DNA of 64,000 nucleotides from an uncultured virus (IMG/VR IMGVR_UViG_3300012665_000858) (Duplodnaviria > Heunggongvirae > Uroviricota > Caudoviricetes). The translations under genes were made by a program, and so were the position numbers. Shown here piece by piece: positions 1 to 64,000 of this stretch. The DNA lies in IMG/VR virus record IMGVR_UViG_3300012665_000858, one strand, 5' to 3'. The notes under the pieces were generated by a model, which saw only the letters and a list, made by a program, of their open reading frames with translations, was not told the origin of the DNA and searched no databases. How positions within the stretch are numbered: the stretch's first letter is position 1; each line of letters opens with the position of its first letter.

Positions 1-1012
1 TGCTATTCTTAATCCTGGTTGTAGATTCTTTGATAAACGTATTGGTCAAAGTACTACACTAGTTGGTCGACAAATTGCCAAGCACATGGCTGGTAAAGTC
101 AATGAAATTATTACAGGCGAATATAATCACGTAGGTAAAGCAGTTATCTACGGTGACACTGACAGTTGTTACTTTTCAGCGTATACTACATTGAAGAAAG
201 ACATCGAAGCCGGTGTTATTCCTTGGACTAAAGATAATGTCACTGCTTTATATGATCAAATTGGCGAAGAAGTAAACAGTACGTTTGTTAAGTTTATGCA
301 AGATCAATTCCATTGTCCTCCTAGTCGAGGCGATGTTATTAAAGCAGGTCGTGAAATTGTTGCATCAAAAGGTTTGTTCATTACTAAGAAGCGTTATGCT
401 GTATTGTATTATGACAAAGAAGGCAAACGTGCAGACGTAGATGGCAAGCCGGGTAAAATCAAGGCCATGGGCTTAGACTTGAAGCGCAGTGATACACCTG
501 CGTTCATTCAAGACTTCTTAAGTGATGTGCTTGAAAAAGTACTAACCGGTGAAACCGAAGAACAAGTATTGGATCATATTACCAAGTTCCGTACAGAATT
601 CAAGGCTAGACCTGGTTGGGAGAAAGGTTCGCCCAAACGTGCTAACAACGTTACAGAATACGAAGCCAAGGAAAAGAAACAAGGAAAGGCAAATATGCCT
701 GGACACGTTCGTGCAAGTATTAATTGGAATACTCTGCGTCGAATGAATTCCGACAAGTATAGTATGCAGATTACAGACGGTCAAAAAGTTATTGTCTGTA
801 AACTAAAACCCAATCCATTAGGATATACATCAGTAGCATATCCTGTCGATGAATTACGTTTGCCAAAATGGTTCATGGAACTACCGTTCGATGATGCAGA
901 AATGGAACAAACTATTATCGACAATAAACTGGATAACTTAATTGGAGTTCTTAAATGGGACGTAGCAAGTACGGAAGAAAAGAACACATTTAATCAACTG
1001 TTTGAGTTTTAA
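1..1012 (+). CDS. Family B DNA polymerase, C-terminal part (gene starts upstream of window)
   Basis: Frame is open from position 2 (AILNPGCRFFDKRIGQSTT...); contains PolB motif YGDTDS, KKRYA and MGLDLKRSDTP. Confidence 0.95.
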   Translation, partial: AILNPGCRFFDKRIGQSTTLVGRQIAKHMAGKVNEIITGEYNHVGKAVIYGDTDSCYFSAYTTLKKDIEAGVIPWTKDNVTALYDQIGEEVNSTFVKFMQDQFHCPPSRGDVIKAGREIVASKGLFITKKRYAVLYYDKEGKRADVDGKPGKIKAMGLDLKRSDTPAFIQDFLSDVLEKVLTGETEEQVLDHITKFRTEFKARPGWEKGSPKRANNVTEYEAKEKKQGKANMPGHVRASINWNTLRRMNSDKYSMQITDGQKVIVCKLKPNPLGYTSVAYPVDELRLPKWFMELPFDDAEMEQTIIDNKLDNLIGVLKWDVASTEEKNTFNQLFEF

Positions 1013-1016
1013 AGAC

Positions 1017-1045
1017 TTGACATTGACCGAAAACCTAAATATAAT
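1017..1045 (+). promoter_or_regulatory. sigma70-type promoter with embedded late TAAATA box
   Basis: TTGACA 1017-1022, 17-nt spacer, TATAAT 1040-1045; TAAATA 1036-1041; AAGGAG RBS before 1066. Confidence 0.85.
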
Positions 1046-1065
1046 CAACATTAAGGAGAATTATA

Positions 1066-1800
1066 ATGATTAAAGACATTTTAACAGACATCGTAGCACA
1101 TACACATAGCCTAGGCTTTTTACCACTGGTAAAGGTTACAGGTGCAAAAGATTCAACTACAATTGAATCAATGGCCGAGGATCGTAGTGTTATTGTTACG
1201 GCAACTGCACACAAGCCGGTTGCAGAATTTGATGGCACATTCGGTATGCCTAATCTGGACAAGTTAAACCTTCACTTGAAGAATCCAGAGTATAAAGAGA
1301 ATGCACAGATTAATGTTGTGAAAGCAAATAAGAACGGTGCAGATGTTGCAGTAGGTTTACACTTTGAAAACCAAGCAGGCGACTTCCAGAACGATTATCG
1401 CTTTATGGCATCTGAACTTATTAGTGAAAAACTAAAGTCAGTTAAGTTTAAAGGTGCAAGTTGGGAAGTTGAATTTGAACCTAGCGTTGCGGCTATTAGT
1501 CGTTTGAAACTACAGAGTGCGGCACACAGTGAAGAAACTGTTTTCCAAGTTCGTACAGAAGACAACAACCTTGTATTCTTCTTTGGTGATGCTAGTACAC
1601 ACGCAGGTTCATTTGTTTTCCAACACGATGTTGGCGGCAAGTTAAAGCACACATGGAGTTGGCCTGTTTCACAAGTACAGAGCATTTTGAATCTCGACGG
1701 TGAAGTTACTATGAAGATTGCAGATGCAGGTGCTATGCAAATTACAGTAGACAGTGGCGTTGCCGTTTACGATTACATTTTGCCTGCACAGAGCAAATAA
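1066..1800 (+). CDS. Probable sliding clamp / DNA polymerase accessory protein (T4 gp45-like)
   Basis: 244 aa, beta-rich, directly after PolB, ends YDYILPAQ as clamps typically do; PolB ends in a clamp-binding-like motif (NQLFEF). Family assignment is inferred. Confidence 0.6.
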   Translation: MIKDILTDIVAHTHSLGFLPLVKVTGAKDSTTIESMAEDRSVIVTATAHKPVAEFDGTFGMPNLDKLNLHLKNPEYKENAQINVVKANKNGADVAVGLHFENQAGDFQNDYRFMASELISEKLKSVKFKGASWEVEFEPSVAAISRLKLQSAAHSEETVFQVRTEDNNLVFFFGDASTHAGSFVFQHDVGGKLKHTWSWPVSQVQSILNLDGEVTMKIADAGAMQITVDSGVAVYDYILPAQSK

Positions 1801-2063
1801 TGAAGATTATTTTAGATTATATTAAGTCGCATATACCCCAGATGGAAATGCTGGGGGTGATTATGCGTATCATTAGTTTTAGTCTAGTATCTTGGCTAGG
1901 ACCAGCGAGTCCTTTTATGTTTGTGTGGATCTTTAATACAGCGGATGCTATATTGTTAACATATTGCGCTAGGCTGAAACGGGATCCAGCATATACATTG
2001 TTAAATGCGTTCTGGATTCTAGTTGGTATAATTGGAATTGCCAGAGCTGGCGGTTGGATATAA
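1800..2063 (+). CDS. Small membrane protein
   Basis: 87 aa with about 3 hydrophobic segments; translationally coupled to both neighbours. Confidence 0.6.
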   Translation: MKIILDYIKSHIPQMEMLGVIMRIISFSLVSWLGPASPFMFVWIFNTADAILLTYCARLKRDPAYTLLNAFWILVGIIGIARAGGWI

Positions 2064-3761
2064 ATGAATAAAAACTTAACAGCAACACAAAACGACTACG
2101 CTTACTTCTTGCCGGCGACCAGTGGATTCTATAGTACCTTTATCGGTAAACAAAGATATGGAAACTACGTTGACCCGGCAAGAGTTCCTGCTAGTTTTAA
2201 AAACGGAGTAGAAAGTTTAAACTACTTAGAACCTGAAAAGGGTGCATTCTACTACGACCATTGCTTGTATTCAGCAGGTCATGCTAACTTAGACCTAACT
2301 AAGCAAGACGACAGTGAGGATATGTTTCGTAACAGAGACAGAACTACTAGTTGGGTATTAGGAGACTCTGGAGGTTTCCAGATTGGTAAAGGTGTATGGG
2401 AAGGCGAGTGGAATGATCCTGCTGGCGCAGTAGTTGCCCAACGTATGGCCGAAGCAATTGCCAAAGGCGTTGAATTAGTTCCGCAAATTGATCCTACTGG
2501 CAATCCTAAGACTGATAAGAACGGCAATCCCAAGTATACTAAAGTTGATCATGTTAAAGTGTATCAATCAAAGTTAGATGCCGCACAGAAAAAGCGTGAA
2601 CAAGTGTTAACTTGGATGGATGCGCTCATGGACTACGGTATGGTACTTGATATTCCAGCATGGGTCGGACGTAGTCCGGTTGGTGCCAAGAATAGCGGCG
2701 TTGGTAATTATGACCAAGCCGTGGAAGCAACAAAGTACAATAATCAATACTTTATTAAACATCGTACAGGTGCTTGCAAGTTCTTAAACGTTCTACAAGG
2801 CGAAAATCATGCACAGGCAGAAGACTGGTATCAAAAGATGAAAGACTTCTGTGACCCTAAAGTTTACGGCGATAAAGCCTTTAACGGTTGGGCCATGGGT
2901 GGACAGAATATGTGCGATGTAGAACTCGTACTAAGAAGATTAGTGGCACTAAAGTTTGACGGATTGCTAGAACAAGGTCAGCAAGATTGGATGCACTTCT
3001 TGGGTACTAGTAAATTAGAATGGGCATGTTTATTAACTGACATTCAACGTTCTGTACGCAAATATCATAATCCTAACTTTACAATTAGTTTCGATTGTGC
3101 TAGTCCGTTTTTGGCTACTGCCAATGGGCAAGTATACGTTCAAACAGAAACTCAAGATAGAACTAAATGGGTCTACAGAATGTTACCCAGCATCGATGAT
3201 AAAAAGTATGCCCAGGATACTAGACTGTTTAGAGATGCCGTGATGCAAGATGGACATTTTAAAAATTTCGATAATAGTCCAGTTATAGATGGCGTTCCAA
3301 TTAAAGATGTGTGTATATATGCACCTGGTGATTTGAATAAAATTGGCAAAGAAGGCAGAACGTCTTGGGATAGTTTTAGTTATGCCATTCTTATGGGTCA
3401 CAATGTTTGGATGCACCTTAATGCAGTACAAGAAGCCAATCGTCAATACGATGCAGGGCTATGTCCAACTATGTTAGTTCAAGAGAAGTTTGACAGACTA
3501 TACTTTAAAGATGTAGTGGATGCTATTTTTAGTGCCACTGACAGGGCTACAGCAGATGCAGTTATCGAGAGTTTTAGTAAGTTTTGGATGGCTATTCCGG
3601 GCACCAGGGGTGCTGTAGGTAAGAAAACAGTAAATGCCAGCACAAACTTTGCCAAACTATTTGACGAAGTAGAGGAAGAGAGTGTACAATTAGAGCACGG
3701 TGAAGAATTTACCGATGATGAAATTGCTAAACTTGACGAACTCGAAGAAGGCGTAAAATGA
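2064..3761 (+). CDS. dpdA: TGT-fold DNA transglycosylase (DpdA-like, 7-deazaguanine insertion)
   Basis: TGT motifs LGDSGGFQ, MVLDIP, NVLQG, GWAMGG, HFLG, ISFD; clustered with folE, queE and a QueD paralogue. Confidence 0.8.
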   Translation: MNKNLTATQNDYAYFLPATSGFYSTFIGKQRYGNYVDPARVPASFKNGVESLNYLEPEKGAFYYDHCLYSAGHANLDLTKQDDSEDMFRNRDRTTSWVLGDSGGFQIGKGVWEGEWNDPAGAVVAQRMAEAIAKGVELVPQIDPTGNPKTDKNGNPKYTKVDHVKVYQSKLDAAQKKREQVLTWMDALMDYGMVLDIPAWVGRSPVGAKNSGVGNYDQAVEATKYNNQYFIKHRTGACKFLNVLQGENHAQAEDWYQKMKDFCDPKVYGDKAFNGWAMGGQNMCDVELVLRRLVALKFDGLLEQGQQDWMHFLGTSKLEWACLLTDIQRSVRKYHNPNFTISFDCASPFLATANGQVYVQTETQDRTKWVYRMLPSIDDKKYAQDTRLFRDAVMQDGHFKNFDNSPVIDGVPIKDVCIYAPGDLNKIGKEGRTSWDSFSYAILMGHNVWMHLNAVQEANRQYDAGLCPTMLVQEKFDRLYFKDVVDAIFSATDRATADAVIESFSKFWMAIPGTRGAVGKKTVNASTNFAKLFDEVEEESVQLEHGEEFTDDEIAKLDELEEGVK

Positions 3762-4015
3762 AAAAACTATTAGGCATTGGTGTACTAGCAGTATTAAGTT
3801 TTGGATTGTTTTATAAGACGGCAGATGCTGTAGGTCCAAACGATTACTATCTTGTAATTAAATTTGCAGACACTGGTAACACTATTGCTCTAGCAGATAA
3901 ATTCAACGGGCATGAAGCCTGTGTATCCTCGCCGGATTATACGCTACATCAAATAGCGGGAAAACAATCCGGATCTCTTATTAAATGTGTTAACGAATTA
4001 CCGACATATAGATGA
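3758..4015 (+). CDS. Small exported or membrane-anchored protein
   Basis: MKKLLGIGVLAVLSFGLF signal-like N-terminus, two Cys; ATGA overlaps at both ends. Confidence 0.6.
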   Translation: MKKLLGIGVLAVLSFGLFYKTADAVGPNDYYLVIKFADTGNTIALADKFNGHEACVSSPDYTLHQIAGKQSGSLIKCVNELPTYR

Positions 4016-4890
4016 AAAGTTTAATTGTAGGAATGGGTATAGGACAGTTATATAAAACTGTCCTAACTCAACTAGGCCACGAAGTTTGTACTGTAGATAG
4101 CGACATTAATAAAGATGCGGATTTTCCCAGTGTGGATCCGGCAGTGCTATTGCACGAACACTTCGACACAGTACATATCTGTACACCAAATTTTACACAT
4201 CTAGAATTAGCCGTACGACTGGCTCCGGTTAGTAGAATTGTTTTTATCGAAAAACCCGGATTGATTAATTCTAACGAATGGCAAAAGTTGTGTAAACGAT
4301 TCCCACGCACAAGATTTATCATGGTTAAAAATAATATGTGGCGCAGTAATGTCACTGAAATGATTGATCTTGCTAGTAAATCAAAACAAGTAAAAATAGA
4401 ATGGATTAGACGTAACTGTATTCCTAGTCCAGGTAGTTGGTTTACTACACGAAAATTAGCGTTCGGCGGAGTTAGCCGAGACTTAATGCCTCATCTATTA
4501 AGTTTATATGTTGCTATGAATCCCAACTGGAACAAAGAAACAGTAAATGGTCAAGCGGCATTAGCACAGTGGCTATTATCCGATATTGAAAGTACAGATT
4601 ACGGTACTGTTAATCCCAACGGCACATACGATGTTGACGATATGTGTGTTATTAATTTTGGCAACAAATGGAAATTAGAAGCCAACTGGCGTAGTATGGA
4701 TACAGAACGTAGTGCTATTACGTTCGTGATGGAAGATAACACTGAAAAAGTTATAGACTTAGGATGGTGCCCTGAAGATGCATATTTAAATATGATCAAA
4801 CAATCTATCGAAAACCTAAATAATGATGAGTACTGGAAAGTACAATCGGAAATTGATTTATGGATACACAAAAGGATTGAAAATTTATGA
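4012..4890 (+). CDS. Gfo/Idh/MocA-family NAD(P)-dependent oxidoreductase
   Basis: IVGMGIG Rossmann start, ICTPNFTH, FIEKP motif, GGVSRDLMPH. Confidence 0.85.
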   Translation: MKSLIVGMGIGQLYKTVLTQLGHEVCTVDSDINKDADFPSVDPAVLLHEHFDTVHICTPNFTHLELAVRLAPVSRIVFIEKPGLINSNEWQKLCKRFPRTRFIMVKNNMWRSNVTEMIDLASKSKQVKIEWIRRNCIPSPGSWFTTRKLAFGGVSRDLMPHLLSLYVAMNPNWNKETVNGQAALAQWLLSDIESTDYGTVNPNGTYDVDDMCVINFGNKWKLEANWRSMDTERSAITFVMEDNTEKVIDLGWCPEDAYLNMIKQSIENLNNDEYWKVQSEIDLWIHKRIENL

Positions 4891-5786
4891 CACGCTGTTT
4901 ACAAACAACAGGACAAGGCTACTTTGAAGAAGTAGAGTACGACAAGCCTGAACCTACTGCTGAACAAATTGAAGTTCGTGCAGTTATGACAGGTGTATGT
5001 CGCAGTGACATTGATATGATGCAGGGTAACTTTGGACCACTTCCGTTAGAAATGCAAGGGCATGAAGGAATCGGACAAGTTACAAAAGTTGGCGCACTGA
5101 TAACAGATGTTAAAGAAGGCGATTATGTTGCCACACGCGGTGAACCAGCATACGCTGATTTTTATAATGTACGTCAAAATGAATTTGTACGCATACCTGA
5201 AGCAGATCCTAAATATATTTTAGAACCAGTTGCATGTGGAATTAATGTTGTGCAACAATCAGTCTCAGACATTTATAAAAGAAGTGGTCAAGGAAAGCGA
5301 CTACTGATTTTAGGCAGTGGATTCCTTGCATGGGTCGCTTACAATACTATAAGGCTAAATCGTTTCGATTTTGAAATTGATGTTATTGGAAATAGTAATA
5401 AAGAGCTATGGGGAGATAAGATACAGCAACATTTCGGTGACGGTATCAGTTACGATGTAGTAATTGACTTAGGTAGCAGTGATACAGTATTCACCGCAGA
5501 CATTTTAAACAACGAGGCACTGGTTATTTTAGGTAGTCAAAAAACTGTTACCACAGACTTTAGTAACTTACTTTGGAAAGCCTGTACTATGGTATTTCCA
5601 AGTCCAAGAACCGACCGATTCTACGATTGCATGAAAGATGCGGCCATATGGATAGAAAACGGTGAACTAGAGGTTGATAGTTTTTGGACTAGAGGTTATA
5701 ATCGTAGTACAGAGTGGCAACAAGCGTTTGCGGATGGTAAGGATCGTCCAAGCGGTTATAGCAGAGGTTATATTAAATGGGACTAA
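4887..5786 (+). CDS. Zn-dependent medium-chain dehydrogenase (sugar/threonine dehydrogenase-like)
   Basis: GVCRSD and GHEGIG catalytic Zn motifs, EPVACG, ILGSG nucleotide-binding loop. Confidence 0.85.
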   Translation: MTRCLQTTGQGYFEEVEYDKPEPTAEQIEVRAVMTGVCRSDIDMMQGNFGPLPLEMQGHEGIGQVTKVGALITDVKEGDYVATRGEPAYADFYNVRQNEFVRIPEADPKYILEPVACGINVVQQSVSDIYKRSGQGKRLLILGSGFLAWVAYNTIRLNRFDFEIDVIGNSNKELWGDKIQQHFGDGISYDVVIDLGSSDTVFTADILNNEALVILGSQKTVTTDFSNLLWKACTMVFPSPRTDRFYDCMKDAAIWIENGELEVDSFWTRGYNRSTEWQQAFADGKDRPSGYSRGYIKWD

Positions 5787-6292
5787 ACACTGAAGAAAGA
5801 CAAGGCATTGTCTACTTTACAGGTTACGAAGTTGAGCATACTATTTGTTATGGTATGAAAACTTTGTTTGTTGTAGGTACTCCTCCGTTGGAGGATATTA
5901 TCTATAAAGCACGTCAACACGAAGTAAAACACATTTACTTTGGTACTAGTCAAAGTTTTAATCCTAAAAATATTAGTCACGAGGAATACGCCCTTTGGGA
6001 TCAAGTTATTATCGGTTGTCTAAAAGAAAACTATTGGGTTAGTTTAGATTTCGGTGTTGAACACATCGAAGGAGTAATTGAAAGTGGTTATTCCGAATAT
6101 CAAAAATTCGTTCCTATGATTAGCGTTAAGTTGCCTTACATTAGTCAACTTAATTATAATGCTACACTCAAACTGGATGACCTAACTTGGGGTGCTACAA
6201 ACCCAGGTGTATGGACTCATCATCTCCAAAGCCTAATGAGTAAAGACAAATTTACTTACTGGGACCAATATACTCAAGACACTCCAACATGA
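5777..6292 (+). CDS. Hypothetical protein in the DNA-modification cluster
   Basis: 171-aa ORF overlapping both neighbours; no motif recognised. Confidence 0.7.
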   Translation: MGLNTEERQGIVYFTGYEVEHTICYGMKTLFVVGTPPLEDIIYKARQHEVKHIYFGTSQSFNPKNISHEEYALWDQVIIGCLKENYWVSLDFGVEHIEGVIESGYSEYQKFVPMISVKLPYISQLNYNATLKLDDLTWGATNPGVWTHHLQSLMSKDKFTYWDQYTQDTPT

Positions 6293-6678
6293 TTATCAAA
6301 CAAGACATCCGCCCTAACAAAATGATTTGGGTTACCTTCCGTAAAGAAGGTATGCACAAGTATCCAGCCGCACTAACAGATCCAACACTTGCTACAGGTG
6401 ATGAATATGATGTTAGTTTCCTGGGCTATCCGCATCGTCACATCTTCCACTTTAAAGTTTGGATTGGTGTTACACACGATGATCGCGATATCGAATTTAT
6501 TCAGTTTAAACGCTGGTTGGAAAACCTTTACAAAGAAGGTACACTACAACTAGATTATAAGAGTTGCGAAATGATGTCACAAGATTTATACGACAGCATT
6601 TCACAAAAGTATCCTAACCGTGAGGTTTGGATTGAGGTCTCCGAAGACGGAGAAAATGGTTCATTCATCAAATACTAA
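6289..6678 (+). CDS. QueD/PTPS-like T-fold protein (DpdL-like paralogue)
   Basis: GMH...LGYPHRHIFHFKV...DIEF...SCE...EVSEDGE layout of the PTPS fold; LxxxHRHxF replaces the QueD CxxxHGH motif. Confidence 0.7.
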   Translation: MIIKQDIRPNKMIWVTFRKEGMHKYPAALTDPTLATGDEYDVSFLGYPHRHIFHFKVWIGVTHDDRDIEFIQFKRWLENLYKEGTLQLDYKSCEMMSQDLYDSISQKYPNREVWIEVSEDGENGSFIKY

Positions 6679-6686
6679 AGGAAACA

Positions 6687-6920
6687 ATGATGAAAAAAGA
6701 AGTCGGTCAAATCTTTGACGATCTTGAAAATCTGCTGGATTTTTGCAGATTCAACCTTCTGCCTTACAATGAGGCAGACTTGTATAATCGCCAAAGTAAA
6801 ACTTGGCAGGCATACGAGGCGTCCAAACGTCCTCGTCGTTATAACAGCGACAGACGATTTGATAATCGTCCCCGTAATAACAACGGGTATAATAACAACT
6901 ATAGGAACGGTCGTCAATGA
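6687..6920 (+). CDS. Hypothetical protein with R/N/Y-rich tail
   Basis: AAGGA RBS; stop overlaps the glycosyltransferase start. Confidence 0.65.
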   Translation: MMKKEVGQIFDDLENLLDFCRFNLLPYNEADLYNRQSKTWQAYEASKRPRRYNSDRRFDNRPRNNNGYNNNYRNGRQ

Positions 6921-8011
6921 CCATCTACTTAGTAGACCTTGAGCCTGTAGAAACACGCTACACGGCTCAATGGAAGACTCATCTTCCTGCTATCTTACGA
7001 AAGAGAGGACATGATGTTCAAGTTTTATCTGGGCCTACGGATATTCCTACAGCCACTACTCCTGGTGCTTTTCTTAATTTTGGTGGCACCAATATATACA
7101 AGTCTAGTCAGGTTGAGCAAATGGGCCGGCTATTTTGTAGCGGATCCATTCGTCCCGGCGACCACTTTATTTTTACTGATGCTTGGCATCCGGGCATTAT
7201 AAACTTAAAGTACATGAGTGAGTTATTGGGCATCCCAGTAACTACACACGGACTTTGGCATGCTGGCAGTTATGATCCTCAAGACTTCTTAGGTCGTCTT
7301 GTAGGGGATAAGCCTTGGGTACGCAATGCAGAGAAGAGTTTCTACCATGCTTTTGATCACAACTACTTTGCCACAGACTTTCATATTCACATGTTTTACG
7401 AAAACTTGATCCAACCAGATCCGGATCGTAAAGTAAGTATGTACAAGACTGTATTTGACGATACGTTGTTCAACAACAAGGTTGTACGCACAGGTTGGCC
7501 AATGGAGTATATGGATAGTACACTTACTCCGTACAAGGGTATGCAAAAGCGTGATCTTATTTTGTTCCCACATCGCATTGCTCCTGAAAAACAAGTCGAA
7601 ATTTTCCGTGATTTAAAAGAACACTTGCCACAGTACGAATTCGTAGTCTGTCAGGATCAACAACTAACAAAAAATGAATATCATAACTTGTTAGGCGAAG
7701 CGAAAATAGTGTTTAGTGCGAACCTACAAGAAACATTAGGCATCTCCTGTTATGAAGGCGCCGTTGTAGATGCTATTCCTATGGTGCCCGATAGGCTTAG
7801 TTATACGGAGATGTATTACGATACATTCAAGTATCCTAGTGTGTGGACTGAAAGTTTTGAAGCATACGAGGCACATCGACCAGAGCTGTGCGGAAAGATT
7901 ATAGAACATATGACAAACTATACAACTCGACTTCCACAACTTAAAAAGCAAACACACGATTTAACTGAAAACTTTTTCTCAGCACATACTTTGTTAGAAA
8001 GATTAAAATGA
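6917..8011 (+). CDS. Glycosyltransferase (GT-B, GT4-like)
   Basis: LFPHRIAPEKQ and ANLQETLGISCYEG match GT4 donor-binding motifs (R...K, ExFG...E). Confidence 0.85.
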   Translation: MTIYLVDLEPVETRYTAQWKTHLPAILRKRGHDVQVLSGPTDIPTATTPGAFLNFGGTNIYKSSQVEQMGRLFCSGSIRPGDHFIFTDAWHPGIINLKYMSELLGIPVTTHGLWHAGSYDPQDFLGRLVGDKPWVRNAEKSFYHAFDHNYFATDFHIHMFYENLIQPDPDRKVSMYKTVFDDTLFNNKVVRTGWPMEYMDSTLTPYKGMQKRDLILFPHRIAPEKQVEIFRDLKEHLPQYEFVVCQDQQLTKNEYHNLLGEAKIVFSANLQETLGISCYEGAVVDAIPMVPDRLSYTEMYYDTFKYPSVWTESFEAYEAHRPELCGKIIEHMTNYTTRLPQLKKQTHDLTENFFSAHTLLERLK

Positions 8012-8460
8012 TACTCAACCTGTTAGAACGGCTAGATCGCAAACGAGTTATTATGGATCGTCAATGCAACGAGCCGTTGCTAACACGTTATTATCTTTTT
8101 TTAAAAGAACGTAAGAATTTCCCGTTCAATATATTCTTGCATAAGTTTCATAAAGGCGATCCTGGCGATGTACATGATCATCCCTGGCCTTACTTTACAT
8201 TAATACTCAAAGGCGGCTATTACGAATGGGTACCACAGTTCGCCAACGGAGTTATGATTGGCGAGATTCGTAAATGGCGGGGGCCTGGGCATTTTAGATT
8301 TTGTAGTGCCAACAGTTATCATCGTATCGAATTAAAAGAAGGTGTTACACCGTGGACTTTGTTTATGCCTGGTCCACAAAAACAGGAATGGGGATTCCTT
8401 GTTAACAATAAATGGATACATAATGAGTCATACTTACACGATAAGCAACACAGCGGGTAG
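8008..8460 (+). CDS. Cupin-like protein
   Basis: HDHPW...ILKGGYYE and a later YHRI metal-binding His pattern. Confidence 0.6.
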   Translation: MILNLLERLDRKRVIMDRQCNEPLLTRYYLFLKERKNFPFNIFLHKFHKGDPGDVHDHPWPYFTLILKGGYYEWVPQFANGVMIGEIRKWRGPGHFRFCSANSYHRIELKEGVTPWTLFMPGPQKQEWGFLVNNKWIHNESYLHDKQHSG

Positions 8461-8851
8461 TGCTGGTACTGTTACTTTGAATACTGGCATAATTAACGGT
8501 GGAACTTCTGGGCAGATTTATACAACTACTGGCATAAACGGAGCATCGTGGGCTACCCCCAATAATAACTTTGTGAGTAATAACGGTAAAGCCGTTATGA
8601 CTATTCCGGCAGAAGGACAAACAGTTATATTGGAAAAAGAGGCCACATTAGAAGTCAAGGGTAATGTTGTGATAAATGGTATTGACTTAGAAGAACGGTT
8701 AAAGACTATTGAAAAAGTCTTGCAAATTCCCGAACGAGATGTTAAACTAGAAAAAAAGTATCCAAAGTTAAAGAAACTGTATGATGAATACATTCAAGCA
8801 TTGGGTAAGTATAAAACATTTGAAGCAATTAAAGGTGACGGAAATGACTGA
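8423..8851 (+). CDS. Hypothetical protein
   Basis: Likely start MSHTYT at 8423; T/G/N-rich N-terminus, helical charged C-terminus. Confidence 0.65.
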   Translation: MSHTYTISNTAGSAGTVTLNTGIINGGTSGQIYTTTGINGASWATPNNNFVSNNGKAVMTIPAEGQTVILEKEATLEVKGNVVINGIDLEERLKTIEKVLQIPERDVKLEKKYPKLKKLYDEYIQALGKYKTFEAIKGDGND

Positions 8852-9098
8852 AAAGAAAGAACTTAAAATTGAATTTGCACCTGGTGCATTTGATCAGTTT
8901 GACGGAACTCAAGAAGAACTAGATTCTCTTATGTCAGAAATTATGAAAATGTTTGAAGGAAAGACTGCCGAAGAAATTCAAGCGTTAAGTACTCCAATGT
9001 CTGACGATGATTTCGATGATCTTCCCAGCGATGTACAAGCACAGATCATGCGAGGATCAGAGGATCTTGCAGACGAATTTAAAAGGAAACTACAATGA
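8844..9098 (+). CDS. Acidic hypothetical protein
   Basis: Start MTEKKELK at 8844 after AAGGTG; coupled to neighbours. Confidence 0.65.
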   Translation: MTEKKELKIEFAPGAFDQFDGTQEELDSLMSEIMKMFEGKTAEEIQALSTPMSDDDFDDLPSDVQAQIMRGSEDLADEFKRKLQ

Positions 9099-9331
9099 AC
9101 AAACTACATGAATCAGTGCGTGGCACACAAATCGAATCAACTGTTAAAGAAAGCGAAGGCTTTCGAGTACGCATGGTCAAACACGAAGTACTAAGTCCAA
9201 AAGGACTGTTTAGTATTGAATTAATTAATGAATCGTTAGACGAAGACGGTGTTGTAAAAGATGCAAGCACTTACAATTACTTCATGACCAAAGAAGAACT
9301 TCAACGTTTAGCATACGCTCTTACACTATGA
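9095..9331 (+). CDS. Hypothetical protein
   Basis: AAGGA RBS; ATGA overlaps. Confidence 0.65.
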   Translation: MNKLHESVRGTQIESTVKESEGFRVRMVKHEVLSPKGLFSIELINESLDEDGVVKDASTYNYFMTKEELQRLAYALTL

Positions 9332-9870
9332 AAAAAATCTATTACAACTGGTCTGATATTAATGGAGCAGTAGTAGAGATTGCTCGTAGTATCATGGCCA
9401 GCAATTGGCGACCAGATTATATTGTAGGCATCACCAGAGGTGGTGCTATTCCCGCCGTAATGCTTAGTCAGTTTATGGGTATTCCTATGCGTCCGTTAGA
9501 AGTTAGTCTACGTGATGGTGGAAATTGCACCAGCGACTTAGGCATGGCTGAAGATGCGTTCGGGTGTGTACCCAGTGAAGTTAGAGAATCTACTGGTACT
9601 ATAGTAGATCCGGCTTATAGAAAAAAGATTCTTATCGTAGATGATATCAATGACCAAGGATCTACTATTAACTGGATCAAAGAAGACTGGCCTAGCGGAT
9701 GTCATCCTACTCACGATTTTTGGAATCATGTATGGGGTAATAATGTTCGATTTGCAGTATTAACTAATAATCTAGCAAGTAAGGCAGATATAGATTATTA
9801 TTGTTGGGAAGTTAACAAGGCGGAAGAAGATTGTTGGCTGGTATATCCTTGGGAAGAGTTTTGGAAATGA
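9328..9870 (+). CDS. Type I purine phosphoribosyltransferase (Gpt-like)
   Basis: IVGITRGG, PRPP-binding ILIVDDINDQGST, C-terminal WLVYPWE. Confidence 0.85.
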   Translation: MKKIYYNWSDINGAVVEIARSIMASNWRPDYIVGITRGGAIPAVMLSQFMGIPMRPLEVSLRDGGNCTSDLGMAEDAFGCVPSEVRESTGTIVDPAYRKKILIVDDINDQGSTINWIKEDWPSGCHPTHDFWNHVWGNNVRFAVLTNNLASKADIDYYCWEVNKAEEDCWLVYPWEEFWK

Positions 9871-10244
9871 CTGACTTAGAAAGGGCATTAGATGAACGTA
9901 GAGCACCGTGGACTAATATCGAATATAGAACAAAAGACTTCTGGGTATTTAGAGATGCGTACCCTGTTACGGAAGGACATTTGCTTTTTGTGCCAACCTA
10001 CGAAAGATTTGATAACATCGTCGAATGTTTCAAAGGAGCACATAAGTTCGGCTTCGAAGGAGTTGAGTACGAAAGGTGGGACGCATTTAATGTCGGACAA
10101 AACTGTGGCGAGGTTGCTGGTCAGACAGTAATGTATCCACACATACACATGATACCAAGAAGAAAAGGTGACATGGCTGACCCTCGTGGCGGGGTTCGTC
10201 ACGTTATACCGGAGAAAGGAAATTATAATGCAAGTAAGAGTTAA
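9867..10244 (+). CDS. HIT-family nucleotide hydrolase
   Basis: DAYPVTEGHLLFVP, NCGEVAGQTVMYPHIHMIPR (first His of the triad is Tyr). Confidence 0.85.
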   Translation: MTDLERALDERRAPWTNIEYRTKDFWVFRDAYPVTEGHLLFVPTYERFDNIVECFKGAHKFGFEGVEYERWDAFNVGQNCGEVAGQTVMYPHIHMIPRRKGDMADPRGGVRHVIPEKGNYNASKS

Positions 10245-10428
10245 AGAAGATTCTAAAGAATTTGGCAAATGCGGCTGTGGTCGTAGCCCGACAGGTAAAT
10301 GTATCGGTTGGCACGGACTCGAAGAAGGCGAGTTTCGTGAGAAGTTAGCACAGTGGGAATTAGAAGATTATCAGCGTAGAGCACAGGAACTTTGGAATGA
10401 CAGTTGCACAAGTGGAAGATCAGAATAA
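10228..10428 (+). CDS. Small CDGSH-like Fe-S/Zn-finger protein
   Basis: CGCGRSPTGKCIGWH resembles C-x-C-x2-S-x3-P-x-CDGSH; AAGGA RBS before 10228. Confidence 0.6.
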   Translation: MQVRVKEDSKEFGKCGCGRSPTGKCIGWHGLEEGEFREKLAQWELEDYQRRAQELWNDSCTSGRSE

Positions 10429-10618
10429 TGTCTACGTCCACTGGGACGATCGACAAACTGGATTTTGGTGGAATGAAACCTGTGCTATGGTACTAGAAGT
10501 ATTTGGACTACCTGGCGGAAGATATCAAAGCCACCCAGAACATGATTTTATGAAATTTACATTCAACTCAAAAAAGGATGCTGACTTATGTCGGATACTG
10601 TTGTCGGAAAGATTGTAA
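10397..10618 (+). CDS. Hypothetical protein
   Basis: 73-aa ORF in operon context, AGGA RBS. Confidence 0.55.
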   Translation: MTVAQVEDQNNVYVHWDDRQTGFWWNETCAMVLEVFGLPGGRYQSHPEHDFMKFTFNSKKDADLCRILLSERL

Positions 10619-10812
10619 CTGCTGTTCTAATAATTTTGGCTGTGCTAATTCTTGTATTCACTGATTACGGAAGCCAAAGTAAAGTCTACGATTGCGGAAT
10701 GGCCGAGTGGCATCCAGACATTCCAACCACTGTTAAAGAAGAATGTAGGAAACTACGCTACGAAGAATGGCGTCAGCAACGAGATATTGAAAAGAAAACT
10801 ATAAGCACATAG
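10588..10812 (+). CDS. Small membrane-anchored hypothetical protein
   Basis: N-terminal hydrophobic helix, then YDC...WHPD...EEC. Confidence 0.55.
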   Translation: MSDTVVGKIVTAVLIILAVLILVFTDYGSQSKVYDCGMAEWHPDIPTTVKEECRKLRYEEWRQQRDIEKKTIST

Positions 10813-10841
10813 TTGACAAAAACCTAAATAAAGTATATTAT
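10813..10841 (+). promoter_or_regulatory. sigma70-type promoter with embedded TAAATA box
   Basis: TTGACA 10813-10818, 17 nt, TATTAT 10836-10841; TAAATA 10825-10830. Confidence 0.75.
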
Positions 10842-10882
10842 ATTATATAGACATCCTCGTCTATAACTCGGAGAAATTTAAA

Positions 10883-11704
10883 TTGACAGAATCAAGAACA
10901 TTCCAAGCAGACCCGTTGCTAAGTGCAGAAAATAGCAAACCGTTTGTTGAAGACAAATACGTACCGCTAGTAAAGACAGTTTATGTTAAAGCGGCAGATG
11001 CGCCAGGTAACGAAGAAGCGTATCTAGGCGATGCTATTCGCGTTAAAATGAAACGCGACGGCAAAAGATATTGGGCTGGCGACAATATTAGCGACTACGT
11101 TAGTGAAACAGATAAAGAAATCCTAATCAACGAAGCAACAGAAGCATTTGAAAAAGTGTTAGATACATTGCTGATTGATCGTGAAAACGATCCAAATAGT
11201 AAAGGTACAGCCCGTCGACTGGCTAAGATGTACTTCAATGAAATAATGGCAGGAAGATATGAACCAGCACCAGACGCAACAGCGTTTCCAAATGATTCGG
11301 AGGACCGCTACGAAGGTATGTTGGTTGTTCGCAGTGAGCTTCGCAGTATGTGTAGCCATCATCACCAACCCGTTACTGGCGTTGCTTATATTGGTATTAT
11401 TGCGGCTCAGAAACTCATCGGACTTAGCAAGTATACAAGGATCGCCCAGTGGTGTGCCCGTCGAGGTACTCTCCAGGAGGAACTTTGTAATGACATTGCT
11501 AGGGAAATCCAAAAAGCCACAGGCGCAACAGACTTAGGTGTATACATTCAAGCAACACATGGTTGCTGTGAGAATCGTGGCATTATGGCACACAGTTCAT
11601 TGACTCAAACTACAGTACTCAAAGGTGCGTTCAAGGACGACATGGGTACTAAGAAAGAGTTTATGGATAATATTAAAATGCAACAGGAGTTTGCCCCAAG
11701 ATGA
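10883..11704 (+). CDS. folE: GTP cyclohydrolase I
   Basis: TARRLAKMY, SMCSHHHQP, IGLSKYTR, QEEL, HGCCENRG; TTG start after GGAGA. Confidence 0.95.
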   Translation: MTESRTFQADPLLSAENSKPFVEDKYVPLVKTVYVKAADAPGNEEAYLGDAIRVKMKRDGKRYWAGDNISDYVSETDKEILINEATEAFEKVLDTLLIDRENDPNSKGTARRLAKMYFNEIMAGRYEPAPDATAFPNDSEDRYEGMLVVRSELRSMCSHHHQPVTGVAYIGIIAAQKLIGLSKYTRIAQWCARRGTLQEELCNDIAREIQKATGATDLGVYIQATHGCCENRGIMAHSSLTQTTVLKGAFKDDMGTKKEFMDNIKMQQEFAPR

Positions 11705-11919
11705 ATTCAGTAGACATGGCTAACGATTTAATTAATCGTGCAAAAAATTTAAAAAAGTTTGAAGTTAAACGTATACTAGAAAATGGTATTATGTTTACTG
11801 GCGGATCTATTCCGTTCGATATCAAAGGTAAAGACGATTGCTTCTGGATCTATGCTTATGCAGTGACCCAAGAAGAAGCAGAAGCACAAGTAGACTTATG
11901 GCTAAAGGATCGTGTATGA
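11701..11919 (+). CDS. Hypothetical protein
   Basis: ATGA overlap with folE. Confidence 0.6.
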   Translation: MNSVDMANDLINRAKNLKKFEVKRILENGIMFTGGSIPFDIKGKDDCFWIYAYAVTQEEAEAQVDLWLKDRV

Positions 11920-12242
11920 CCATACTCGATAAGTGGCTATATCTTAAAGTACGTGACATGTGGGATAACCGCCACAAGTATTCGCACTATGAAACTAGAG
12001 GTTGGTTAGAGGAGAATCAAAAAATGGCAATTGGAACAGCAATGGTGGAACGTGGTCGCCCCGAAGGCGAGAGTCGCATCACATTTGAATTGAGCACTGC
12101 AATAGGTGGTAAGATTCTCAATGTACGACAGTATGATGATCGGAAAGATAGACACGACCAACAAACATACGTTATTCCTAACGGGGAGGATATTGGTGAG
12201 CGTGTGGCAAAGATTATCAACTTAGAGATGTTCAAACAATGA
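11916..12242 (+). CDS. Hypothetical protein
   Basis: Likely start MTILDKW at 11916 (ATGA overlap). Confidence 0.6.
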   Translation: MTILDKWLYLKVRDMWDNRHKYSHYETRGWLEENQKMAIGTAMVERGRPEGESRITFELSTAIGGKILNVRQYDDRKDRHDQQTYVIPNGEDIGERVAKIINLEMFKQ

Positions 12243-12619
12243 CGCCACAACCAGTTGCAGAAGGTGTCTTGCTCAGAAAAGACTACGGCGATGCCAAAAT
12301 ATATAACATTGTCTGCGAATGTGGAGACTGTGATCACTCTCACGATGTTTGGGTAGAAGCAGAAGACCACGGAATTACTGTAACAATTTATACCCAACAA
12401 AAAACAAAATGGTGGCAATCGAATCGCTGGAAGATTATGTGGACATTGATGACTAAAGGTTATGTTGAGCGTGAATCTGTTCTTATAATGAGTGAACAGC
12501 AGGCTCTAAACTATGCCAATGTATTGCAGTCAGCAGTTAAAGATGTTAAAATGTTTAAAGTAGGACGCAAAGAAAAATCCGTAACAGGAAAATTAGCAGA
12601 ACAAGGTGATTGTGTATGA
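12239..12619 (+). CDS. Hypothetical protein with CECGDCDH motif
   Basis: ATGA overlaps; possible metal-binding Cys/His cluster. Confidence 0.6.
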   Translation: MTPQPVAEGVLLRKDYGDAKIYNIVCECGDCDHSHDVWVEAEDHGITVTIYTQQKTKWWQSNRWKIMWTLMTKGYVERESVLIMSEQQALNYANVLQSAVKDVKMFKVGRKEKSVTGKLAEQGDCV

Positions 12620-13476
12620 GCAAAATTAAAATAGCAGAATTGTTTTATTCAATTCAAGGTGAAGGACGTTACATGGGTGTACCGTCCGTTTTCTTACGAA
12701 CATTTGGTTGTAATTTCAAATGCGCTGGCTTTGGTATGCCACGTGATACAATTAGTATCGAAGCAGATGACATTGCATATACACATGCGAATATAGAGGC
12801 GTTTCAAAAGTATGAAGAACTTCCTTTGGTATCTACAGGTTGTGATAGTTATGCTAGTTGGCATCCTGCTTTTAAGGATCTTAGTCCAATGCTCACTTCA
12901 GACGCAATCGCCGACAGAATCTCGGAAATCATTCCTTTTGGAGAATGGAGAGACGAGCATCTCGTCATCACTGGAGGGGAACCTTTGCTTGGATGGCAAC
13001 GGGCGTACCCAGATTTGCTCGACAACGAAAAAATGAAATCGTTAAAAGAAATCACGTTTGAAACAAATGGTACTCAAAAATTAACTACAGAATTTAAACA
13101 CTATCTTACAGTATGGAAAGGCCTTCCACGACAAAAGCGTGAGATTACATTTAGTGTAAGTGCTAAATTACCATGTAGTGGAGAGAAGTGGGAAGATGCA
13201 ATTTGCCCAGAAATAGTTTGTGAATATGAAGAAGTTGGCACAGCATACTTGAAGTTTGTTATTGCCACTGAAGCAGATTTCGAAGATGCTAAATGCGCCA
13301 TTGCCGCTTATCGTAAAGCAGGGTTTAAAGGACATGTTTATCTAATGCCAGTAGGTGGCGTAGAAAGTGTCTATGCGTTGAATAATCGTCGTGTAGCGGA
13401 TCTAGCGATGAAAGAAGGGCTACGATATAGCGACAGATTACAAGTGCCGTTATTTAAAAATGAGTGGGGAACTTAA
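12616..13476 (+). CDS. queE: 7-carboxy-7-deazaguanine synthase (radical SAM)
   Basis: ELFYSIQGEG, VFLRTFGCN, ITGGEP, FETNG, YLMP, RLQV. Confidence 0.92.
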   Translation: MSKIKIAELFYSIQGEGRYMGVPSVFLRTFGCNFKCAGFGMPRDTISIEADDIAYTHANIEAFQKYEELPLVSTGCDSYASWHPAFKDLSPMLTSDAIADRISEIIPFGEWRDEHLVITGGEPLLGWQRAYPDLLDNEKMKSLKEITFETNGTQKLTTEFKHYLTVWKGLPRQKREITFSVSAKLPCSGEKWEDAICPEIVCEYEEVGTAYLKFVIATEADFEDAKCAIAAYRKAGFKGHVYLMPVGGVESVYALNNRRVADLAMKEGLRYSDRLQVPLFKNEWGT

Positions 13477-13907
13477 TGAAACAATTTATACAAAAACTGT
13501 TTGGCATTGATAAGATCTTAGAACAAGCAGAGGCGGCAAAACAAGTGGCAGAAGCGGCTACTGTTGCCGCTGAACGTGCCAAAGAAGCAGAATCACAAGC
13601 CAAAATGACTCCAAAAGAGCGTGCCACTGCACGTGGAGAACCGTGGGTCGCTGTTTTGGAAACACACATTAATAAAGATAATCTAAAGAATGGTTTCTTC
13701 GAGATTGACTGGAACGATGAATTTGTGTTACAATTGAAACAAGCAGGCTACGGTTTTGACGGCGATCCTTCAGAAGAGATTGTGGATCGTTGGTTTAGAG
13801 AACTTTGTAAAAATGTGGCCAGTGAAGAGGGCGTCGATATGACAGATAGAGGCGCAGGGTTTATTAACGTTAAAAAGATTGCCGAAGGCAAATCCGAGGT
13901 TTCATGA
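13476..13907 (+). CDS. Hypothetical protein
   Basis: Start MKQF at 13476 (TAATG coupling); coiled N-terminus, GFFEIDWN core. Confidence 0.7.
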   Translation: MKQFIQKLFGIDKILEQAEAAKQVAEAATVAAERAKEAESQAKMTPKERATARGEPWVAVLETHINKDNLKNGFFEIDWNDEFVLQLKQAGYGFDGDPSEEIVDRWFRELCKNVASEEGVDMTDRGAGFINVKKIAEGKSEVS

Positions 13908-14872
13908 CATATATTTTAGTAGATACTGCTAACACATTCTTCCGTGCAAGGCACGTTATCAAAGGAGATGCTGACATTAAGCTCGGCATGGCCTTTCACA
14001 TTACTTTAAACAGTATCAAAAAGGCATGGCAAGACTTTGGCGGTAGTCATGTAGTGTTCTGCCTCGAAGGTCGTTCGTGGCGTAAGGACTATTATGCTCC
14101 GTATAAACGAAATCGTAGTGATGCTCGTGCGGCACTTACTGTAAAAGAACAAGAAGAAGATCAGCTCTTTTGGGAGAGCTTCGATAAGTTTAAAGAGTTC
14201 GTATCTGAGAAGACTAATTGCACTGTACTACAGCACGGTGAGCTTGAAGCAGACGATTTAATTGCAGGGTGGATACAAAGTCATCCTGAAGCAAAACACG
14301 TGATCATTTCGACAGACAGCGATTTTTATCAGTTAATTGCGCCCAATGTTAGCCAATATAATGGTGTACAAGAACATCATATTACGCACGAAGGCGTGTT
14401 TGATAAAAAAGGCAAAATGGTTATAGACAATAAAACTAAGGAACCTAAGGCTATTCCTGACCCTAAATGGTTATTGTTTGAGAAATGTATTCGTGGCGAC
14501 AGTAGCGATAATGTCTTTAGTGCATATCCTAAGGTACGTGTTAACAAACTGCAAGAAGCATTTAAGGATCGCGAGTCGCAAGGATTCGCGTGGAACAATC
14601 TCATGCTTCAGCGTTGGGTTGACCATAAAGGCGAAGAGCATCGTGTTAAAGATGACTACGAACGTAATCGACAACTTATAGACTTGGCCGCACAGCCTAG
14701 CGACATTAAAGATAAAATTTTTGGAACTATTAAAGATAATATCGACAAAGAAAAGAATGTAGAACAAGTTGGTATACGTCTATTAAAGTTTTGTCAGTTG
14801 TATGATCTTAAGAAGATTTCAGATCAAGCACAGCAGTACGCTGAGCCACTTAATGCAAGATATCATAAATGA
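13904..14872 (+). CDS. rnh: T4 RNase H-like 5'-3' exonuclease (FEN/PIN fold)
   Basis: ILVD.N.FFR, SWRKDYYAPYKRNR, EADDLI, ISTDSDFYQL, GDSSDNV. Confidence 0.9.
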   Translation: MTYILVDTANTFFRARHVIKGDADIKLGMAFHITLNSIKKAWQDFGGSHVVFCLEGRSWRKDYYAPYKRNRSDARAALTVKEQEEDQLFWESFDKFKEFVSEKTNCTVLQHGELEADDLIAGWIQSHPEAKHVIISTDSDFYQLIAPNVSQYNGVQEHHITHEGVFDKKGKMVIDNKTKEPKAIPDPKWLLFEKCIRGDSSDNVFSAYPKVRVNKLQEAFKDRESQGFAWNNLMLQRWVDHKGEEHRVKDDYERNRQLIDLAAQPSDIKDKIFGTIKDNIDKEKNVEQVGIRLLKFCQLYDLKKISDQAQQYAEPLNARYHK

Positions 14873-14892
14873 TTAATAGTCAGGAGAACATT

Positions 14893-15372
14893 ATGACAGA
14901 GATACACGCCAAGCCGGTAGTCGATGGTAAATTTTGGATTGTCGAAGAAAACGGCAGTAAGGTAGGAGTATTAAAAATTACAGAACAGAAAAAATATATC
15001 TTTAGTTCTAAAAATGCTATCACTACCTTCGATACTAAAAAGAAAATTGTGGAACAATTTGGTCCAGAATTTTTTATAAAGAAGAATATCGAAAAGAAAG
15101 TTAAAACAGAAGAGGATTTAGAAGTGCATGGGTATGCTACTAGCACACTTCCATATAATCCGTTATTCGATGTTAAGCGTCATTTGCCATTATTTACAAA
15201 GAGTAATAAATCTAAAAGCGTTTATTGCGCCGGCTACTACATTATTCAATTCGATAAAGGCTGGGTGCGTAGTTTCTGTCCTAAACTGATTACTATCGAA
15301 CGGTATCCGTATGAAGGTCCGTTTAAAACAGAAATAGAGATGAAGCACAGGTTATCAAATGCAAGAAAATAA
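14893..15372 (+). CDS. Hypothetical protein
   Basis: Start MTEIHAK after AGGAG RBS. Confidence 0.7.
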   Translation: MTEIHAKPVVDGKFWIVEENGSKVGVLKITEQKKYIFSSKNAITTFDTKKKIVEQFGPEFFIKKNIEKKVKTEEDLEVHGYATSTLPYNPLFDVKRHLPLFTKSNKSKSVYCAGYYIIQFDKGWVRSFCPKLITIERYPYEGPFKTEIEMKHRLSNARK

Positions 15373-15601
15373 AATTAATACTGCGGTAATACAACAAGTA
15401 CTTCAGACAATCAAAGGGGCCGAGTTAGGCAACCAACGTGAAGTTAGATTGGATATTGCCACTGCTAAAAATCTTGCGTATACACTAGGTTTGGTTATGA
15501 CCAGACTGGCCGGTAACTACGAAGGACTTATTCAAGAATCACGTAAAGACGATTCTGTGGTTAAGGTAGAAATGGACGGAGGGTCCTGGGACAAAAATTA
15601 A
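15359..15601 (+). CDS. Hypothetical protein
   Basis: 80-aa ORF overlapping the upstream gene. Confidence 0.6.
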   Translation: MQENKINTAVIQQVLQTIKGAELGNQREVRLDIATAKNLAYTLGLVMTRLAGNYEGLIQESRKDDSVVKVEMDGGSWDKN

Positions 15602-15644
15602 CAAATTTTGGATAAATATATACGTACATTATCGAGGAACGTAT

Positions 15645-15929
15645 ATGAGTCGACCAAAGCCCACAGTTGTATTGGAAAAGATTAATAAAAAAACGTATAA
15701 AAGCGACCAAATTTTAGAAGCCGAGGCAATTTGGGCTGTGTTTTTTCAAGGTAAACCTTTTAATCTAAAAAGTCAAAATAGCCTCGGCGGTTATCCTGGT
15801 AGCAAGTACAAAAAAGTTAGTTTTAGTAATCCAGGTCACGCACACAACTTAGCAAAGAAATTGAACACTTTGTTTAACTCAACCGACTTTGCTGTCTATA
15901 AATTGACCACCGGCGAAGAAATTAAATGA
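15645..15929 (+). CDS. Basic hypothetical protein
   Basis: TAAATA box at 15613-15618 and GAGGA RBS upstream. Confidence 0.7.
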   Translation: MSRPKPTVVLEKINKKTYKSDQILEAEAIWAVFFQGKPFNLKSQNSLGGYPGSKYKKVSFSNPGHAHNLAKKLNTLFNSTDFAVYKLTTGEEIK

Positions 15930-16327
15930 ACACCAAACAGGCCTATACAAAGATTTTTATAAAAGAATCCGGAGAGGCTCTGAGCGAAGAAAATATCAAA
16001 CTCAAAACAAGACTGTGGTGGAAAAACAACAGAGCCAAAGAGCGGGAAAGTCTTAGAATAACGGACGAAGGTCTAAGATATCTTACAACGGTTTTGGATA
16101 TCAAAGTTTACGAAGTACCATTTCCTCCAGATTTGGATTTGAAACCTCAAGTATTACTATATTTGGATAAATTTTTGGACTGTCCATATCACCTTACCGA
16201 AACTGCTATTACAGTTTTGAGCGAGCGCAAAGCGATTGAACTACATTTATTTTCGGGCGATGTAAGAAAATACGGTTTAATTAAAGCAATGAAGCGCGAA
16301 TTACCAAAAACACACAAAACTTTTTAA
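15926..16327 (+). CDS. Hypothetical protein
   Basis: 133 aa, ATGA overlap. Confidence 0.7.
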   Translation: MNTKQAYTKIFIKESGEALSEENIKLKTRLWWKNNRAKERESLRITDEGLRYLTTVLDIKVYEVPFPPDLDLKPQVLLYLDKFLDCPYHLTETAITVLSERKAIELHLFSGDVRKYGLIKAMKRELPKTHKTF

Positions 16328-16335
16328 GAATCACG

Positions 16336-16364
16336 TTGACAAACTTGCGGAGTTGCGTTATACT
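16336..16364 (+). promoter_or_regulatory. sigma70-type promoter
   Basis: TTGACA 16336-16341, 17 nt, TATACT 16359-16364. Confidence 0.8.
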
Positions 16365-16414
16365 AATGATACTGCGAAATTAGTTGCAATCATTTTTTAA
16401 CACAGGAGCATGTA

Positions 16415-17515
16415 ATGGCAAAAGCAGAAGTAGTCAATCGTCAAGTTAGTCCTAATGGCGCTAAAAGTGCTATTCGTAAAGCATTTAAGAAACAGCGTCC
16501 GTTGTTCCTTTGGGGTCCTCCAGGTATTGGTAAATCCGATATTATCCATCAACTGGGCGGTGAGATGAATGCTCATGTTATCGATATTCGTCTAAGTCTT
16601 TGGGAACCGACAGATATCAAAGGTATTCCGTATTTTGACAGCAATTCCGGTACTATGGTTTGGGGTTCGCCTTCCGAACTACCTACCGAAGAAATGGCTA
16701 GTAAGTATCCTAATGTTATTTTGTTCTTGGACGAAATGAACAGTGCGGCTCCTAGCGTACAGGCGGCGGCTTATCAACTTATTTTGAATCGTCGTGTTGG
16801 ACAATATCGTCTGCCCGATAACGTGCTGATTGTTGCCGCTGGTAACCGTGAAGCAGATAAAGGCGTTACTTATCGTATGCCTGCTCCGCTGGCTAACCGT
16901 TTTGTTCACTTGGAAATGCGTGTGGACTTTGATGACTGGTCTATGTGGGCTACTAATAACCGTGTACACAAAGATGTGGTTGGTTACTGTACTTTTGCCA
17001 AGAAAGACTTGTACGACTTTGATCCAAAATCTTCAAGCCGTGCGTTTGCTACTCCACGTTCATGGTCCTTTGTAAGTGAACTGTTAGAAGACGATGATAC
17101 ATCCGATGACACACTAATGGACCTTATTGCAGGCGCAGTAGGTGAAGGATTGGCTATTAAGTTTATGGCACACCGAAAAGTGTCTAGTAAATTGCCTAAG
17201 CCAGAAGATATTTTGGCAGGTAAAATTAAAAAACTAGATAGCAAGATTGAAATCAGTGCTATGTACTCTTTGACTGTGTCTATGTGCTACGAGCTCAAAG
17301 ATTCTACAGAAAAGCAAGATAAGAAGTTTGACGAAAAGGTTAATAACTTCTTCCGTTTCATGATGGATAATTTTGAAACTGAATTGGTTGTTATGGGCAC
17401 AAAACTTGCACTTACCCAATATCAACTTCCGTTGGATCCAGACGAAATCGAATGTTTCGACGAGTTCCACGACAAGTTTGGTAAGTACATCGCGGCCGCA
17501 CAGGACAAGCGATAA
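16415..17515 (+). CDS. MoxR/dynein-related AAA+ ATPase
   Basis: Walker A GPPGIGKS, Walker B LFLDEMN, AAGNR, LANRF, TPRSW. Confidence 0.9.
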   Translation: MAKAEVVNRQVSPNGAKSAIRKAFKKQRPLFLWGPPGIGKSDIIHQLGGEMNAHVIDIRLSLWEPTDIKGIPYFDSNSGTMVWGSPSELPTEEMASKYPNVILFLDEMNSAAPSVQAAAYQLILNRRVGQYRLPDNVLIVAAGNREADKGVTYRMPAPLANRFVHLEMRVDFDDWSMWATNNRVHKDVVGYCTFAKKDLYDFDPKSSSRAFATPRSWSFVSELLEDDDTSDDTLMDLIAGAVGEGLAIKFMAHRKVSSKLPKPEDILAGKIKKLDSKIEISAMYSLTVSMCYELKDSTEKQDKKFDEKVNNFFRFMMDNFETELVVMGTKLALTQYQLPLDPDEIECFDEFHDKFGKYIAAAQDKR

Positions 17516-17519
17516 CCAA

Positions 17520-17547
17520 AATAGAGGTGCTTTACTGCACCTCTATT
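17520..17547. terminator. Inverted repeat, probable terminator
   Basis: AATAGAGGTGC-tttact-GCACCTCTATT perfect 11-bp stem just after the ATPase stop. Confidence 0.65.
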
Positions 17548-17548
17548 C

Positions 17549-17577
17549 TTGACAAAATATAGAAACGACTGTATAAT
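17549..17577 (+). promoter_or_regulatory. sigma70-type promoter
   Basis: TTGACA 17549-17554, 17 nt, TATAAT 17572-17577. Confidence 0.85.
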
Positions 17578-17607
17578 ATATACATACAGTAAAGAAACGG
17601 AGCATAA

Positions 17608-18786
17608 ATGTCACATTCACTAGATCCAATTATTGACAAGATTGTTGTAGCACGAGTCGGATTGCTATTACGACATCCATTTTTTGGTAACATGGCTACT
17701 CGTATGAAACTGGTTGATGCCAGCGATTGGTTGCCCACAGCCGCAACAGACTTCCGTAATTTCTATTTTAATAGAGACTTCTTTGAAAAAATGACTCCGC
17801 GTCAAGTAGAGTTTGTCGTTGCACATGAAATTTTGCATTGTGTTTATGACCACATGATGCGTAACGAAGGTCGAGATAAACAAGTTTGGAATATTGCCGC
17901 TGACTATTGTGTTAACGGTTTGCTAAAACGTGAACGTATCGGTGACGATCCTCCTGTTAAGTTCTTTTATGACCGTAAATACGATACATGGAGTGCTGAA
18001 CAGGTATATGACGAAATTTACGAAAAATACGACCAAGAACAACTTTCTGCATTAGGCGAAATGTTGGACGAACATTTGGATCCCGACAAAGACGGCGATG
18101 GTAACGGTCCAAAATATTCTAAAGAAGAATTGAAGAAAATTCGTGACGAGATTAAAGAAGCAATGATACAAGCGGCACAAGCCGCAGGTGCAGGTAATGT
18201 GCCTGGCGACATTGCTCGCATGATTAAAGAAATGACAGAACCTAAAATGAACTGGCGCGAACTACTGCGTCAGCAAATTCAAAGTACTGTTAAAAATGAC
18301 TTTAGTTGGGCCAAGCCAAGTCGCAAAGGTCAAATGACTGGTGCTATTTTGCCAGGTTGTAATTTTGATACTAGTATTGATATCTGCGTATCGTTAGACA
18401 TGTCTGGTTCAATTACTGATGCAATGGGCATGGACTTCCTTGGAGAAATTAAAGGCATTATGGAGGAGTTTAAAGACTTCAACATTAAAATCTGGTGCTT
18501 TGATACTAAGGTGTACAACGAACAAGACTTCGATGGTTATACCGCAGAAGAAATTTCTGAATACGAATTAATGGGCGGTGGCGGTACTGACTTTACTTGT
18601 AACTGGGAATACATGAAGGAACACGATATTAACCCTAAGAAGTTTATCATGTTTACTGATGGTTATCCTTGGGATAGTTGGGGAGACGAAGACTACTGTG
18701 ATACAATCTTTGTAATTCACGGCAATGATACCATTGTTCCACCATTCGGAACTCATGCGTATTACGAGTTTCCAGATAAAAAGTAA
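17608..18786 (+). CDS. Metallopeptidase-like plus VWA domain protein (DUF2201-type MoxR partner)
   Basis: TAATD, AHEILH (HExxH), WNIAADY, MIDAS DMSGS, GGGGTDF, FTDGYP. Confidence 0.85.
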   Translation: MSHSLDPIIDKIVVARVGLLLRHPFFGNMATRMKLVDASDWLPTAATDFRNFYFNRDFFEKMTPRQVEFVVAHEILHCVYDHMMRNEGRDKQVWNIAADYCVNGLLKRERIGDDPPVKFFYDRKYDTWSAEQVYDEIYEKYDQEQLSALGEMLDEHLDPDKDGDGNGPKYSKEELKKIRDEIKEAMIQAAQAAGAGNVPGDIARMIKEMTEPKMNWRELLRQQIQSTVKNDFSWAKPSRKGQMTGAILPGCNFDTSIDICVSLDMSGSITDAMGMDFLGEIKGIMEEFKDFNIKIWCFDTKVYNEQDFDGYTAEEISEYELMGGGGTDFTCNWEYMKEHDINPKKFIMFTDGYPWDSWGDEDYCDTIFVIHGNDTIVPPFGTHAYYEFPDKK

Positions 18787-19070
18787 TGACAAATACTATT
18801 AAGATAAACCCGCTTAATGTGTTAGGATACAGGGAGGTGCAAGATCCGCCTCCCTATTTCCATTATCAATATTTGGATCTTAAGTACAATATCGTTGGGT
18901 CTGTTAAAGATTGGATCTACGAAAATCTAAAACACCGCTTTTATATCGGTGAATGCTTGGTATTAGAAAACAATCAATATAAAACCAAAATTAAGATTGG
19001 GTTTGAAGAGCCTAAAGAGGCCAGTTTCTTTTTACTAGCGTGTTCACATTTAAAGTACCTAAATAATTAA
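18786..19070 (+). CDS. Hypothetical protein
   Basis: TAATG coupling to the upstream gene. Confidence 0.6.
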   Translation: MTNTIKINPLNVLGYREVQDPPPYFHYQYLDLKYNIVGSVKDWIYENLKHRFYIGECLVLENNQYKTKIKIGFEEPKEASFFLLACSHLKYLNN

Positions 19071-19102
19071 CTGCATATATAATAATACAAAGGAGTATAA
19101 TT

Positions 19103-19330
19103 ATGACCGAAAAAACCGAAACACAAGAAGTTGCTAATGCACCCGAAGCACCAGCACAACAATCCGTAGATTTAAATGTTCAAGATTTGAACATGCTAAG
19201 GAGCATCATTGATCTTGCTAGTTCACGTGGCGCATTTAAAGCCGCTGAAATGGCCGCAGTTGGAGCAGTATATAACAAGCTCAATGGATTTTTAGAGGGC
19301 GTTGCTAAACAAGGACAACAAAATGGTTAA
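19103..19330 (+). CDS. Hypothetical protein
   Basis: AAGGAG RBS; TAAATA at 19060-19065. Confidence 0.7.
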   Translation: MTEKTETQEVANAPEAPAQQSVDLNVQDLNMLRSIIDLASSRGAFKAAEMAAVGAVYNKLNGFLEGVAKQGQQNG

Positions 19331-19943
19331 TTTAAAACACGTAGGACGTATCAAAGCAAATGGACGTAAAGTCATCATTGCTTACAGAACATTACCAGGT
19401 GAAAGCGATGCCGCACTAGTAGTCGATTCTGCTAGTCTATCTGATGATCAGCACGACACACTTATTAAATTAGTTGAAAGTCCAGCAGGACAAAGTGCAT
19501 ACGAGTTTGCAGAAGCAATGGCTCGTACTAATTTTCCAGACGGCAGTATTATGCTAGCCAATTTGCATTATCATGGTAAACTTATTAAGTTCAAGACATC
19601 TGAAATTGAGATGACTCCGTCTATGCAGGCTATCATTAGTTTAGATCAACTTAATCAAATTATCGCAGAACAGCGCGGTATCAGTGTTAACGATCTAGCA
19701 CTAGGCGGTGGCGCACAAGCAACCGAAGTGGCTACTGTAAAAGATATCTCTAATACAACTAAAACAGATGTTGTAGCAGAGAGCCAAGTTGCTAAACTGC
19801 CAAACAACGAACCGTTGACAGACGAGGACTTGGCAAAGTCTTATCGAAGTCAAGCAGATCGTTTAAGCAAAGAAGCCGCTGAGTTACGTCGTCAAGCAGA
19901 ATCACTAGTGCCTACTAAGAAGAAGGTCACTGCTGAAGCGTGA
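19323..19943 (+). CDS. Hypothetical protein
   Basis: Likely start MVNLKHVG at 19323; C-terminal coiled coil. Confidence 0.7.
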   Translation: MVNLKHVGRIKANGRKVIIAYRTLPGESDAALVVDSASLSDDQHDTLIKLVESPAGQSAYEFAEAMARTNFPDGSIMLANLHYHGKLIKFKTSEIEMTPSMQAIISLDQLNQIIAEQRGISVNDLALGGGAQATEVATVKDISNTTKTDVVAESQVAKLPNNEPLTDEDLAKSYRSQADRLSKEAAELRRQAESLVPTKKKVTAEA

Positions 19944-20260
19944 AGAAAAAATCTCTGCCAAAAGATGTTGTAGATCAATGGCCAGAGGTTTTTAGCGATG
20001 TAGATGTTAAAGCAATTCCCATACCTTATCTTTACTCGATGAGGATCATCTTTAAGGATGGAAAAATATGGGATATTAACATAGACGATCACGCTAGAAA
20101 AAATAGCATAGACGACCTCGAAGCACATCTTTCCGAATTGATTACCACCTATGAAGATTCTATAGAACATATAGACTTCAGGTTGGATGTCGAGCGTGTG
20201 AAGAAAGATGTAATGAAACAAACCAAGAGTTTTCTTAAAAAACCGAAAAATAAAATATGA
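19940..20260 (+). CDS. Hypothetical protein
   Basis: GTG start overlapping the upstream stop. Confidence 0.65.
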   Translation: MKKKSLPKDVVDQWPEVFSDVDVKAIPIPYLYSMRIIFKDGKIWDINIDDHARKNSIDDLEAHLSELITTYEDSIEHIDFRLDVERVKKDVMKQTKSFLKKPKNKI

Positions 20261-20790
20261 TAGCGGCACTTTTTGCAGTAGATAATATAGGTGGCATGGG
20301 GTGGAAAGGTTCTATGCCATGGCCTAGTAACAAAGACGATATGAAATGGTTTAAAACTGTTACACAAAATCAAGTCGTTGTTATGGGTCGTAAGACGTGG
20401 GAAAGTCCGGATATGCCTAGTCCTTTACCTGGACGATTAAATGTATTGTTCACTAATAAGTTTCTCGAAAGAGAAGATATAGAACAAATTCGCGGAGATG
20501 TTTGCGAAGCATTACAGAGCTTAAAACAAACAAATAGACGTAAAAATATTTTTGTCATAGGCGGTCCAAATTTACTTTTACAATCTAGACCAGTTCTAGA
20601 TAAAGTATATGTAACTAGGATACAAGGCGAATATTTAAACGATACCTGTATTGATTTGGCACAGTTCCTAGAAGGAATGAAATTACATCAAACAGTTAAT
20701 CTTGGAACATGTATAGTAGAAGAATATCACAATGAAACAATACCACCACGCACTAAAACACATTCTAGAAAACGGAAAGAGCAAGACTGA
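20257..20790 (+). CDS. frd: Dihydrofolate reductase
   Basis: GSMPW, DMKWFK, VVMGRKTWES, PLPGRLN, VIGG. Confidence 0.92.
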   Translation: MIAALFAVDNIGGMGWKGSMPWPSNKDDMKWFKTVTQNQVVVMGRKTWESPDMPSPLPGRLNVLFTNKFLEREDIEQIRGDVCEALQSLKQTNRRKNIFVIGGPNLLLQSRPVLDKVYVTRIQGEYLNDTCIDLAQFLEGMKLHQTVNLGTCIVEEYHNETIPPRTKTHSRKRKEQD

Positions 20791-21559
20791 TAGAACGGGT
20801 GTAGGTACTCGTAGCGTATTTGGTTATCAAATGCGTTTTAATCTGCAAGAAGGTTTTCCCGCAGTTACTACTAAGAAGCTCGCCTGGCGAGCAGTAGTTT
20901 CGGAACTTCTTTGGTTTTTAGAGGGTAGCGGCGATGAACGCCGTCTTGCAGAAATCCTACATAATACACGAGCACCTGAAAAGAAAACAATCTGGTCTGC
21001 TAACGCTGAAGCAGATTACTGGAAGCCCAAAGCAAAATACGAAGGCGATTTAGGTCGTGTGTATGGAGTTCAATGGCGAGATTTCAAGGGTGTAGATCAA
21101 ATTTATAACCTAATCGAAGGTATTAAAAAAGATCCTACAGGACGTAGACACATTCTCACAGCATGGAATCCTGCTGAATTAGATCAAATGGCATTGCCGC
21201 CGTGTCATGTGTTAAGTCAATTCGATGTCACAGATGGACGTTTAAGTTGTCAACTGTATCAGCGTAGTTGCGATATGTTCTTAGGTGTACCATTCAATAT
21301 TGCTAGTTATAGTTTACTAACACATATCATTGCACAAGAATGTAATTTAAAAGTTGGCGACTTTGTATGGACTGGCGGCGACTGTCACATCTACAATAAT
21401 CATATCGATGCTGTTAACGAACAACTAGCAAGAACTCCCAAAGAACTGCCTACACTGTTTATAGCAGTCAATAAAAAAATCGCCGATTTTGTAGTCGACG
21501 ATTTTATATTAGAAAATTACAATCCAGATCCTGCTATTAAAGCAGATATGGCTGTTTAA
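20732..21559 (+). CDS. thyA: Thymidylate synthase
   Basis: DRTGVGT, ELLWF, YGVQWR, MALPPCH, YQRSCDMFLGVPFNIASY, HIYNNH; uninterrupted. Confidence 0.97.
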   Translation: MKQYHHALKHILENGKSKTDRTGVGTRSVFGYQMRFNLQEGFPAVTTKKLAWRAVVSELLWFLEGSGDERRLAEILHNTRAPEKKTIWSANAEADYWKPKAKYEGDLGRVYGVQWRDFKGVDQIYNLIEGIKKDPTGRRHILTAWNPAELDQMALPPCHVLSQFDVTDGRLSCQLYQRSCDMFLGVPFNIASYSLLTHIIAQECNLKVGDFVWTGGDCHIYNNHIDAVNEQLARTPKELPTLFIAVNKKIADFVVDDFILENYNPDPAIKADMAV

Positions 21560-23499
21560 AGAACTAAGCATTCCACTAGTTTAATATCTGTATTGTCATT
21601 TGTTTCTAAAGCAATAGCAAATACGTCTGCGTGTGTATGCAGGGCTCCGACAACTGCAACGCCGCCTTCACTAGCAATCATACGATCGCCTTTCTTAACA
21701 CGGCCTGTAACTTTAACAGGAACACGGCCTTTAAGTGCTACATATAGACCGCCTTCCAGCCCACTGTTCATCATATAAGCAGGGTTTCCAGATATTGCTC
21801 CAATTGCACGTGATCCAAATGTACAGGCAGTAATTTCTTTTTCACCGCCAATCATAACAACTGTACCAACTTCGTAGTTATTATCTGGTAGATATTTTTC
21901 TGCCAAGTCAGCATAGTTTGCGGCAGTTGCAGTACCGCTAAACACGTTTGCAGTTAAGTTGCCTCCAGCATCACGGCGAGCAATAGTGTCTGCTGTAGAT
22001 GCAGTAGCAGATGCATAACCATTTAGTAATGCGGCAGAGCCTGAAATACTGATATTCCATGTTCCGCTGGCATCGCCGCCTGTACGTGTTGGTACATCAA
22101 AGTTGGTTCTAGCATTTGCGGCTGTACTTGCGCCTGTACCACCACGTGATATTCCTAATGTGCCGCCTACACCAAACTGTGCATCAACGTAATTCTTTGT
22201 TGCGGCATGATTTAAACTTGTAGGATCTCCTGCAAGTGTTAGGAACCCTGTCATTGTACTGCCGTCTAATCGAACTTTTGTACCGTCTTCGATAATGATA
22301 TTTGTAGTACCATCAAAGTTAACGCCATTTATAGTTCTAATAGTTGCCAATTTTGTAGCACTAGTAGCATTACCGTTAAATGTATTTGCTGTTAAGTTGC
22401 CACTGGCATCACGTGCGGCAATAGTATTAACACCTGCACTAGTACTTGCTACACGATAAACGCCTGCTTCGACTTGTAGAGCATTTGCGTTATCTGCAAT
22501 ACCGTAAAAGTTTGTAGCATATACTTCTTTCCATTTTTTAGCATTAGTACCAATACTAAATGTATCGTCAACACCTGGTTCTAGTTTTGTCGCATTAATT
22601 GTTAACGGGTTTTTAACGTCTGCACCATCGCGAACTCTAAAGTATACTCTAGGTCCAGTAGTATTTTGAATAACTGGTTCTGTACCAGTTTCGATGAATA
22701 CTGCTAAATCGTTACTATCGCCAACAGTATATCCAAGGTCACTGAAACGAACTGTTGCTGTAAAGTTTGAACTACCAGAACGCACATAGTCGCTGGCTAA
22801 GAATCCGCCAAGACGTAACGAGTTACTTGCAGTACCCCAATATAGATAAGTTGGTGTACCACTAACTCCGGTAGTATCATCTACTTCTTGTAAAGTTAAA
22901 CCCTTCTTAATTAAGTTAAATCCAACAATGATAGAATCGGGATCTGATGTGTCTAGTGTAAATTCTTCTCTAGAAGTAATGTATACAGGAATATCATTAA
23001 TGTTAGCAATGATGATTGAATAAGTTTGCGGGGTAGTACTGCCTACTGGAAGTCCACGAACTTGCTTGGATACCATTTGTGTTACACCGGCACCAGCACT
23101 TTGTGGGCCAATTGCTAACCAACTATCGCCGTTTCTTACTTTAAGTTGATCACGATTTCTATCAAACCAAAAGTCGCCGTTATTAGGATAAACTGGTTCT
23201 GTTGTTGTATACTCTGCTCCGCCAATTGCTTTCCATTGCTTTACAGCACCAACTACATCGCCTGTATAAATCTTTAATTTTTTATTACCGCTATCGTACC
23301 ATAACTGTCCACGGACTGCATTTGCAGGGCTTGTGCCTCCAGCAAAGTTCTCAAGTACATGGATAAAATTTTCGTTCTGGATTTCACCATAGCCGGCATA
23401 GTTTTTACCGATTAATTTAATATCTAAACTTTGATTGACGGTGCCGTCTTCGATTACTGCAATCGCTGTTCCGTCCCATCGGTTTATTGTATACGCCAT
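21556..23499 (-). CDS. Tail fibre-like protein with C-terminal chaperone-like domain
   Basis: N-terminal ENF...GQLWYD module; fibre repeats (RDASGNLTAN, AATKNYVD); C-terminal YADLAEKY...GRVPVKV. Confidence 0.75.
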   Translation of the reverse strand: MAYTINRWDGTAIAVIEDGTVNQSLDIKLIGKNYAGYGEIQNENFIHVLENFAGGTSPANAVRGQLWYDSGNKKLKIYTGDVVGAVKQWKAIGGAEYTTTEPVYPNNGDFWFDRNRDQLKVRNGDSWLAIGPQSAGAGVTQMVSKQVRGLPVGSTTPQTYSIIIANINDIPVYITSREEFTLDTSDPDSIIVGFNLIKKGLTLQEVDDTTGVSGTPTYLYWGTASNSLRLGGFLASDYVRSGSSNFTATVRFSDLGYTVGDSNDLAVFIETGTEPVIQNTTGPRVYFRVRDGADVKNPLTINATKLEPGVDDTFSIGTNAKKWKEVYATNFYGIADNANALQVEAGVYRVASTSAGVNTIAARDASGNLTANTFNGNATSATKLATIRTINGVNFDGTTNIIIEDGTKVRLDGSTMTGFLTLAGDPTSLNHAATKNYVDAQFGVGGTLGISRGGTGASTAANARTNFDVPTRTGGDASGTWNISISGSAALLNGYASATASTADTIARRDAGGNLTANVFSGTATAANYADLAEKYLPDNNYEVGTVVMIGGEKEITACTFGSRAIGAISGNPAYMMNSGLEGGLYVALKGRVPVKVTGRVKKGDRMIASEGGVAVVGALHTHADVFAIALETNDNTDIKLVECLVL

Positions 23500-23553
23500 T
23501 TGTTCTAACCCCTATATATGTTATTTATCGCTGCCACCTATTTTGAAATCTGC

Positions 23554-25401
23554 TTAGTAAGGTGCATTGATATCGCTCTCAAATCCCCATTGTCCTGGTT
23601 GTGGGCTTAGTCCGCCTCCCATAACAAACAATTTATCCTGTCTAACTACGCTAATAGAAACGCTAGGACCAGTAATTGTTTGTCCTACTGCTAGGTCGCT
23701 AACTACTGCTTGATTTTCAGATCCGCCTGCTTTATCAACTAAAATAGTTTGGAATTCTACACCCACTGTAGGACTATATGTAATATTTCCAGATCCTGCT
23801 GATAACGATGTTGTATGCAATCGTAGTCGTGTATCATCACGAGCCACACCTTCTGGTGATGTTATAGGATCGTAGTAAGGAGCAATAGTGTCTAAAATTG
23901 CGGCAATCTGGTTATTCGATAGTCCCGTTACGTCCATGCTCATGGAAATACCACGGTCAAACACACGGGCATCTGTATAACCTTTAGTGGCTGCATCTTG
24001 TTCGTCTACTGGGTCTGCTAAATCTACTATTCGTTTACTGCTCAGTGCAACGTTGTCTGCTGGATTTAAAACTAAATTTGAAGCCGCTGTACTAATTGTT
24101 GTATTGTTAATATACGTAGCATTGTCAACGTTAAGTGTTTCTAATGCTCCTAATGTTTGTAAACTAGAATACAGTACGCCTGCGCCCAGAGTATCTGTAG
24201 TTAGTACGCTTACATTGTTAATTCTATAAGCATTACCTGTTGACAAATTCCAATTAATATTTGAATTCCAACTTACATTAGACACATCAAATAAAATAGT
24301 CTTTTGAGTAGTGCCTTCTAATATAATTCCGCCACCATCTGCGGCTGCATCTGTAGGAGTACTAGGTGTTTTTCCAAGTACTATATTCTTATCTTCTAGT
24401 TCAAGAACTGTGGTGTTCAATACAACAGTATCGCCTGCAACAAACAAATCTCCTGCTATCTTAACGTTACCATTAACGTCTAACGTTGCGGAAGGTAATT
24501 CTTGGAAAATACCAACTCTGGTGTTAATTGCATCAATGGTGATTGCTTCAATTGTTCCTGTTGGAGATTTAATTTTTATACCAATATCCTGACCTGTAAG
24601 TTTATGTTCAATTGTAAACTTTCCGCCGTCAATTTTTAAATCCACGTCCTCCGACGAACCAATAACTAAACCTGTATCTGATTGTAGTGTTAAACTTCCA
24701 ACAATAACTTGATCTTCATCGTTGTATACAACCTGTTCAGCAGATTTTAAGTCACCGGTAGCAGTCAAAATATTTTCAGCACGAGTCACAATGACATCGA
24801 ATTTCATGTCTGGAAGCGATCCTGCATTAAATCCAATTTGAATATCTTTAATTGCATCGTCATATCCAACAATCGGTTGTGCTGGTGTAAATGCGTCTTT
24901 GCTGAATAGTCCTAATAGTGTACTGGCAACATATAACTTTGCAACAGAGTGTCCTCTGTTAAAATTATCCAATACTGTTTCAACTACAAATCCTGTAGTG
25001 CCTTGAATGTTATTATAGATTGGTCCTGCTAATGTTAAATCTGTGCCGTCATAAAACCACAACTGATTTGTTTCATTGTTGATCCATAAATCGCCTGCAA
25101 CTAAATTAGTAGGTTCCCTATTTCCAATAATAGGGCCACCGGCTGCTCTAAAGTCGCTGCCGTCATAGACATTTAATCGTCCACTGCCAGTATCATACCA
25201 TAACTGTCCTTTAAGTGCAGACTCGGGTGCGCTGGAACTAGCAAAGTTTTCTAATAACTTTACTAAATTTTCGTTGTATGATTCGCCGAATGCTGTGACG
25301 TTTTTACCTATCAACGTCAAGGACGTTGTGTTTGTGTCAAACGTACCGTCTGGTAGGTCAACTAATTGATTGCCGTCTGTTTTATTAATTCTATATGTCA
25401 T
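23554..25401 (-). CDS. Tail fibre / baseplate-associated virion protein
   Basis: Same N-terminal module (LLENFA...GQLWYD), DAATKGYTD fibre motif. Confidence 0.75.
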   Translation of the reverse strand: MTYRINKTDGNQLVDLPDGTFDTNTTSLTLIGKNVTAFGESYNENLVKLLENFASSSAPESALKGQLWYDTGSGRLNVYDGSDFRAAGGPIIGNREPTNLVAGDLWINNETNQLWFYDGTDLTLAGPIYNNIQGTTGFVVETVLDNFNRGHSVAKLYVASTLLGLFSKDAFTPAQPIVGYDDAIKDIQIGFNAGSLPDMKFDVIVTRAENILTATGDLKSAEQVVYNDEDQVIVGSLTLQSDTGLVIGSSEDVDLKIDGGKFTIEHKLTGQDIGIKIKSPTGTIEAITIDAINTRVGIFQELPSATLDVNGNVKIAGDLFVAGDTVVLNTTVLELEDKNIVLGKTPSTPTDAAADGGGIILEGTTQKTILFDVSNVSWNSNINWNLSTGNAYRINNVSVLTTDTLGAGVLYSSLQTLGALETLNVDNATYINNTTISTAASNLVLNPADNVALSSKRIVDLADPVDEQDAATKGYTDARVFDRGISMSMDVTGLSNNQIAAILDTIAPYYDPITSPEGVARDDTRLRLHTTSLSAGSGNITYSPTVGVEFQTILVDKAGGSENQAVVSDLAVGQTITGPSVSISVVRQDKLFVMGGGLSPQPGQWGFESDINAPY

Positions 25402-27710
25402 AGTACGTTTCGTCCAGTATTAATGATGTAGTTTAATGTTAGATATGGATTCATAACATTAAATTGTGATTGAATAGAAACACCGCCGGCTGTTTTTGGA
25501 TAATCTAAAATACCGCCCGAGTCTGTCATGTATTGACCTCTTGCTGTAGTAGTTGATCCTTCACCACTAATAGCATTAGTATCGCTTGGATCTCCAGGCA
25601 CGTTTCTAAACGCATAATATTTGTTTTCATCGTCACCGATTAAATCATGTACGTGATCCGGAATTTCATTGCTGGCAATAAGTTTCTTTTCAACTCCGCT
25701 GCCTTGACCTACTATATCCGCTGAAGGATCTGTAACTCTGTTTGCGGCGCCACCTCCTGTGGAGATTTGCTGTGTAGGATCTAGTTTACTTGGCACCGTG
25801 ATGCCGTTATTCATACTATCCATTGCCAACGGCATTCTACCACGCATATCAGGAAGTTTAAATGTGCCTAGACCTGCTAATGTAGTAATGTCACCGAACT
25901 GGTATCCGATAATGTCAAACAATTCTGGATAGGCTGAAACTAAAACTTCAGTACCATCGCAAAATAACCATCCTGAAGGTGCTGTTAATCCTGCAAACGG
26001 CAATACTACACCGCAAGGTGTTACTGGTATTGCTGTCCACAAACTTTGTTTTGTAATCTTTTTAAGACCTTCTGCTCCACGTTGTACAACAAATTCATCG
26101 CCTTCGGCAATAGTAGTAATTTCTGGCTTGTCTGCAATAAAGGATTCGCTTAACTGTGTATAAAAGCGTTTTCTGTTACCGCTTAAACCAAATCTTGATA
26201 CTGCACCTGCTGATGTTTGTGGACCAGTTTGAGTGCTGGTGTACTTAACGTAATCGAGCCCACCATCGGTAACTGTATAAGTTCCTCGGTATCCGGTAGG
26301 AGCAACACCAGAAACTACAATAGTAGATCCCGTTGGGTATGGAGCAACTGTCTGCGCCACAAAAGTCAATGTTGCTTCTGTGCCGTTGCCGCCGGCTGTA
26401 AGCGTATTAAGTGTAGGAGTACCTGTTTGTCCATCAAATTCAACTTCGTTAGAAGTAATGTCGCCGTCTAAATCAAAGATAGTCGGCGAAGCAAGTTTTG
26501 TAGACGATCCGCTGGCATTTCCTGTGAGCGATCCATAAACGTTTCCGTAGAATTCTCCGTCAAAACGTGAACTCCATATTCTTTGGAACTTCTTATCTAC
26601 CGTACCAATGTCTGCACCTAAATTTACATCAGGTAAAATGACGCCTGCCACTGTTACTGTATTTGTATTGTTAGTTCCAAAAGAAACATTTCCTGCAATA
26701 TCTAATGCGCCGGTAACTGTTATGCCGCCACCGAATATAGCACTACCATCAGACGTAATATTACCAGATGCATTGATGTCGCCTCCGACATCTAAATCAC
26801 TTTGCGGATTAATATTATTAATACCTACACGCTCTGAACTGTCGATACGCATAACTGTGCGGATAGCACCGTTGTTGTTCATACGAATATCTAAGTTACT
26901 GCCCGATGTCTTGTGGAAAATTACACCAGCGGCACCATCAATACTTAAATTTAATTGTGTATCTTCACCGATAGCAAGACCTGCGGCATTTCTAACGTTG
27001 ATAGGAAATGTTGTGTTACTAGTTGCATCGCCTCTTAGGAAGTTTGATGCTGAAACTGTGGTTGTACCTACCAATAAAGCCGCGGCCTTTTCAGCAGTAC
27101 CCCAGTATGTATTGTAATTACTGTTTAAATTAACACCTGCTTTGATTGTTTGAAAGCCTGTAATCAAAGTCTTTGGTGTAAATGCTGTTTTACTAATGAT
27201 ACAAACACGCTCACCATTAATATAGTTAGAAACAACCGGTTGAGCATTACTTAATGTATCTTCGATAAACTCAGGCTCTGCACCAGTACGAGCACCTTCA
27301 CTGAATCTTGGACCAACTAAGATCCAACCTGAACCAGTATAAAGATATAACTGTTGTGTATCAGTGTTTACCCATAAGTCGCCAGGTAAACTTGTTGCTA
27401 ATTCTGGCTCAACGTTACCTTTCTTTAAGCCGCCGGCACTGGACCAACTGGTGCCGTCCCATACTTTTAATTGATTAACACCTGAAGTGTTATCATACCA
27501 TAACTGTCCTTCTACTGGATTAACTGGTGCGCTATCGTTGGCAAAGTTTTCTAATAGATGTAAAAAGTTTTCAGCAATAATTGTACCATAACCAGTAACG
27601 TTACGACCTGGAAATTGTAACGATGTTGAATCATTAATGGTATTATCTTCTACCGTTAATGCTGGTTTATCTAAATTTGTTGAATCTGTATATCTAACTT
27701 GGTATGACAT
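25398..27710 (-). CDS. Tail fibre protein with tail-collar domain
   Basis: Same N-terminal module; collar motifs PSGWLFCDG, YPELFDIIG, FKLPDMRGR, PYLTLNYII. Confidence 0.8.
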   Translation of the reverse strand: MSYQVRYTDSTNLDKPALTVEDNTINDSTSLQFPGRNVTGYGTIIAENFLHLLENFANDSAPVNPVEGQLWYDNTSGVNQLKVWDGTSWSSAGGLKKGNVEPELATSLPGDLWVNTDTQQLYLYTGSGWILVGPRFSEGARTGAEPEFIEDTLSNAQPVVSNYINGERVCIISKTAFTPKTLITGFQTIKAGVNLNSNYNTYWGTAEKAAALLVGTTTVSASNFLRGDATSNTTFPINVRNAAGLAIGEDTQLNLSIDGAAGVIFHKTSGSNLDIRMNNNGAIRTVMRIDSSERVGINNINPQSDLDVGGDINASGNITSDGSAIFGGGITVTGALDIAGNVSFGTNNTNTVTVAGVILPDVNLGADIGTVDKKFQRIWSSRFDGEFYGNVYGSLTGNASGSSTKLASPTIFDLDGDITSNEVEFDGQTGTPTLNTLTAGGNGTEATLTFVAQTVAPYPTGSTIVVSGVAPTGYRGTYTVTDGGLDYVKYTSTQTGPQTSAGAVSRFGLSGNRKRFYTQLSESFIADKPEITTIAEGDEFVVQRGAEGLKKITKQSLWTAIPVTPCGVVLPFAGLTAPSGWLFCDGTEVLVSAYPELFDIIGYQFGDITTLAGLGTFKLPDMRGRMPLAMDSMNNGITVPSKLDPTQQISTGGGAANRVTDPSADIVGQGSGVEKKLIASNEIPDHVHDLIGDDENKYYAFRNVPGDPSDTNAISGEGSTTTARGQYMTDSGGILDYPKTAGGVSIQSQFNVMNPYLTLNYIINTGRNVL

Positions 27711-27712
27711 AA

Positions 27713-28327
27713 TTAAGCCTCATTAAAACCGGTTAAGCTCTGTACTCTAACTGTGTAGTCTATTTGGATTAAACGGTTTAAACTCTTCTGTACAGGGTGG
27801 AAAATAACGTGTGTTAGTAAACGACCTGTTCCAGCAGAGTCGTAACTTCTTAAACCTAGTTCATCAAACACATATTCTCCATCAGTATATGTGGCGTTAT
27901 CAAACGCATCCTGGTTGCTAGGCTCACCATAATCTAGTAAACAAGTGATAAGAATATCTGTATAATTTGTACCAGTAACATGACGTGTTTCTATCTTGTT
28001 TCTTGTCGGATCTAAGTTGTTTGTGCTTCTATCATCTACTACTTTGGTATATGTTTCATTGTACAAACTAGCATTAGATCCTGTGCTGTTAGGAGTTAGA
28101 TATGTAATAACTCCTGTAGGATCCACTGAAGTGCCGCCGTTGCCGAATATCATTTCATATATAAAGCCTTTACCGGCATTTGCTAAACTCTCTGCTAGAG
28201 ATATACTCATATTTTCATAATGAATAGCGTTTTTCTTATCAATAAAGACTTCTTTGGTATTTGGGTCAAATATCTTGATGTGCCCTTGTACTCGGATTCC
28301 TGAATTTTCGTTTGGTTTTGTTGTCAT
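27713..28327 (-). CDS. Virion structural (baseplate-associated) protein
   Basis: In the tail operon behind a TAAATA box; FGNGG, FDELGL, HPVQKS. Confidence 0.6.
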   Translation of the reverse strand: MTTKPNENSGIRVQGHIKIFDPNTKEVFIDKKNAIHYENMSISLAESLANAGKGFIYEMIFGNGGTSVDPTGVITYLTPNSTGSNASLYNETYTKVVDDRSTNNLDPTRNKIETRHVTGTNYTDILITCLLDYGEPSNQDAFDNATYTDGEYVFDELGLRSYDSAGTGRLLTHVIFHPVQKSLNRLIQIDYTVRVQSLTGFNEA

Positions 28328-28351
28328 GTTAAAGTCACCTGTATTCTATAT

Positions 28352-31300
28352 TTATCGAGGCAAATTCGCAGTCTTTGCACGAACGAATTTTGCTTGGTCT
28401 GATTGTGAATCCACTAGACTTTCGCCTCGTGCTACCCACGTTTGTCCTACTTTCTTTTGCACAATTACCTTTGCGCCGTTTGTTGGCGGTTCGGTTAAAC
28501 GTACATAAGCACCTACATTTTTGTTTACTGCAAATTCTGCTTGTAATTGCTTGTCGCCGCTTGGGCTATCTGGTCCTAAACTTTCGTCCCAGACTGCTGT
28601 TGGGGTTTTGCGCAGACGGCGGCCGGCCACAAATACTTCAATATCTAAACCTTCCCAGTACTCTAACGGAATACTTGTATAGTCTAGCACTATACCTGTA
28701 CCAGATCCAACTGCTGTAGCAATAAACTCTGTTCCAATACTATTAGAACTTGCACCAATGCTCATGTAATCGGTAGTTCCTACAGAGTTAACTTTGTATC
28801 CTCTACCTACTTGAATATTTGTTACACTAATTTCAGCAGTTTCTTTATACCACTCGCCAGTTTGTGCTGGGTTCTGTGTGGTTGGAGTATTAACTATCGG
28901 GCTAAACGGTAATAAGATTTGAACATATCGTATAGCCGCAGGTTTTACATAACTGGTCTGTGACACTGTAACTGGTCCAACACTAAATGATGGATTTAAA
29001 ATTACCAAGTCGTACGCACCAACTACTTCTGCTTGGCTGATGAACGTTAATTCTGTACTGCTTACATAGGTAGTATTGCATTTGGCTTTCATATGTGAGC
29101 CTGTCATCTCTCCTGTGCTTACTAATAGTGTCGCTGGAGATCCGCCTGCTGTTTCACTAACAGTGATATAGTACTCCTCTGTAACTGGGTCTTGCCCGTA
29201 AGTCAACACGTAGTAAGAAATTTCTGAATCTATGCCGCCAAATACTGCGCCGCTAAAACTTAATTCTTTACCTACAAATAATCTGTCAATAGAACTGACA
29301 ATCATTTCATTTGCTGAATTAATTTCTGTAGCAATAAATGTAGTCAGTACAGTTGGATCTCCAACAATAACTTCAACTTTATCTGTAAAGCCAGATCCTT
29401 TAACAGTGACCACTTGTCCGCCTAATGGGAACGCTGTAGTGTTATTAAAATTATACTTGATAGAAGTTACACTCATACCAAAACTATTATCATAAATTTC
29501 CGAAGCCTGTGTGTAACCACCAGCAACTAATACCACAGTTTCTGTTTCGTCTTTGTAGGGAATTGTTTGATTTGTACTTGCATCATTAACTGATGTGCCT
29601 GCTGGATGTACTTCTGGCACACCAGTTCCTAGTGTTCCTCTACGTAAGAATCTTAATGTGTTTCCATCTTTTTCAAGATACTCAATACGTTCCTTATCGA
29701 TTAATACAATACCTGCTTGGTTTTGACTACGCAGTGGCTCTACTAATCCGCTGGCGTCTTCTAACACAATGCTAGTGTCGTAGTAATTTAGAGGCTGAGC
29801 TAGTACTGCCGATGCTTCGGCATCCAATCTCTTATAGAATGTTCTGTTCAACATATCTTTGAATATTCTATATCCGAACGGACGACCAGTTGTGACATCA
29901 CTACTGAACACAATAATATCAACTACGTCTGTGGTTAATAACTTTTTGTTTTTATCAATTTGTATGTATGTTAAATTATCTTCTAAAATGTAATCAATTT
30001 CAGGCGTTAATAACTCTCCATTTAGAGCGATCCATATGTACTGCGCACCTAACGCTGGATTTCTAAGTTGGATGCGGCCTGCTAGTAATTGATTTAATCT
30101 GTAGTAATCTGTTGTTCCCACTGTCACAATACTTTCAGTAGTAACATAATCATTATTACGTTCTATATCTAAAATGTCGTGATTGGTAAATGTAGTAACT
30201 GCAAATTTTTCATTTACTGAATAACTATCCAATAATCTTAACTGGGCGCCTGTTGAGTCTTCCTCAACATAATAATCGGCGTTTTCTAAAATTACTAAGG
30301 CAACCTTGTCGCCAACTTTAGCAACTCCACGTTTAATTGTCAATTGATTGCTAGATGATTTCCAAGTGAATTGTCTAGAAATGCCTAACTCAGTACCGTT
30401 CAAGTAAACCTTAACTTTGTTTGCATCAATTGTATTAATAGCATAGTCCACTGTACTCACGGAGTAAGTACGCACTGTGCCGACAACGTCAAAGTAAATT
30501 GTATCTGCTGGTCGTAAAATCCTTCCTGCGTATTCTACAAGCACATTGTTATCAAATGGACGTAAGTTACCTGGAGTATTATCTAAACTATAAACTTGGC
30601 TGGTGCCATCGTATACTATTGTTTCTGTGGTAACTCTGCTGACTGTGTTCAATGCAGTACCGATAATTGTGTAATCAATAATTGCTGTGTTAGCAGGAGG
30701 TGTAGCAAATCTGATACCAATATTTCCAACTTCACTATAAGTGTCATCGGTTACAAAAGTAGTCACTGTCGAAGGAATACCGTTAACTGTTACTAGTGCA
30801 GAATAATCTCCGCTCCAACGAGCTATAGTGACGAACTCATCAGATGCACCATCACCTATAAAGGAGTCAGAGTCTAAAACATTAGTACCGTTTTTGCTCA
30901 TCGATGTAACCACAACTTCGCTGCCTACGGGCAAGTTAGTTGGGAATACAACTTTTTGTAATGCGTAGTTTAGAGTGTAATCGACATCTTGCTCTTTTAT
31001 TAAACCATTTAGTTTAACAAATGCCGCTTGAGTACTATTTGGACGTTGGCCGATTAAGAATTCGTTCTCTGGCTCGGTTGTTATGTAATGTCTTGTAACA
31101 ATTATTGGAGTGCCGTCTTCTACTGTATGATATACTGTAATCGATACCGAGTCTACAACCTGACCTGTTACTACTTCTTCAGGAGCATGACTAGTTGTGG
31201 CCGTAACAAAGTTATCACCGTCCAGGGTAATGTCTTCTGCACGGATACCTTTGGCAGTTGTATATGTAAAGTCCCCGCCGGTAATTTCAGAATCAAGATA

Positions 31301-34300
31301 TTGTTGATTTGGTCTAAAACTACCATCGCTGGTGCTCTTACGGAAAATAATAGTGTCTCCGCTGTTTACATCAACGTATGCTGGAATAATAATAACAGGC
31401 TCAACTGTGATGCCGTCGCCTACAAATGTTTGCATCTGTGCATCTGGGTTTACAATATCTGGTGCCGCATTTAATGTTACTAACTTTGCGGCAACATCAA
31501 TAGTCTTGCTAGCCACTTGTGCTTCTTTGGCTGTTAATAATTCCTGGGCATCATCTAGGTCGCTTTGTGCAACTACTAGATCTGCAATCAACTGTGTTTC
31601 TTGAGCTTGATTTTCAGCCAATGCCGCTTGCAGAGCAAAGTATAAAGGATCACTTGGCGGAGTTATTGCCAACTGTGCTTCTAAGTCTGCTATAACTGCC
31701 TGTGTATCAATTAACTCTTGTGTTAAAGTATCCACTATTTCTTGTTTAGCATCAACATCGGCTTGAAGAATTAGTTCTTCTGCTGTGTAAGTTGCTAGTT
31801 GAGAAACTGCTGTATTGTATGCTGTTTCTGCCGCAGTGTATTCGTCATAGTTAATATCGTCAATTCGAACACCGTTAATATAGATATTAATTTGTTCGCC
31901 GTCTGCTGGAGTGTAGGATAGACTATAAGAACGTGTGGTTCCGTCAGACACTACTAAAAAGTCAGTATAGTCTTCGTCAAAGTCGTCCCAGCCGGCTGTA
32001 AACCAAGGCAGGCCGTCCCAACCAGAACTGATTTCAAAACCAAGTCCAGTTACTTCGACTCCGCCGTAATCGACACCTTGCATTAACTGTCCAAGATCTT
32101 TACCAATCTGTCCAGTGCCTGGTGCATAATAATATTGAATTCTATCAGCGGCTGTCAGTAATCTAATGTCCTTTGTATAAGAAACAGTAACATTAGACGA
32201 CCCAATTTCTGCTGCCGATGTTAATTCAAGCACACCGATGTATCGTGTATAACCCAATGATGTGTCTTTTTTATTGTACACAACAAAGTCGCTGGTTAAA
32301 AGTTCTTCATTAGATACGGTAACTGCTGTTTTATTTGTTCTAATATCTAAAGGCCAGTTTAATTCAAATAATGTTCTAGAACCTGTACCGTCGAATGTCT
32401 GTGTCATTGTTATGGCACTGATCTGATACTCTGGAATTATTCTATCAAATTTAACTCCGATAGTATTAGTGCGTGTAAGTCCTTCACCTAATACTGCCGT
32501 GGCTGTTGCGGGTGTTCCTGTAGCACTTACAGAACCACTAATAACAACCGAAGGAGTTGTTAAGTATCCTTCTCCTTTAGTTTCTACAATTATTTTTGTA
32601 ACAGATCCTCGAGATATGTATGCTTTGGCTGTTGCCTTAACTCTAGATGTTCCTACGATTTCAACCGCAGGCGATGCTTGATACCCAGAGCCGCCGTTAG
32701 TCACTATTATTTCAATGACACGGTATCCTAGATTGTCTAACCAATCGCTATAAGGTGCATTTAAAATTGCAGGAGAAGTGTAAGACACTGCCGAGTCTAC
32801 AACTTTAACAGTAAACGGAACAATCTTTCCTTCTTCCGAGTCATAACGTGCTGGCAAATCAAAATCTGTAGTGCCAGTGTATGTGTTATCTTTAGCAGTA
32901 TAATTACTAATGAATTCTCTAATCTTACTTCTGTAAGGTTTTACTTCATTAATATATTCTTCGTAACTAGATAAGTTATCATTTTTATAATTAACTTTCT
33001 GACGTAGTTCGCCAAGATTATGCTGACTCTTGATAAAAGATGTCTTGAATGCCCAGTCAACAAATGTTTGTTCTGAGAATACATATCTTAAACTTGCAAA
33101 GAATAATTTGTTGTATTCAACTTCCAACTCGTCAATTAACAAATTATTTCTAATGACATCAAGAATTATTCTTAATTCTTCTTTTGGTTCGTCGTCATAA
33201 ACATCGCCGTCATAGGTGAAACTATCAAATCCAATATTGCTGTTAGTAAAGTTATACAAGTTAGTATTAAATTGTATAGTTCCGCTTTGGCGGCCAACTG
33301 TATTGTAATTTAAAGATACGTTGTCTGTGACTAGGGTGTTTATTCTTTCTAGCAATATCCATCCGCCAGATTTTTCGTTTTTAATTTTTACTAATTCACC
33401 GACAGCAATGTCAATGAAACTCATTTCATAAGAAAAATCAACCTGGTGGTCAACTTTAGTAAATGCACTGTATCCGTCAGCATACCAATCGGCATAACTC
33501 CAGTGTTTAGTTACATCATAAATTTGTGTTTTAGATCTAAACCAATTGCCGATTGAACTGTCCCAAATATACAGACTCCACTTATTAGCGGCTGTTTCAT
33601 CATTGTTTACTAAAATTGTAAATGGTCTAATATACAAGATTGTAGTGTCTAGATAATCTCTGCCAGAGTTGTCTACAGTTACTCCTGTAATTTCTCCGAT
33701 AGAGTTAATTCTAGCAGTTAATTTTGCGCCATTACCGCTGCCAGTAATTGTAATCGCCGGGGCTATCTTGTAGCCTCTGCCTGGATTCGTAACAATTACT
33801 CGAACAATTTTTCCTGCTTCTACTACCGGAGTAGCAGTTGCTTGGATGAATCCTGTTGACCCAACAAAGCGTATTTGACTTTGACTATCAATTGCGATGT
33901 CAAATTTTCCAGATAGTTCTGTTGGTGCTTCTTCTTTAGCATTTAAATCTGTAAAATTGAAGTCATCAATAATTGCACGAGATATTAATACAGAATTAAC
34001 ACGCTCGATGAATTGTTTTAATGCTTCCAATCTGTTAATAAACATACTCTGGCGAGGTTTGTTTAAAATACCGTATTTTAATTTAGCAGGTAATCTTGTA
34101 TCTGGAACTTCTGAACCATTGATGTCGTAACCTACTAAACTATCAAACCACTTCTGCTCAACATACTTGTTGAGTTTCTTATTTGTATTGCCTTCAGCAA
34201 GCAGTTGATAATGAGCATGAATATTATTTTCAGTATTATTAATAGTCCAGTAGCGGATATTTAATGCAACGTCTTTGCCGGTAATCAAGTCTTTACAGTT

Positions 34301-37300
34301 TACAAGAGCAAACTGATTTTTTCCTAATAAGGTGGCATACTGAATACCTTGCCCTTTTGGATTTGCTATTAAGTTTGCCACATCACTAGCGGACGTTTTT
34401 CTAAATGTTACGCCTGGTACTGTTGTTTTATTTTTAACCCAGAAATAATATACATTGGTAAAAGTCTTACTAATACTGTCGTACGACTGCTTAATACTAT
34501 AAGCCAAGTCGCCGTATTTGGAAGTACCGCTAATACCAAGTGCTAATCCGGTTTCAGTATCCGCTAATGAATCCCATTCACTAGGTGAGTACTCAGATTC
34601 TACCCACTCGTAAATGTCCACGCTGGCGTCATTATATACATTGTTCCAAGTGTTTGCTTTATAAACTATAGAGCCTTGTAATGGGTTAGCAAATTTAATT
34701 GTGCTAAGATCCCACCACAATTTACCAACATGCGGTTTTGTCCAGCCCATTAGTAAATCTACAACCACTGTTTCTACACCAATTGTATAGATTGCTGGAT
34801 CATAATATGTTTTAAATGATAATTCTTGTTCTGCAATGCCCAGTACTTTTCCTGTAATAGGATCAATGAAATCTAAATTTGCAACTACACTATTTGTTCT
34901 AGTGTTATACAGGAATAAAGATTTAATTTTCGACAAGTTAACACTAGGTTCAGGTTCTCTAAACTTAGTCCAAGACTTATTGCTTCCTGTAAATTCGTAA
35001 AAGGAACCAGCAGTAGATGTTTGATCGTTCACATAAACTTTTCTTGCTACAACAAATGCATCGCCGTAATTAATTCCCGACACTGCACTTGGTTCTAACT
35101 CATCACCGATTAAAAACTTAGAATCGTATTTTTCATAGATACGGATGCTACCTGTAAATTCTTGTTCCGCAATAAACTTAGTAACGTTCAAATCAAATGT
35201 TGTATTTCCGTTATCGATAAATGTTTCAATTGTTTGACTTCCGCCGTAACTATAAATTACAAGTCTGTCGTTGTCTAAATTAAAGCGAACTCTGTAACCA
35301 AACTTTTCGCTATCCTGATTTAAAGGACTTGTAATAATATCATTGGCCGCATACGTAGAACTGTTTAGTTTGAATATTGCAACTGCGCCTTGGTTAGACG
35401 CAACGTTTGAATACCCTGGAACACCGACTGCTATAAAGTTTGCGTCGTTGGTTATTGCCACAGATGTGCCGAAGTTACTACCAGTTTCTAACATTTCTAT
35501 AGAAACAAAGTCGCTGATATTAATTTCTTGTACTGTTACAAATGCTGAGCCTAATAATCTTGTAACTAGTACCGACTCATCATTTTTAGATACGGTGACT
35601 ACATTATTCGATGCAACATCTATATCAGTTACGCTGATACCGGTTGGCAATGTTAGTGTTGCCAAGAAGGTGTTTGTTGTTAAGTTGTAAGCAGATAGAG
35701 ATGCAGGAATTGTTGATCCGTCTCCTTTAGACACAACGTACAAAATATTTCCGTTTACTTGAACACGTTGTCCAAAGTATTGGAACTGTGTTGGGGTTGC
35801 GCTTTGAATTACTCTTGTAAATTCATAACTTCCGTAAATATTTTTTGTGTATTGTGCAACATACCCAATGTCTACTTCTGCAATTACAGGTGGATCTGTT
35901 GGCAACGGTCCTGGTGTCGATGTGATGCCGTATCGTGGAGCACCGATAAACAAGTATGATCCGTCAGCGTTAAAACACAGACTGTCACCGAAACTTCCGT
36001 TAGTGTCTGTAAATGTTTCTGTGGATAGCGGGAATATAGAATCCTGAAACGCCCAACCAAATGCTGATGTAGGTCTGCTGTAAAATAATACTGCATTAGT
36101 CGATGTTGCGGCTAATACTGTTTCTGTCCCGTCAACTGCCAGTACTTTACCAAAGTAATTTTCTTCGCTGGTAATTTTTGTGCTGGTATAAGACTTGGCA
36201 AATTTCCAAACACTCCACGCATTATTAACACCATCTGTCCAAATAATTTCATTATTTTTCTTAGCAGATACTGGCAACGAATTTAAGTCGTCGATTGACG
36301 ACAAACGTTGAGGAGTAAATTTAAACAGATTAATGTTTAATGATAGATTAATTTCTGCAATGGCCGCAGTATCTAAATCTGCAGGCATTGCTATCTCAAA
36401 CCAGTTTAGACCCACAGCGATAACTTGTTTGATGCCTTCTACCGATGTACTGGTATTGTTAATACCTATATACGACCCAACTACTATATCTGTTGGTAGT
36501 TTAGTAACTAACGTAATTCTAAAATTTGTTGCTTCTTCGACACGCTTGATAGACTTAGCAAAATTAGTAAATCTATAAACATTCCAAGAACTGTTATCAA
36601 ATCCTAACCAGAAGTATGTACCTTCTACAAGATCCTTTATGTTATAAGTAGCAAACTCGTCTTTGGACGAAATTACATAATCAACATCCTCGTAGTTTAC
36701 ATATCCAGCAGTTCGGATATATTCTTTTTGCGAAGCAAGAACTGGAAACGGCTCGTGAGTATAGTCATCTGGTTTCAAATAAACTTGATCCGCAGTAATA
36801 CGATATACAAAATCGTTTACCCCGTAAGGCACTGATGTAACTAGTTCAATCGGTTGAGGATTAATTAAGAATTTTTCTTCGTTAAGAATATACTCAACTT
36901 CTTCGAATCCGCCGCTGGCACCATACTGACCTAGTCTAATAGCCCATTCTTCAAAGAATTCTAAACTGTCAGTGTCTGCATAATTCAGTGCGTCGAATAA
37001 TTTAGAAAGACTGTTCGCTGTACCTTTTTCTTGAATCATACCTTGATAGAATTTATACTGACTTACATCGTCATTGATAATATTTTCAAGATATTGACGC
37101 TTTTGATAACCGATTAAATGCTGTGCAAATTTTTGTTGGTCAACATCGAAACTGTCAGTATCTAAATCGTAGAAATCTTCAAACTGTGAAGCACGATAAT
37201 CCCAGTTAGGAATTAATTTAGATTCTGGTTTGCTGTCAAGTCTGTACCAATTGTCATCGTTAAACAATTCTGTGCCCGGAACATTTGTTCTAGCACTATA

Positions 37301-40300
37301 GTAAAACTCTTTATACTTAACAGTGTCTCCCAGTGCATAATCTTTCCAAGCAGTCCACTCTGTTACGATTGCACGGTCGTAGACAAATCCTGGAATACTA
37401 AAATCTCCAGTCCAGTCGGATATCTTATATCCTACAACTTTAATGCGTTCTTGTCTGTATCCTTGAACCTGGTCGTAGATAATATCGTTGAATACTGTAA
37501 CATCGTCTAGAATTAAAACGTGTTCTTTTTGTACAAGATTCAATGTTGCATGGTACAAGCCGTCTGCTGTATTTTTTGGTCGTAGGCTAAAACTATTCTT
37601 TTCACGGATACTGTTAGTAAACGACGGTTCTAACTCTACACCATCTTGTTTGAATATTGAATATTCATAGAAAGGATCATAAATGCTGTCTACTATAGCG
37701 TAGTCTTGTCTATAAATCAATTCTTCGGCGGCAGGGCTCAGTGTAATAACTGCACCTTCTGCCCAGTTCTGTGTAGTCCAGAATGCAAATTCTTTAGCAC
37801 TGGTTTGCCAGTCAGTTACAGTTTTTAAATTAGGATTAAAATATTCAAAAGTAAATCCTGCATCTGTTAGATACTTTCCATATCCCAATAATACATCAAC
37901 TACATCCTGCACTGTACGAAGTTCTGCGCCATAGTGAATTGTGCTAATTTCATTTTCAAAATTTCTTCGTAATGTAATTTCACGGCCGCCCACGATTGGC
38001 AATGATTGTAGTTTAGCAAAATACTTAGATTCAAATGCTGTAGAACTAGTATGAGAAACTGTTACTCTAAAATAATTTTGGTCAGTTTTAACTATTTGTC
38101 CCTTACTATAAAACTTTCCAGAATTCCAATCAATATAAGTTTCGGAGATTCCGCCTACTCTAATAACAGGATCTGAAACAGTATCCAACGGTTTTTTATA
38201 GTTAAATTCTGGAGTAGATTTGTTATAACCTTTTATAACAAACCCGCTGGTAGTTTTTTCAATAAGAACACCACTATAGTCTATGGTGGTTACCGGTGTA
38301 CTAGAATTTAAAATGATATCGTAGTTTTCTTGCGGGATGAATACATTGCCTTCATTTAGCGGGCTACGACTATCTAGTATTAATTTAAACTTTTCTTTGG
38401 TTGTGAATCCTGCAAGTTTGCTGGAAATTTTTACCTGTAAAGAATTTAGATCTGATTTAAAGTTGTCAAGGATAGTAAACGACTTGCTAATACCATAATC
38501 TGATAGATAGTTTACTAAACCGCTGGTAAACACCCTAGTAGAATCTTTAACTGTACTTGGGAACACCATGTTGGCTGTATTAAATCGTAGATTACCTGTG
38601 GGCAATTTGTAAACGATTTGTCCAGTATCATCTCTGTATTGACGAATTCTATCAAATCCTAGAGCAAACATTTTTGCTGGACGTAATAATGTAAGTGCTG
38701 TAATTAATGCAAACGGATAATGGCTGCTTCTTCTCCATGCAGTTTCTATCGGAGTTTGATCGCCAAATGTAAATTCATTTTCCGTAAACACAGAAACATA
38801 GTCCGACACCAGCCCTACTGTTAACGGATCAATTAAGTTACCGTCAGCATCTACTGGTATATACTTTAATAAATCGGGTCTAGCATATAGTGTATTACGA
38901 GTTACCAGTTGACCTGGGGTTCTTATCAGTCCTTCTGATAGGTCGTTCCATAGTAATAAATTATCTTTAGTATATGGTGCAGGTCCGTATGTTGTATCCC
39001 ACCAAGCAGGTTTAACACTAAATCCTACCATTTCCCAAGGATGAGTATGTGGACGATCTGTGTCATAGAAATAATCATAGATGCCGCGCCAGAAGCCTGG
39101 CAACGGATTTCCTTGTGGATCGGCGAACGATTTGTAGTTATAAGTAAACGGCTCGTTTCTGTCGAAGAAAGTATGTTTAGTATAATCTTCGTTAATCAAA
39201 CTTGTCCAGTTTAAAAACTCCTGACGTATTGTTGAATTTAATTCGCTGACACTGACATCTCCAGTTCTAAAATATCCAGAAATTAGTGTGTCAAGATTGA
39301 ACAAGTCGGCATTATAACGAATTTTAATATTATTATAAATTCGTGTTTCTAATTCTAGTAGTAGTTCATCTCTAAATTCATTAGATTCATCTACTCCAGA
39401 AAATGCAACAGTAATACTACCGTCGTGTCCTTGGATTACCTTTGTCGGGGTACGATAAGTGTTGTCAACAAAAATCTTAGGTTCGAATAACGGAAACAAT
39501 CCTAATTTTGTAGGCGTTGGAGGTACACAGCATCCTGCTGTTTCTTCGTACTGATAAATTTTTAATATGTCGCCTGTTTGAATTGCAGAAGAAATTCTAA
39601 TAAAACTAGTATTAATAAATGTATAGTCTCTGCCGTGCAATAATATTTCGTCGTTTACATATACTAATACTGCTTTGGCGCTTGCTTCATCGAGATTAAA
39701 ATCGAATGTTAGCGGATAATCAGTAAACGAATTATCAATAATTTCTTGTTCGTAAACAAAATTAATACCAAACGGCACCATGTCGCTAAGATAAAATGGC
39801 GACTCTGCTGTCTTATCTCTAGTAACTTCTTTTAGTACTAAATCTAAGTGAGTACGTGTTATACCGTCATAACCGTACGATGTTGCAGTTCTGATTAAAT
39901 TACGTTTAAATTTAGAATATTCATCTCTGGCATAACGTAAACTTTTAACAATATTAACATTTTTATTTGTAAAACTGTAAACAATCGGAGCCAAAGGTCC
40001 TGAGTGTTGAACAATTTGTGTGCCGTATCCTGAAATATTTCCCAAGTCTCTTAGGTTACTATCTCCTGGAACTGCGCCTTGGAAGTTAGCAAAATTTTCA
40101 GAAATTGTTTTTAAATGGTTGGAAATTTGACCCAACGTCAAGTCTTCTAGACTTAGATTCTGTGGGTTACTTTCAAGATTACTTGGAAATTTATAGAAGC
40201 CGTTGTTTTCTAATTTTGCGGCCGATGACATGGTTTCAAGCACTACTACATCGCCTACTGCCAAATCTGCTGTAAACTGAATATATGCTATACTGTTTTG

Positions 40301-42439
40301 TCTGTATACTTCGTAATCGGTACGCTTTTTATTGTTGACAAATACCTTAACTTCTAAATCGTCTAGTGTGCCGCTCTTTGCATATACATCAATAGGAAAT
40401 AGATTTAATAATGTAGCAGTCACATTAGTTTGTCTTACTACAGGTTGTTTTGTAGCAAATTCTGCCTTAACCCATCCGTTAACTAAATTATAGTCTGACA
40501 AACTATTATTAACTTTTAAATATCCTCTATCTAATACACGTTCGATTAATTCAATCTCACCTTGATAGGTAAATGAATCCTTTTGTAAATTAAAGTCGAA
40601 TACAATGTCACCGATATTTCCAATATTTCTATAAGCAATATTCTGACCTAGAATATTATCGTATGTGTCGCCAGTTTGGTAACTGAATATTTTAGTTCCG
40701 ATAAAAGACGATCCTACATAAGCAGATCTATCTCCATAACTTGTTGCAGTAACATCAACTACATCGAACAACGGAGCAATATTAACGTTGGTTTTATCTT
40801 GGCTTTCTGTCCATGCTCCACTGCTATAATGGAACATCTTTCCTTTATAGTTGTCGCCGTCTGAAATTAAAACTGTTTCACCGTCGATTGGTGTAGTATC
40901 TGGTTCTTCTAATAGTGTAATTCGTTTAACACCAAGATGTGTAATAAATCCTATTTTAAAAATTCTGCCGTTGACCGTAGAATCTGTATCCACAGCAAAC
41001 AACACTCGCATACCTTCTAATAACAATACACCGTCAATGTTATAACCGATGCTACCTTCAACTGTTGAAAATGCATCTTTTGTATATAGATCAATTAAGT
41101 CAACACTACGCTTGGCTTGACGGCCGAAGTTCCATAATTGTAGGTCAGGTTTGAATTCAATAATTGGTCTTTTAGCTCTTGCTGTTTGATCAATTTCTAC
41201 TGGCTGACTATTATAGGTAGCACTTGCTTCAATTACTGAACGGTGAAACCATCTGTTGTATCTACTCCAGTGGTTTCTATCTCTACTGCTTCTGTTAATT
41301 GTAATATAATCTTTTGCGGCTGGATAGTTACTATTAACATCGAATCCTTGTGTATCAAAATTTTCTGCATCGAATTCGATATCGCTGTCTAGTGCAAATG
41401 AAGACGGAGTTTGCAAATCGTATTCTGCAACTAATCGAATCTTGTCTCCCACGCCTTCAACATACCAGTTATCAGAAGCGTATTTGGCAGGCGTTACATT
41501 TCCAATGAAATATACTTTCATGCCGTTTGACAGTTCAGTCGAGCCGTCGAGATTATATGTTTTCTTTCCTAATATCTCATTTTCAACATCAATGAAAGTA
41601 TTTTCTTCAATGTCATAAATTTTAAAGAATCCAGATGTGTTAATATCATTTGCGCTGACATAATATAAAATGTCAGGTGCATTATCTGGAATAGTAAATG
41701 TAATAGTTCCTACTTCTACGTAGGCGGTGTCGCTGACAATACCAGTGGTATAGATGAACGAATCTGCTAAATCTCTAACAGTTTTAAATGCTATGGCATT
41801 ACCTGGACAGTCGATGTCAAACTTATATGTCTGACCTCTGTATAATTTTAAAGTCGGATTTCTTGTTAGTCCGTCAGGGCTAAACAAGTAGGCAATATTA
41901 TCAACATCGCTCACTGTAGTAACGGAGTATGTGCTGACAATACTTCTAGATTGTCCTTTTACTGCAATCGATTGAGGACCTTTTGGTAGCCAGTAGTATT
42001 CTCTGTAATTTACAAATTTGTCCCAGTCGATGTTAGGATTCCAACTATAAAATTCCTGAGCATTGATTTTACTGTGGTCAACGCTTGACGAATTAAAATA
42101 CACAAGTTGGTTAATGTAGTCATTATAGTCGCTGAAAAATGTTACATTTTCTAACGAGTCTTTTACAATAACTGCTGGCTCTAACTGATATGCTGAACGT
42201 TCTGTGGAAATCTCGTCGACATAATTGTCTGCTGGAACATAGGCTTTACTATTCTTTCTACCAATATACGCATTAATTTTATCCACCGACCCAACAGAAA
42301 TTAACTGGTCTAGTGTGCCATTTAAAAACTTTTGGTTGGTTGTGGTTCTAAAATATCTAGGTAAAAAATTAACCGCGCTTCTACTTGTATCCGCGCCGAT
42401 TGGTAGGCTTGGTTCTTTTTGGTCTTTAGAAAATGCCAT
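28352..42439 (-). CDS. Giant (4695 aa) baseplate/virion structural protein
   Basis: Single open frame downstream of the gp6-like gene; beta-propeller-like repeats, NGGSGY repeats, Ig-like repeats. Confidence 0.8.
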   Translation of the reverse strand: MAFSKDQKEPSLPIGADTSRSAVNFLPRYFRTTTNQKFLNGTLDQLISVGSVDKINAYIGRKNSKAYVPADNYVDEISTERSAYQLEPAVIVKDSLENVTFFSDYNDYINQLVYFNSSSVDHSKINAQEFYSWNPNIDWDKFVNYREYYWLPKGPQSIAVKGQSRSIVSTYSVTTVSDVDNIAYLFSPDGLTRNPTLKLYRGQTYKFDIDCPGNAIAFKTVRDLADSFIYTTGIVSDTAYVEVGTITFTIPDNAPDILYYVSANDINTSGFFKIYDIEENTFIDVENEILGKKTYNLDGSTELSNGMKVYFIGNVTPAKYASDNWYVEGVGDKIRLVAEYDLQTPSSFALDSDIEFDAENFDTQGFDVNSNYPAAKDYITINRSSRDRNHWSRYNRWFHRSVIEASATYNSQPVEIDQTARAKRPIIEFKPDLQLWNFGRQAKRSVDLIDLYTKDAFSTVEGSIGYNIDGVLLLEGMRVLFAVDTDSTVNGRIFKIGFITHLGVKRITLLEEPDTTPIDGETVLISDGDNYKGKMFHYSSGAWTESQDKTNVNIAPLFDVVDVTATSYGDRSAYVGSSFIGTKIFSYQTGDTYDNILGQNIAYRNIGNIGDIVFDFNLQKDSFTYQGEIELIERVLDRGYLKVNNSLSDYNLVNGWVKAEFATKQPVVRQTNVTATLLNLFPIDVYAKSGTLDDLEVKVFVNNKKRTDYEVYRQNSIAYIQFTADLAVGDVVVLETMSSAAKLENNGFYKFPSNLESNPQNLSLEDLTLGQISNHLKTISENFANFQGAVPGDSNLRDLGNISGYGTQIVQHSGPLAPIVYSFTNKNVNIVKSLRYARDEYSKFKRNLIRTATSYGYDGITRTHLDLVLKEVTRDKTAESPFYLSDMVPFGINFVYEQEIIDNSFTDYPLTFDFNLDEASAKAVLVYVNDEILLHGRDYTFINTSFIRISSAIQTGDILKIYQYEETAGCCVPPTPTKLGLFPLFEPKIFVDNTYRTPTKVIQGHDGSITVAFSGVDESNEFRDELLLELETRIYNNIKIRYNADLFNLDTLISGYFRTGDVSVSELNSTIRQEFLNWTSLINEDYTKHTFFDRNEPFTYNYKSFADPQGNPLPGFWRGIYDYFYDTDRPHTHPWEMVGFSVKPAWWDTTYGPAPYTKDNLLLWNDLSEGLIRTPGQLVTRNTLYARPDLLKYIPVDADGNLIDPLTVGLVSDYVSVFTENEFTFGDQTPIETAWRRSSHYPFALITALTLLRPAKMFALGFDRIRQYRDDTGQIVYKLPTGNLRFNTANMVFPSTVKDSTRVFTSGLVNYLSDYGISKSFTILDNFKSDLNSLQVKISSKLAGFTTKEKFKLILDSRSPLNEGNVFIPQENYDIILNSSTPVTTIDYSGVLIEKTTSGFVIKGYNKSTPEFNYKKPLDTVSDPVIRVGGISETYIDWNSGKFYSKGQIVKTDQNYFRVTVSHTSSTAFESKYFAKLQSLPIVGGREITLRRNFENEISTIHYGAELRTVQDVVDVLLGYGKYLTDAGFTFEYFNPNLKTVTDWQTSAKEFAFWTTQNWAEGAVITLSPAAEELIYRQDYAIVDSIYDPFYEYSIFKQDGVELEPSFTNSIREKNSFSLRPKNTADGLYHATLNLVQKEHVLILDDVTVFNDIIYDQVQGYRQERIKVVGYKISDWTGDFSIPGFVYDRAIVTEWTAWKDYALGDTVKYKEFYYSARTNVPGTELFNDDNWYRLDSKPESKLIPNWDYRASQFEDFYDLDTDSFDVDQQKFAQHLIGYQKRQYLENIINDDVSQYKFYQGMIQEKGTANSLSKLFDALNYADTDSLEFFEEWAIRLGQYGASGGFEEVEYILNEEKFLINPQPIELVTSVPYGVNDFVYRITADQVYLKPDDYTHEPFPVLASQKEYIRTAGYVNYEDVDYVISSKDEFATYNIKDLVEGTYFWLGFDNSSWNVYRFTNFAKSIKRVEEATNFRITLVTKLPTDIVVGSYIGINNTSTSVEGIKQVIAVGLNWFEIAMPADLDTAAIAEINLSLNINLFKFTPQRLSSIDDLNSLPVSAKKNNEIIWTDGVNNAWSVWKFAKSYTSTKITSEENYFGKVLAVDGTETVLAATSTNAVLFYSRPTSAFGWAFQDSIFPLSTETFTDTNGSFGDSLCFNADGSYLFIGAPRYGITSTPGPLPTDPPVIAEVDIGYVAQYTKNIYGSYEFTRVIQSATPTQFQYFGQRVQVNGNILYVVSKGDGSTIPASLSAYNLTTNTFLATLTLPTGISVTDIDVASNNVVTVSKNDESVLVTRLLGSAFVTVQEINISDFVSIEMLETGSNFGTSVAITNDANFIAVGVPGYSNVASNQGAVAIFKLNSSTYAANDIITSPLNQDSEKFGYRVRFNLDNDRLVIYSYGGSQTIETFIDNGNTTFDLNVTKFIAEQEFTGSIRIYEKYDSKFLIGDELEPSAVSGINYGDAFVVARKVYVNDQTSTAGSFYEFTGSNKSWTKFREPEPSVNLSKIKSLFLYNTRTNSVVANLDFIDPITGKVLGIAEQELSFKTYYDPAIYTIGVETVVVDLLMGWTKPHVGKLWWDLSTIKFANPLQGSIVYKANTWNNVYNDASVDIYEWVESEYSPSEWDSLADTETGLALGISGTSKYGDLAYSIKQSYDSISKTFTNVYYFWVKNKTTVPGVTFRKTSASDVANLIANPKGQGIQYATLLGKNQFALVNCKDLITGKDVALNIRYWTINNTENNIHAHYQLLAEGNTNKKLNKYVEQKWFDSLVGYDINGSEVPDTRLPAKLKYGILNKPRQSMFINRLEALKQFIERVNSVLISRAIIDDFNFTDLNAKEEAPTELSGKFDIAIDSQSQIRFVGSTGFIQATATPVVEAGKIVRVIVTNPGRGYKIAPAITITGSGNGAKLTARINSIGEITGVTVDNSGRDYLDTTILYIRPFTILVNNDETAANKWSLYIWDSSIGNWFRSKTQIYDVTKHWSYADWYADGYSAFTKVDHQVDFSYEMSFIDIAVGELVKIKNEKSGGWILLERINTLVTDNVSLNYNTVGRQSGTIQFNTNLYNFTNSNIGFDSFTYDGDVYDDEPKEELRIILDVIRNNLLIDELEVEYNKLFFASLRYVFSEQTFVDWAFKTSFIKSQHNLGELRQKVNYKNDNLSSYEEYINEVKPYRSKIREFISNYTAKDNTYTGTTDFDLPARYDSEEGKIVPFTVKVVDSAVSYTSPAILNAPYSDWLDNLGYRVIEIIVTNGGSGYQASPAVEIVGTSRVKATAKAYISRGSVTKIIVETKGEGYLTTPSVVISGSVSATGTPATATAVLGEGLTRTNTIGVKFDRIIPEYQISAITMTQTFDGTGSRTLFELNWPLDIRTNKTAVTVSNEELLTSDFVVYNKKDTSLGYTRYIGVLELTSAAEIGSSNVTVSYTKDIRLLTAADRIQYYYAPGTGQIGKDLGQLMQGVDYGGVEVTGLGFEISSGWDGLPWFTAGWDDFDEDYTDFLVVSDGTTRSYSLSYTPADGEQINIYINGVRIDDINYDEYTAAETAYNTAVSQLATYTAEELILQADVDAKQEIVDTLTQELIDTQAVIADLEAQLAITPPSDPLYFALQAALAENQAQETQLIADLVVAQSDLDDAQELLTAKEAQVASKTIDVAAKLVTLNAAPDIVNPDAQMQTFVGDGITVEPVIIIPAYVDVNSGDTIIFRKSTSDGSFRPNQQYLDSEITGGDFTYTTAKGIRAEDITLDGDNFVTATTSHAPEEVVTGQVVDSVSITVYHTVEDGTPIIVTRHYITTEPENEFLIGQRPNSTQAAFVKLNGLIKEQDVDYTLNYALQKVVFPTNLPVGSEVVVTSMSKNGTNVLDSDSFIGDGASDEFVTIARWSGDYSALVTVNGIPSTVTTFVTDDTYSEVGNIGIRFATPPANTAIIDYTIIGTALNTVSRVTTETIVYDGTSQVYSLDNTPGNLRPFDNNVLVEYAGRILRPADTIYFDVVGTVRTYSVSTVDYAINTIDANKVKVYLNGTELGISRQFTWKSSSNQLTIKRGVAKVGDKVALVILENADYYVEEDSTGAQLRLLDSYSVNEKFAVTTFTNHDILDIERNNDYVTTESIVTVGTTDYYRLNQLLAGRIQLRNPALGAQYIWIALNGELLTPEIDYILEDNLTYIQIDKNKKLLTTDVVDIIVFSSDVTTGRPFGYRIFKDMLNRTFYKRLDAEASAVLAQPLNYYDTSIVLEDASGLVEPLRSQNQAGIVLIDKERIEYLEKDGNTLRFLRRGTLGTGVPEVHPAGTSVNDASTNQTIPYKDETETVVLVAGGYTQASEIYDNSFGMSVTSIKYNFNNTTAFPLGGQVVTVKGSGFTDKVEVIVGDPTVLTTFIATEINSANEMIVSSIDRLFVGKELSFSGAVFGGIDSEISYYVLTYGQDPVTEEYYITVSETAGGSPATLLVSTGEMTGSHMKAKCNTTYVSSTELTFISQAEVVGAYDLVILNPSFSVGPVTVSQTSYVKPAAIRYVQILLPFSPIVNTPTTQNPAQTGEWYKETAEISVTNIQVGRGYKVNSVGTTDYMSIGASSNSIGTEFIATAVGSGTGIVLDYTSIPLEYWEGLDIEVFVAGRRLRKTPTAVWDESLGPDSPSGDKQLQAEFAVNKNVGAYVRLTEPPTNGAKVIVQKKVGQTWVARGESLVDSQSDQAKFVRAKTANLPR

Positions 42440-42449
42440 TTACTGTCCT

Positions 42450-45400
42450 TTAATTGCTAACAATGCCGTTTGCAGAAGTAGTGCTAGATGTTAGTACTAC
42501 TCCTGTTGTGTTTAATCTTGCCGCGGTAATTTCTGAAATAATTTCAATATTATCTACAGACACAGAACTGGCAAATATCTCGTCAGGGTTTGCTTTAATT
42601 TCATACAAACTGCCGAATGCTAAATTTTGATTTTTTGGGACTAACACAATATTTGCGATACGTGGAGACATTCTATTCATAATATATGTTGCTAGTTCTC
42701 CAAAATAGAAAGTATCGCCGAAGTCCCAGTTATCAATTGAAAAGAATTCTTTGATTGCTGTTACTACACCAGTTTTAATATCGTTGTCGCTGACAACTAA
42801 TGAACTGTTTTTAACAACTTTAAATATTGCCTGTAGACTAATATCTGCTTTAGATCCAAATAAGTTTTTGTACTTAACTGGATGGTATATTACTTCGTCG
42901 CTGATTGCTTTAATTTTTCCTAGCTCAGTTCCAAAGTTAATGAATAGTGCATCGCTACTTGGAGGCAACGGCTTAGTTGCCACATCTCCGTTTAACCATA
43001 AACGATACTGTGTGTCATATGACTTGGTCAACATAAAGATATCAATAATGTTTGTAGCAGCCGGATCTATTCTTGCACTTTCATCAGCGGCATGGACATA
43101 TTGAAATTTCAATATATCGCGGCCAACAAATGCACGATATTCAGTAGTAATAACAAAACTTACGCTTTCTTTATAGAAAACTTTAACTACATTCTCATCC
43201 ATGATGTATATTAATTGTTGATTGCTTAACAAGTTAGAATCAACTACACTCTGAGATGTAAAAATTTTAATTAAATTATTCTCGTTTTTAATATAATAGT
43301 AATCAGTTATACCGTCAATGCTAACTCGACTCTTTTGAAAAATAAATTTCTGTTCTGGGTTAGCATCTGGAGCAACAATAACATCAAAGATTTCTGGATT
43401 ATCCACTACACCGTCTTCATCGTTGTCGTAGAAACTAATTGATATTTTTTTAGAATCGATATACCCATCAGATCCTTTATACTCGTCGATAATTTCCCAA
43501 TTTATATCTTGGTTTATTGGTGTTGTTGCATCAGGTGCTGTGTTAATTCCTAGTACAGAAATTTTATCTCTTACGATTTTTCCTGTGCTGGTATCATAAA
43601 CCTTGTCTGAACTGTCGTAAAAGAATCTAATTTCCTTTTCGCTTTCAAATACATATCTTGTGCCGCGGCTAGTAACTGTATAAGTTTCGCCGTTGGTTTC
43701 AAACAAAACAATCCAACTTGCATCAAGTTGTTGATTACTAACATCGCCTGCTTTACCTAAACTAAAATCATTTTTCTTATCAACGTTTGTGTCAGTGACT
43801 ATTTTCCATGTGATAAGGTTAGCATCGTATCGTAGGCCAAACTCTTTATTAGCAAATATTAAATCTACCATCCTAGTAATGACACTGGATTCTAGTCCTG
43901 TTACAAACTTCGGAAGAATAGAATCGAGATACGCTGTTGAATCTACTACATCGTTGAGTATTACCGGGCCTGTTCCGTCGGCCAATTGTCCTGTGTTTGA
44001 AGCAGTACCGTCAGATATAACGTTAATTACTTTGCTCCAGATATAAGACTTTGAATTCTCATCTGCTAGTGCAGAATCAATAATAGCATTGTCGGCATCG
44101 AATACCTTGCCCACTGGGGGAATGAATTTTATAAGTGACCCGGGTATTAAGTAACGTAAGTTTGAACTGGTAAACGATCCTAATTTTTTTGTAGATGCAT
44201 TGGCAATATCGCCAACGTATCCTGTGGATAAATTAACTGCGCTAGTTTTTTGAAAGAATGCGCTGTAGTTAGGTGCCAATGTAATTGTAGGATAATTATC
44301 AAGATAAAAATCAATAGTTCTTCTCAATCCAATAATCGGCTCTATTTGATTTAACACAACATTTTCTATATCCGAACGTGTGCTTACACTAAATGTAAAA
44401 ATATCTACAATAGGTTCTTTATAGATTATACCGTCTGTGCCAAATAAGTTAGTTGTACTATATTTTCCGGTGCTATCTTTTAAATCAAAATAACGACTAA
44501 TGCCGCTACTTACTCTGTTAACTGCTTTAATTTTAATAACTTCTTGATTGACACTTAAAGGAAGAATGTTGTAATCTTCACCTGTGATCATTCTGCTCTG
44601 AGTATAATATGTTGCAGGAGCATTATTTTTAATCTCGTCAGATGTTTCTGCAATTGCCGCATTGGTAACTGTATACTTTAAGCCTAGAGCCACTGTAACT
44701 ACTTCTTTCTTTCCGGCACGACTGATATAAGGAATATCAATGGTTACATTCTTAATGTCGGCAGGATTGATAGAATACGATAATCCGTTACTGGTTCTGT
44801 AGTATATTTTAAAGTTGCCTTGTGGCAAATTGCCAAAGGTACCATCAGCAAAAATTAATCTTATACGATCCAACGAACGTGTAAGCACAGAATATATGTC
44901 TCTAATATTCTTAGATAGACTGTTATAGATGATGTTATTACCTTCGACAGAATCTACTTTAGTCCATAATGTAGATTCAAATCCAATACTGTCAAGTCCG
45001 TATAACCACACATCCGAATTGTTAACGTTTGGACTGTCAATGTCTAATGTTTCGCTGGTGCTTGGTCGTGCAATACTAAATGTACTTTCTTGTAGTGTAC
45101 CTTGACGGAAGTGTGCAAAGAATCCAGTATTACTGCTAGGAGGGCCACCGCCGTCATCGCGATATAAAAATGCTAGACTGTTAGTTGGGAAAGGTGCTTC
45201 TTCGTAGATAGAGTTTGCACCTGAAAATGTAGTCGACACTACTTCAAAATCGATGTTGCGGCCGTCGATATTCTTGCTGAATCCGTAAATAGGTACTTCA
45301 GTATTAGAAGCATTAAATCTGTACTGTTCGCAAGGAACGCCACTGATAGTTGCACTGTCAGTAGGTTTGCCAAATTGTTGTGTTTCTGGAAGAGAGGCGT

Positions 45401-45881
45401 TGATAACTTTAATAAACTGTTCGTACCAGTTGCTGTTGGCGCTGTCATTCCAAACGATTGTTTGATTAGATAAATCTCTACCGTTGCTATCGATAACAGA
45501 CTCTGTTGTAGATATAGAGGTGAATTTTAAAAGCCCGTTAGCAGGCTGTGTTCTTTTAGGGTTATAACTTAGTAATCGTGCTAGACGTAATACGCTTTCT
45601 CTACGTTCTGCTAGTTCTAAAAAGTTATCACGAGCATTTAAATCAAATCTAAATGCCAGGTTTTGACCCAGGAATGCAATAAGATCGATAAGGGCCAAGT
45701 ATTCACTTGACTCAATATAATCGTTAAAATCTTCTGGATAATTTTCACGTAGATACGTGATCATTGTTCGACGTAAGTTGTCGAAATCGTATGATTTAAA
45801 GTCGGCGTTTTTAAAGCTCTGGTAAACTCGTTTCCAGTCTTCTGCCGCTATTAATTTATTTTGTCTATCTACACTTGCCAT
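42450..45881 (-). CDS. Baseplate wedge subunit (T4 gp6-like)
   Basis: YDFDNLR, AERRESVLRLARLLSYNP, FADGTFG.P, ETSDEIKNNAP..Y.QSRMITGEDY. Confidence 0.85.
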   Translation of the reverse strand: MASVDRQNKLIAAEDWKRVYQSFKNADFKSYDFDNLRRTMITYLRENYPEDFNDYIESSEYLALIDLIAFLGQNLAFRFDLNARDNFLELAERRESVLRLARLLSYNPKRTQPANGLLKFTSISTTESVIDSNGRDLSNQTIVWNDSANSNWYEQFIKVINASLPETQQFGKPTDSATISGVPCEQYRFNASNTEVPIYGFSKNIDGRNIDFEVVSTTFSGANSIYEEAPFPTNSLAFLYRDDGGGPPSSNTGFFAHFRQGTLQESTFSIARPSTSETLDIDSPNVNNSDVWLYGLDSIGFESTLWTKVDSVEGNNIIYNSLSKNIRDIYSVLTRSLDRIRLIFADGTFGNLPQGNFKIYYRTSNGLSYSINPADIKNVTIDIPYISRAGKKEVVTVALGLKYTVTNAAIAETSDEIKNNAPATYYTQSRMITGEDYNILPLSVNQEVIKIKAVNRVSSGISRYFDLKDSTGKYSTTNLFGTDGIIYKEPIVDIFTFSVSTRSDIENVVLNQIEPIIGLRRTIDFYLDNYPTITLAPNYSAFFQKTSAVNLSTGYVGDIANASTKKLGSFTSSNLRYLIPGSLIKFIPPVGKVFDADNAIIDSALADENSKSYIWSKVINVISDGTASNTGQLADGTGPVILNDVVDSTAYLDSILPKFVTGLESSVITRMVDLIFANKEFGLRYDANLITWKIVTDTNVDKKNDFSLGKAGDVSNQQLDASWIVLFETNGETYTVTSRGTRYVFESEKEIRFFYDSSDKVYDTSTGKIVRDKISVLGINTAPDATTPINQDINWEIIDEYKGSDGYIDSKKISISFYDNDEDGVVDNPEIFDVIVAPDANPEQKFIFQKSRVSIDGITDYYYIKNENNLIKIFTSQSVVDSNLLSNQQLIYIMDENVVKVFYKESVSFVITTEYRAFVGRDILKFQYVHAADESARIDPAATNIIDIFMLTKSYDTQYRLWLNGDVATKPLPPSSDALFINFGTELGKIKAISDEVIYHPVKYKNLFGSKADISLQAIFKVVKNSSLVVSDNDIKTGVVTAIKEFFSIDNWDFGDTFYFGELATYIMNRMSPRIANIVLVPKNQNLAFGSLYEIKANPDEIFASSVSVDNIEIISEITAARLNTTGVVLTSSTTSANGIVSN

Positions 45882-45930
45882 ATTCAGCCCTCGATATTAT
45901 ATTTATCAAGTCTAAAAAGTGGGTAGATTA

Positions 45931-46374
45931 TTAACTGAGGATGTTGTTGTCTTCGTCAAATCTGAAACGTAGTTGTTCAGAAATGTTATACGGAAGGTAT
46001 GTTAAATCACACTCTACTTGGATACCGCTTTCGTATTGGCTGACTACTAAACTATCTACCTTTACTCTAGGATCATAATTCATTATTTGTGTGATATTTT
46101 CTGCAATGATATCCTTTAATTCTTCTGTTAATGGATCAAACAGCAAGTCCCAAATGATACATCCGAACTCTGGATTTTCTAGTTTTTCGCCCTGTCTAAT
46201 ATGCAAATGATTTACAATATCTTGTTTAATTAGACTTAAATCGTACAGCGTATAACTGCCTGACGGAGTAGAAATTGTACTCAGTCCTCTGTATGCTCGT
46301 CCCGTTGGTGTAGGGTCTGAAATACCGTTTTGCGGAATAACACTTCTACCTGAAATTGAGTTATAAGTTGCCAT
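45931..46374 (-). CDS. Baseplate wedge / sheath initiator (T4 gp25-like)
   Basis: GEKLENPEFGC.IWDLLFDP, YDPRV. Confidence 0.88.
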   Translation of the reverse strand: MATYNSISGRSVIPQNGISDPTPTGRAYRGLSTISTPSGSYTLYDLSLIKQDIVNHLHIRQGEKLENPEFGCIIWDLLFDPLTEELKDIIAENITQIMNYDPRVKVDSLVVSQYESGIQVECDLTYLPYNISEQLRFRFDEDNNILS

Positions 46375-46384
46375 AGTTTAATAT

Positions 46385-47788
46385 TTATTTTTTACCTTTT
46401 GAGATTTTCTTAAAGGTATCTACAATCTTAGATTGCGACCCGTTTGTTACAGATGCGCTAGAACTAGAGTCTGTTTTTGCAGGGCTGTGTCCTTTAGGAT
46501 TTAAGTTTTCGTGGCCGGCCCATGGCTCATGTTCTGGTATTCGTTTAGGGCCGCTGGCAGAACCGCAGGTAGCGGCTGCTGGACCATTCATGTGTATTTG
46601 ACTGGCTGTTTCTAAATGATTGCCGCCGGCACTAATATTACTCTGGCCGCTTACAGTAATTTTACTGTCTGCGCCGACTGCAACTAGCCAGTCCGATCCG
46701 CTATCCAAATGCATCTTATCGCCAGAAATTATATTAACATTTCTGCCGGCTTTCATATTGATATCTCTATCTGCAGAAATATTAAAATCATTTTTAGTGT
46801 GTATGCTTACGCTATCTTCAGCAAAAATATCAATCTTTCCGTTACTGGTTAATTCTATCCACGTTGTGCCGCGAGCATTTCCTATATAGATTAAGTCTTC
46901 GCTGTTGTGCATTAATATCTGATGCCCGGTGCGTGTTCTAATCCTAACTAATTCGTTGTGCGGAATATCTTTAACTCCGCCTTTGTCATCCACAGATACG
47001 TATGCCGAGGCACTTTCCGAAGCATGGCCTGTTCTTAAATAATTTTCGTCGCCATCATCCATGACGAATGTAGAGCCGCCTAATCTGCCAACAAATGCAC
47101 CGCGCACTGGATTTTCTTTCGAGCCAACTGTTCCCCTGGACTGTCCGGATGACCTATCTACTGGTCCAGGTGTACTGATTCCAAATACGTTGCTAGGACT
47201 TTCGCGTCTAGCAGAGCTGGTTGTAATTCCACGAACTTCGTCTGTTAATAATCCTTGTGTGCTTAGTATACCACTGAACGGATGCACTGGCTTCTTAATT
47301 TGTGTAGAATCGGGTTGATCTCCCACGACTAGTTTTCTGTTAAACTCTGCAACTGGTTCTTTCGTAGGCGGTACTTTAGTATTCAACTCGGTTGCTGCCA
47401 AGCCCGGTATCATAAAATTCATATACTCGTCTTGAACGCATCCTATCCAAAATCCGTTACTGGTGTCGCCTTCAATAAAGATAACAACCACAATTCCGCC
47501 TTCAGTAGGAGGAACCATCCACATTCCGTAACTCTTTTGTGTATCGCCATAGGTGTTATTTTTACCTACGTGATCAATATTTGTAACTCCGTAAAACGGA
47601 CTTAGATATTTTACAGGATATGTACTGCCTTCACTGTTAGGGATATTACCCACATCACGTAATAGTTGTACGTGGAGGGTACCCATGTACTTGTTATCTT
47701 CGCTTCTAACTACTCGCGCCAAGTGCGGTCCAGGATCGACTTTAGCGCCACTTGGTTCGTTAGATCTATTTGTTTCATTCGATGACAT
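46385..47788 (-). CDS. Baseplate hub spike (gp5/VgrG-like OB fold plus beta-helix, no lysozyme domain)
   Basis: MWMVPP..G..VVVIF.EGD...GFWIGC OB-fold motif, RTRTGHQI, beta-helix repeats. Confidence 0.8.
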   Translation of the reverse strand: MSSNETNRSNEPSGAKVDPGPHLARVVRSEDNKYMGTLHVQLLRDVGNIPNSEGSTYPVKYLSPFYGVTNIDHVGKNNTYGDTQKSYGMWMVPPTEGGIVVVIFIEGDTSNGFWIGCVQDEYMNFMIPGLAATELNTKVPPTKEPVAEFNRKLVVGDQPDSTQIKKPVHPFSGILSTQGLLTDEVRGITTSSARRESPSNVFGISTPGPVDRSSGQSRGTVGSKENPVRGAFVGRLGGSTFVMDDGDENYLRTGHASESASAYVSVDDKGGVKDIPHNELVRIRTRTGHQILMHNSEDLIYIGNARGTTWIELTSNGKIDIFAEDSVSIHTKNDFNISADRDINMKAGRNVNIISGDKMHLDSGSDWLVAVGADSKITVSGQSNISAGGNHLETASQIHMNGPAAATCGSASGPKRIPEHEPWAGHENLNPKGHSPAKTDSSSSASVTNGSQSKIVDTFKKISKGKK

Positions 47789-50223
47789 TATGCGCCGCCT
47801 CTTGGTCTTCCTGGAATTGGTATTCCTGTATTAGTATATTCAACTTGATTTTCTCTAGAACCTTTAGATACAGAATCTATAGATTTTTTAGATGCTTCTC
47901 CTGGTCGCTGTGTTAAGGATTTACCCTCGTCAGTGTTTGGCGGTAGTATATTTTCGCCTTTGTAACCTGTGTTATATACACCCGTTTTACCCGTCTTAGG
48001 ATCAGTCCAAGAAAATCTTCCGCCACTATTGCCTGCACTACTTCTTGCAGATGCAAATGCCTGGGAGAATGTTTGTTGTTTAGGCGCTTCTGGTTTTGAC
48101 GATGCTTGTTCGGCCACAGGAACTGCTTGTTCTTTAGACTGTTGTTTAGTGTCTGTTTTCTCTTCTTTAACAGGATCTTGAATTGGACGTCTTATTGCCT
48201 TTAGTGTCTGTGTAAATTTGCCGCCTTTAAACATATTAGTCACTTCTTGAACGTTATATAATCCGCTAAACCCTGCATTTTGTACACCAGACATAAAGTC
48301 CATTTGTCCTGTGACACTATTATAATCCGTTGGAGTTCTAAAGTTAACTATCACGTCTACTTCGCCGCTTTGATAATTCATCGAACCGTTTTCATTTTGA
48401 TTAAAGTTTATAGGAACATCACTAAAGTTACCCATACCGCTATCAGCAATATAATATGGATCACCAATTATTTCAATTTCTGCTGTCATTAAATCTGCTT
48501 GACTGTTTAATAATGATTCGTAAAAGTTTTTAGCAACTAGACTACGATAATCATCGTTTGGACCGCCGCCTGAATTTTTATAGCGACGATGTAGTTCTCC
48601 TACTGGTACAGTAGGTGCGCCCTTTTCTACAGAATTTTTGTTTGACTCGTCATTGGTAGGTTGGCCAGCAGTGCCAACACCTTGTCCGTTTATCTGCGGA
48701 TACACAGATCCAGCCAATGCGTTTTTATCTGCATAAGCAGTGGTAAACATACCTGCTTTCAATTGAATGTTAAAATTAATAATATCTACGTTTTTGCCTG
48801 TGTAGATATAGTTATAGGCTTTAACAGCATTTTTCTTTAGTTCATCATAGCCCTGTGGCTGTGCGCCAGGTGGTTTAAATCTGTGCTCGTGAACTGAATA
48901 TTCAACAATTTTAAAAACATAGAGTTTAGGAATTTTTGCTCTGTTATTATTACCAGGTTGCGGCTTTAAATTGAACACTTGTGTTTCTATTCTAAACCAC
49001 TTCTTTAATCCCATTTTGTCCGAAGGAGCAGATACACTTTTTTTACAAAACTCACTCATTAATAATACTTCTGTAATAGCATTAATGATTGTTGTACCTT
49101 GTGCAAATTTAAAAACTTTATCCTTAGGATCGTATACGTTGTCTTTTCTCGAGTTAGGTTTGTCTGGATCTTTTTGTATTTGATCCTTAGGTTTTAACTG
49201 CGAGTCGCCACCGGTATCTAAGTCAAATCCCATCTTGGCTTTACCTATTTCATTTAACGATTCGGTGTTCTGTACCAGCATTTTAATAGATGCGGCAGAT
49301 CCTCCTACGGAAGAACTAGTCTTGTTTAATGTTAATTTTTCTTGTACTTTTTTATCGCCGGCTGCTGTTGATGGATTAACTGTGGCTTTCTGTCCAGCGT
49401 CGTCTTGTATATTTGTAGTCGATATTTGCGCACCATCTTTAGGAAAAATAATAACAATCTCGTCAGGCACATATTCTTCTTTTCCGGTTTCACTACCTTG
49501 CTTGGCCATTTCTTTACTGCGCTCGTTGACCCATCGTTGCAAACTATTGGTTCCCGATTGTAAAATTTCTTGTACAGTTGTACCGCTAATTTTCATATCA
49601 GTTTTTAGAGTATTAACTTGATCTGCTAGTGCAGACTCGTTATACGGTACCGCTGTACATTTATAACGACAGCCAGAGGCTGAAATATCCATTTCAATTT
49701 GCCCCCAGGTAAACGGAATATGTCTGTTTAATACATCGTCTACTGGAACAATATTACCTGCACTGTCATACCCGATAAACTCTATGGTCATAAGAAATGG
49801 CATTTCTGTGTAGTTGACCATCATACCTTGGTCCGACTGTGCGGCTGCGGCTAACTGTAATGTTTGTAAAAACATTCCCAGAGAATAAGGTTCAAAGATT
49901 TCAAAACTGATGTTTGTCGAGTTAGTGCCTTTTGTACGTTTATCATAAGTCATTAAACTACCAATTTCTATATTATCAATGTAGAAATCAAACTTCCCTG
50001 AAGGATTTGCCACTGATGTATACGCGGTCATTACTCTGTTATCGGGCTTGCCTCCACCGCTTCTTAATATGATTTGTCCCAGTTGATTATTTTTGTAACT
50101 AGTAGACGATTCAGGAAAATTAATTTGATCGCTGGTCAGCGCACTAATTGTAAAAATACTAGTGTAAGATGCAAACTTTTCTAATACGTTGGGTTTGATA
50201 CCAATGCTGTCTAATAACGGCAT
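47788..50223 (-). CDS. Baseplate hub protein (gp27/late-D-like)
   Basis: Lies between gp53-like and gp5-like genes; EIIGDPY and FSGLYNVQEV.N.F..GKFTQTL hub-type motifs. Confidence 0.6.
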   Translation of the reverse strand: MPLLDSIGIKPNVLEKFASYTSIFTISALTSDQINFPESSTSYKNNQLGQIILRSGGGKPDNRVMTAYTSVANPSGKFDFYIDNIEIGSLMTYDKRTKGTNSTNISFEIFEPYSLGMFLQTLQLAAAAQSDQGMMVNYTEMPFLMTIEFIGYDSAGNIVPVDDVLNRHIPFTWGQIEMDISASGCRYKCTAVPYNESALADQVNTLKTDMKISGTTVQEILQSGTNSLQRWVNERSKEMAKQGSETGKEEYVPDEIVIIFPKDGAQISTTNIQDDAGQKATVNPSTAAGDKKVQEKLTLNKTSSSVGGSAASIKMLVQNTESLNEIGKAKMGFDLDTGGDSQLKPKDQIQKDPDKPNSRKDNVYDPKDKVFKFAQGTTIINAITEVLLMSEFCKKSVSAPSDKMGLKKWFRIETQVFNLKPQPGNNNRAKIPKLYVFKIVEYSVHEHRFKPPGAQPQGYDELKKNAVKAYNYIYTGKNVDIINFNIQLKAGMFTTAYADKNALAGSVYPQINGQGVGTAGQPTNDESNKNSVEKGAPTVPVGELHRRYKNSGGGPNDDYRSLVAKNFYESLLNSQADLMTAEIEIIGDPYYIADSGMGNFSDVPINFNQNENGSMNYQSGEVDVIVNFRTPTDYNSVTGQMDFMSGVQNAGFSGLYNVQEVTNMFKGGKFTQTLKAIRRPIQDPVKEEKTDTKQQSKEQAVPVAEQASSKPEAPKQQTFSQAFASARSSAGNSGGRFSWTDPKTGKTGVYNTGYKGENILPPNTDEGKSLTQRPGEASKKSIDSVSKGSRENQVEYTNTGIPIPGRPRGGA

Positions 50224-50224
50224 A

Positions 50225-50524
50225 TTATAATCCTAACACATCGAATAAACTAGATTTTTTAGGAATGTAAATTTTTACTCCAGATCTAAAATCGAACAAC
50301 GGATCTTGTAATATGTCCATGTTACGTTGCATAAACACCCACCATAGTTTTGTAGATCCGTATAAGTCATAAGCCAGCAAGTCGGGTCTATGATTGTACT
50401 GTGGCTCGATTGTATATACCCAGTCGTCTGGTTCTGCGCTCACCGGTCTGACATTAATTGGTGCTAGAAATCCTGGTAGTTCTTGTGTTTTAAACCACGG
50501 GCTTTTGTTGTTATAAGTTGCCAT
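50225..50524 (-). CDS. Baseplate wedge LysM-like protein (T4 gp53-like)
   Basis: RPDLLAYDLYGSTKLWWVF..RN. Confidence 0.8.
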   Translation of the reverse strand: MATYNNKSPWFKTQELPGFLAPINVRPVSAEPDDWVYTIEPQYNHRPDLLAYDLYGSTKLWWVFMQRNMDILQDPLFDFRSGVKIYIPKKSSLFDVLGL

Positions 50525-51411
50525 TAAATGAATCCTGATTTGCTGTTGCCAGAGCCAAGCACATAATCGCCTTTGATAAATTTATCAAGACTGAAGTTAC
50601 GAACTTGTTCTCTACTATACAATGGCTGTACTGTTACTGTTATAGTGCTTTTAACTGGTGCCCATGCAACACCCTGACCTACGCTAGATCCTGGCAAACT
50701 AATTCCCACTAAGGATGCGGCTTTTGAAACTATTCCTGCCGCAGGTGCGCCTGCTGATAATCCAGTAGAAATGTAATCGCAATCATTGGGCATTTCAATT
50801 GAGAAGTTAGTTACTACCACTGGCACATCTTTAAAAACATAATCCCCGTAGCCGTTTAATTTTACTACAGGGGGCGGAGCACCTGCATTTGTATCTGAGC
50901 CAAATGCCATCTTTGTTACAGATTTTAAGTAATGTACTGCCGCTATCCAGTATGCGGCTTCCACAGAATCTTCACAGAAAAATTGTCCTGTGATAGTCAT
51001 TGCATCAACTTTACTGTTTTCATAGGACAGGAAAGGATAATTATTGTGTACAGGCGTCATTGGCTGATATGTGGCCGTATGTTGCATCTGTATAGAAGGC
51101 GTAAAAGGAAACACAAATCCGTTGGTTTCTGCTAAAGGTCGCATAATAGAACTAGATTTGTATGCAGGGTTAGTTGGTAAACTTAATCGCACTCGCCAAT
51201 CTCTGCTTGCAGACGAGCTAAAAATTGCGGATGCCGGATTACTAGACTTGCCCGTTTCACCGCCTGGCAGTAAATTTACACTACGCAGTGCCGCACCAAA
51301 ACCTTCTGTTTTTAATGTGTTTACAGTATTTCCGATAGTGCCCAACGTACCGGCTACAGAGCCGGCAATTGATCTAGCACCGCTGACAAAATTGTTTAAA
51401 TCTACTGGCAT
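50524..51411 (-). CDS. Tail tube initiator / baseplate protein (gp48/gp54-like)
   Basis: FPFTPSI, GAPPPVVKLNGYG..VFKDVPVVVTNF; first gene of the baseplate operon. Confidence 0.6.
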   Translation of the reverse strand: MPVDLNNFVSGARSIAGSVAGTLGTIGNTVNTLKTEGFGAALRSVNLLPGGETGKSSNPASAIFSSSASRDWRVRLSLPTNPAYKSSSIMRPLAETNGFVFPFTPSIQMQHTATYQPMTPVHNNYPFLSYENSKVDAMTITGQFFCEDSVEAAYWIAAVHYLKSVTKMAFGSDTNAGAPPPVVKLNGYGDYVFKDVPVVVTNFSIEMPNDCDYISTGLSAGAPAAGIVSKAASLVGISLPGSSVGQGVAWAPVKSTITVTVQPLYSREQVRNFSLDKFIKGDYVLGSGNSKSGFI

Positions 51412-51433
51412 ATTTGGTTATCCTCGTTACACA

Positions 51434-51468
51434 TATTTATTGACTTTATTAAGTGCAGAGTTTATAAT
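51434..51468. promoter_or_regulatory. Back-to-back late (-) and sigma70 (+) promoters
   Basis: TATTTA 51434-51439 (TAAATA on -) abuts TTGACT 51440-51445, 17 nt, TATAAT 51463-51468. Confidence 0.7.
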
Positions 51469-51492
51469 TTAAGTTGAGGAGTCACAATTATA

Positions 51493-52323
51493 ATGAAAAA
51501 AGTAAACTACCTGAATAACAAAGATTTGTTATCCGAGATACACAAAAGCAAGAACACATACTGTAGTTTTGTTAAGCCCGAATATCATCAATACGACTTA
51601 ATATTACCAAGTTTAGAAAAAGTTAACATCAGAACTATCGCAGAAGCAAAGCGGGTCAAAGCAAAAAGACTACAGCAACAAGCATTTGAAAAAGCAAAGG
51701 CTGAAAATCCCAAAGTAAAAGTTGCAGAATTTGAAATAGATTACAAAAAGATTGAAAAATTAGACTTAGTTTTTCGGATTATGACTTATGATCACGTGCC
51801 TTTAGAACCAGGTCGTAAACGTACACCAAAGAGCCAAGCAGATCATAGAGAAAAAGTTAACTTTCCAGCATTTCAGCATTGGAAGTTTGACGACACTGAT
51901 GAACTAATCTGCGTGGGCAAGAGTCATTGGAAGGGCGGAATGCTCAAAGGAAAGTTTTGTAAAGACCATGGACAAATTACAGATACCTTAGCCCGCATGT
52001 ATATTAAGCTCTGCGAGCGATATGCTACCAGAGGCAACGTTAGAGGGTATACCTATAACGACGAAATGAAGGGACAGGCTATCCTTCAACTTACACAAAT
52101 TGGACTACAATTCGATGAATCAAAAAGTGATAATCCTTTCGCATATTTTACCGCCGCGGTTACAAACTCGTTCGTCCGTGTCATCAATATCGAAAAGAAA
52201 ATGCAAAATATCCGAGACGACATTTTACAAGAGAACGGCATGAACCCAAGTTACACTCGTATGATTAACCAAGAATACGATAACGCACTAAAACGAGAGA
52301 ATCCACCGGTGGCCACTGATTGA
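51493..52323 (+). CDS. Late-transcription sigma factor (T4 gp55-like)
   Basis: NYLNNKDLL, N.RGYTYNDEM, FDESKSDNPFAYFT; upstream of gp47/gp46 as in T4-like genomes. Confidence 0.88.
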   Translation: MKKVNYLNNKDLLSEIHKSKNTYCSFVKPEYHQYDLILPSLEKVNIRTIAEAKRVKAKRLQQQAFEKAKAENPKVKVAEFEIDYKKIEKLDLVFRIMTYDHVPLEPGRKRTPKSQADHREKVNFPAFQHWKFDDTDELICVGKSHWKGGMLKGKFCKDHGQITDTLARMYIKLCERYATRGNVRGYTYNDEMKGQAILQLTQIGLQFDESKSDNPFAYFTAAVTNSFVRVINIEKKMQNIRDDILQENGMNPSYTRMINQEYDNALKRENPPVATD

Positions 52324-52349
52324 CAGTGCCGTTGTTTTTCTGCTATAAT
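52320..52349 (+). promoter_or_regulatory. sigma70-type promoter (extended -10)
   Basis: TTGACA 52320-52325, 18 nt, TGc-TATAAT 52341-52349. Confidence 0.75.
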
Positions 52350-52366
52350 AACCAAAAAGGATTATA

Positions 52367-53371
52367 ATGTTTAAAAAGGTTGCGTGTTTTACAGACATAC
52401 ACTTTGGATTGAAATCAAATTCAGCAACACATAATCAGGACTGCGAAGATTTTGTAGACTGGTATATTGCTGAGGCTAAAAAAGAAGGCTGTGATACAGG
52501 CATCTTCCTCGGAGATTGGCATCACAATCGTAATAGTCTTAATATGCTTACTATGCACAGTTCAATTCGCTGTCTAGAAAAGTTAGGTAAGGCATTTGAT
52601 CAATTTTATTTCTTTCCAGGCAATCACGATTTGTATTATAAAGACAAGCGTGATGTGCATTCTGTTGACTGGGGACGACATATCCCAGGAGTAACCGTTG
52701 TCAGTGATATTACAACTATCGATGATGTTACATTAGTTCCTTGGTTGGTAGGCGACGAGTGGAAGAAGATGGAAAAGTTGAAAAGTCGCTATATCTTTGG
52801 ACATTTTGAGTTACCGTTGTTTCAAATGAATGCTATGGTAACTATGCCGGATCACGGCGAGTTGCAAGCACATCATTTTAAAAATCCTGAATATGTATTC
52901 AGCGGACATTTCCACAAACGTCAAGCCAAAGAAAACATTGTCTATATCGGCAATTCGTTTCCGCACAACTATGCGGATGCGTGGGACGACGATAGAGGCA
53001 TGATGATTTTAGAACACGGTAAAGCGCCTGTGTATAAAGTGTGGGACGATGCTCCTAAGTTTAAAACTGTAAAATTAAGTCGTTTAATAGACGAATCTGA
53101 AACATTAATTCTACCTAAAACCTACTTACGTGTTGGTATAGATATTGATATTAGTTTTGAAGAAGCCAGTTTTATTAAAGAAACGTTTATGGGGCAGGAA
53201 AATATTAGAGAACTTACGCTAATTCCTGAAAAGAAAGATGTCGAGATTAACACTGACTTGGATGTTCAACAATTTGAAAGTGTGGATCAAATTGTCAGCA
53301 ATCAGATAGCCAGTATTCAAAGTGACACGTACGATCCTAAAGTACTACTTGCGATTTATAATAACTTATGA
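52367..53371 (+). CDS. Recombination nuclease subunit (T4 gp47 / Mre11 / SbcD-like)
   Basis: FTDIHFG, LGDWHH, GNHD, GHFE, SGHFHKR phosphoesterase motifs. Confidence 0.93.
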   Translation: MFKKVACFTDIHFGLKSNSATHNQDCEDFVDWYIAEAKKEGCDTGIFLGDWHHNRNSLNMLTMHSSIRCLEKLGKAFDQFYFFPGNHDLYYKDKRDVHSVDWGRHIPGVTVVSDITTIDDVTLVPWLVGDEWKKMEKLKSRYIFGHFELPLFQMNAMVTMPDHGELQAHHFKNPEYVFSGHFHKRQAKENIVYIGNSFPHNYADAWDDDRGMMILEHGKAPVYKVWDDAPKFKTVKLSRLIDESETLILPKTYLRVGIDIDISFEEASFIKETFMGQENIRELTLIPEKKDVEINTDLDVQQFESVDQIVSNQIASIQSDTYDPKVLLAIYNNL

Positions 53372-55149
53372 TGAGAATAAAAGATTTAACAGTACGTAAT
53401 TTTATGAGTGTGGGTAATGCTACCCAGGCTGTGGACTTCTGCAAGGAACAACTCACCCTTGTGCTAGGCGAAAACTTAGATCAAGGCGGAGACGACAGCG
53501 GCAGTCGTAACGGCACGGGTAAAACTACCATTGTCAATGCGTTAAGTTACGGGCTTTACGGTACAGCACTTACTAACATTAAAAAAGATAATCTTATTAA
53601 TAAGATTAATTCTAAAAATATGTTAGTCACTGTGGAGTTTGAAAAAGACGGTCGGTTATATAGAATCGAACGCGGACGTAAACCTAATGTTTTAAAATTC
53701 TATGTTGACGATCAAGTACAAGAAGATGCAGACGTAGACGACGAAGGTCAGGGCGACAGCAGAGAAACACAGAAAGACATCGACGAATTGTTAGGAATGA
53801 GTCACGATATGTTTAAGCATATTGTTGCATTAAACACGTATACAGAACCGTTCTTATCGATGAAGGCCAACGAGCAACGTGTAATCATTGAGCAACTGCT
53901 AGGTATTACTCTGCTGTCTGAAAAAGCAGAAAATCTTAAAGAACAAGTGCGGGTTACCAAAGACGAAGTAGTACAAGAAAGTGCAAGGATTGATGCTGTC
54001 AAAAAGAGTAACGATAAGATACAAGAAAGTATTGACAGTTTAAAACTGAAACAAACTGCTTGGCAACGTTCTAAAGACTCTGATATTAGTAAAATTCAAA
54101 AAGCCATAGATGAACTTGCAGGTGTAGACATTGATGCAGAAATTGCACAACACGACAAACTAAAAGTCTACGATGAATTGGCGGCTAAGATTAAAAGTCT
54201 TAACAAAGAAAAGGCCACATTAGAAACTGCGGTAATGCAGGCAGATAAAACTGTTAAAAAATATCAAAAAGAAGTATCACAGTTAGAGCATAATAAGTGT
54301 CCTGCTTGTGAACAGGATCTGCACGACCATAAACACGAAGAAATGATTAAAGCGGCAGAAAAAAACTTGGCCGATGCAGATACATACTTGTCCAAAGTAG
54401 CAGGAGACCTTGAGTTAATTTTAACTGAACTCGAGGGCATTGGCGATATTAATGGCCGTCCGAACACTTTCTACGATACACTAAATGAAGCCTATAACCA
54501 TAGAAGCAATTTAGATAGTCTTGCTGTACAATTAAAAAACAAACAAGATGAACGAGATACCTACCAAGAGCAGATTATTGAATTAGAACATACTGCACTT
54601 CAAGACGTGTCTTGGGATTCTGTTAACAGTTTAAATTTGATGAAAGAACATCAAGAGTTCTTGTTAAAACTGTTAACATCAAAAGATTCGTTTATTCGTA
54701 AGAAGATCATTGATCAGAATCTTGCTTACTTGAATAACCGTCTCACTTATTACCTTGATAAGGTGGGTCTACCTCACACCGTTGTATTCCAAAATGACCT
54801 GACGGTAGAAATAACCCAACTCGGACAAGATCTCGATTTCGATAACTTGAGCCGGGGAGAAAGGAATCGATTAATCTTAGGATTGTCGTGGGCGTTCCGT
54901 GATGTTTGGGAGTCATTATATCAAAACATCAATCTCTTATTCATTGATGAACTTATTGACAGCGGCATGGATGCTAATGGCGTTGAAAATTCTCTGGGCG
55001 TACTTAAAAAGATGGGCAGAGAACGCAATAAGAACATCTATCTAATCTCTCATAGGGATGAATTAGTGGGTCGAGTGAACAACGTGCTCAAGGTAATAAA
55101 AGAAAACGGGTTCACTAGTTACGCCAACGACATAGATATCTATGACTGA
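53368..55149 (+). CDS. Recombination ATPase subunit (T4 gp46 / Rad50 / SbcC-like)
   Basis: NGTGKTT Walker A, CPAC zinc hook within coiled coil, LSRGE signature, FIDE Walker B, ISH. Confidence 0.93.
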   Translation: MMRIKDLTVRNFMSVGNATQAVDFCKEQLTLVLGENLDQGGDDSGSRNGTGKTTIVNALSYGLYGTALTNIKKDNLINKINSKNMLVTVEFEKDGRLYRIERGRKPNVLKFYVDDQVQEDADVDDEGQGDSRETQKDIDELLGMSHDMFKHIVALNTYTEPFLSMKANEQRVIIEQLLGITLLSEKAENLKEQVRVTKDEVVQESARIDAVKKSNDKIQESIDSLKLKQTAWQRSKDSDISKIQKAIDELAGVDIDAEIAQHDKLKVYDELAAKIKSLNKEKATLETAVMQADKTVKKYQKEVSQLEHNKCPACEQDLHDHKHEEMIKAAEKNLADADTYLSKVAGDLELILTELEGIGDINGRPNTFYDTLNEAYNHRSNLDSLAVQLKNKQDERDTYQEQIIELEHTALQDVSWDSVNSLNLMKEHQEFLLKLLTSKDSFIRKKIIDQNLAYLNNRLTYYLDKVGLPHTVVFQNDLTVEITQLGQDLDFDNLSRGERNRLILGLSWAFRDVWESLYQNINLLFIDELIDSGMDANGVENSLGVLKKMGRERNKNIYLISHRDELVGRVNNVLKVIKENGFTSYANDIDIYD

Positions 55150-55369
55150 CGACATAAAAGACGATACACATGATATGCTGGTTAAAGCATTCATAGAGTA
55201 TTCACGCTGGAACGAACGTTTCGAACGTTACGGGTATCACGGTTCCAGTGTACAGGCTCGCGAGTTCCTACGAAACATAAGGGAACTATGCACAAAAAGG
55301 CGCATAGAAATACAGGCACAACGACAATTAAACAAAAAAGCCAGGACGGAAGGCAGTGACGACGAGTAA
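55142..55369 (+). CDS. Hypothetical protein
   Basis: 75-aa helical ORF overlapping the gp46 stop. Confidence 0.6.
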   Translation: MTDDIKDDTHDMLVKAFIEYSRWNERFERYGYHGSSVQAREFLRNIRELCTKRRIEIQAQRQLNKKARTEGSDDE

Positions 55370-55384
55370 CTGGTATATATGTGC

Positions 55385-55819
55385 ATGTCATGGCACTATC
55401 AAAATGTACTTGTCGAAACTCTTCCGGAAGATTGTATAGGTTTTGTTTATATCATCACTAATACACTTACGGGCAGAAAATACATAGGCAAGAAACTAGC
55501 CAAATTCTCTAAAACGACTACAAAAACAGTAAAGCTCAAAAACGGCACCAAGAAGAAAAAGAAGATTCGTAGTAAAATCGACAGCGACTGGCGAGAATAT
55601 TACGGTTCAAGTCCTGCTCTTCAAGCAGACATCGACACACTAGGCATAGAAAACTTCCACAGAGAAATACTTTATTACTGTAAAAGTAAAGCAGAATGTA
55701 GTTACATCGAGGCTAGAGAACAATTCACAAACAAAGTACTAGAATCCGACGACTGGTACAACGGACATATTCAAGTTCGTGTACACGGTTCACATATTAA
55801 AAAACTCTCCCAAGGCTGA
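55385..55819 (+). CDS. Small GIY-YIG (Seg-like) nuclease-fold protein with a highly basic insert
   Basis: GFVYIITN...KYIGKK, YYGSS, FHREIL, YIEAREQ, WYN. Confidence 0.75.
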   Translation: MSWHYQNVLVETLPEDCIGFVYIITNTLTGRKYIGKKLAKFSKTTTKTVKLKNGTKKKKKIRSKIDSDWREYYGSSPALQADIDTLGIENFHREILYYCKSKAECSYIEAREQFTNKVLESDDWYNGHIQVRVHGSHIKKLSQG

Positions 55820-55824
55820 TTAAA

Positions 55825-56161
55825 CGGTTACAGCTCGCGCAGGCCAACTTCATGCGCCCTAAACCTGGATCTCGGATCACAGGGATGGAATTCTCTTGCC
55901 GTTAAGAGTACTCAGCAACTATCCTTAACAGGACGAGGATCACTAACTGCCGTGGTTTTGCTGTTTTAAGAATAAAAGGCCCAAAGAGAGGAGAGACACC
56001 TCACGTAAGCAAGTATGATAGCGTATATTTGTTTGCCGCCGTTGTGATAAGACGGAGCTCGTGGTACCGGACAACCGCCACTGTAATGCTCTAACGCTGT
56101 GTGACATTGTGCAACTCAGATAATGTTTTTAACTTTGCCCTGTGCGGGCGAAGTGTGACTG
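55825..56161 (+). ncRNA. Putative large structured non-coding RNA (family unrecognised)
   Basis: ORF-free; at least 10 hand-identified helices, 5'/3' closing stem, about a dozen G-U pairs that only work on the + strand, candidate pseudoknot. Confidence 0.65.
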
Positions 56162-56181
56162 AACAATCTAGATAATATTTA

Positions 56182-56267
56182 AAGTGCTTCGCACTTAATA
56201 GTTCTTAATAATTAAAAAGAAAGAAATAGTTCGAGCGAAGCGATGAACAGATGAACGCAGTGAATCT
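56182..56267. other. GNA-triloop DNA hairpins flanking an AT-rich tract (candidate origin or ssDNA signal)
   Basis: AAGTGC-TTC-GCACTT (GCGAAGC on -), AT-rich 56197-56228, GTTC-GA-GC-GAA-GC-GA-t-GAAC and AGAT-GA-AC-GCA-GT-GA-ATCT on +. Confidence 0.5.
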
Positions 56268-56274
56268 TGAAGTA

Positions 56275-56505
56275 TTAGAAAAAAGGTAATCCTGATTTCT
56301 TAGTAGTTTCTAAATTCTCTTTGATAATGTTCGATATGATTTCACGATCTTCATAGGATAATGCAAATGCTTCATCTATGGTGATGCTACCTCTCATATA
56401 CCAGCACAATTTAAATAATTCGGTTTTAACAGACTTTGCTTCTTTATCTAGCCCCTCAACTACTCGTAGTGCCTCTTCGAGTGTTAGGCTGAAGAGCTTT
56501 ACACG
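56275..56505 (-). CDS. gp51-like segment, probably translated as a -1 frameshift extension of the gp26-like gene (absent from ORF track)
   Basis: Open -1 frame RVKLFSLTLEEALRVVEGLDKEAKSVKTELFKLCWYMRGSITIDEAFALSYEDREIISNIIKENLETTKKSGLPFF*; only ATG is internal (56397). Confidence 0.7.
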   Translation of the reverse strand, partial: RVKLFSLTLEEALRVVEGLDKEAKSVKTELFKLCWYMRGSITIDEAFALSYEDREIISNIIKENLETTKKSGLPFF

Positions 56506-57365
56506 AAAAAATTCGAAGAGTCCAGTCCTATAGGAGTTTCAAACTCTGCTGGCGCACCTTGAGCTTGTTCTTCTTGGGTCGTTTGAATTTTAAATGATGG
56601 CATTTGGAACTTAATGCGTTGTTTTTCCAAGTGATCGATGATTTTGCTGTAAAACTCTTTGTCAGCATTATCTATAAACTCCTTGATGAACTCTGCATTA
56701 TTAACTTCTCCATCAGGAGTAACAACTTTCACCAAGCCGTTGGCCACGGACCGCATAGTAATTTCAGTTAACGCCTTGAAACTTTTATTAAACTGTGCAA
56801 TTTTTTGTTCTTCTGTGATTTCTTGATTGTTAACAATGCTAAAAATTCGTTGTTCTTCCAAACTTTTTAAAGAACTTTGTGTGAATTCTTCATAGGTTAA
56901 CGGACGTAAGAATGCAGTTAACTCGTCATTAATTTTTACTTCTGGGTCAAATGTTGCTTCTAGTAACTTATCCAGTGCAAATCGTAAATCGGTAGTGTAT
57001 GTTTTTGTCTCAGGTATATTAGGAATAGCAATATCTAACTCTATTTGCTCACCGTATGTTGCTATACGAATAGCAATTAGTATAGCGTCTACATCGATAC
57101 TAGGAATTACCCACGCATTTTTAATATTAGGCATACAACTTTGAATAACATCCACGGTGCTCTGACCATTTAACAATGCGTCAGGAGTTTTAATAGAAAT
57201 TTCATCTCTGGCAGTCATTGCATATACTGGAAACTCCATATTCTGTGTAGGCTCTAATGCACCTGGTGGATAAAAGTTTCCAGAACTAGGCAACCGAACA
57301 TATAGTTTTGGCTGTCTAAAGTACTTCTTTAACGGGTTTTGAGGTACTGCTACTTGATTTTCCAT
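56499..57365 (-). CDS. Baseplate hub assembly protein (T4 gp26-like)
   Basis: NPLKKYFRQPKLY..LPS.G, MTARDE, LLNG, DVDAILIAIRIATYG, RPLTY; ends NFFV. Confidence 0.75.
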   Translation of the reverse strand: MENQVAVPQNPLKKYFRQPKLYVRLPSSGNFYPPGALEPTQNMEFPVYAMTARDEISIKTPDALLNGQSTVDVIQSCMPNIKNAWVIPSIDVDAILIAIRIATYGEQIELDIAIPNIPETKTYTTDLRFALDKLLEATFDPEVKINDELTAFLRPLTYEEFTQSSLKSLEEQRIFSIVNNQEITEEQKIAQFNKSFKALTEITMRSVANGLVKVVTPDGEVNNAEFIKEFIDNADKEFYSKIIDHLEKQRIKFQMPSFKIQTTQEEQAQGAPAEFETPIGLDSSNFFV

Positions 57366-57382
57366 GCGATTTTAACTCCAAC

Positions 57383-57415
57383 TAAATAGTATACTGCTAT
57401 ATCATTATATTTATA
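57383..57415. promoter_or_regulatory. Face-to-face late promoters
   Basis: TAAATA on + at 57383-57388; TATAAATA on - at 57408-57415. Confidence 0.65.
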
Positions 57416-57440
57416 TGCGCAGTTTTTGATGGAAAAATAA

Positions 57441-59813
57441 ATGTCAGTAAAAGCCATGGTCCCCGGAGTGGGGACAATCATTGTAGAAAACGCTGCCGAA
57501 GATTCAACTCTTAGACAGATACTCGCGGCAATAAACAAAAGCGGAATACCCGCCGGAGGTAAGCCGGGTGCGGCTGCTGATGCTAGTGCGGCCAGCAGTG
57601 CTAAGGAACAAAATGATCAGCAAATGAAACGTGGCACGGCGAGAGAAGAAGAACTTAAAGCCCGAATGAAGATTGCTGGAGATTCTGTTTCCCTTGGCGC
57701 AGATATGTTTGCTAGAACTTTTTCGAATACTACACCCGCAATCAAAGATGGGCTAGGAGTTCTAGCGCAGATGCCTGGCGCAAATATCGCTGGTGTCAGT
57801 GATGTAATTCTGCAATTTGGCGGTACAGTAGCAGATCAAGTAGAAATATTTAGAACATTATCCAGTGTTGGTATCGACTTAGGTGATTCTTTACTACAAG
57901 CACAGTTATCAGCAGGTGAAGCAAGACTGCCATTGGAAATTTTTGGGAGAACTGTCAAAGATAATTCGCAAATGTTGTCCATGGCATTTGGTGGAGCAAC
58001 CGCTGGAGCAACTAAATTTGCTGAAACACAAGGTAAATTTATGGCACGTAGTGGCCAAACATTTGCAAAATTAGGTTTTAGCATGGATGAACTAGCAGGA
58101 TATAATGCTAGTTACATGGAACAGCAACAACGTGCAGGTCGTTTGTCCAGCATGAGCACAGATGAAATAGTTGCTGGCCAAGAACGATATAATATGGAAT
58201 TAGATAAACTATCTAAGGCCACCGGGTTATCTAGACAACAATTAGACGAAGCCAACAAAGCAACACAACGTGATGCTAAAATGAAATTGGCATTAGGCAA
58301 GTTAGATACTGATCAACAAGCGGCTGTAAATGCCAAGATTAAACAATTAGAACAACTAGATCCTACGGGTAAAATGGCCGCAGGCTTTAAAGATATTATT
58401 GCAGGCGGTGGTGTTGCTGTAACAGCAGAAGCAAGACAATTTGCACTAACAATGCAAAGCGCAGGTGTAGATGCCAGCAAAATGGGTCGAGATATCTTTA
58501 ATGGAAGTAAAACCGCCATCCAAGATATGAATTCAGGATTTGGACAAGCAGCCAAGGCCAGTCAGCAGATTACAGAAGGTGAACGCCGAACAGCAGCCGC
58601 TATGGGTGCCATGGGCCAGTATACTCCAATGCTGGGCAAAGCAGTGCTTCAAGGCATGGGCGATGTGGAGAAAGCGGCCAAAGCCGCAGAAGAAGAACAA
58701 AAGAAAAAGATAGGTTCGACAGATCCAACAAGAGCAGTTGCTGGATTAGACCAAACATTAACTAACGTACAAAATTCATTTAAGAAATCATTTATTGAAA
58801 GTGGTGTTTTAGATTTAACAGCAAAAGGATTACAAACAGCCGCCACCGGTGCCGAAGCGGCCGCTAAGAAGTTTTCTGAACTTGACCCAGCCGCGAGAGT
58901 GCCAGTATTATTTGGTGCTGCCTTAGGTAAAACGATTGTAGAAGAAATGATCAAAGCAGGACTTGGTTCTGCTATTGGTGCAGCCGGCGCCAAGGCCGCA
59001 GGCATAGATCCAAAACGATATGAAGAATTGAAAAAAGGCGGAGGAGAACTAAAGGGAGCGGAAACTAAAACTCCTACAGGTGAACCAGTTAAACCTGGAT
59101 CGGCCGCCGGAGCCGCAGATGACGTGGCAAAAGCAAGTAAAATGGAAAAACTTATGTCTACGTTAAAGAATCCGTATGCGTGGGCCATTGCAACAACAGC
59201 AGGTTTAATCATTTACAGAGACGAAGTTATGGATTTCATAACTCCAGAATTTTTAAAGTCCAGCACACTTAAAAATGCCGCAGATGCACAAGCAGAAAAA
59301 AGTAATAACACAGTTCCGGGCGCAGAAATTCCAAAAGCAAATACAAATGCACCTAAAGGTCCTGAAACTCCAGGTGCTGATCCCGTGGGTAATATGAATC
59401 AAAGAGTCAACGACCTAAAAGCATCGTTACAGAATATAGACTATTCAAAATTAATGTTCCCAGATGCAGTCGGTGCAAGTATTGACGCCGGCAGTTTAAA
59501 GTTAAAAAACTTAACAGAATCGATCAATGTAACGACTTCATCTTTCAAAGATTTGAATAACGTGAGTTTGGAAAAACTCAACGACAGCATAACAAAATTA
59601 AGCGATGCCATGAACAAACCAGCCGCTACTACTGGCGCTGAAAAAACTAAAGTTGGTGCTAAGAGCTCTGAAGAACTCTTGACAGAGATGGTATCCAAGT
59701 TAGATCAGTTAAATATGAGTATGGCCGTTGTGGCAGACGGACAGTCCAGTGCCGTAGATTATTTGAGCAAGACAGCCAAATACACTAGACAAACTTCAAA
59801 TAATAGTGCATAA
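57441..59813 (+). CDS. Tape measure-like protein
   Basis: 790 aa, Ala/Gly/Gln-rich and helical; next to the gp26-like gene, upstream of portal. Confidence 0.7.
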   Translation: MSVKAMVPGVGTIIVENAAEDSTLRQILAAINKSGIPAGGKPGAAADASAASSAKEQNDQQMKRGTAREEELKARMKIAGDSVSLGADMFARTFSNTTPAIKDGLGVLAQMPGANIAGVSDVILQFGGTVADQVEIFRTLSSVGIDLGDSLLQAQLSAGEARLPLEIFGRTVKDNSQMLSMAFGGATAGATKFAETQGKFMARSGQTFAKLGFSMDELAGYNASYMEQQQRAGRLSSMSTDEIVAGQERYNMELDKLSKATGLSRQQLDEANKATQRDAKMKLALGKLDTDQQAAVNAKIKQLEQLDPTGKMAAGFKDIIAGGGVAVTAEARQFALTMQSAGVDASKMGRDIFNGSKTAIQDMNSGFGQAAKASQQITEGERRTAAAMGAMGQYTPMLGKAVLQGMGDVEKAAKAAEEEQKKKIGSTDPTRAVAGLDQTLTNVQNSFKKSFIESGVLDLTAKGLQTAATGAEAAAKKFSELDPAARVPVLFGAALGKTIVEEMIKAGLGSAIGAAGAKAAGIDPKRYEELKKGGGELKGAETKTPTGEPVKPGSAAGAADDVAKASKMEKLMSTLKNPYAWAIATTAGLIIYRDEVMDFITPEFLKSSTLKNAADAQAEKSNNTVPGAEIPKANTNAPKGPETPGADPVGNMNQRVNDLKASLQNIDYSKLMFPDAVGASIDAGSLKLKNLTESINVTTSSFKDLNNVSLEKLNDSITKLSDAMNKPAATTGAEKTKVGAKSSEELLTEMVSKLDQLNMSMAVVADGQSSAVDYLSKTAKYTRQTSNNSA

Positions 59814-59825
59814 TAGGAATTAATA

Positions 59826-61517
59826 ATGAGTTGGAAAAGACATTTCTCTCCAGTAACAACAGGCAACGTTAGCCCAATATCCGGTGCAGGCGGAAAAGCG
59901 GGCCCAGCTCGCTCCAACTACAGTTCTTATCTTCCTGATGTTTATACTGGCAGTCCGAATCGTGTTGAACGCTATATGCAGTACGACACTATGGATTGGG
60001 ACAGTGAAGTAAATGCCGCACTGGACATCTTAGCAGAGTTTTGCACACAGAAAAATAAAGAAAACGGCACACCGTTTACACTACAATTCAGAAATCGTGC
60101 TACAAATTCTGAAATTAAAATCTTAAAAGAGTATCTACAGCAGTGGACCAAGTTACAAAAACTTGACACACGTATGTTCCGTATTGCACGTAACTTATTC
60201 AAGTACGGCGACGGATTCTTTGTCCGCGATCCAGAAACACAGAAGTGGTTCTATGTTGATCCAGGCAAAGTTGTTAAAATTATTGTCAACGAAAGCGAAG
60301 GCAAGCAACCAGAGCAGTATGTTGTTCGCGACTTAAACATTAATTTGCAGGACTTGGTTGTAACACAGATTAATCCTAACTCATCAAATCAACAGCCTGG
60401 CGGAGCCGCATATACTCAAGGCGGTAGTGGTGCTCGAGGCATGACAGGATCATATCCTCAGCAGTCAGGTACACGTTTTAACAAGAGTCAAAACGAATTT
60501 GCCATTGATGCCAAGCACGTAGTTCATTTAAGTTTAAGTGAAGGCTTGGATAACAATTATCCTTTTGGTAATAGTCTATTAGAATCTGTTTTTAAAGTTT
60601 ACAAACAGAAAGAATTACTAGAAGATGCTATCATTATCTATCGTATACAACGTGCTCCAGAGCGTAGAATTTTCTACATTGACGTGGGTAACATGCCGAG
60701 CCACTTGGCTATGAGCTTTGTTGAAAGAGTTAAAAATGAGATTCACCAAAGACGTATTCCTAGTAGCACAGGTGGCGGCAGTGCTATTGATAGCAGTTAC
60801 AATCCGTTAAGCATTAACGAAGATTACTTCTTCCCGCAGACAGCAGAAGGACGTGGATCTAAAGTAGAAACATTGCCAGGCGGTACTAACTTGGGCGAGA
60901 TCGATGACTTAAAGTACTTTACTAATAAGTTAATGCGAGCTCTGCGTATTCCAAGTAGTTACTTGCCTACAGGTGCAGATGACAGTCAAGCATCATTTAA
61001 CGATGGGCGTGTGGGCACAGCATACATTCAAGAATTGCGTTTTAACAAATACTGTGAACGATTACAGAACTTAATGGTTTCAACATTTGATACAGAATTT
61101 AAACTGTTCTTGTATAACAAAGGTGTAAACATTGACTTCAGTTTGTTCGATATACGATTCCAAAGTCCACAAAACTTTGCCGCTTATCGTCAAGCAGAGC
61201 TAGATAACCAACGTATCAGTACATTTGCACAAGTTGTAGCACTGCCATTTATGAGCAAGCGTTTTAGTTTAAAACGTTTCTTAGGTATGACAGACGAAGA
61301 CTTGGCAGAAAACGAAAAAATGTGGAAAGAAGAAAGCGGTATGGCCAAGTCAACAATGGATGCCGCTGGCGAATTACGTACCGCAGGTGTAAGTCCAACT
61401 GGTATTGCCGCAGATGCAGGAGCGATGTCAGGAGAAGCACCAGCGCCTGAAGGTATGACTCCTGAAGCAGGAGCAGAAGGTGCTCCAGAAGCCGCACCGG
61501 CAGCACCTCCAGCATAA
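59826..61517 (+). CDS. Portal protein (T4 gp20-like)
   Basis: LLEDAIIIYRIQRAPERRIFYIDVGNMP, EDYFFP, TLPGG.NLGEIDD.KYF, ELRF.K. Confidence 0.95.
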   Translation: MSWKRHFSPVTTGNVSPISGAGGKAGPARSNYSSYLPDVYTGSPNRVERYMQYDTMDWDSEVNAALDILAEFCTQKNKENGTPFTLQFRNRATNSEIKILKEYLQQWTKLQKLDTRMFRIARNLFKYGDGFFVRDPETQKWFYVDPGKVVKIIVNESEGKQPEQYVVRDLNINLQDLVVTQINPNSSNQQPGGAAYTQGGSGARGMTGSYPQQSGTRFNKSQNEFAIDAKHVVHLSLSEGLDNNYPFGNSLLESVFKVYKQKELLEDAIIIYRIQRAPERRIFYIDVGNMPSHLAMSFVERVKNEIHQRRIPSSTGGGSAIDSSYNPLSINEDYFFPQTAEGRGSKVETLPGGTNLGEIDDLKYFTNKLMRALRIPSSYLPTGADDSQASFNDGRVGTAYIQELRFNKYCERLQNLMVSTFDTEFKLFLYNKGVNIDFSLFDIRFQSPQNFAAYRQAELDNQRISTFAQVVALPFMSKRFSLKRFLGMTDEDLAENEKMWKEESGMAKSTMDAAGELRTAGVSPTGIAADAGAMSGEAPAPEGMTPEAGAEGAPEAAPAAPPA

Positions 61518-61525
61518 ATAATAGT

Positions 61526-61765
61526 ATGATCCTACGCGAACTATTTTATTTTAATCGTGAAACTGCCGACTTCGAGCAGGACGACAAGTATATGGCAGAC
61601 AGAGATACTGATGTCCTTAACGGTCTCGACGATACACGCAAAACTCGTTTGACGCTTGGTCAAATTAACGAGTTACGTAGAGCATCTGACCAACACGTCA
61701 AAGAAACTGAACTAGAGCTAGAGTTTATTGCTCGAATGTACGCGGCACCTCCACCGGCCGCTTGA
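61526..61765 (+). CDS. Hypothetical head-module protein
   Basis: TAAATA at 61515-61520 upstream; MILRELF, DTRKTRLTL. Confidence 0.65.
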   Translation: MILRELFYFNRETADFEQDDKYMADRDTDVLNGLDDTRKTRLTLGQINELRRASDQHVKETELELEFIARMYAAPPPAA

Positions 61766-61776
61766 TAAATTAATAC

Positions 61777-62352
61777 ATGAATCACGCCTTTGTGTTAGGC
61801 AATGGTCGTAGCCGTATGGCCATTGAACCTAACAGACTAAAAGCCCTCGGCAAATTATACGGCTGTAACGCACTGTACAGAGACTGTGACCCAGATTATC
61901 TAATAGCAGTAGATGCTAAAATGGTATTGGAAATCACAGATAAAGCAGTACATCGACGTATCCCAGTATGGACAAACGTCAATACAAAACTTAAAAATAT
62001 CTACGATTTAAACTTCTTTAATCCAAGTAAAGGATGGAGTAGCGGCCCTACAGCACTATGGATGGCTAGTACACATGGATATGACACTATCTATATTCTA
62101 GGGTTTGACTATAAAGGAATCAACGACAAACTGAATAATGTTTATTCAGATACTCCTAACTATAGAAGAAGCACAGAGCCTGCTACGTTTCATGGAAACT
62201 GGCTACGACAAACCGAATCTGTCATCAAAGAATTTCCTAACACTAAATACATTAGAATTACTGAACCTGGAGCATTAGAGTTCGGGTGGCAGAAATACAA
62301 GAATTATAGTACAATGACGTATGAGGAATTTAAGTCTGTGATCTTTTACTAA
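61777..62352 (+). CDS. Hypothetical protein, CstII/MAF(DUF115)-like Rossmann-type transferase fold
   Basis: VLGNGRS, GCNALYRD, DYLIAVD, SSGPTA, IYILGFD. Confidence 0.55.
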   Translation: MNHAFVLGNGRSRMAIEPNRLKALGKLYGCNALYRDCDPDYLIAVDAKMVLEITDKAVHRRIPVWTNVNTKLKNIYDLNFFNPSKGWSSGPTALWMASTHGYDTIYILGFDYKGINDKLNNVYSDTPNYRRSTEPATFHGNWLRQTESVIKEFPNTKYIRITEPGALEFGWQKYKNYSTMTYEEFKSVIFY

Positions 62353-62366
62353 AATTTCGTATTTTG

Positions 62367-62390
62367 AACCGGTTTGCACCGGTTTTTTTA
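62367..62390 (+). terminator. Intrinsic terminator
   Basis: AACCGGT-ttgc-ACCGGTT followed by a T run. Confidence 0.75.
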
Positions 62391-62457
62391 TGTACATAGT
62401 AAATACATCGACAGCCTTGCGGGTGAATAACCCCATCACAAAACATAGGAGACATAT

Positions 62458-63246
62458 ATGACTGATCGCGCAAAGTTCGAGCAGATGCTTGAATATCTAA
62501 TTAATGAAGACAAATCAAAAGCCGAAGAATTGTTCCACGAACTAGTGGTTGCAAAATCTCGCGAAATTTACGAAAACTTGTTGGACGATGACTTACAATT
62601 CGACCAACCAGCAGAAGAAGCATTTGGCCTAGAAGCCGCAGATGAGCCAGCAGATGACTTGCTAGGCGATATCGAAGCCGATGACGAAGAGTCAATGGAC
62701 GGCATGGACGATATGGAAGGTGGCGATGAAGAGCCAGCAACTGTAGGCGACTTAGACCTAATGAAACAAGACATCATCGATGCACTAACCGCAGAATTTG
62801 AACAAATGATGGGTGGTGATAAGGGTGAAGAAGGTGGAGATGAATTCCCAGCAGGTGGATCAGAAGAAGGTCCAGAAGCACCTGAAGGCGAAGAAGAAGG
62901 CGAAGAAGAAGAAACTAAAGAAGACTTCGTTATGGAATATGTAGAAAAAGTGAGTGCTCCTAAAGGCGGCGACAACGGTGCAAACACTACGTCCACAGTA
63001 GCCAAGCCAAACAACATGGGTGGCACAACTGCTAACATCGCTAAAGGCGGCGAAAGCAACAAGGGCGGAACACAAGGCGGATTGGCAAATCCAGCCACAA
63101 AGGATTTGAATTCTGGTAATGTAAACACACCAGGTTCAAAATCTGCAACAAAACTAAGTAGCGTAGCGAAAGGTCACGGAGCAGAGAAGAAAGGCGCAGG
63201 CGAAAGCGGTGCCGCTACTAAAAGCATTATTGGTAGCAAAGGTTAA
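62458..63246 (+). CDS. Acidic prohead core / internal head protein
   Basis: Very D/E-rich, then G/K-rich; between portal and protease; TAAATA 62400-62405 and AGGAG RBS. Confidence 0.65.
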   Translation: MTDRAKFEQMLEYLINEDKSKAEELFHELVVAKSREIYENLLDDDLQFDQPAEEAFGLEAADEPADDLLGDIEADDEESMDGMDDMEGGDEEPATVGDLDLMKQDIIDALTAEFEQMMGGDKGEEGGDEFPAGGSEEGPEAPEGEEEGEEEETKEDFVMEYVEKVSAPKGGDNGANTTSTVAKPNNMGGTTANIAKGGESNKGGTQGGLANPATKDLNSGNVNTPGSKSATKLSSVAKGHGAEKKGAGESGAATKSIIGSKG

Positions 63247-63261
63247 TTAGGAACCGACTAG

Positions 63262-63894
63262 ATGAGTAATTTCTACTTACGCGAGAACCTAACATTCGAT
63301 CAAGCCCGTATGGTTGTGGAATCTGATGGCGCCGATGGAAAAAACATGTACCTTAAAGGTATTTGTATCCAAGGCGGCATCAAAAACGCAAATCAGCGTG
63401 TGTATCCTGTGAGCGAAATCGGCAGGGCTGTCAAAACACTAAACGACCAGATTACTGGTGGATATTCAGTTTTAGGCGAAGTAGATCATCCAGACGACTT
63501 AAAAATTAATCTAGATCGTGTAAGCCATATGATCACAGAAATGTGGATGGATGGTCCAAACGGTTACGGGAAGATGAAAGTTCTTCCAACACCAATGGGT
63601 AACTTAGTTCGCACTATGTTAGAAAGCGGTGTTAAGTTAGGAGTTTCAAGTCGCGGATCCGGAAACGTCAAAGAAGACGGATCCGGTGAAGTGAGCGATT
63701 TTGAGATTATTACAGTTGATGTAGTAGCTCAACCGTCAGCCCCGGGTGCGTATCCAACGCCCATTTATGAGCATCTCATGAATACTAAGGGCGGATACAA
63801 GGCATTTTTAACAGCACAAGAAGTTCAAGGCGACGCAAAGGCACAGAAATACCTAAAAGAAAGCCTATTAAAAATAATAGGCGGACTCCAATAA
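63262..63894 (+). CDS. Prohead protease (T4 gp21-like)
   Basis: NANQRVYP, LGEVDHP, VSHMI, TPMG, LGVSSRGSG, DVVAQPSAPGA. Confidence 0.95.
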   Translation: MSNFYLRENLTFDQARMVVESDGADGKNMYLKGICIQGGIKNANQRVYPVSEIGRAVKTLNDQITGGYSVLGEVDHPDDLKINLDRVSHMITEMWMDGPNGYGKMKVLPTPMGNLVRTMLESGVKLGVSSRGSGNVKEDGSGEVSDFEIITVDVVAQPSAPGAYPTPIYEHLMNTKGGYKAFLTAQEVQGDAKAQKYLKESLLKIIGGLQ

Positions 63895-63909
63895 CAAGGG
63901 AGAATCACA

Positions 63910-64000
63910 ATGTTGGATGCACTTAAATCATTATTTGAAAACAACGTGATTTCCGAAGAAATCAGGGCAGACATCGAGTCTGCTTGGACTGCCAGAATCG
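63910..64000 (+). CDS. Prohead scaffolding protein (T4 gp22-like), truncated by window end
   Basis: GGGAG RBS then MLDALKSLFENNVISEEIRADIESAWTARI; canonical position after gp21. Confidence 0.7.
   Translation, partial: MLDALKSLFENNVISEEIRADIESAWTARI

Follow-up and report, generated by a model that had tools for sequence, protein, structure and literature searches.

A phage copy of the long form of Polynucleobacter-1 RNA carries twin loops that change together

We identified an RNA about 460 nt long, read from the + strand and containing at least three long-range pairings, in the window, that is, the whole 64,000-nt stretch of DNA from an uncultured virus (IMG/VR IMGVR_UViG_3300012665_000858) that was analyzed here and that forms part of a T4-like phage. 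Polynucleobacter-1 has been an orphan motif since 2010, and the RNA in the window is a phage copy of its long form. It is modular, consisting of a replaceable 5' domain (the Rfam part), a constant GGUACCGGACAACCGCC core, two tandem units of about 52 nt and two tail hairpins, and the family belongs to mobile DNA, namely T4-like freshwater phages and integrase-bearing bacterial elements. Each tandem unit presents a loop, R1 or R2, and the constraint that ties these loops together is unusual: it is one of identity, not complementarity, and it has been kept through many independent changes.

The family was identified using Infernal with Rfam 15. RF01718 (Polynucleobacter-1) matched positions 55832-55966 on the + strand (E = 2.3e-24), covering model positions 1-141 of 141, and was the sole above-threshold Rfam match in the whole window; in a permissive search of 55300-56600, the other matches were at chance level only (E ≥0.24). 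The first-pass annotation, made from the letters alone, had called the RNA unrecognised and had named a strong hit in a cmscan-type comparison as what would remove its novelty. With 115.5 bits against a gathering threshold of 37 bits, most of that novelty is gone. That annotation had been unable to match the RNA to tRNA, tmRNA or RNase P, and no match was found here either, with 0 genes found by ARAGORN in the window and no such Rfam matches. A group I or twin-ribozyme intron was rejected, as no Rfam intron family matched up to E 10, the ORF on the 5' side has a stop codon of its own and the gene that follows the RNA lies on the opposite strand. GOLLD and ROOL are large, highly structured orphan RNAs of phages, prophages and mobile DNA, and the RNA described here resembles them; it differs in that neither has an Rfam match in the window and no tRNA lies next to it.

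The Polynucleobacter-1 motif comes from Weinberg et al. (2010, Genome Biol 11:R31; PMC2864571), and a full-text literature search found it named in that paper only. The Stockholm alignment in supplement 5 of the paper contains 16 sequences, 11 of which are 274-304 nt long and extend through a linker, a long hairpin with the loop UAGCGU, GCCGUUG, a GGUACCGG..ACCGCC core and ACGCUG; its second structure line marks a pseudoknot between the loop and ACGCUR. The window matches this alignment, including the 3' domain (the long hairpin with a UAGCRU loop, the GGUACCGG..ACCGCC core and the ACGCUR pseudoknot), to about position 56101, so approximately 270 of the 337 nt first noted (55825-56161) and the pseudoknot were already described there. 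The Rfam model holds only the first 141 columns of the published alignment, and this catalogued 141-nt model corresponds to a single exchangeable module within an RNA about 460-600 nt long. Compared with the alignment, the conserved RNA here extends about 170 nt further in the 3' direction, and two of its pairings (leader/loop and UUGU/ACAA, see below) are unmarked in the structure lines. The table rows, alignment and drawing text of that paper make no mention of a phage origin, of nuclease or integrase neighbors, of a swappable 5' domain or of coupled R1 and R2 loops. As far as these parts of the paper describe it, the motif shares its habitat with the copies here, namely fresh water and Burkholderiales, and the stretch is present in aquatic and lake metagenome runs.

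Upstream of the RNA, the + strand carries, in order, a Metallophos gene (gp47-like), an SMC/AAA_23 gene (gp46-like), a 75-aa ORF and a gene for a 146-aa GIY-YIG nuclease, referred to as c0 (55379-55819), which consists of the domain only and whose stop codon lies 5 nt before the RNA start proposed in the first-pass annotation. The c0 product matched Pfam PF19835 (SegE_GIY-YIG; E = 2.4e-33), and phrog_447 aligned across its full length. On the 3' side, a baseplate-family gene on the - strand is followed by a gp20-like portal gene; the - strand of 56275-57365 holds this baseplate-family gene (PF12322, 288 aa) and then a short ORF. The earlier descriptions of the region as the largest non-coding gap and as more GC-rich both held: the gap spans 679 nt (55820-56498) against 330 nt for the runner-up when ORFs of at least 60 aa are counted across the whole window, and the GC content is 48.7% in the noted region against 39.1% in the window. 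The sequence and the complementary segments listed for it were all found in place. The ORF-free stretches next in size, at 8012-8341 (330 nt) and 8852-9094 (243 nt), gave no Rfam match above threshold. A blastn search with 55700-56300 against GenBank phages returned no match.

Folding energy on its own was not convincing evidence for the fold: the + strand reached -102.4 kcal/mol (z = -1.52), 8 of 100 shuffles were as good, and the - strand had z = +1.45. The comparative evidence for RNA structure was decisive. A core-pattern scan of viral contigs yielded at least 120 loci, and nhmmer with the noted 337 nt found 72 of the 120 listed pattern loci to be homologous, 50 of them nearly full length. 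Across 50 sequences, 85.0% of the cells of the noted structure were paired, compared with 34-44% when the partners were slid, and 57 of its 96 pairs showed changes on both sides, a number reached by 0 of 500 shuffles. The proposal of a functional large + strand phage ncRNA is therefore backed by both homologues and covariation. The strand call stands as well, since the 472 G-U cells far exceed the 121 A-C cells, indicating an RNA read from the + strand.

Most of the helices listed in the first-pass annotation were supported by covariation in the 50 sequences, all on the + strand. These include the helix 55837-41/55853-57, the hairpins 55864-83 and 55893-908, the junction stem 55913-18/55958-63 with its two inner hairpins, and the helices 56103-27 and 56132-54. 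The pairing GAGG/CCUC (55988-56002) had 4/4 compensatory pairs, though only 59% paired in this alignment, and the 13-bp hairpin 56005-56036 had 12/13. GAGC/GCUC, GUGG/CCAC and CGG/CCG were supported, the last being invariant. The suggested pseudoknot, 56018-23/56095-100, was 98.3% paired with 6/6 pairs compensatory. Two helices were not supported: CCGUU/GACGG had no compensatory pair, and the stem 55825-31/56155-61, proposed to close the ends of the RNA, was 57% paired with 1 compensatory pair. The ends of the RNA are not closed, and conservation extends to about 56268. Mutual information pointed to two alternative pairings, both confirmed by pair counting. UUGU (56042-45) pairs with the loop ACAA (56071-74) in 100% of cells, with 3/4 pairs compensatory (UA 32 / CG 18; GC 38 / AU 9 / GU 3), and the leader segment 55824-28 pairs with the third-hairpin loop 55898-902 in 79.4%, with 3/5 compensatory. 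In the revised structure, 87.7% of cells were paired, and 63 of its 94 pairs were compensatory. A covariance model with automatic structure contained only 7 pairs and was superseded by a second model.

The conserved block runs from about 55808 to about 56268 on the + strand. It begins with a 5' leader (55808-55831) containing a conserved AGGC, which is kept whatever the upstream gene is, and the segment ACGGU that reaches the third-hairpin loop. The 5' domain (55832-55966), which equals the Rfam Polynucleobacter-1 model, comprises three hairpins and the three-way junction. It is followed by a linker with conserved AAAGGC..AAAGA and by the small hairpin and the 13-bp hairpin (together 55967-56036), the loop of the latter entering the pseudoknot, and then by the core (56037-56101), in which the invariant GGUACCGGACAACCGCC lies in nested stems and which ends with the pseudoknot 3' strand. 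Repeat unit 1 (56101-56152) carries GUGUGAC, a hairpin whose loop holds R1 (CAACUCAGAUAAU, 56112-56124), and a GC-rich hairpin (56132-56154). Repeat unit 2 (56153-56205) carries GUGUGAC, R2 (CAAUCUAGAUAAU, 56164-56176) and a UUCG hairpin (56182-56196) that is terminator-like and missing from many relatives. The order 3' of 56161 is GUGACUGAACAAUCUAGAUAAU, the optional UUCG hairpin, an A-rich spacer and the tail hairpins T1 and T2.

T1 (56229-56248) has the stem GUUC/GAAC and the conserved loop GAGCGAAGCGAU, is 90% paired with 4/4 pairs compensatory, and shares the loop motif GAGCGnnAGCGAA between phage and bacterial copies. T2 (56249-56267) is imperfect in this phage; across 59 sequences, its 7 pairs were 98.7% paired and 7/7 compensatory, and the two stems jointly were 96% paired with 11/11 compensatory. 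T2 is likely the 3' end of the RNA or a terminator, and both tail hairpins may also act as terminators. Because they contain almost no G-U pairs, these stems would fold on either strand. A pairing of GCUUCGC (56186-92) with the T1 loop, possible in this phage, was rejected since the strand is missing from many relatives.

The exchangeability of the 5' domain was revealed by the loci referred to as type B, of which seven were aligned (L129, L133, L138, L147, L158, L179 and L193). These keep the whole 3' part, but the Rfam domain is replaced by a different conserved domain of about 200 nt, in the approximately 200 nt downstream of the nuclease gene. The type B copies were recovered with a covariance model built on the 3' core; the same model gave weak full-length matches in 2 of 6 nuclease loci earlier taken as RNA-less. 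Rfam searches of 12 loci for the type B domain found nothing, and this domain may be an undescribed structured RNA module.

We also analyzed the gene neighborhood of the phage copies. The c0 gene lies directly upstream of the RNA in 36 of 45 phage loci and is separated from it by one inserted ORF in 4 more; in 3 of the 45, a PD-(D/E)XK nuclease gene takes its place. This phage PD-(D/E)XK endonuclease (PF24608) was seen at the usual GIY-YIG position in L046 (2221-2739), L037 and L025, the last with an RNase H gene (PF00075) between the PD-(D/E)XK gene and the RNA. In several other loci (L007, L048, L052, L009/L042 and L039), the upstream position of the gp46-like gene is taken by radical SAM / SPASM genes, one of which has a B12-binding domain, and the nuclease-RNA pair is still together. 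Conversely, the RNA is present at 71 of 77 close c0 loci. The GIY-YIG family extends far beyond the RNA: it occurs in 495 GenBank phage records, mostly from cyanophages, and in Melnitz and ACP17 the GIY-YIG gene is present and the RNA absent. The bacterial copies of the RNA are without a GIY-YIG gene, and the phage copies are without a nearby integrase. An obligate GIY-YIG/RNA partnership was therefore rejected, given the wider protein family, the lack of co-variation beyond phylogeny and the bacterial copies without the gene. A profile of the GIY-YIG alignment found nothing below E 0.1 among PDB sequences. The genes directly 3' of the RNA vary in both phage and bacterial settings.

The position of the block between recombination genes (gp47-like, gp46-like) and structural genes would suit a transcript that belongs to a replication origin or acts as a primer, or else an element working partly at the DNA level, where early and late genes meet, with the repeats serving polymerase or primer realignment. 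The A-rich spacer, the tail hairpins that fold alike on either strand and the RNase H gene beside the RNA in one locus are consistent with such a role. Identical direct repeats have a role in strand transfer. However, with its strand-specific G-U pairs and its pseudoknots, the main body has features typical of a folded RNA, and the same block is found in integrated bacterial elements with an integrase; we regard an origin or primer as improbable.

To describe the bacterial relatives, we searched 151 genomes sampled from the order to which a Burkholderiales genome belongs and found RF01718 above the cut-off in 3; within the genera and family concerned, it was sporadic (1/4, 1/33 and 2/7). Read by eye, the bacterial copies appear to be full-length relatives. 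Their layout consists of a leader CUACCG facing a loop CGGUAG, the core AGCGAAACCGCC hairpin, R1, a GC hairpin, R2, T1 and T2, with R1 reading GAACUCxyCGAAAG and R2 reading GAAUCUxyCGAAA. Homology of the 3' part is suggested by motifs shared by eye and by weak nhmmer matches (E = 0.009 and 0.07), and the phage-trained covariance model misses this part. A 20-nt stretch of the bacterial core had at least 119 exact matches in metagenome contigs. In 401 genomes, a 19-mer pattern was found exactly in 4, one of which (G176) was a chance match in unrelated DNA. A pattern scan of genome contigs gave at least 121 loci, and those listed were all due to chance (0 nhmmer matches).

The bacterial-type loci, from freshwater Burkholderiales and lake metagenomes, have a characteristic setting. 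In 52 of 54, the RNA is preceded by a divergent DUF6641 gene; in 52 of 63, it is followed by a same-strand gene for a tyrosine integrase, often about 100-300 nt past T2. The protein Atlas gave nothing further on DUF6641, and a full-text literature search found no mention of it. Among the bacterial neighbors examined, PADLOC recognized nothing; for the phage GIY-YIG protein, it gave no more than a weak homing-endonuclease match.

This recurrent same-strand integrase would be expected if the RNA were cis-regulatory, acting through its terminator tails as a long leader of the next gene (the integrase in bacteria) and forming the 3' UTR of the nuclease operon in phages. T2 and the UUCG hairpin are terminator-like, and the table of Weinberg et al. 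(2010; PMC2864571) marks the motif as probably cis-regulatory. The phage loci fit less well: by hand count, 21 of 44, including this window, are followed first by an ORF on the opposite strand, and where + strand genes follow, they have their own late-promoter-like TATAAATA. Moreover, the downstream genes are mutually unrelated, and regulation in cis gives no reason for the identity of R1 and R2. We therefore consider a cis-regulatory role doubtful.

This identity is one of the three most informative properties of the RNA, the others being its carriage by mobile DNA and its position beside enzymes that cut or join DNA. The segment 56101-56205 is a diverged tandem duplication, each unit of which comprises GUGUGAC, a linker, nnA-CUC (nnA-UCU in unit 2) followed by xyAUrAw, a U-rich run and a hairpin. 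Within R1 and R2 (7-13 nt), the seven bases of the variable box were identical in 90 of 90 distinct phage copies, which fall into ten variants. On a tree built without the R columns, the variants need 19 changes, compared with a minimum of 7, and R1 equaled R2 in 45 of 45 rows; six close sister pairs on this tree differ in their R variant, five of them strongly supported. The bacterial-type copies behave likewise. Among the matches listed, which gave 104 distinct copies, R1 and R2 agreed at 10/10 positions in 88 and at 9/10 in 10 more, with box forms AGCG, AUCA, GACA, ACCA, GGUG and others. At the most variable R position among these matches, all four bases occur (GG 22, TT 15, AA 6, CC 6), and the mutual information between R1 and R2 there was 1.63 of 1.79 bits, compared with 0.66 for the next best column. 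The two loops are direct copies of each other, not complements.

We looked for a partner of the loops in several ways. In the phage loci, no complement to R was found within 1.5 kb, apart from a weak G-U-rich match in 16 of 90 copies, and matches to a possible third copy of R beside the variable genes numbered 8, against approximately 6 expected. In the bacterial-type copies listed, no third covarying column was found from -430 to +340. Across the flanks searched, there were neither DNA sites complementary to the R loops nor a third R copy. In the window itself, 25 occurrences of AATCTAGATAAT were counted when up to 2 mismatches were allowed (12.25 expected), a count that 0 of 100 shuffles reach, and its sole exact copy is R2; this excess may be due to base composition. 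Two specific candidates were rejected. R as a sense codon plus stop, or as a gene-60-like take-off and landing pair, does not hold because the bacterial copies have no stop and the region is non-coding. A type III toxin-antitoxin RNA was rejected as well, since there are just two units, embedded in a large fold, and the downstream ORFs are mutually unrelated.

Two identical loops could also serve as a scaffold or sponge, in which the R loops and the AGCGA-rich T1 loop bind an RNA-binding protein, either in several copies or as a dimer. The bacterial copies repeat AGCGAA four times (in the core loop, R1, R2 and the T1 loop), and many single-stranded bases are invariant. However, the variable positions use all four bases and switch often among close relatives, a pattern not easily squared with a protein that makes base-specific contacts. 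Changes of the R box are not mirrored in the T1 loop, and no neighboring protein co-varies: neither c0 nor the small upstream protein has a residue that tracks the R variant beyond the level of an unrelated gene. A protein scaffold is thus an unlikely explanation in our judgment.

The loops also invite comparison with cleavage sites. RNA-library contigs hold relatives of the region, although such contigs carry no information on strand, ends or expression level, and at least nine short ones end at 56093-56117, just 5' of R1. These ends would be consistent with self-processing, in which a ribozyme or a host RNase cuts alike in R1 and R2 and frees the 52-nt unit between them, as would the complex pseudoknotted fold, the invariant junction bases and the placement of identical sites on either side of a hairpin. 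On the other hand, no Rfam ribozyme family matched at E up to 10, and a 1229-nt RNA-library contig runs from R1 to R2 without a joint. The contig ends also fall where the most conserved segment stops, a place at which mixed-strain assemblies tend to break. There is accordingly only a slim chance that the RNA processes itself in this way.

We tentatively favor a mobile-element RNA whose twin R loops recognize one nucleic-acid sequence twice, a reading that we put forward as possible. Identity, not complementarity, is required when a strand pairs at successive sites or when identical sites are held together, and it is the combination of this requirement with identical, co-changing loops that favors twin recognition. 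The RNA would act in its own right, not as the leader of one particular gene. R1 and R2 would engage the same sequence, either as two copies of a DNA or RNA site or as one strand passed between the loops. Such twin engagement is what strand exchange or site pairing by the neighboring DNA-cutting or DNA-joining enzymes would need, and the demand for identity would explain why R1 and R2 change jointly. Several observations count against twin recognition, namely that no R partner was found, that the GIY-YIG family is wider than the RNA, that neither c0 nor the small upstream protein follows the R variant, that the phage copies have no integrase nearby and the bacterial copies no GIY-YIG gene, that the R1-R2 contig is free of a joint, and that the bacterial 3' part is linked to the phage one by motifs read by eye and weak nhmmer matches.

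A more specific version of twin recognition would make the RNA the specificity partner of the mobile-element enzymes, with the two loops holding the two DNA sites, or the exchanged strand, targeted by a tyrosine integrase (in phages, by a small nuclease) and the box corresponding to the crossover core. We consider this version a long shot. If true, it would be a bridge-RNA-like principle for tyrosine recombinases and would explain the joint reprogramming of both loops. The IS110 bridge RNA (Nature 2024; PMC11208158), as far as that report describes it, is likewise an ncRNA beside a mobile-element recombinase gene and has two specificity loops. It differs from the RNA here in several respects: its enzyme is the IS110 recombinase, whereas the enzymes here are a tyrosine integrase or small nucleases; the RNA here is about three times larger; and its loops match two different DNAs, whereas the R loops are mutually identical and the searches above found no DNA partner for them. 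The comparison is offered as a working analogy only. If the loops read DNA, the family would represent a new kind of RNA-assisted recombination; if not, it is a well-defined large orphan RNA.

Some further features were observed in individual bacterial-type loci. In L327 (G053:C4:63000-82500), the RNA-integrase module adjoins a Zorya system (ZorC and ZorD, assigned by PADLOC), and two inverted extra copies of the R2 core (10/10 and 13/14 positions) lie inside the Zorya genes, 6-7.5 kb off, probably by chance. In L323-L326 and the metagenome loci, a conserved CTAAATAAC, which may be the -10 element of a promoter, is located about 60-70 nt upstream of the 5' domain; further upstream of it, AGGCAAC resembles the phage leader AGGCAAA.
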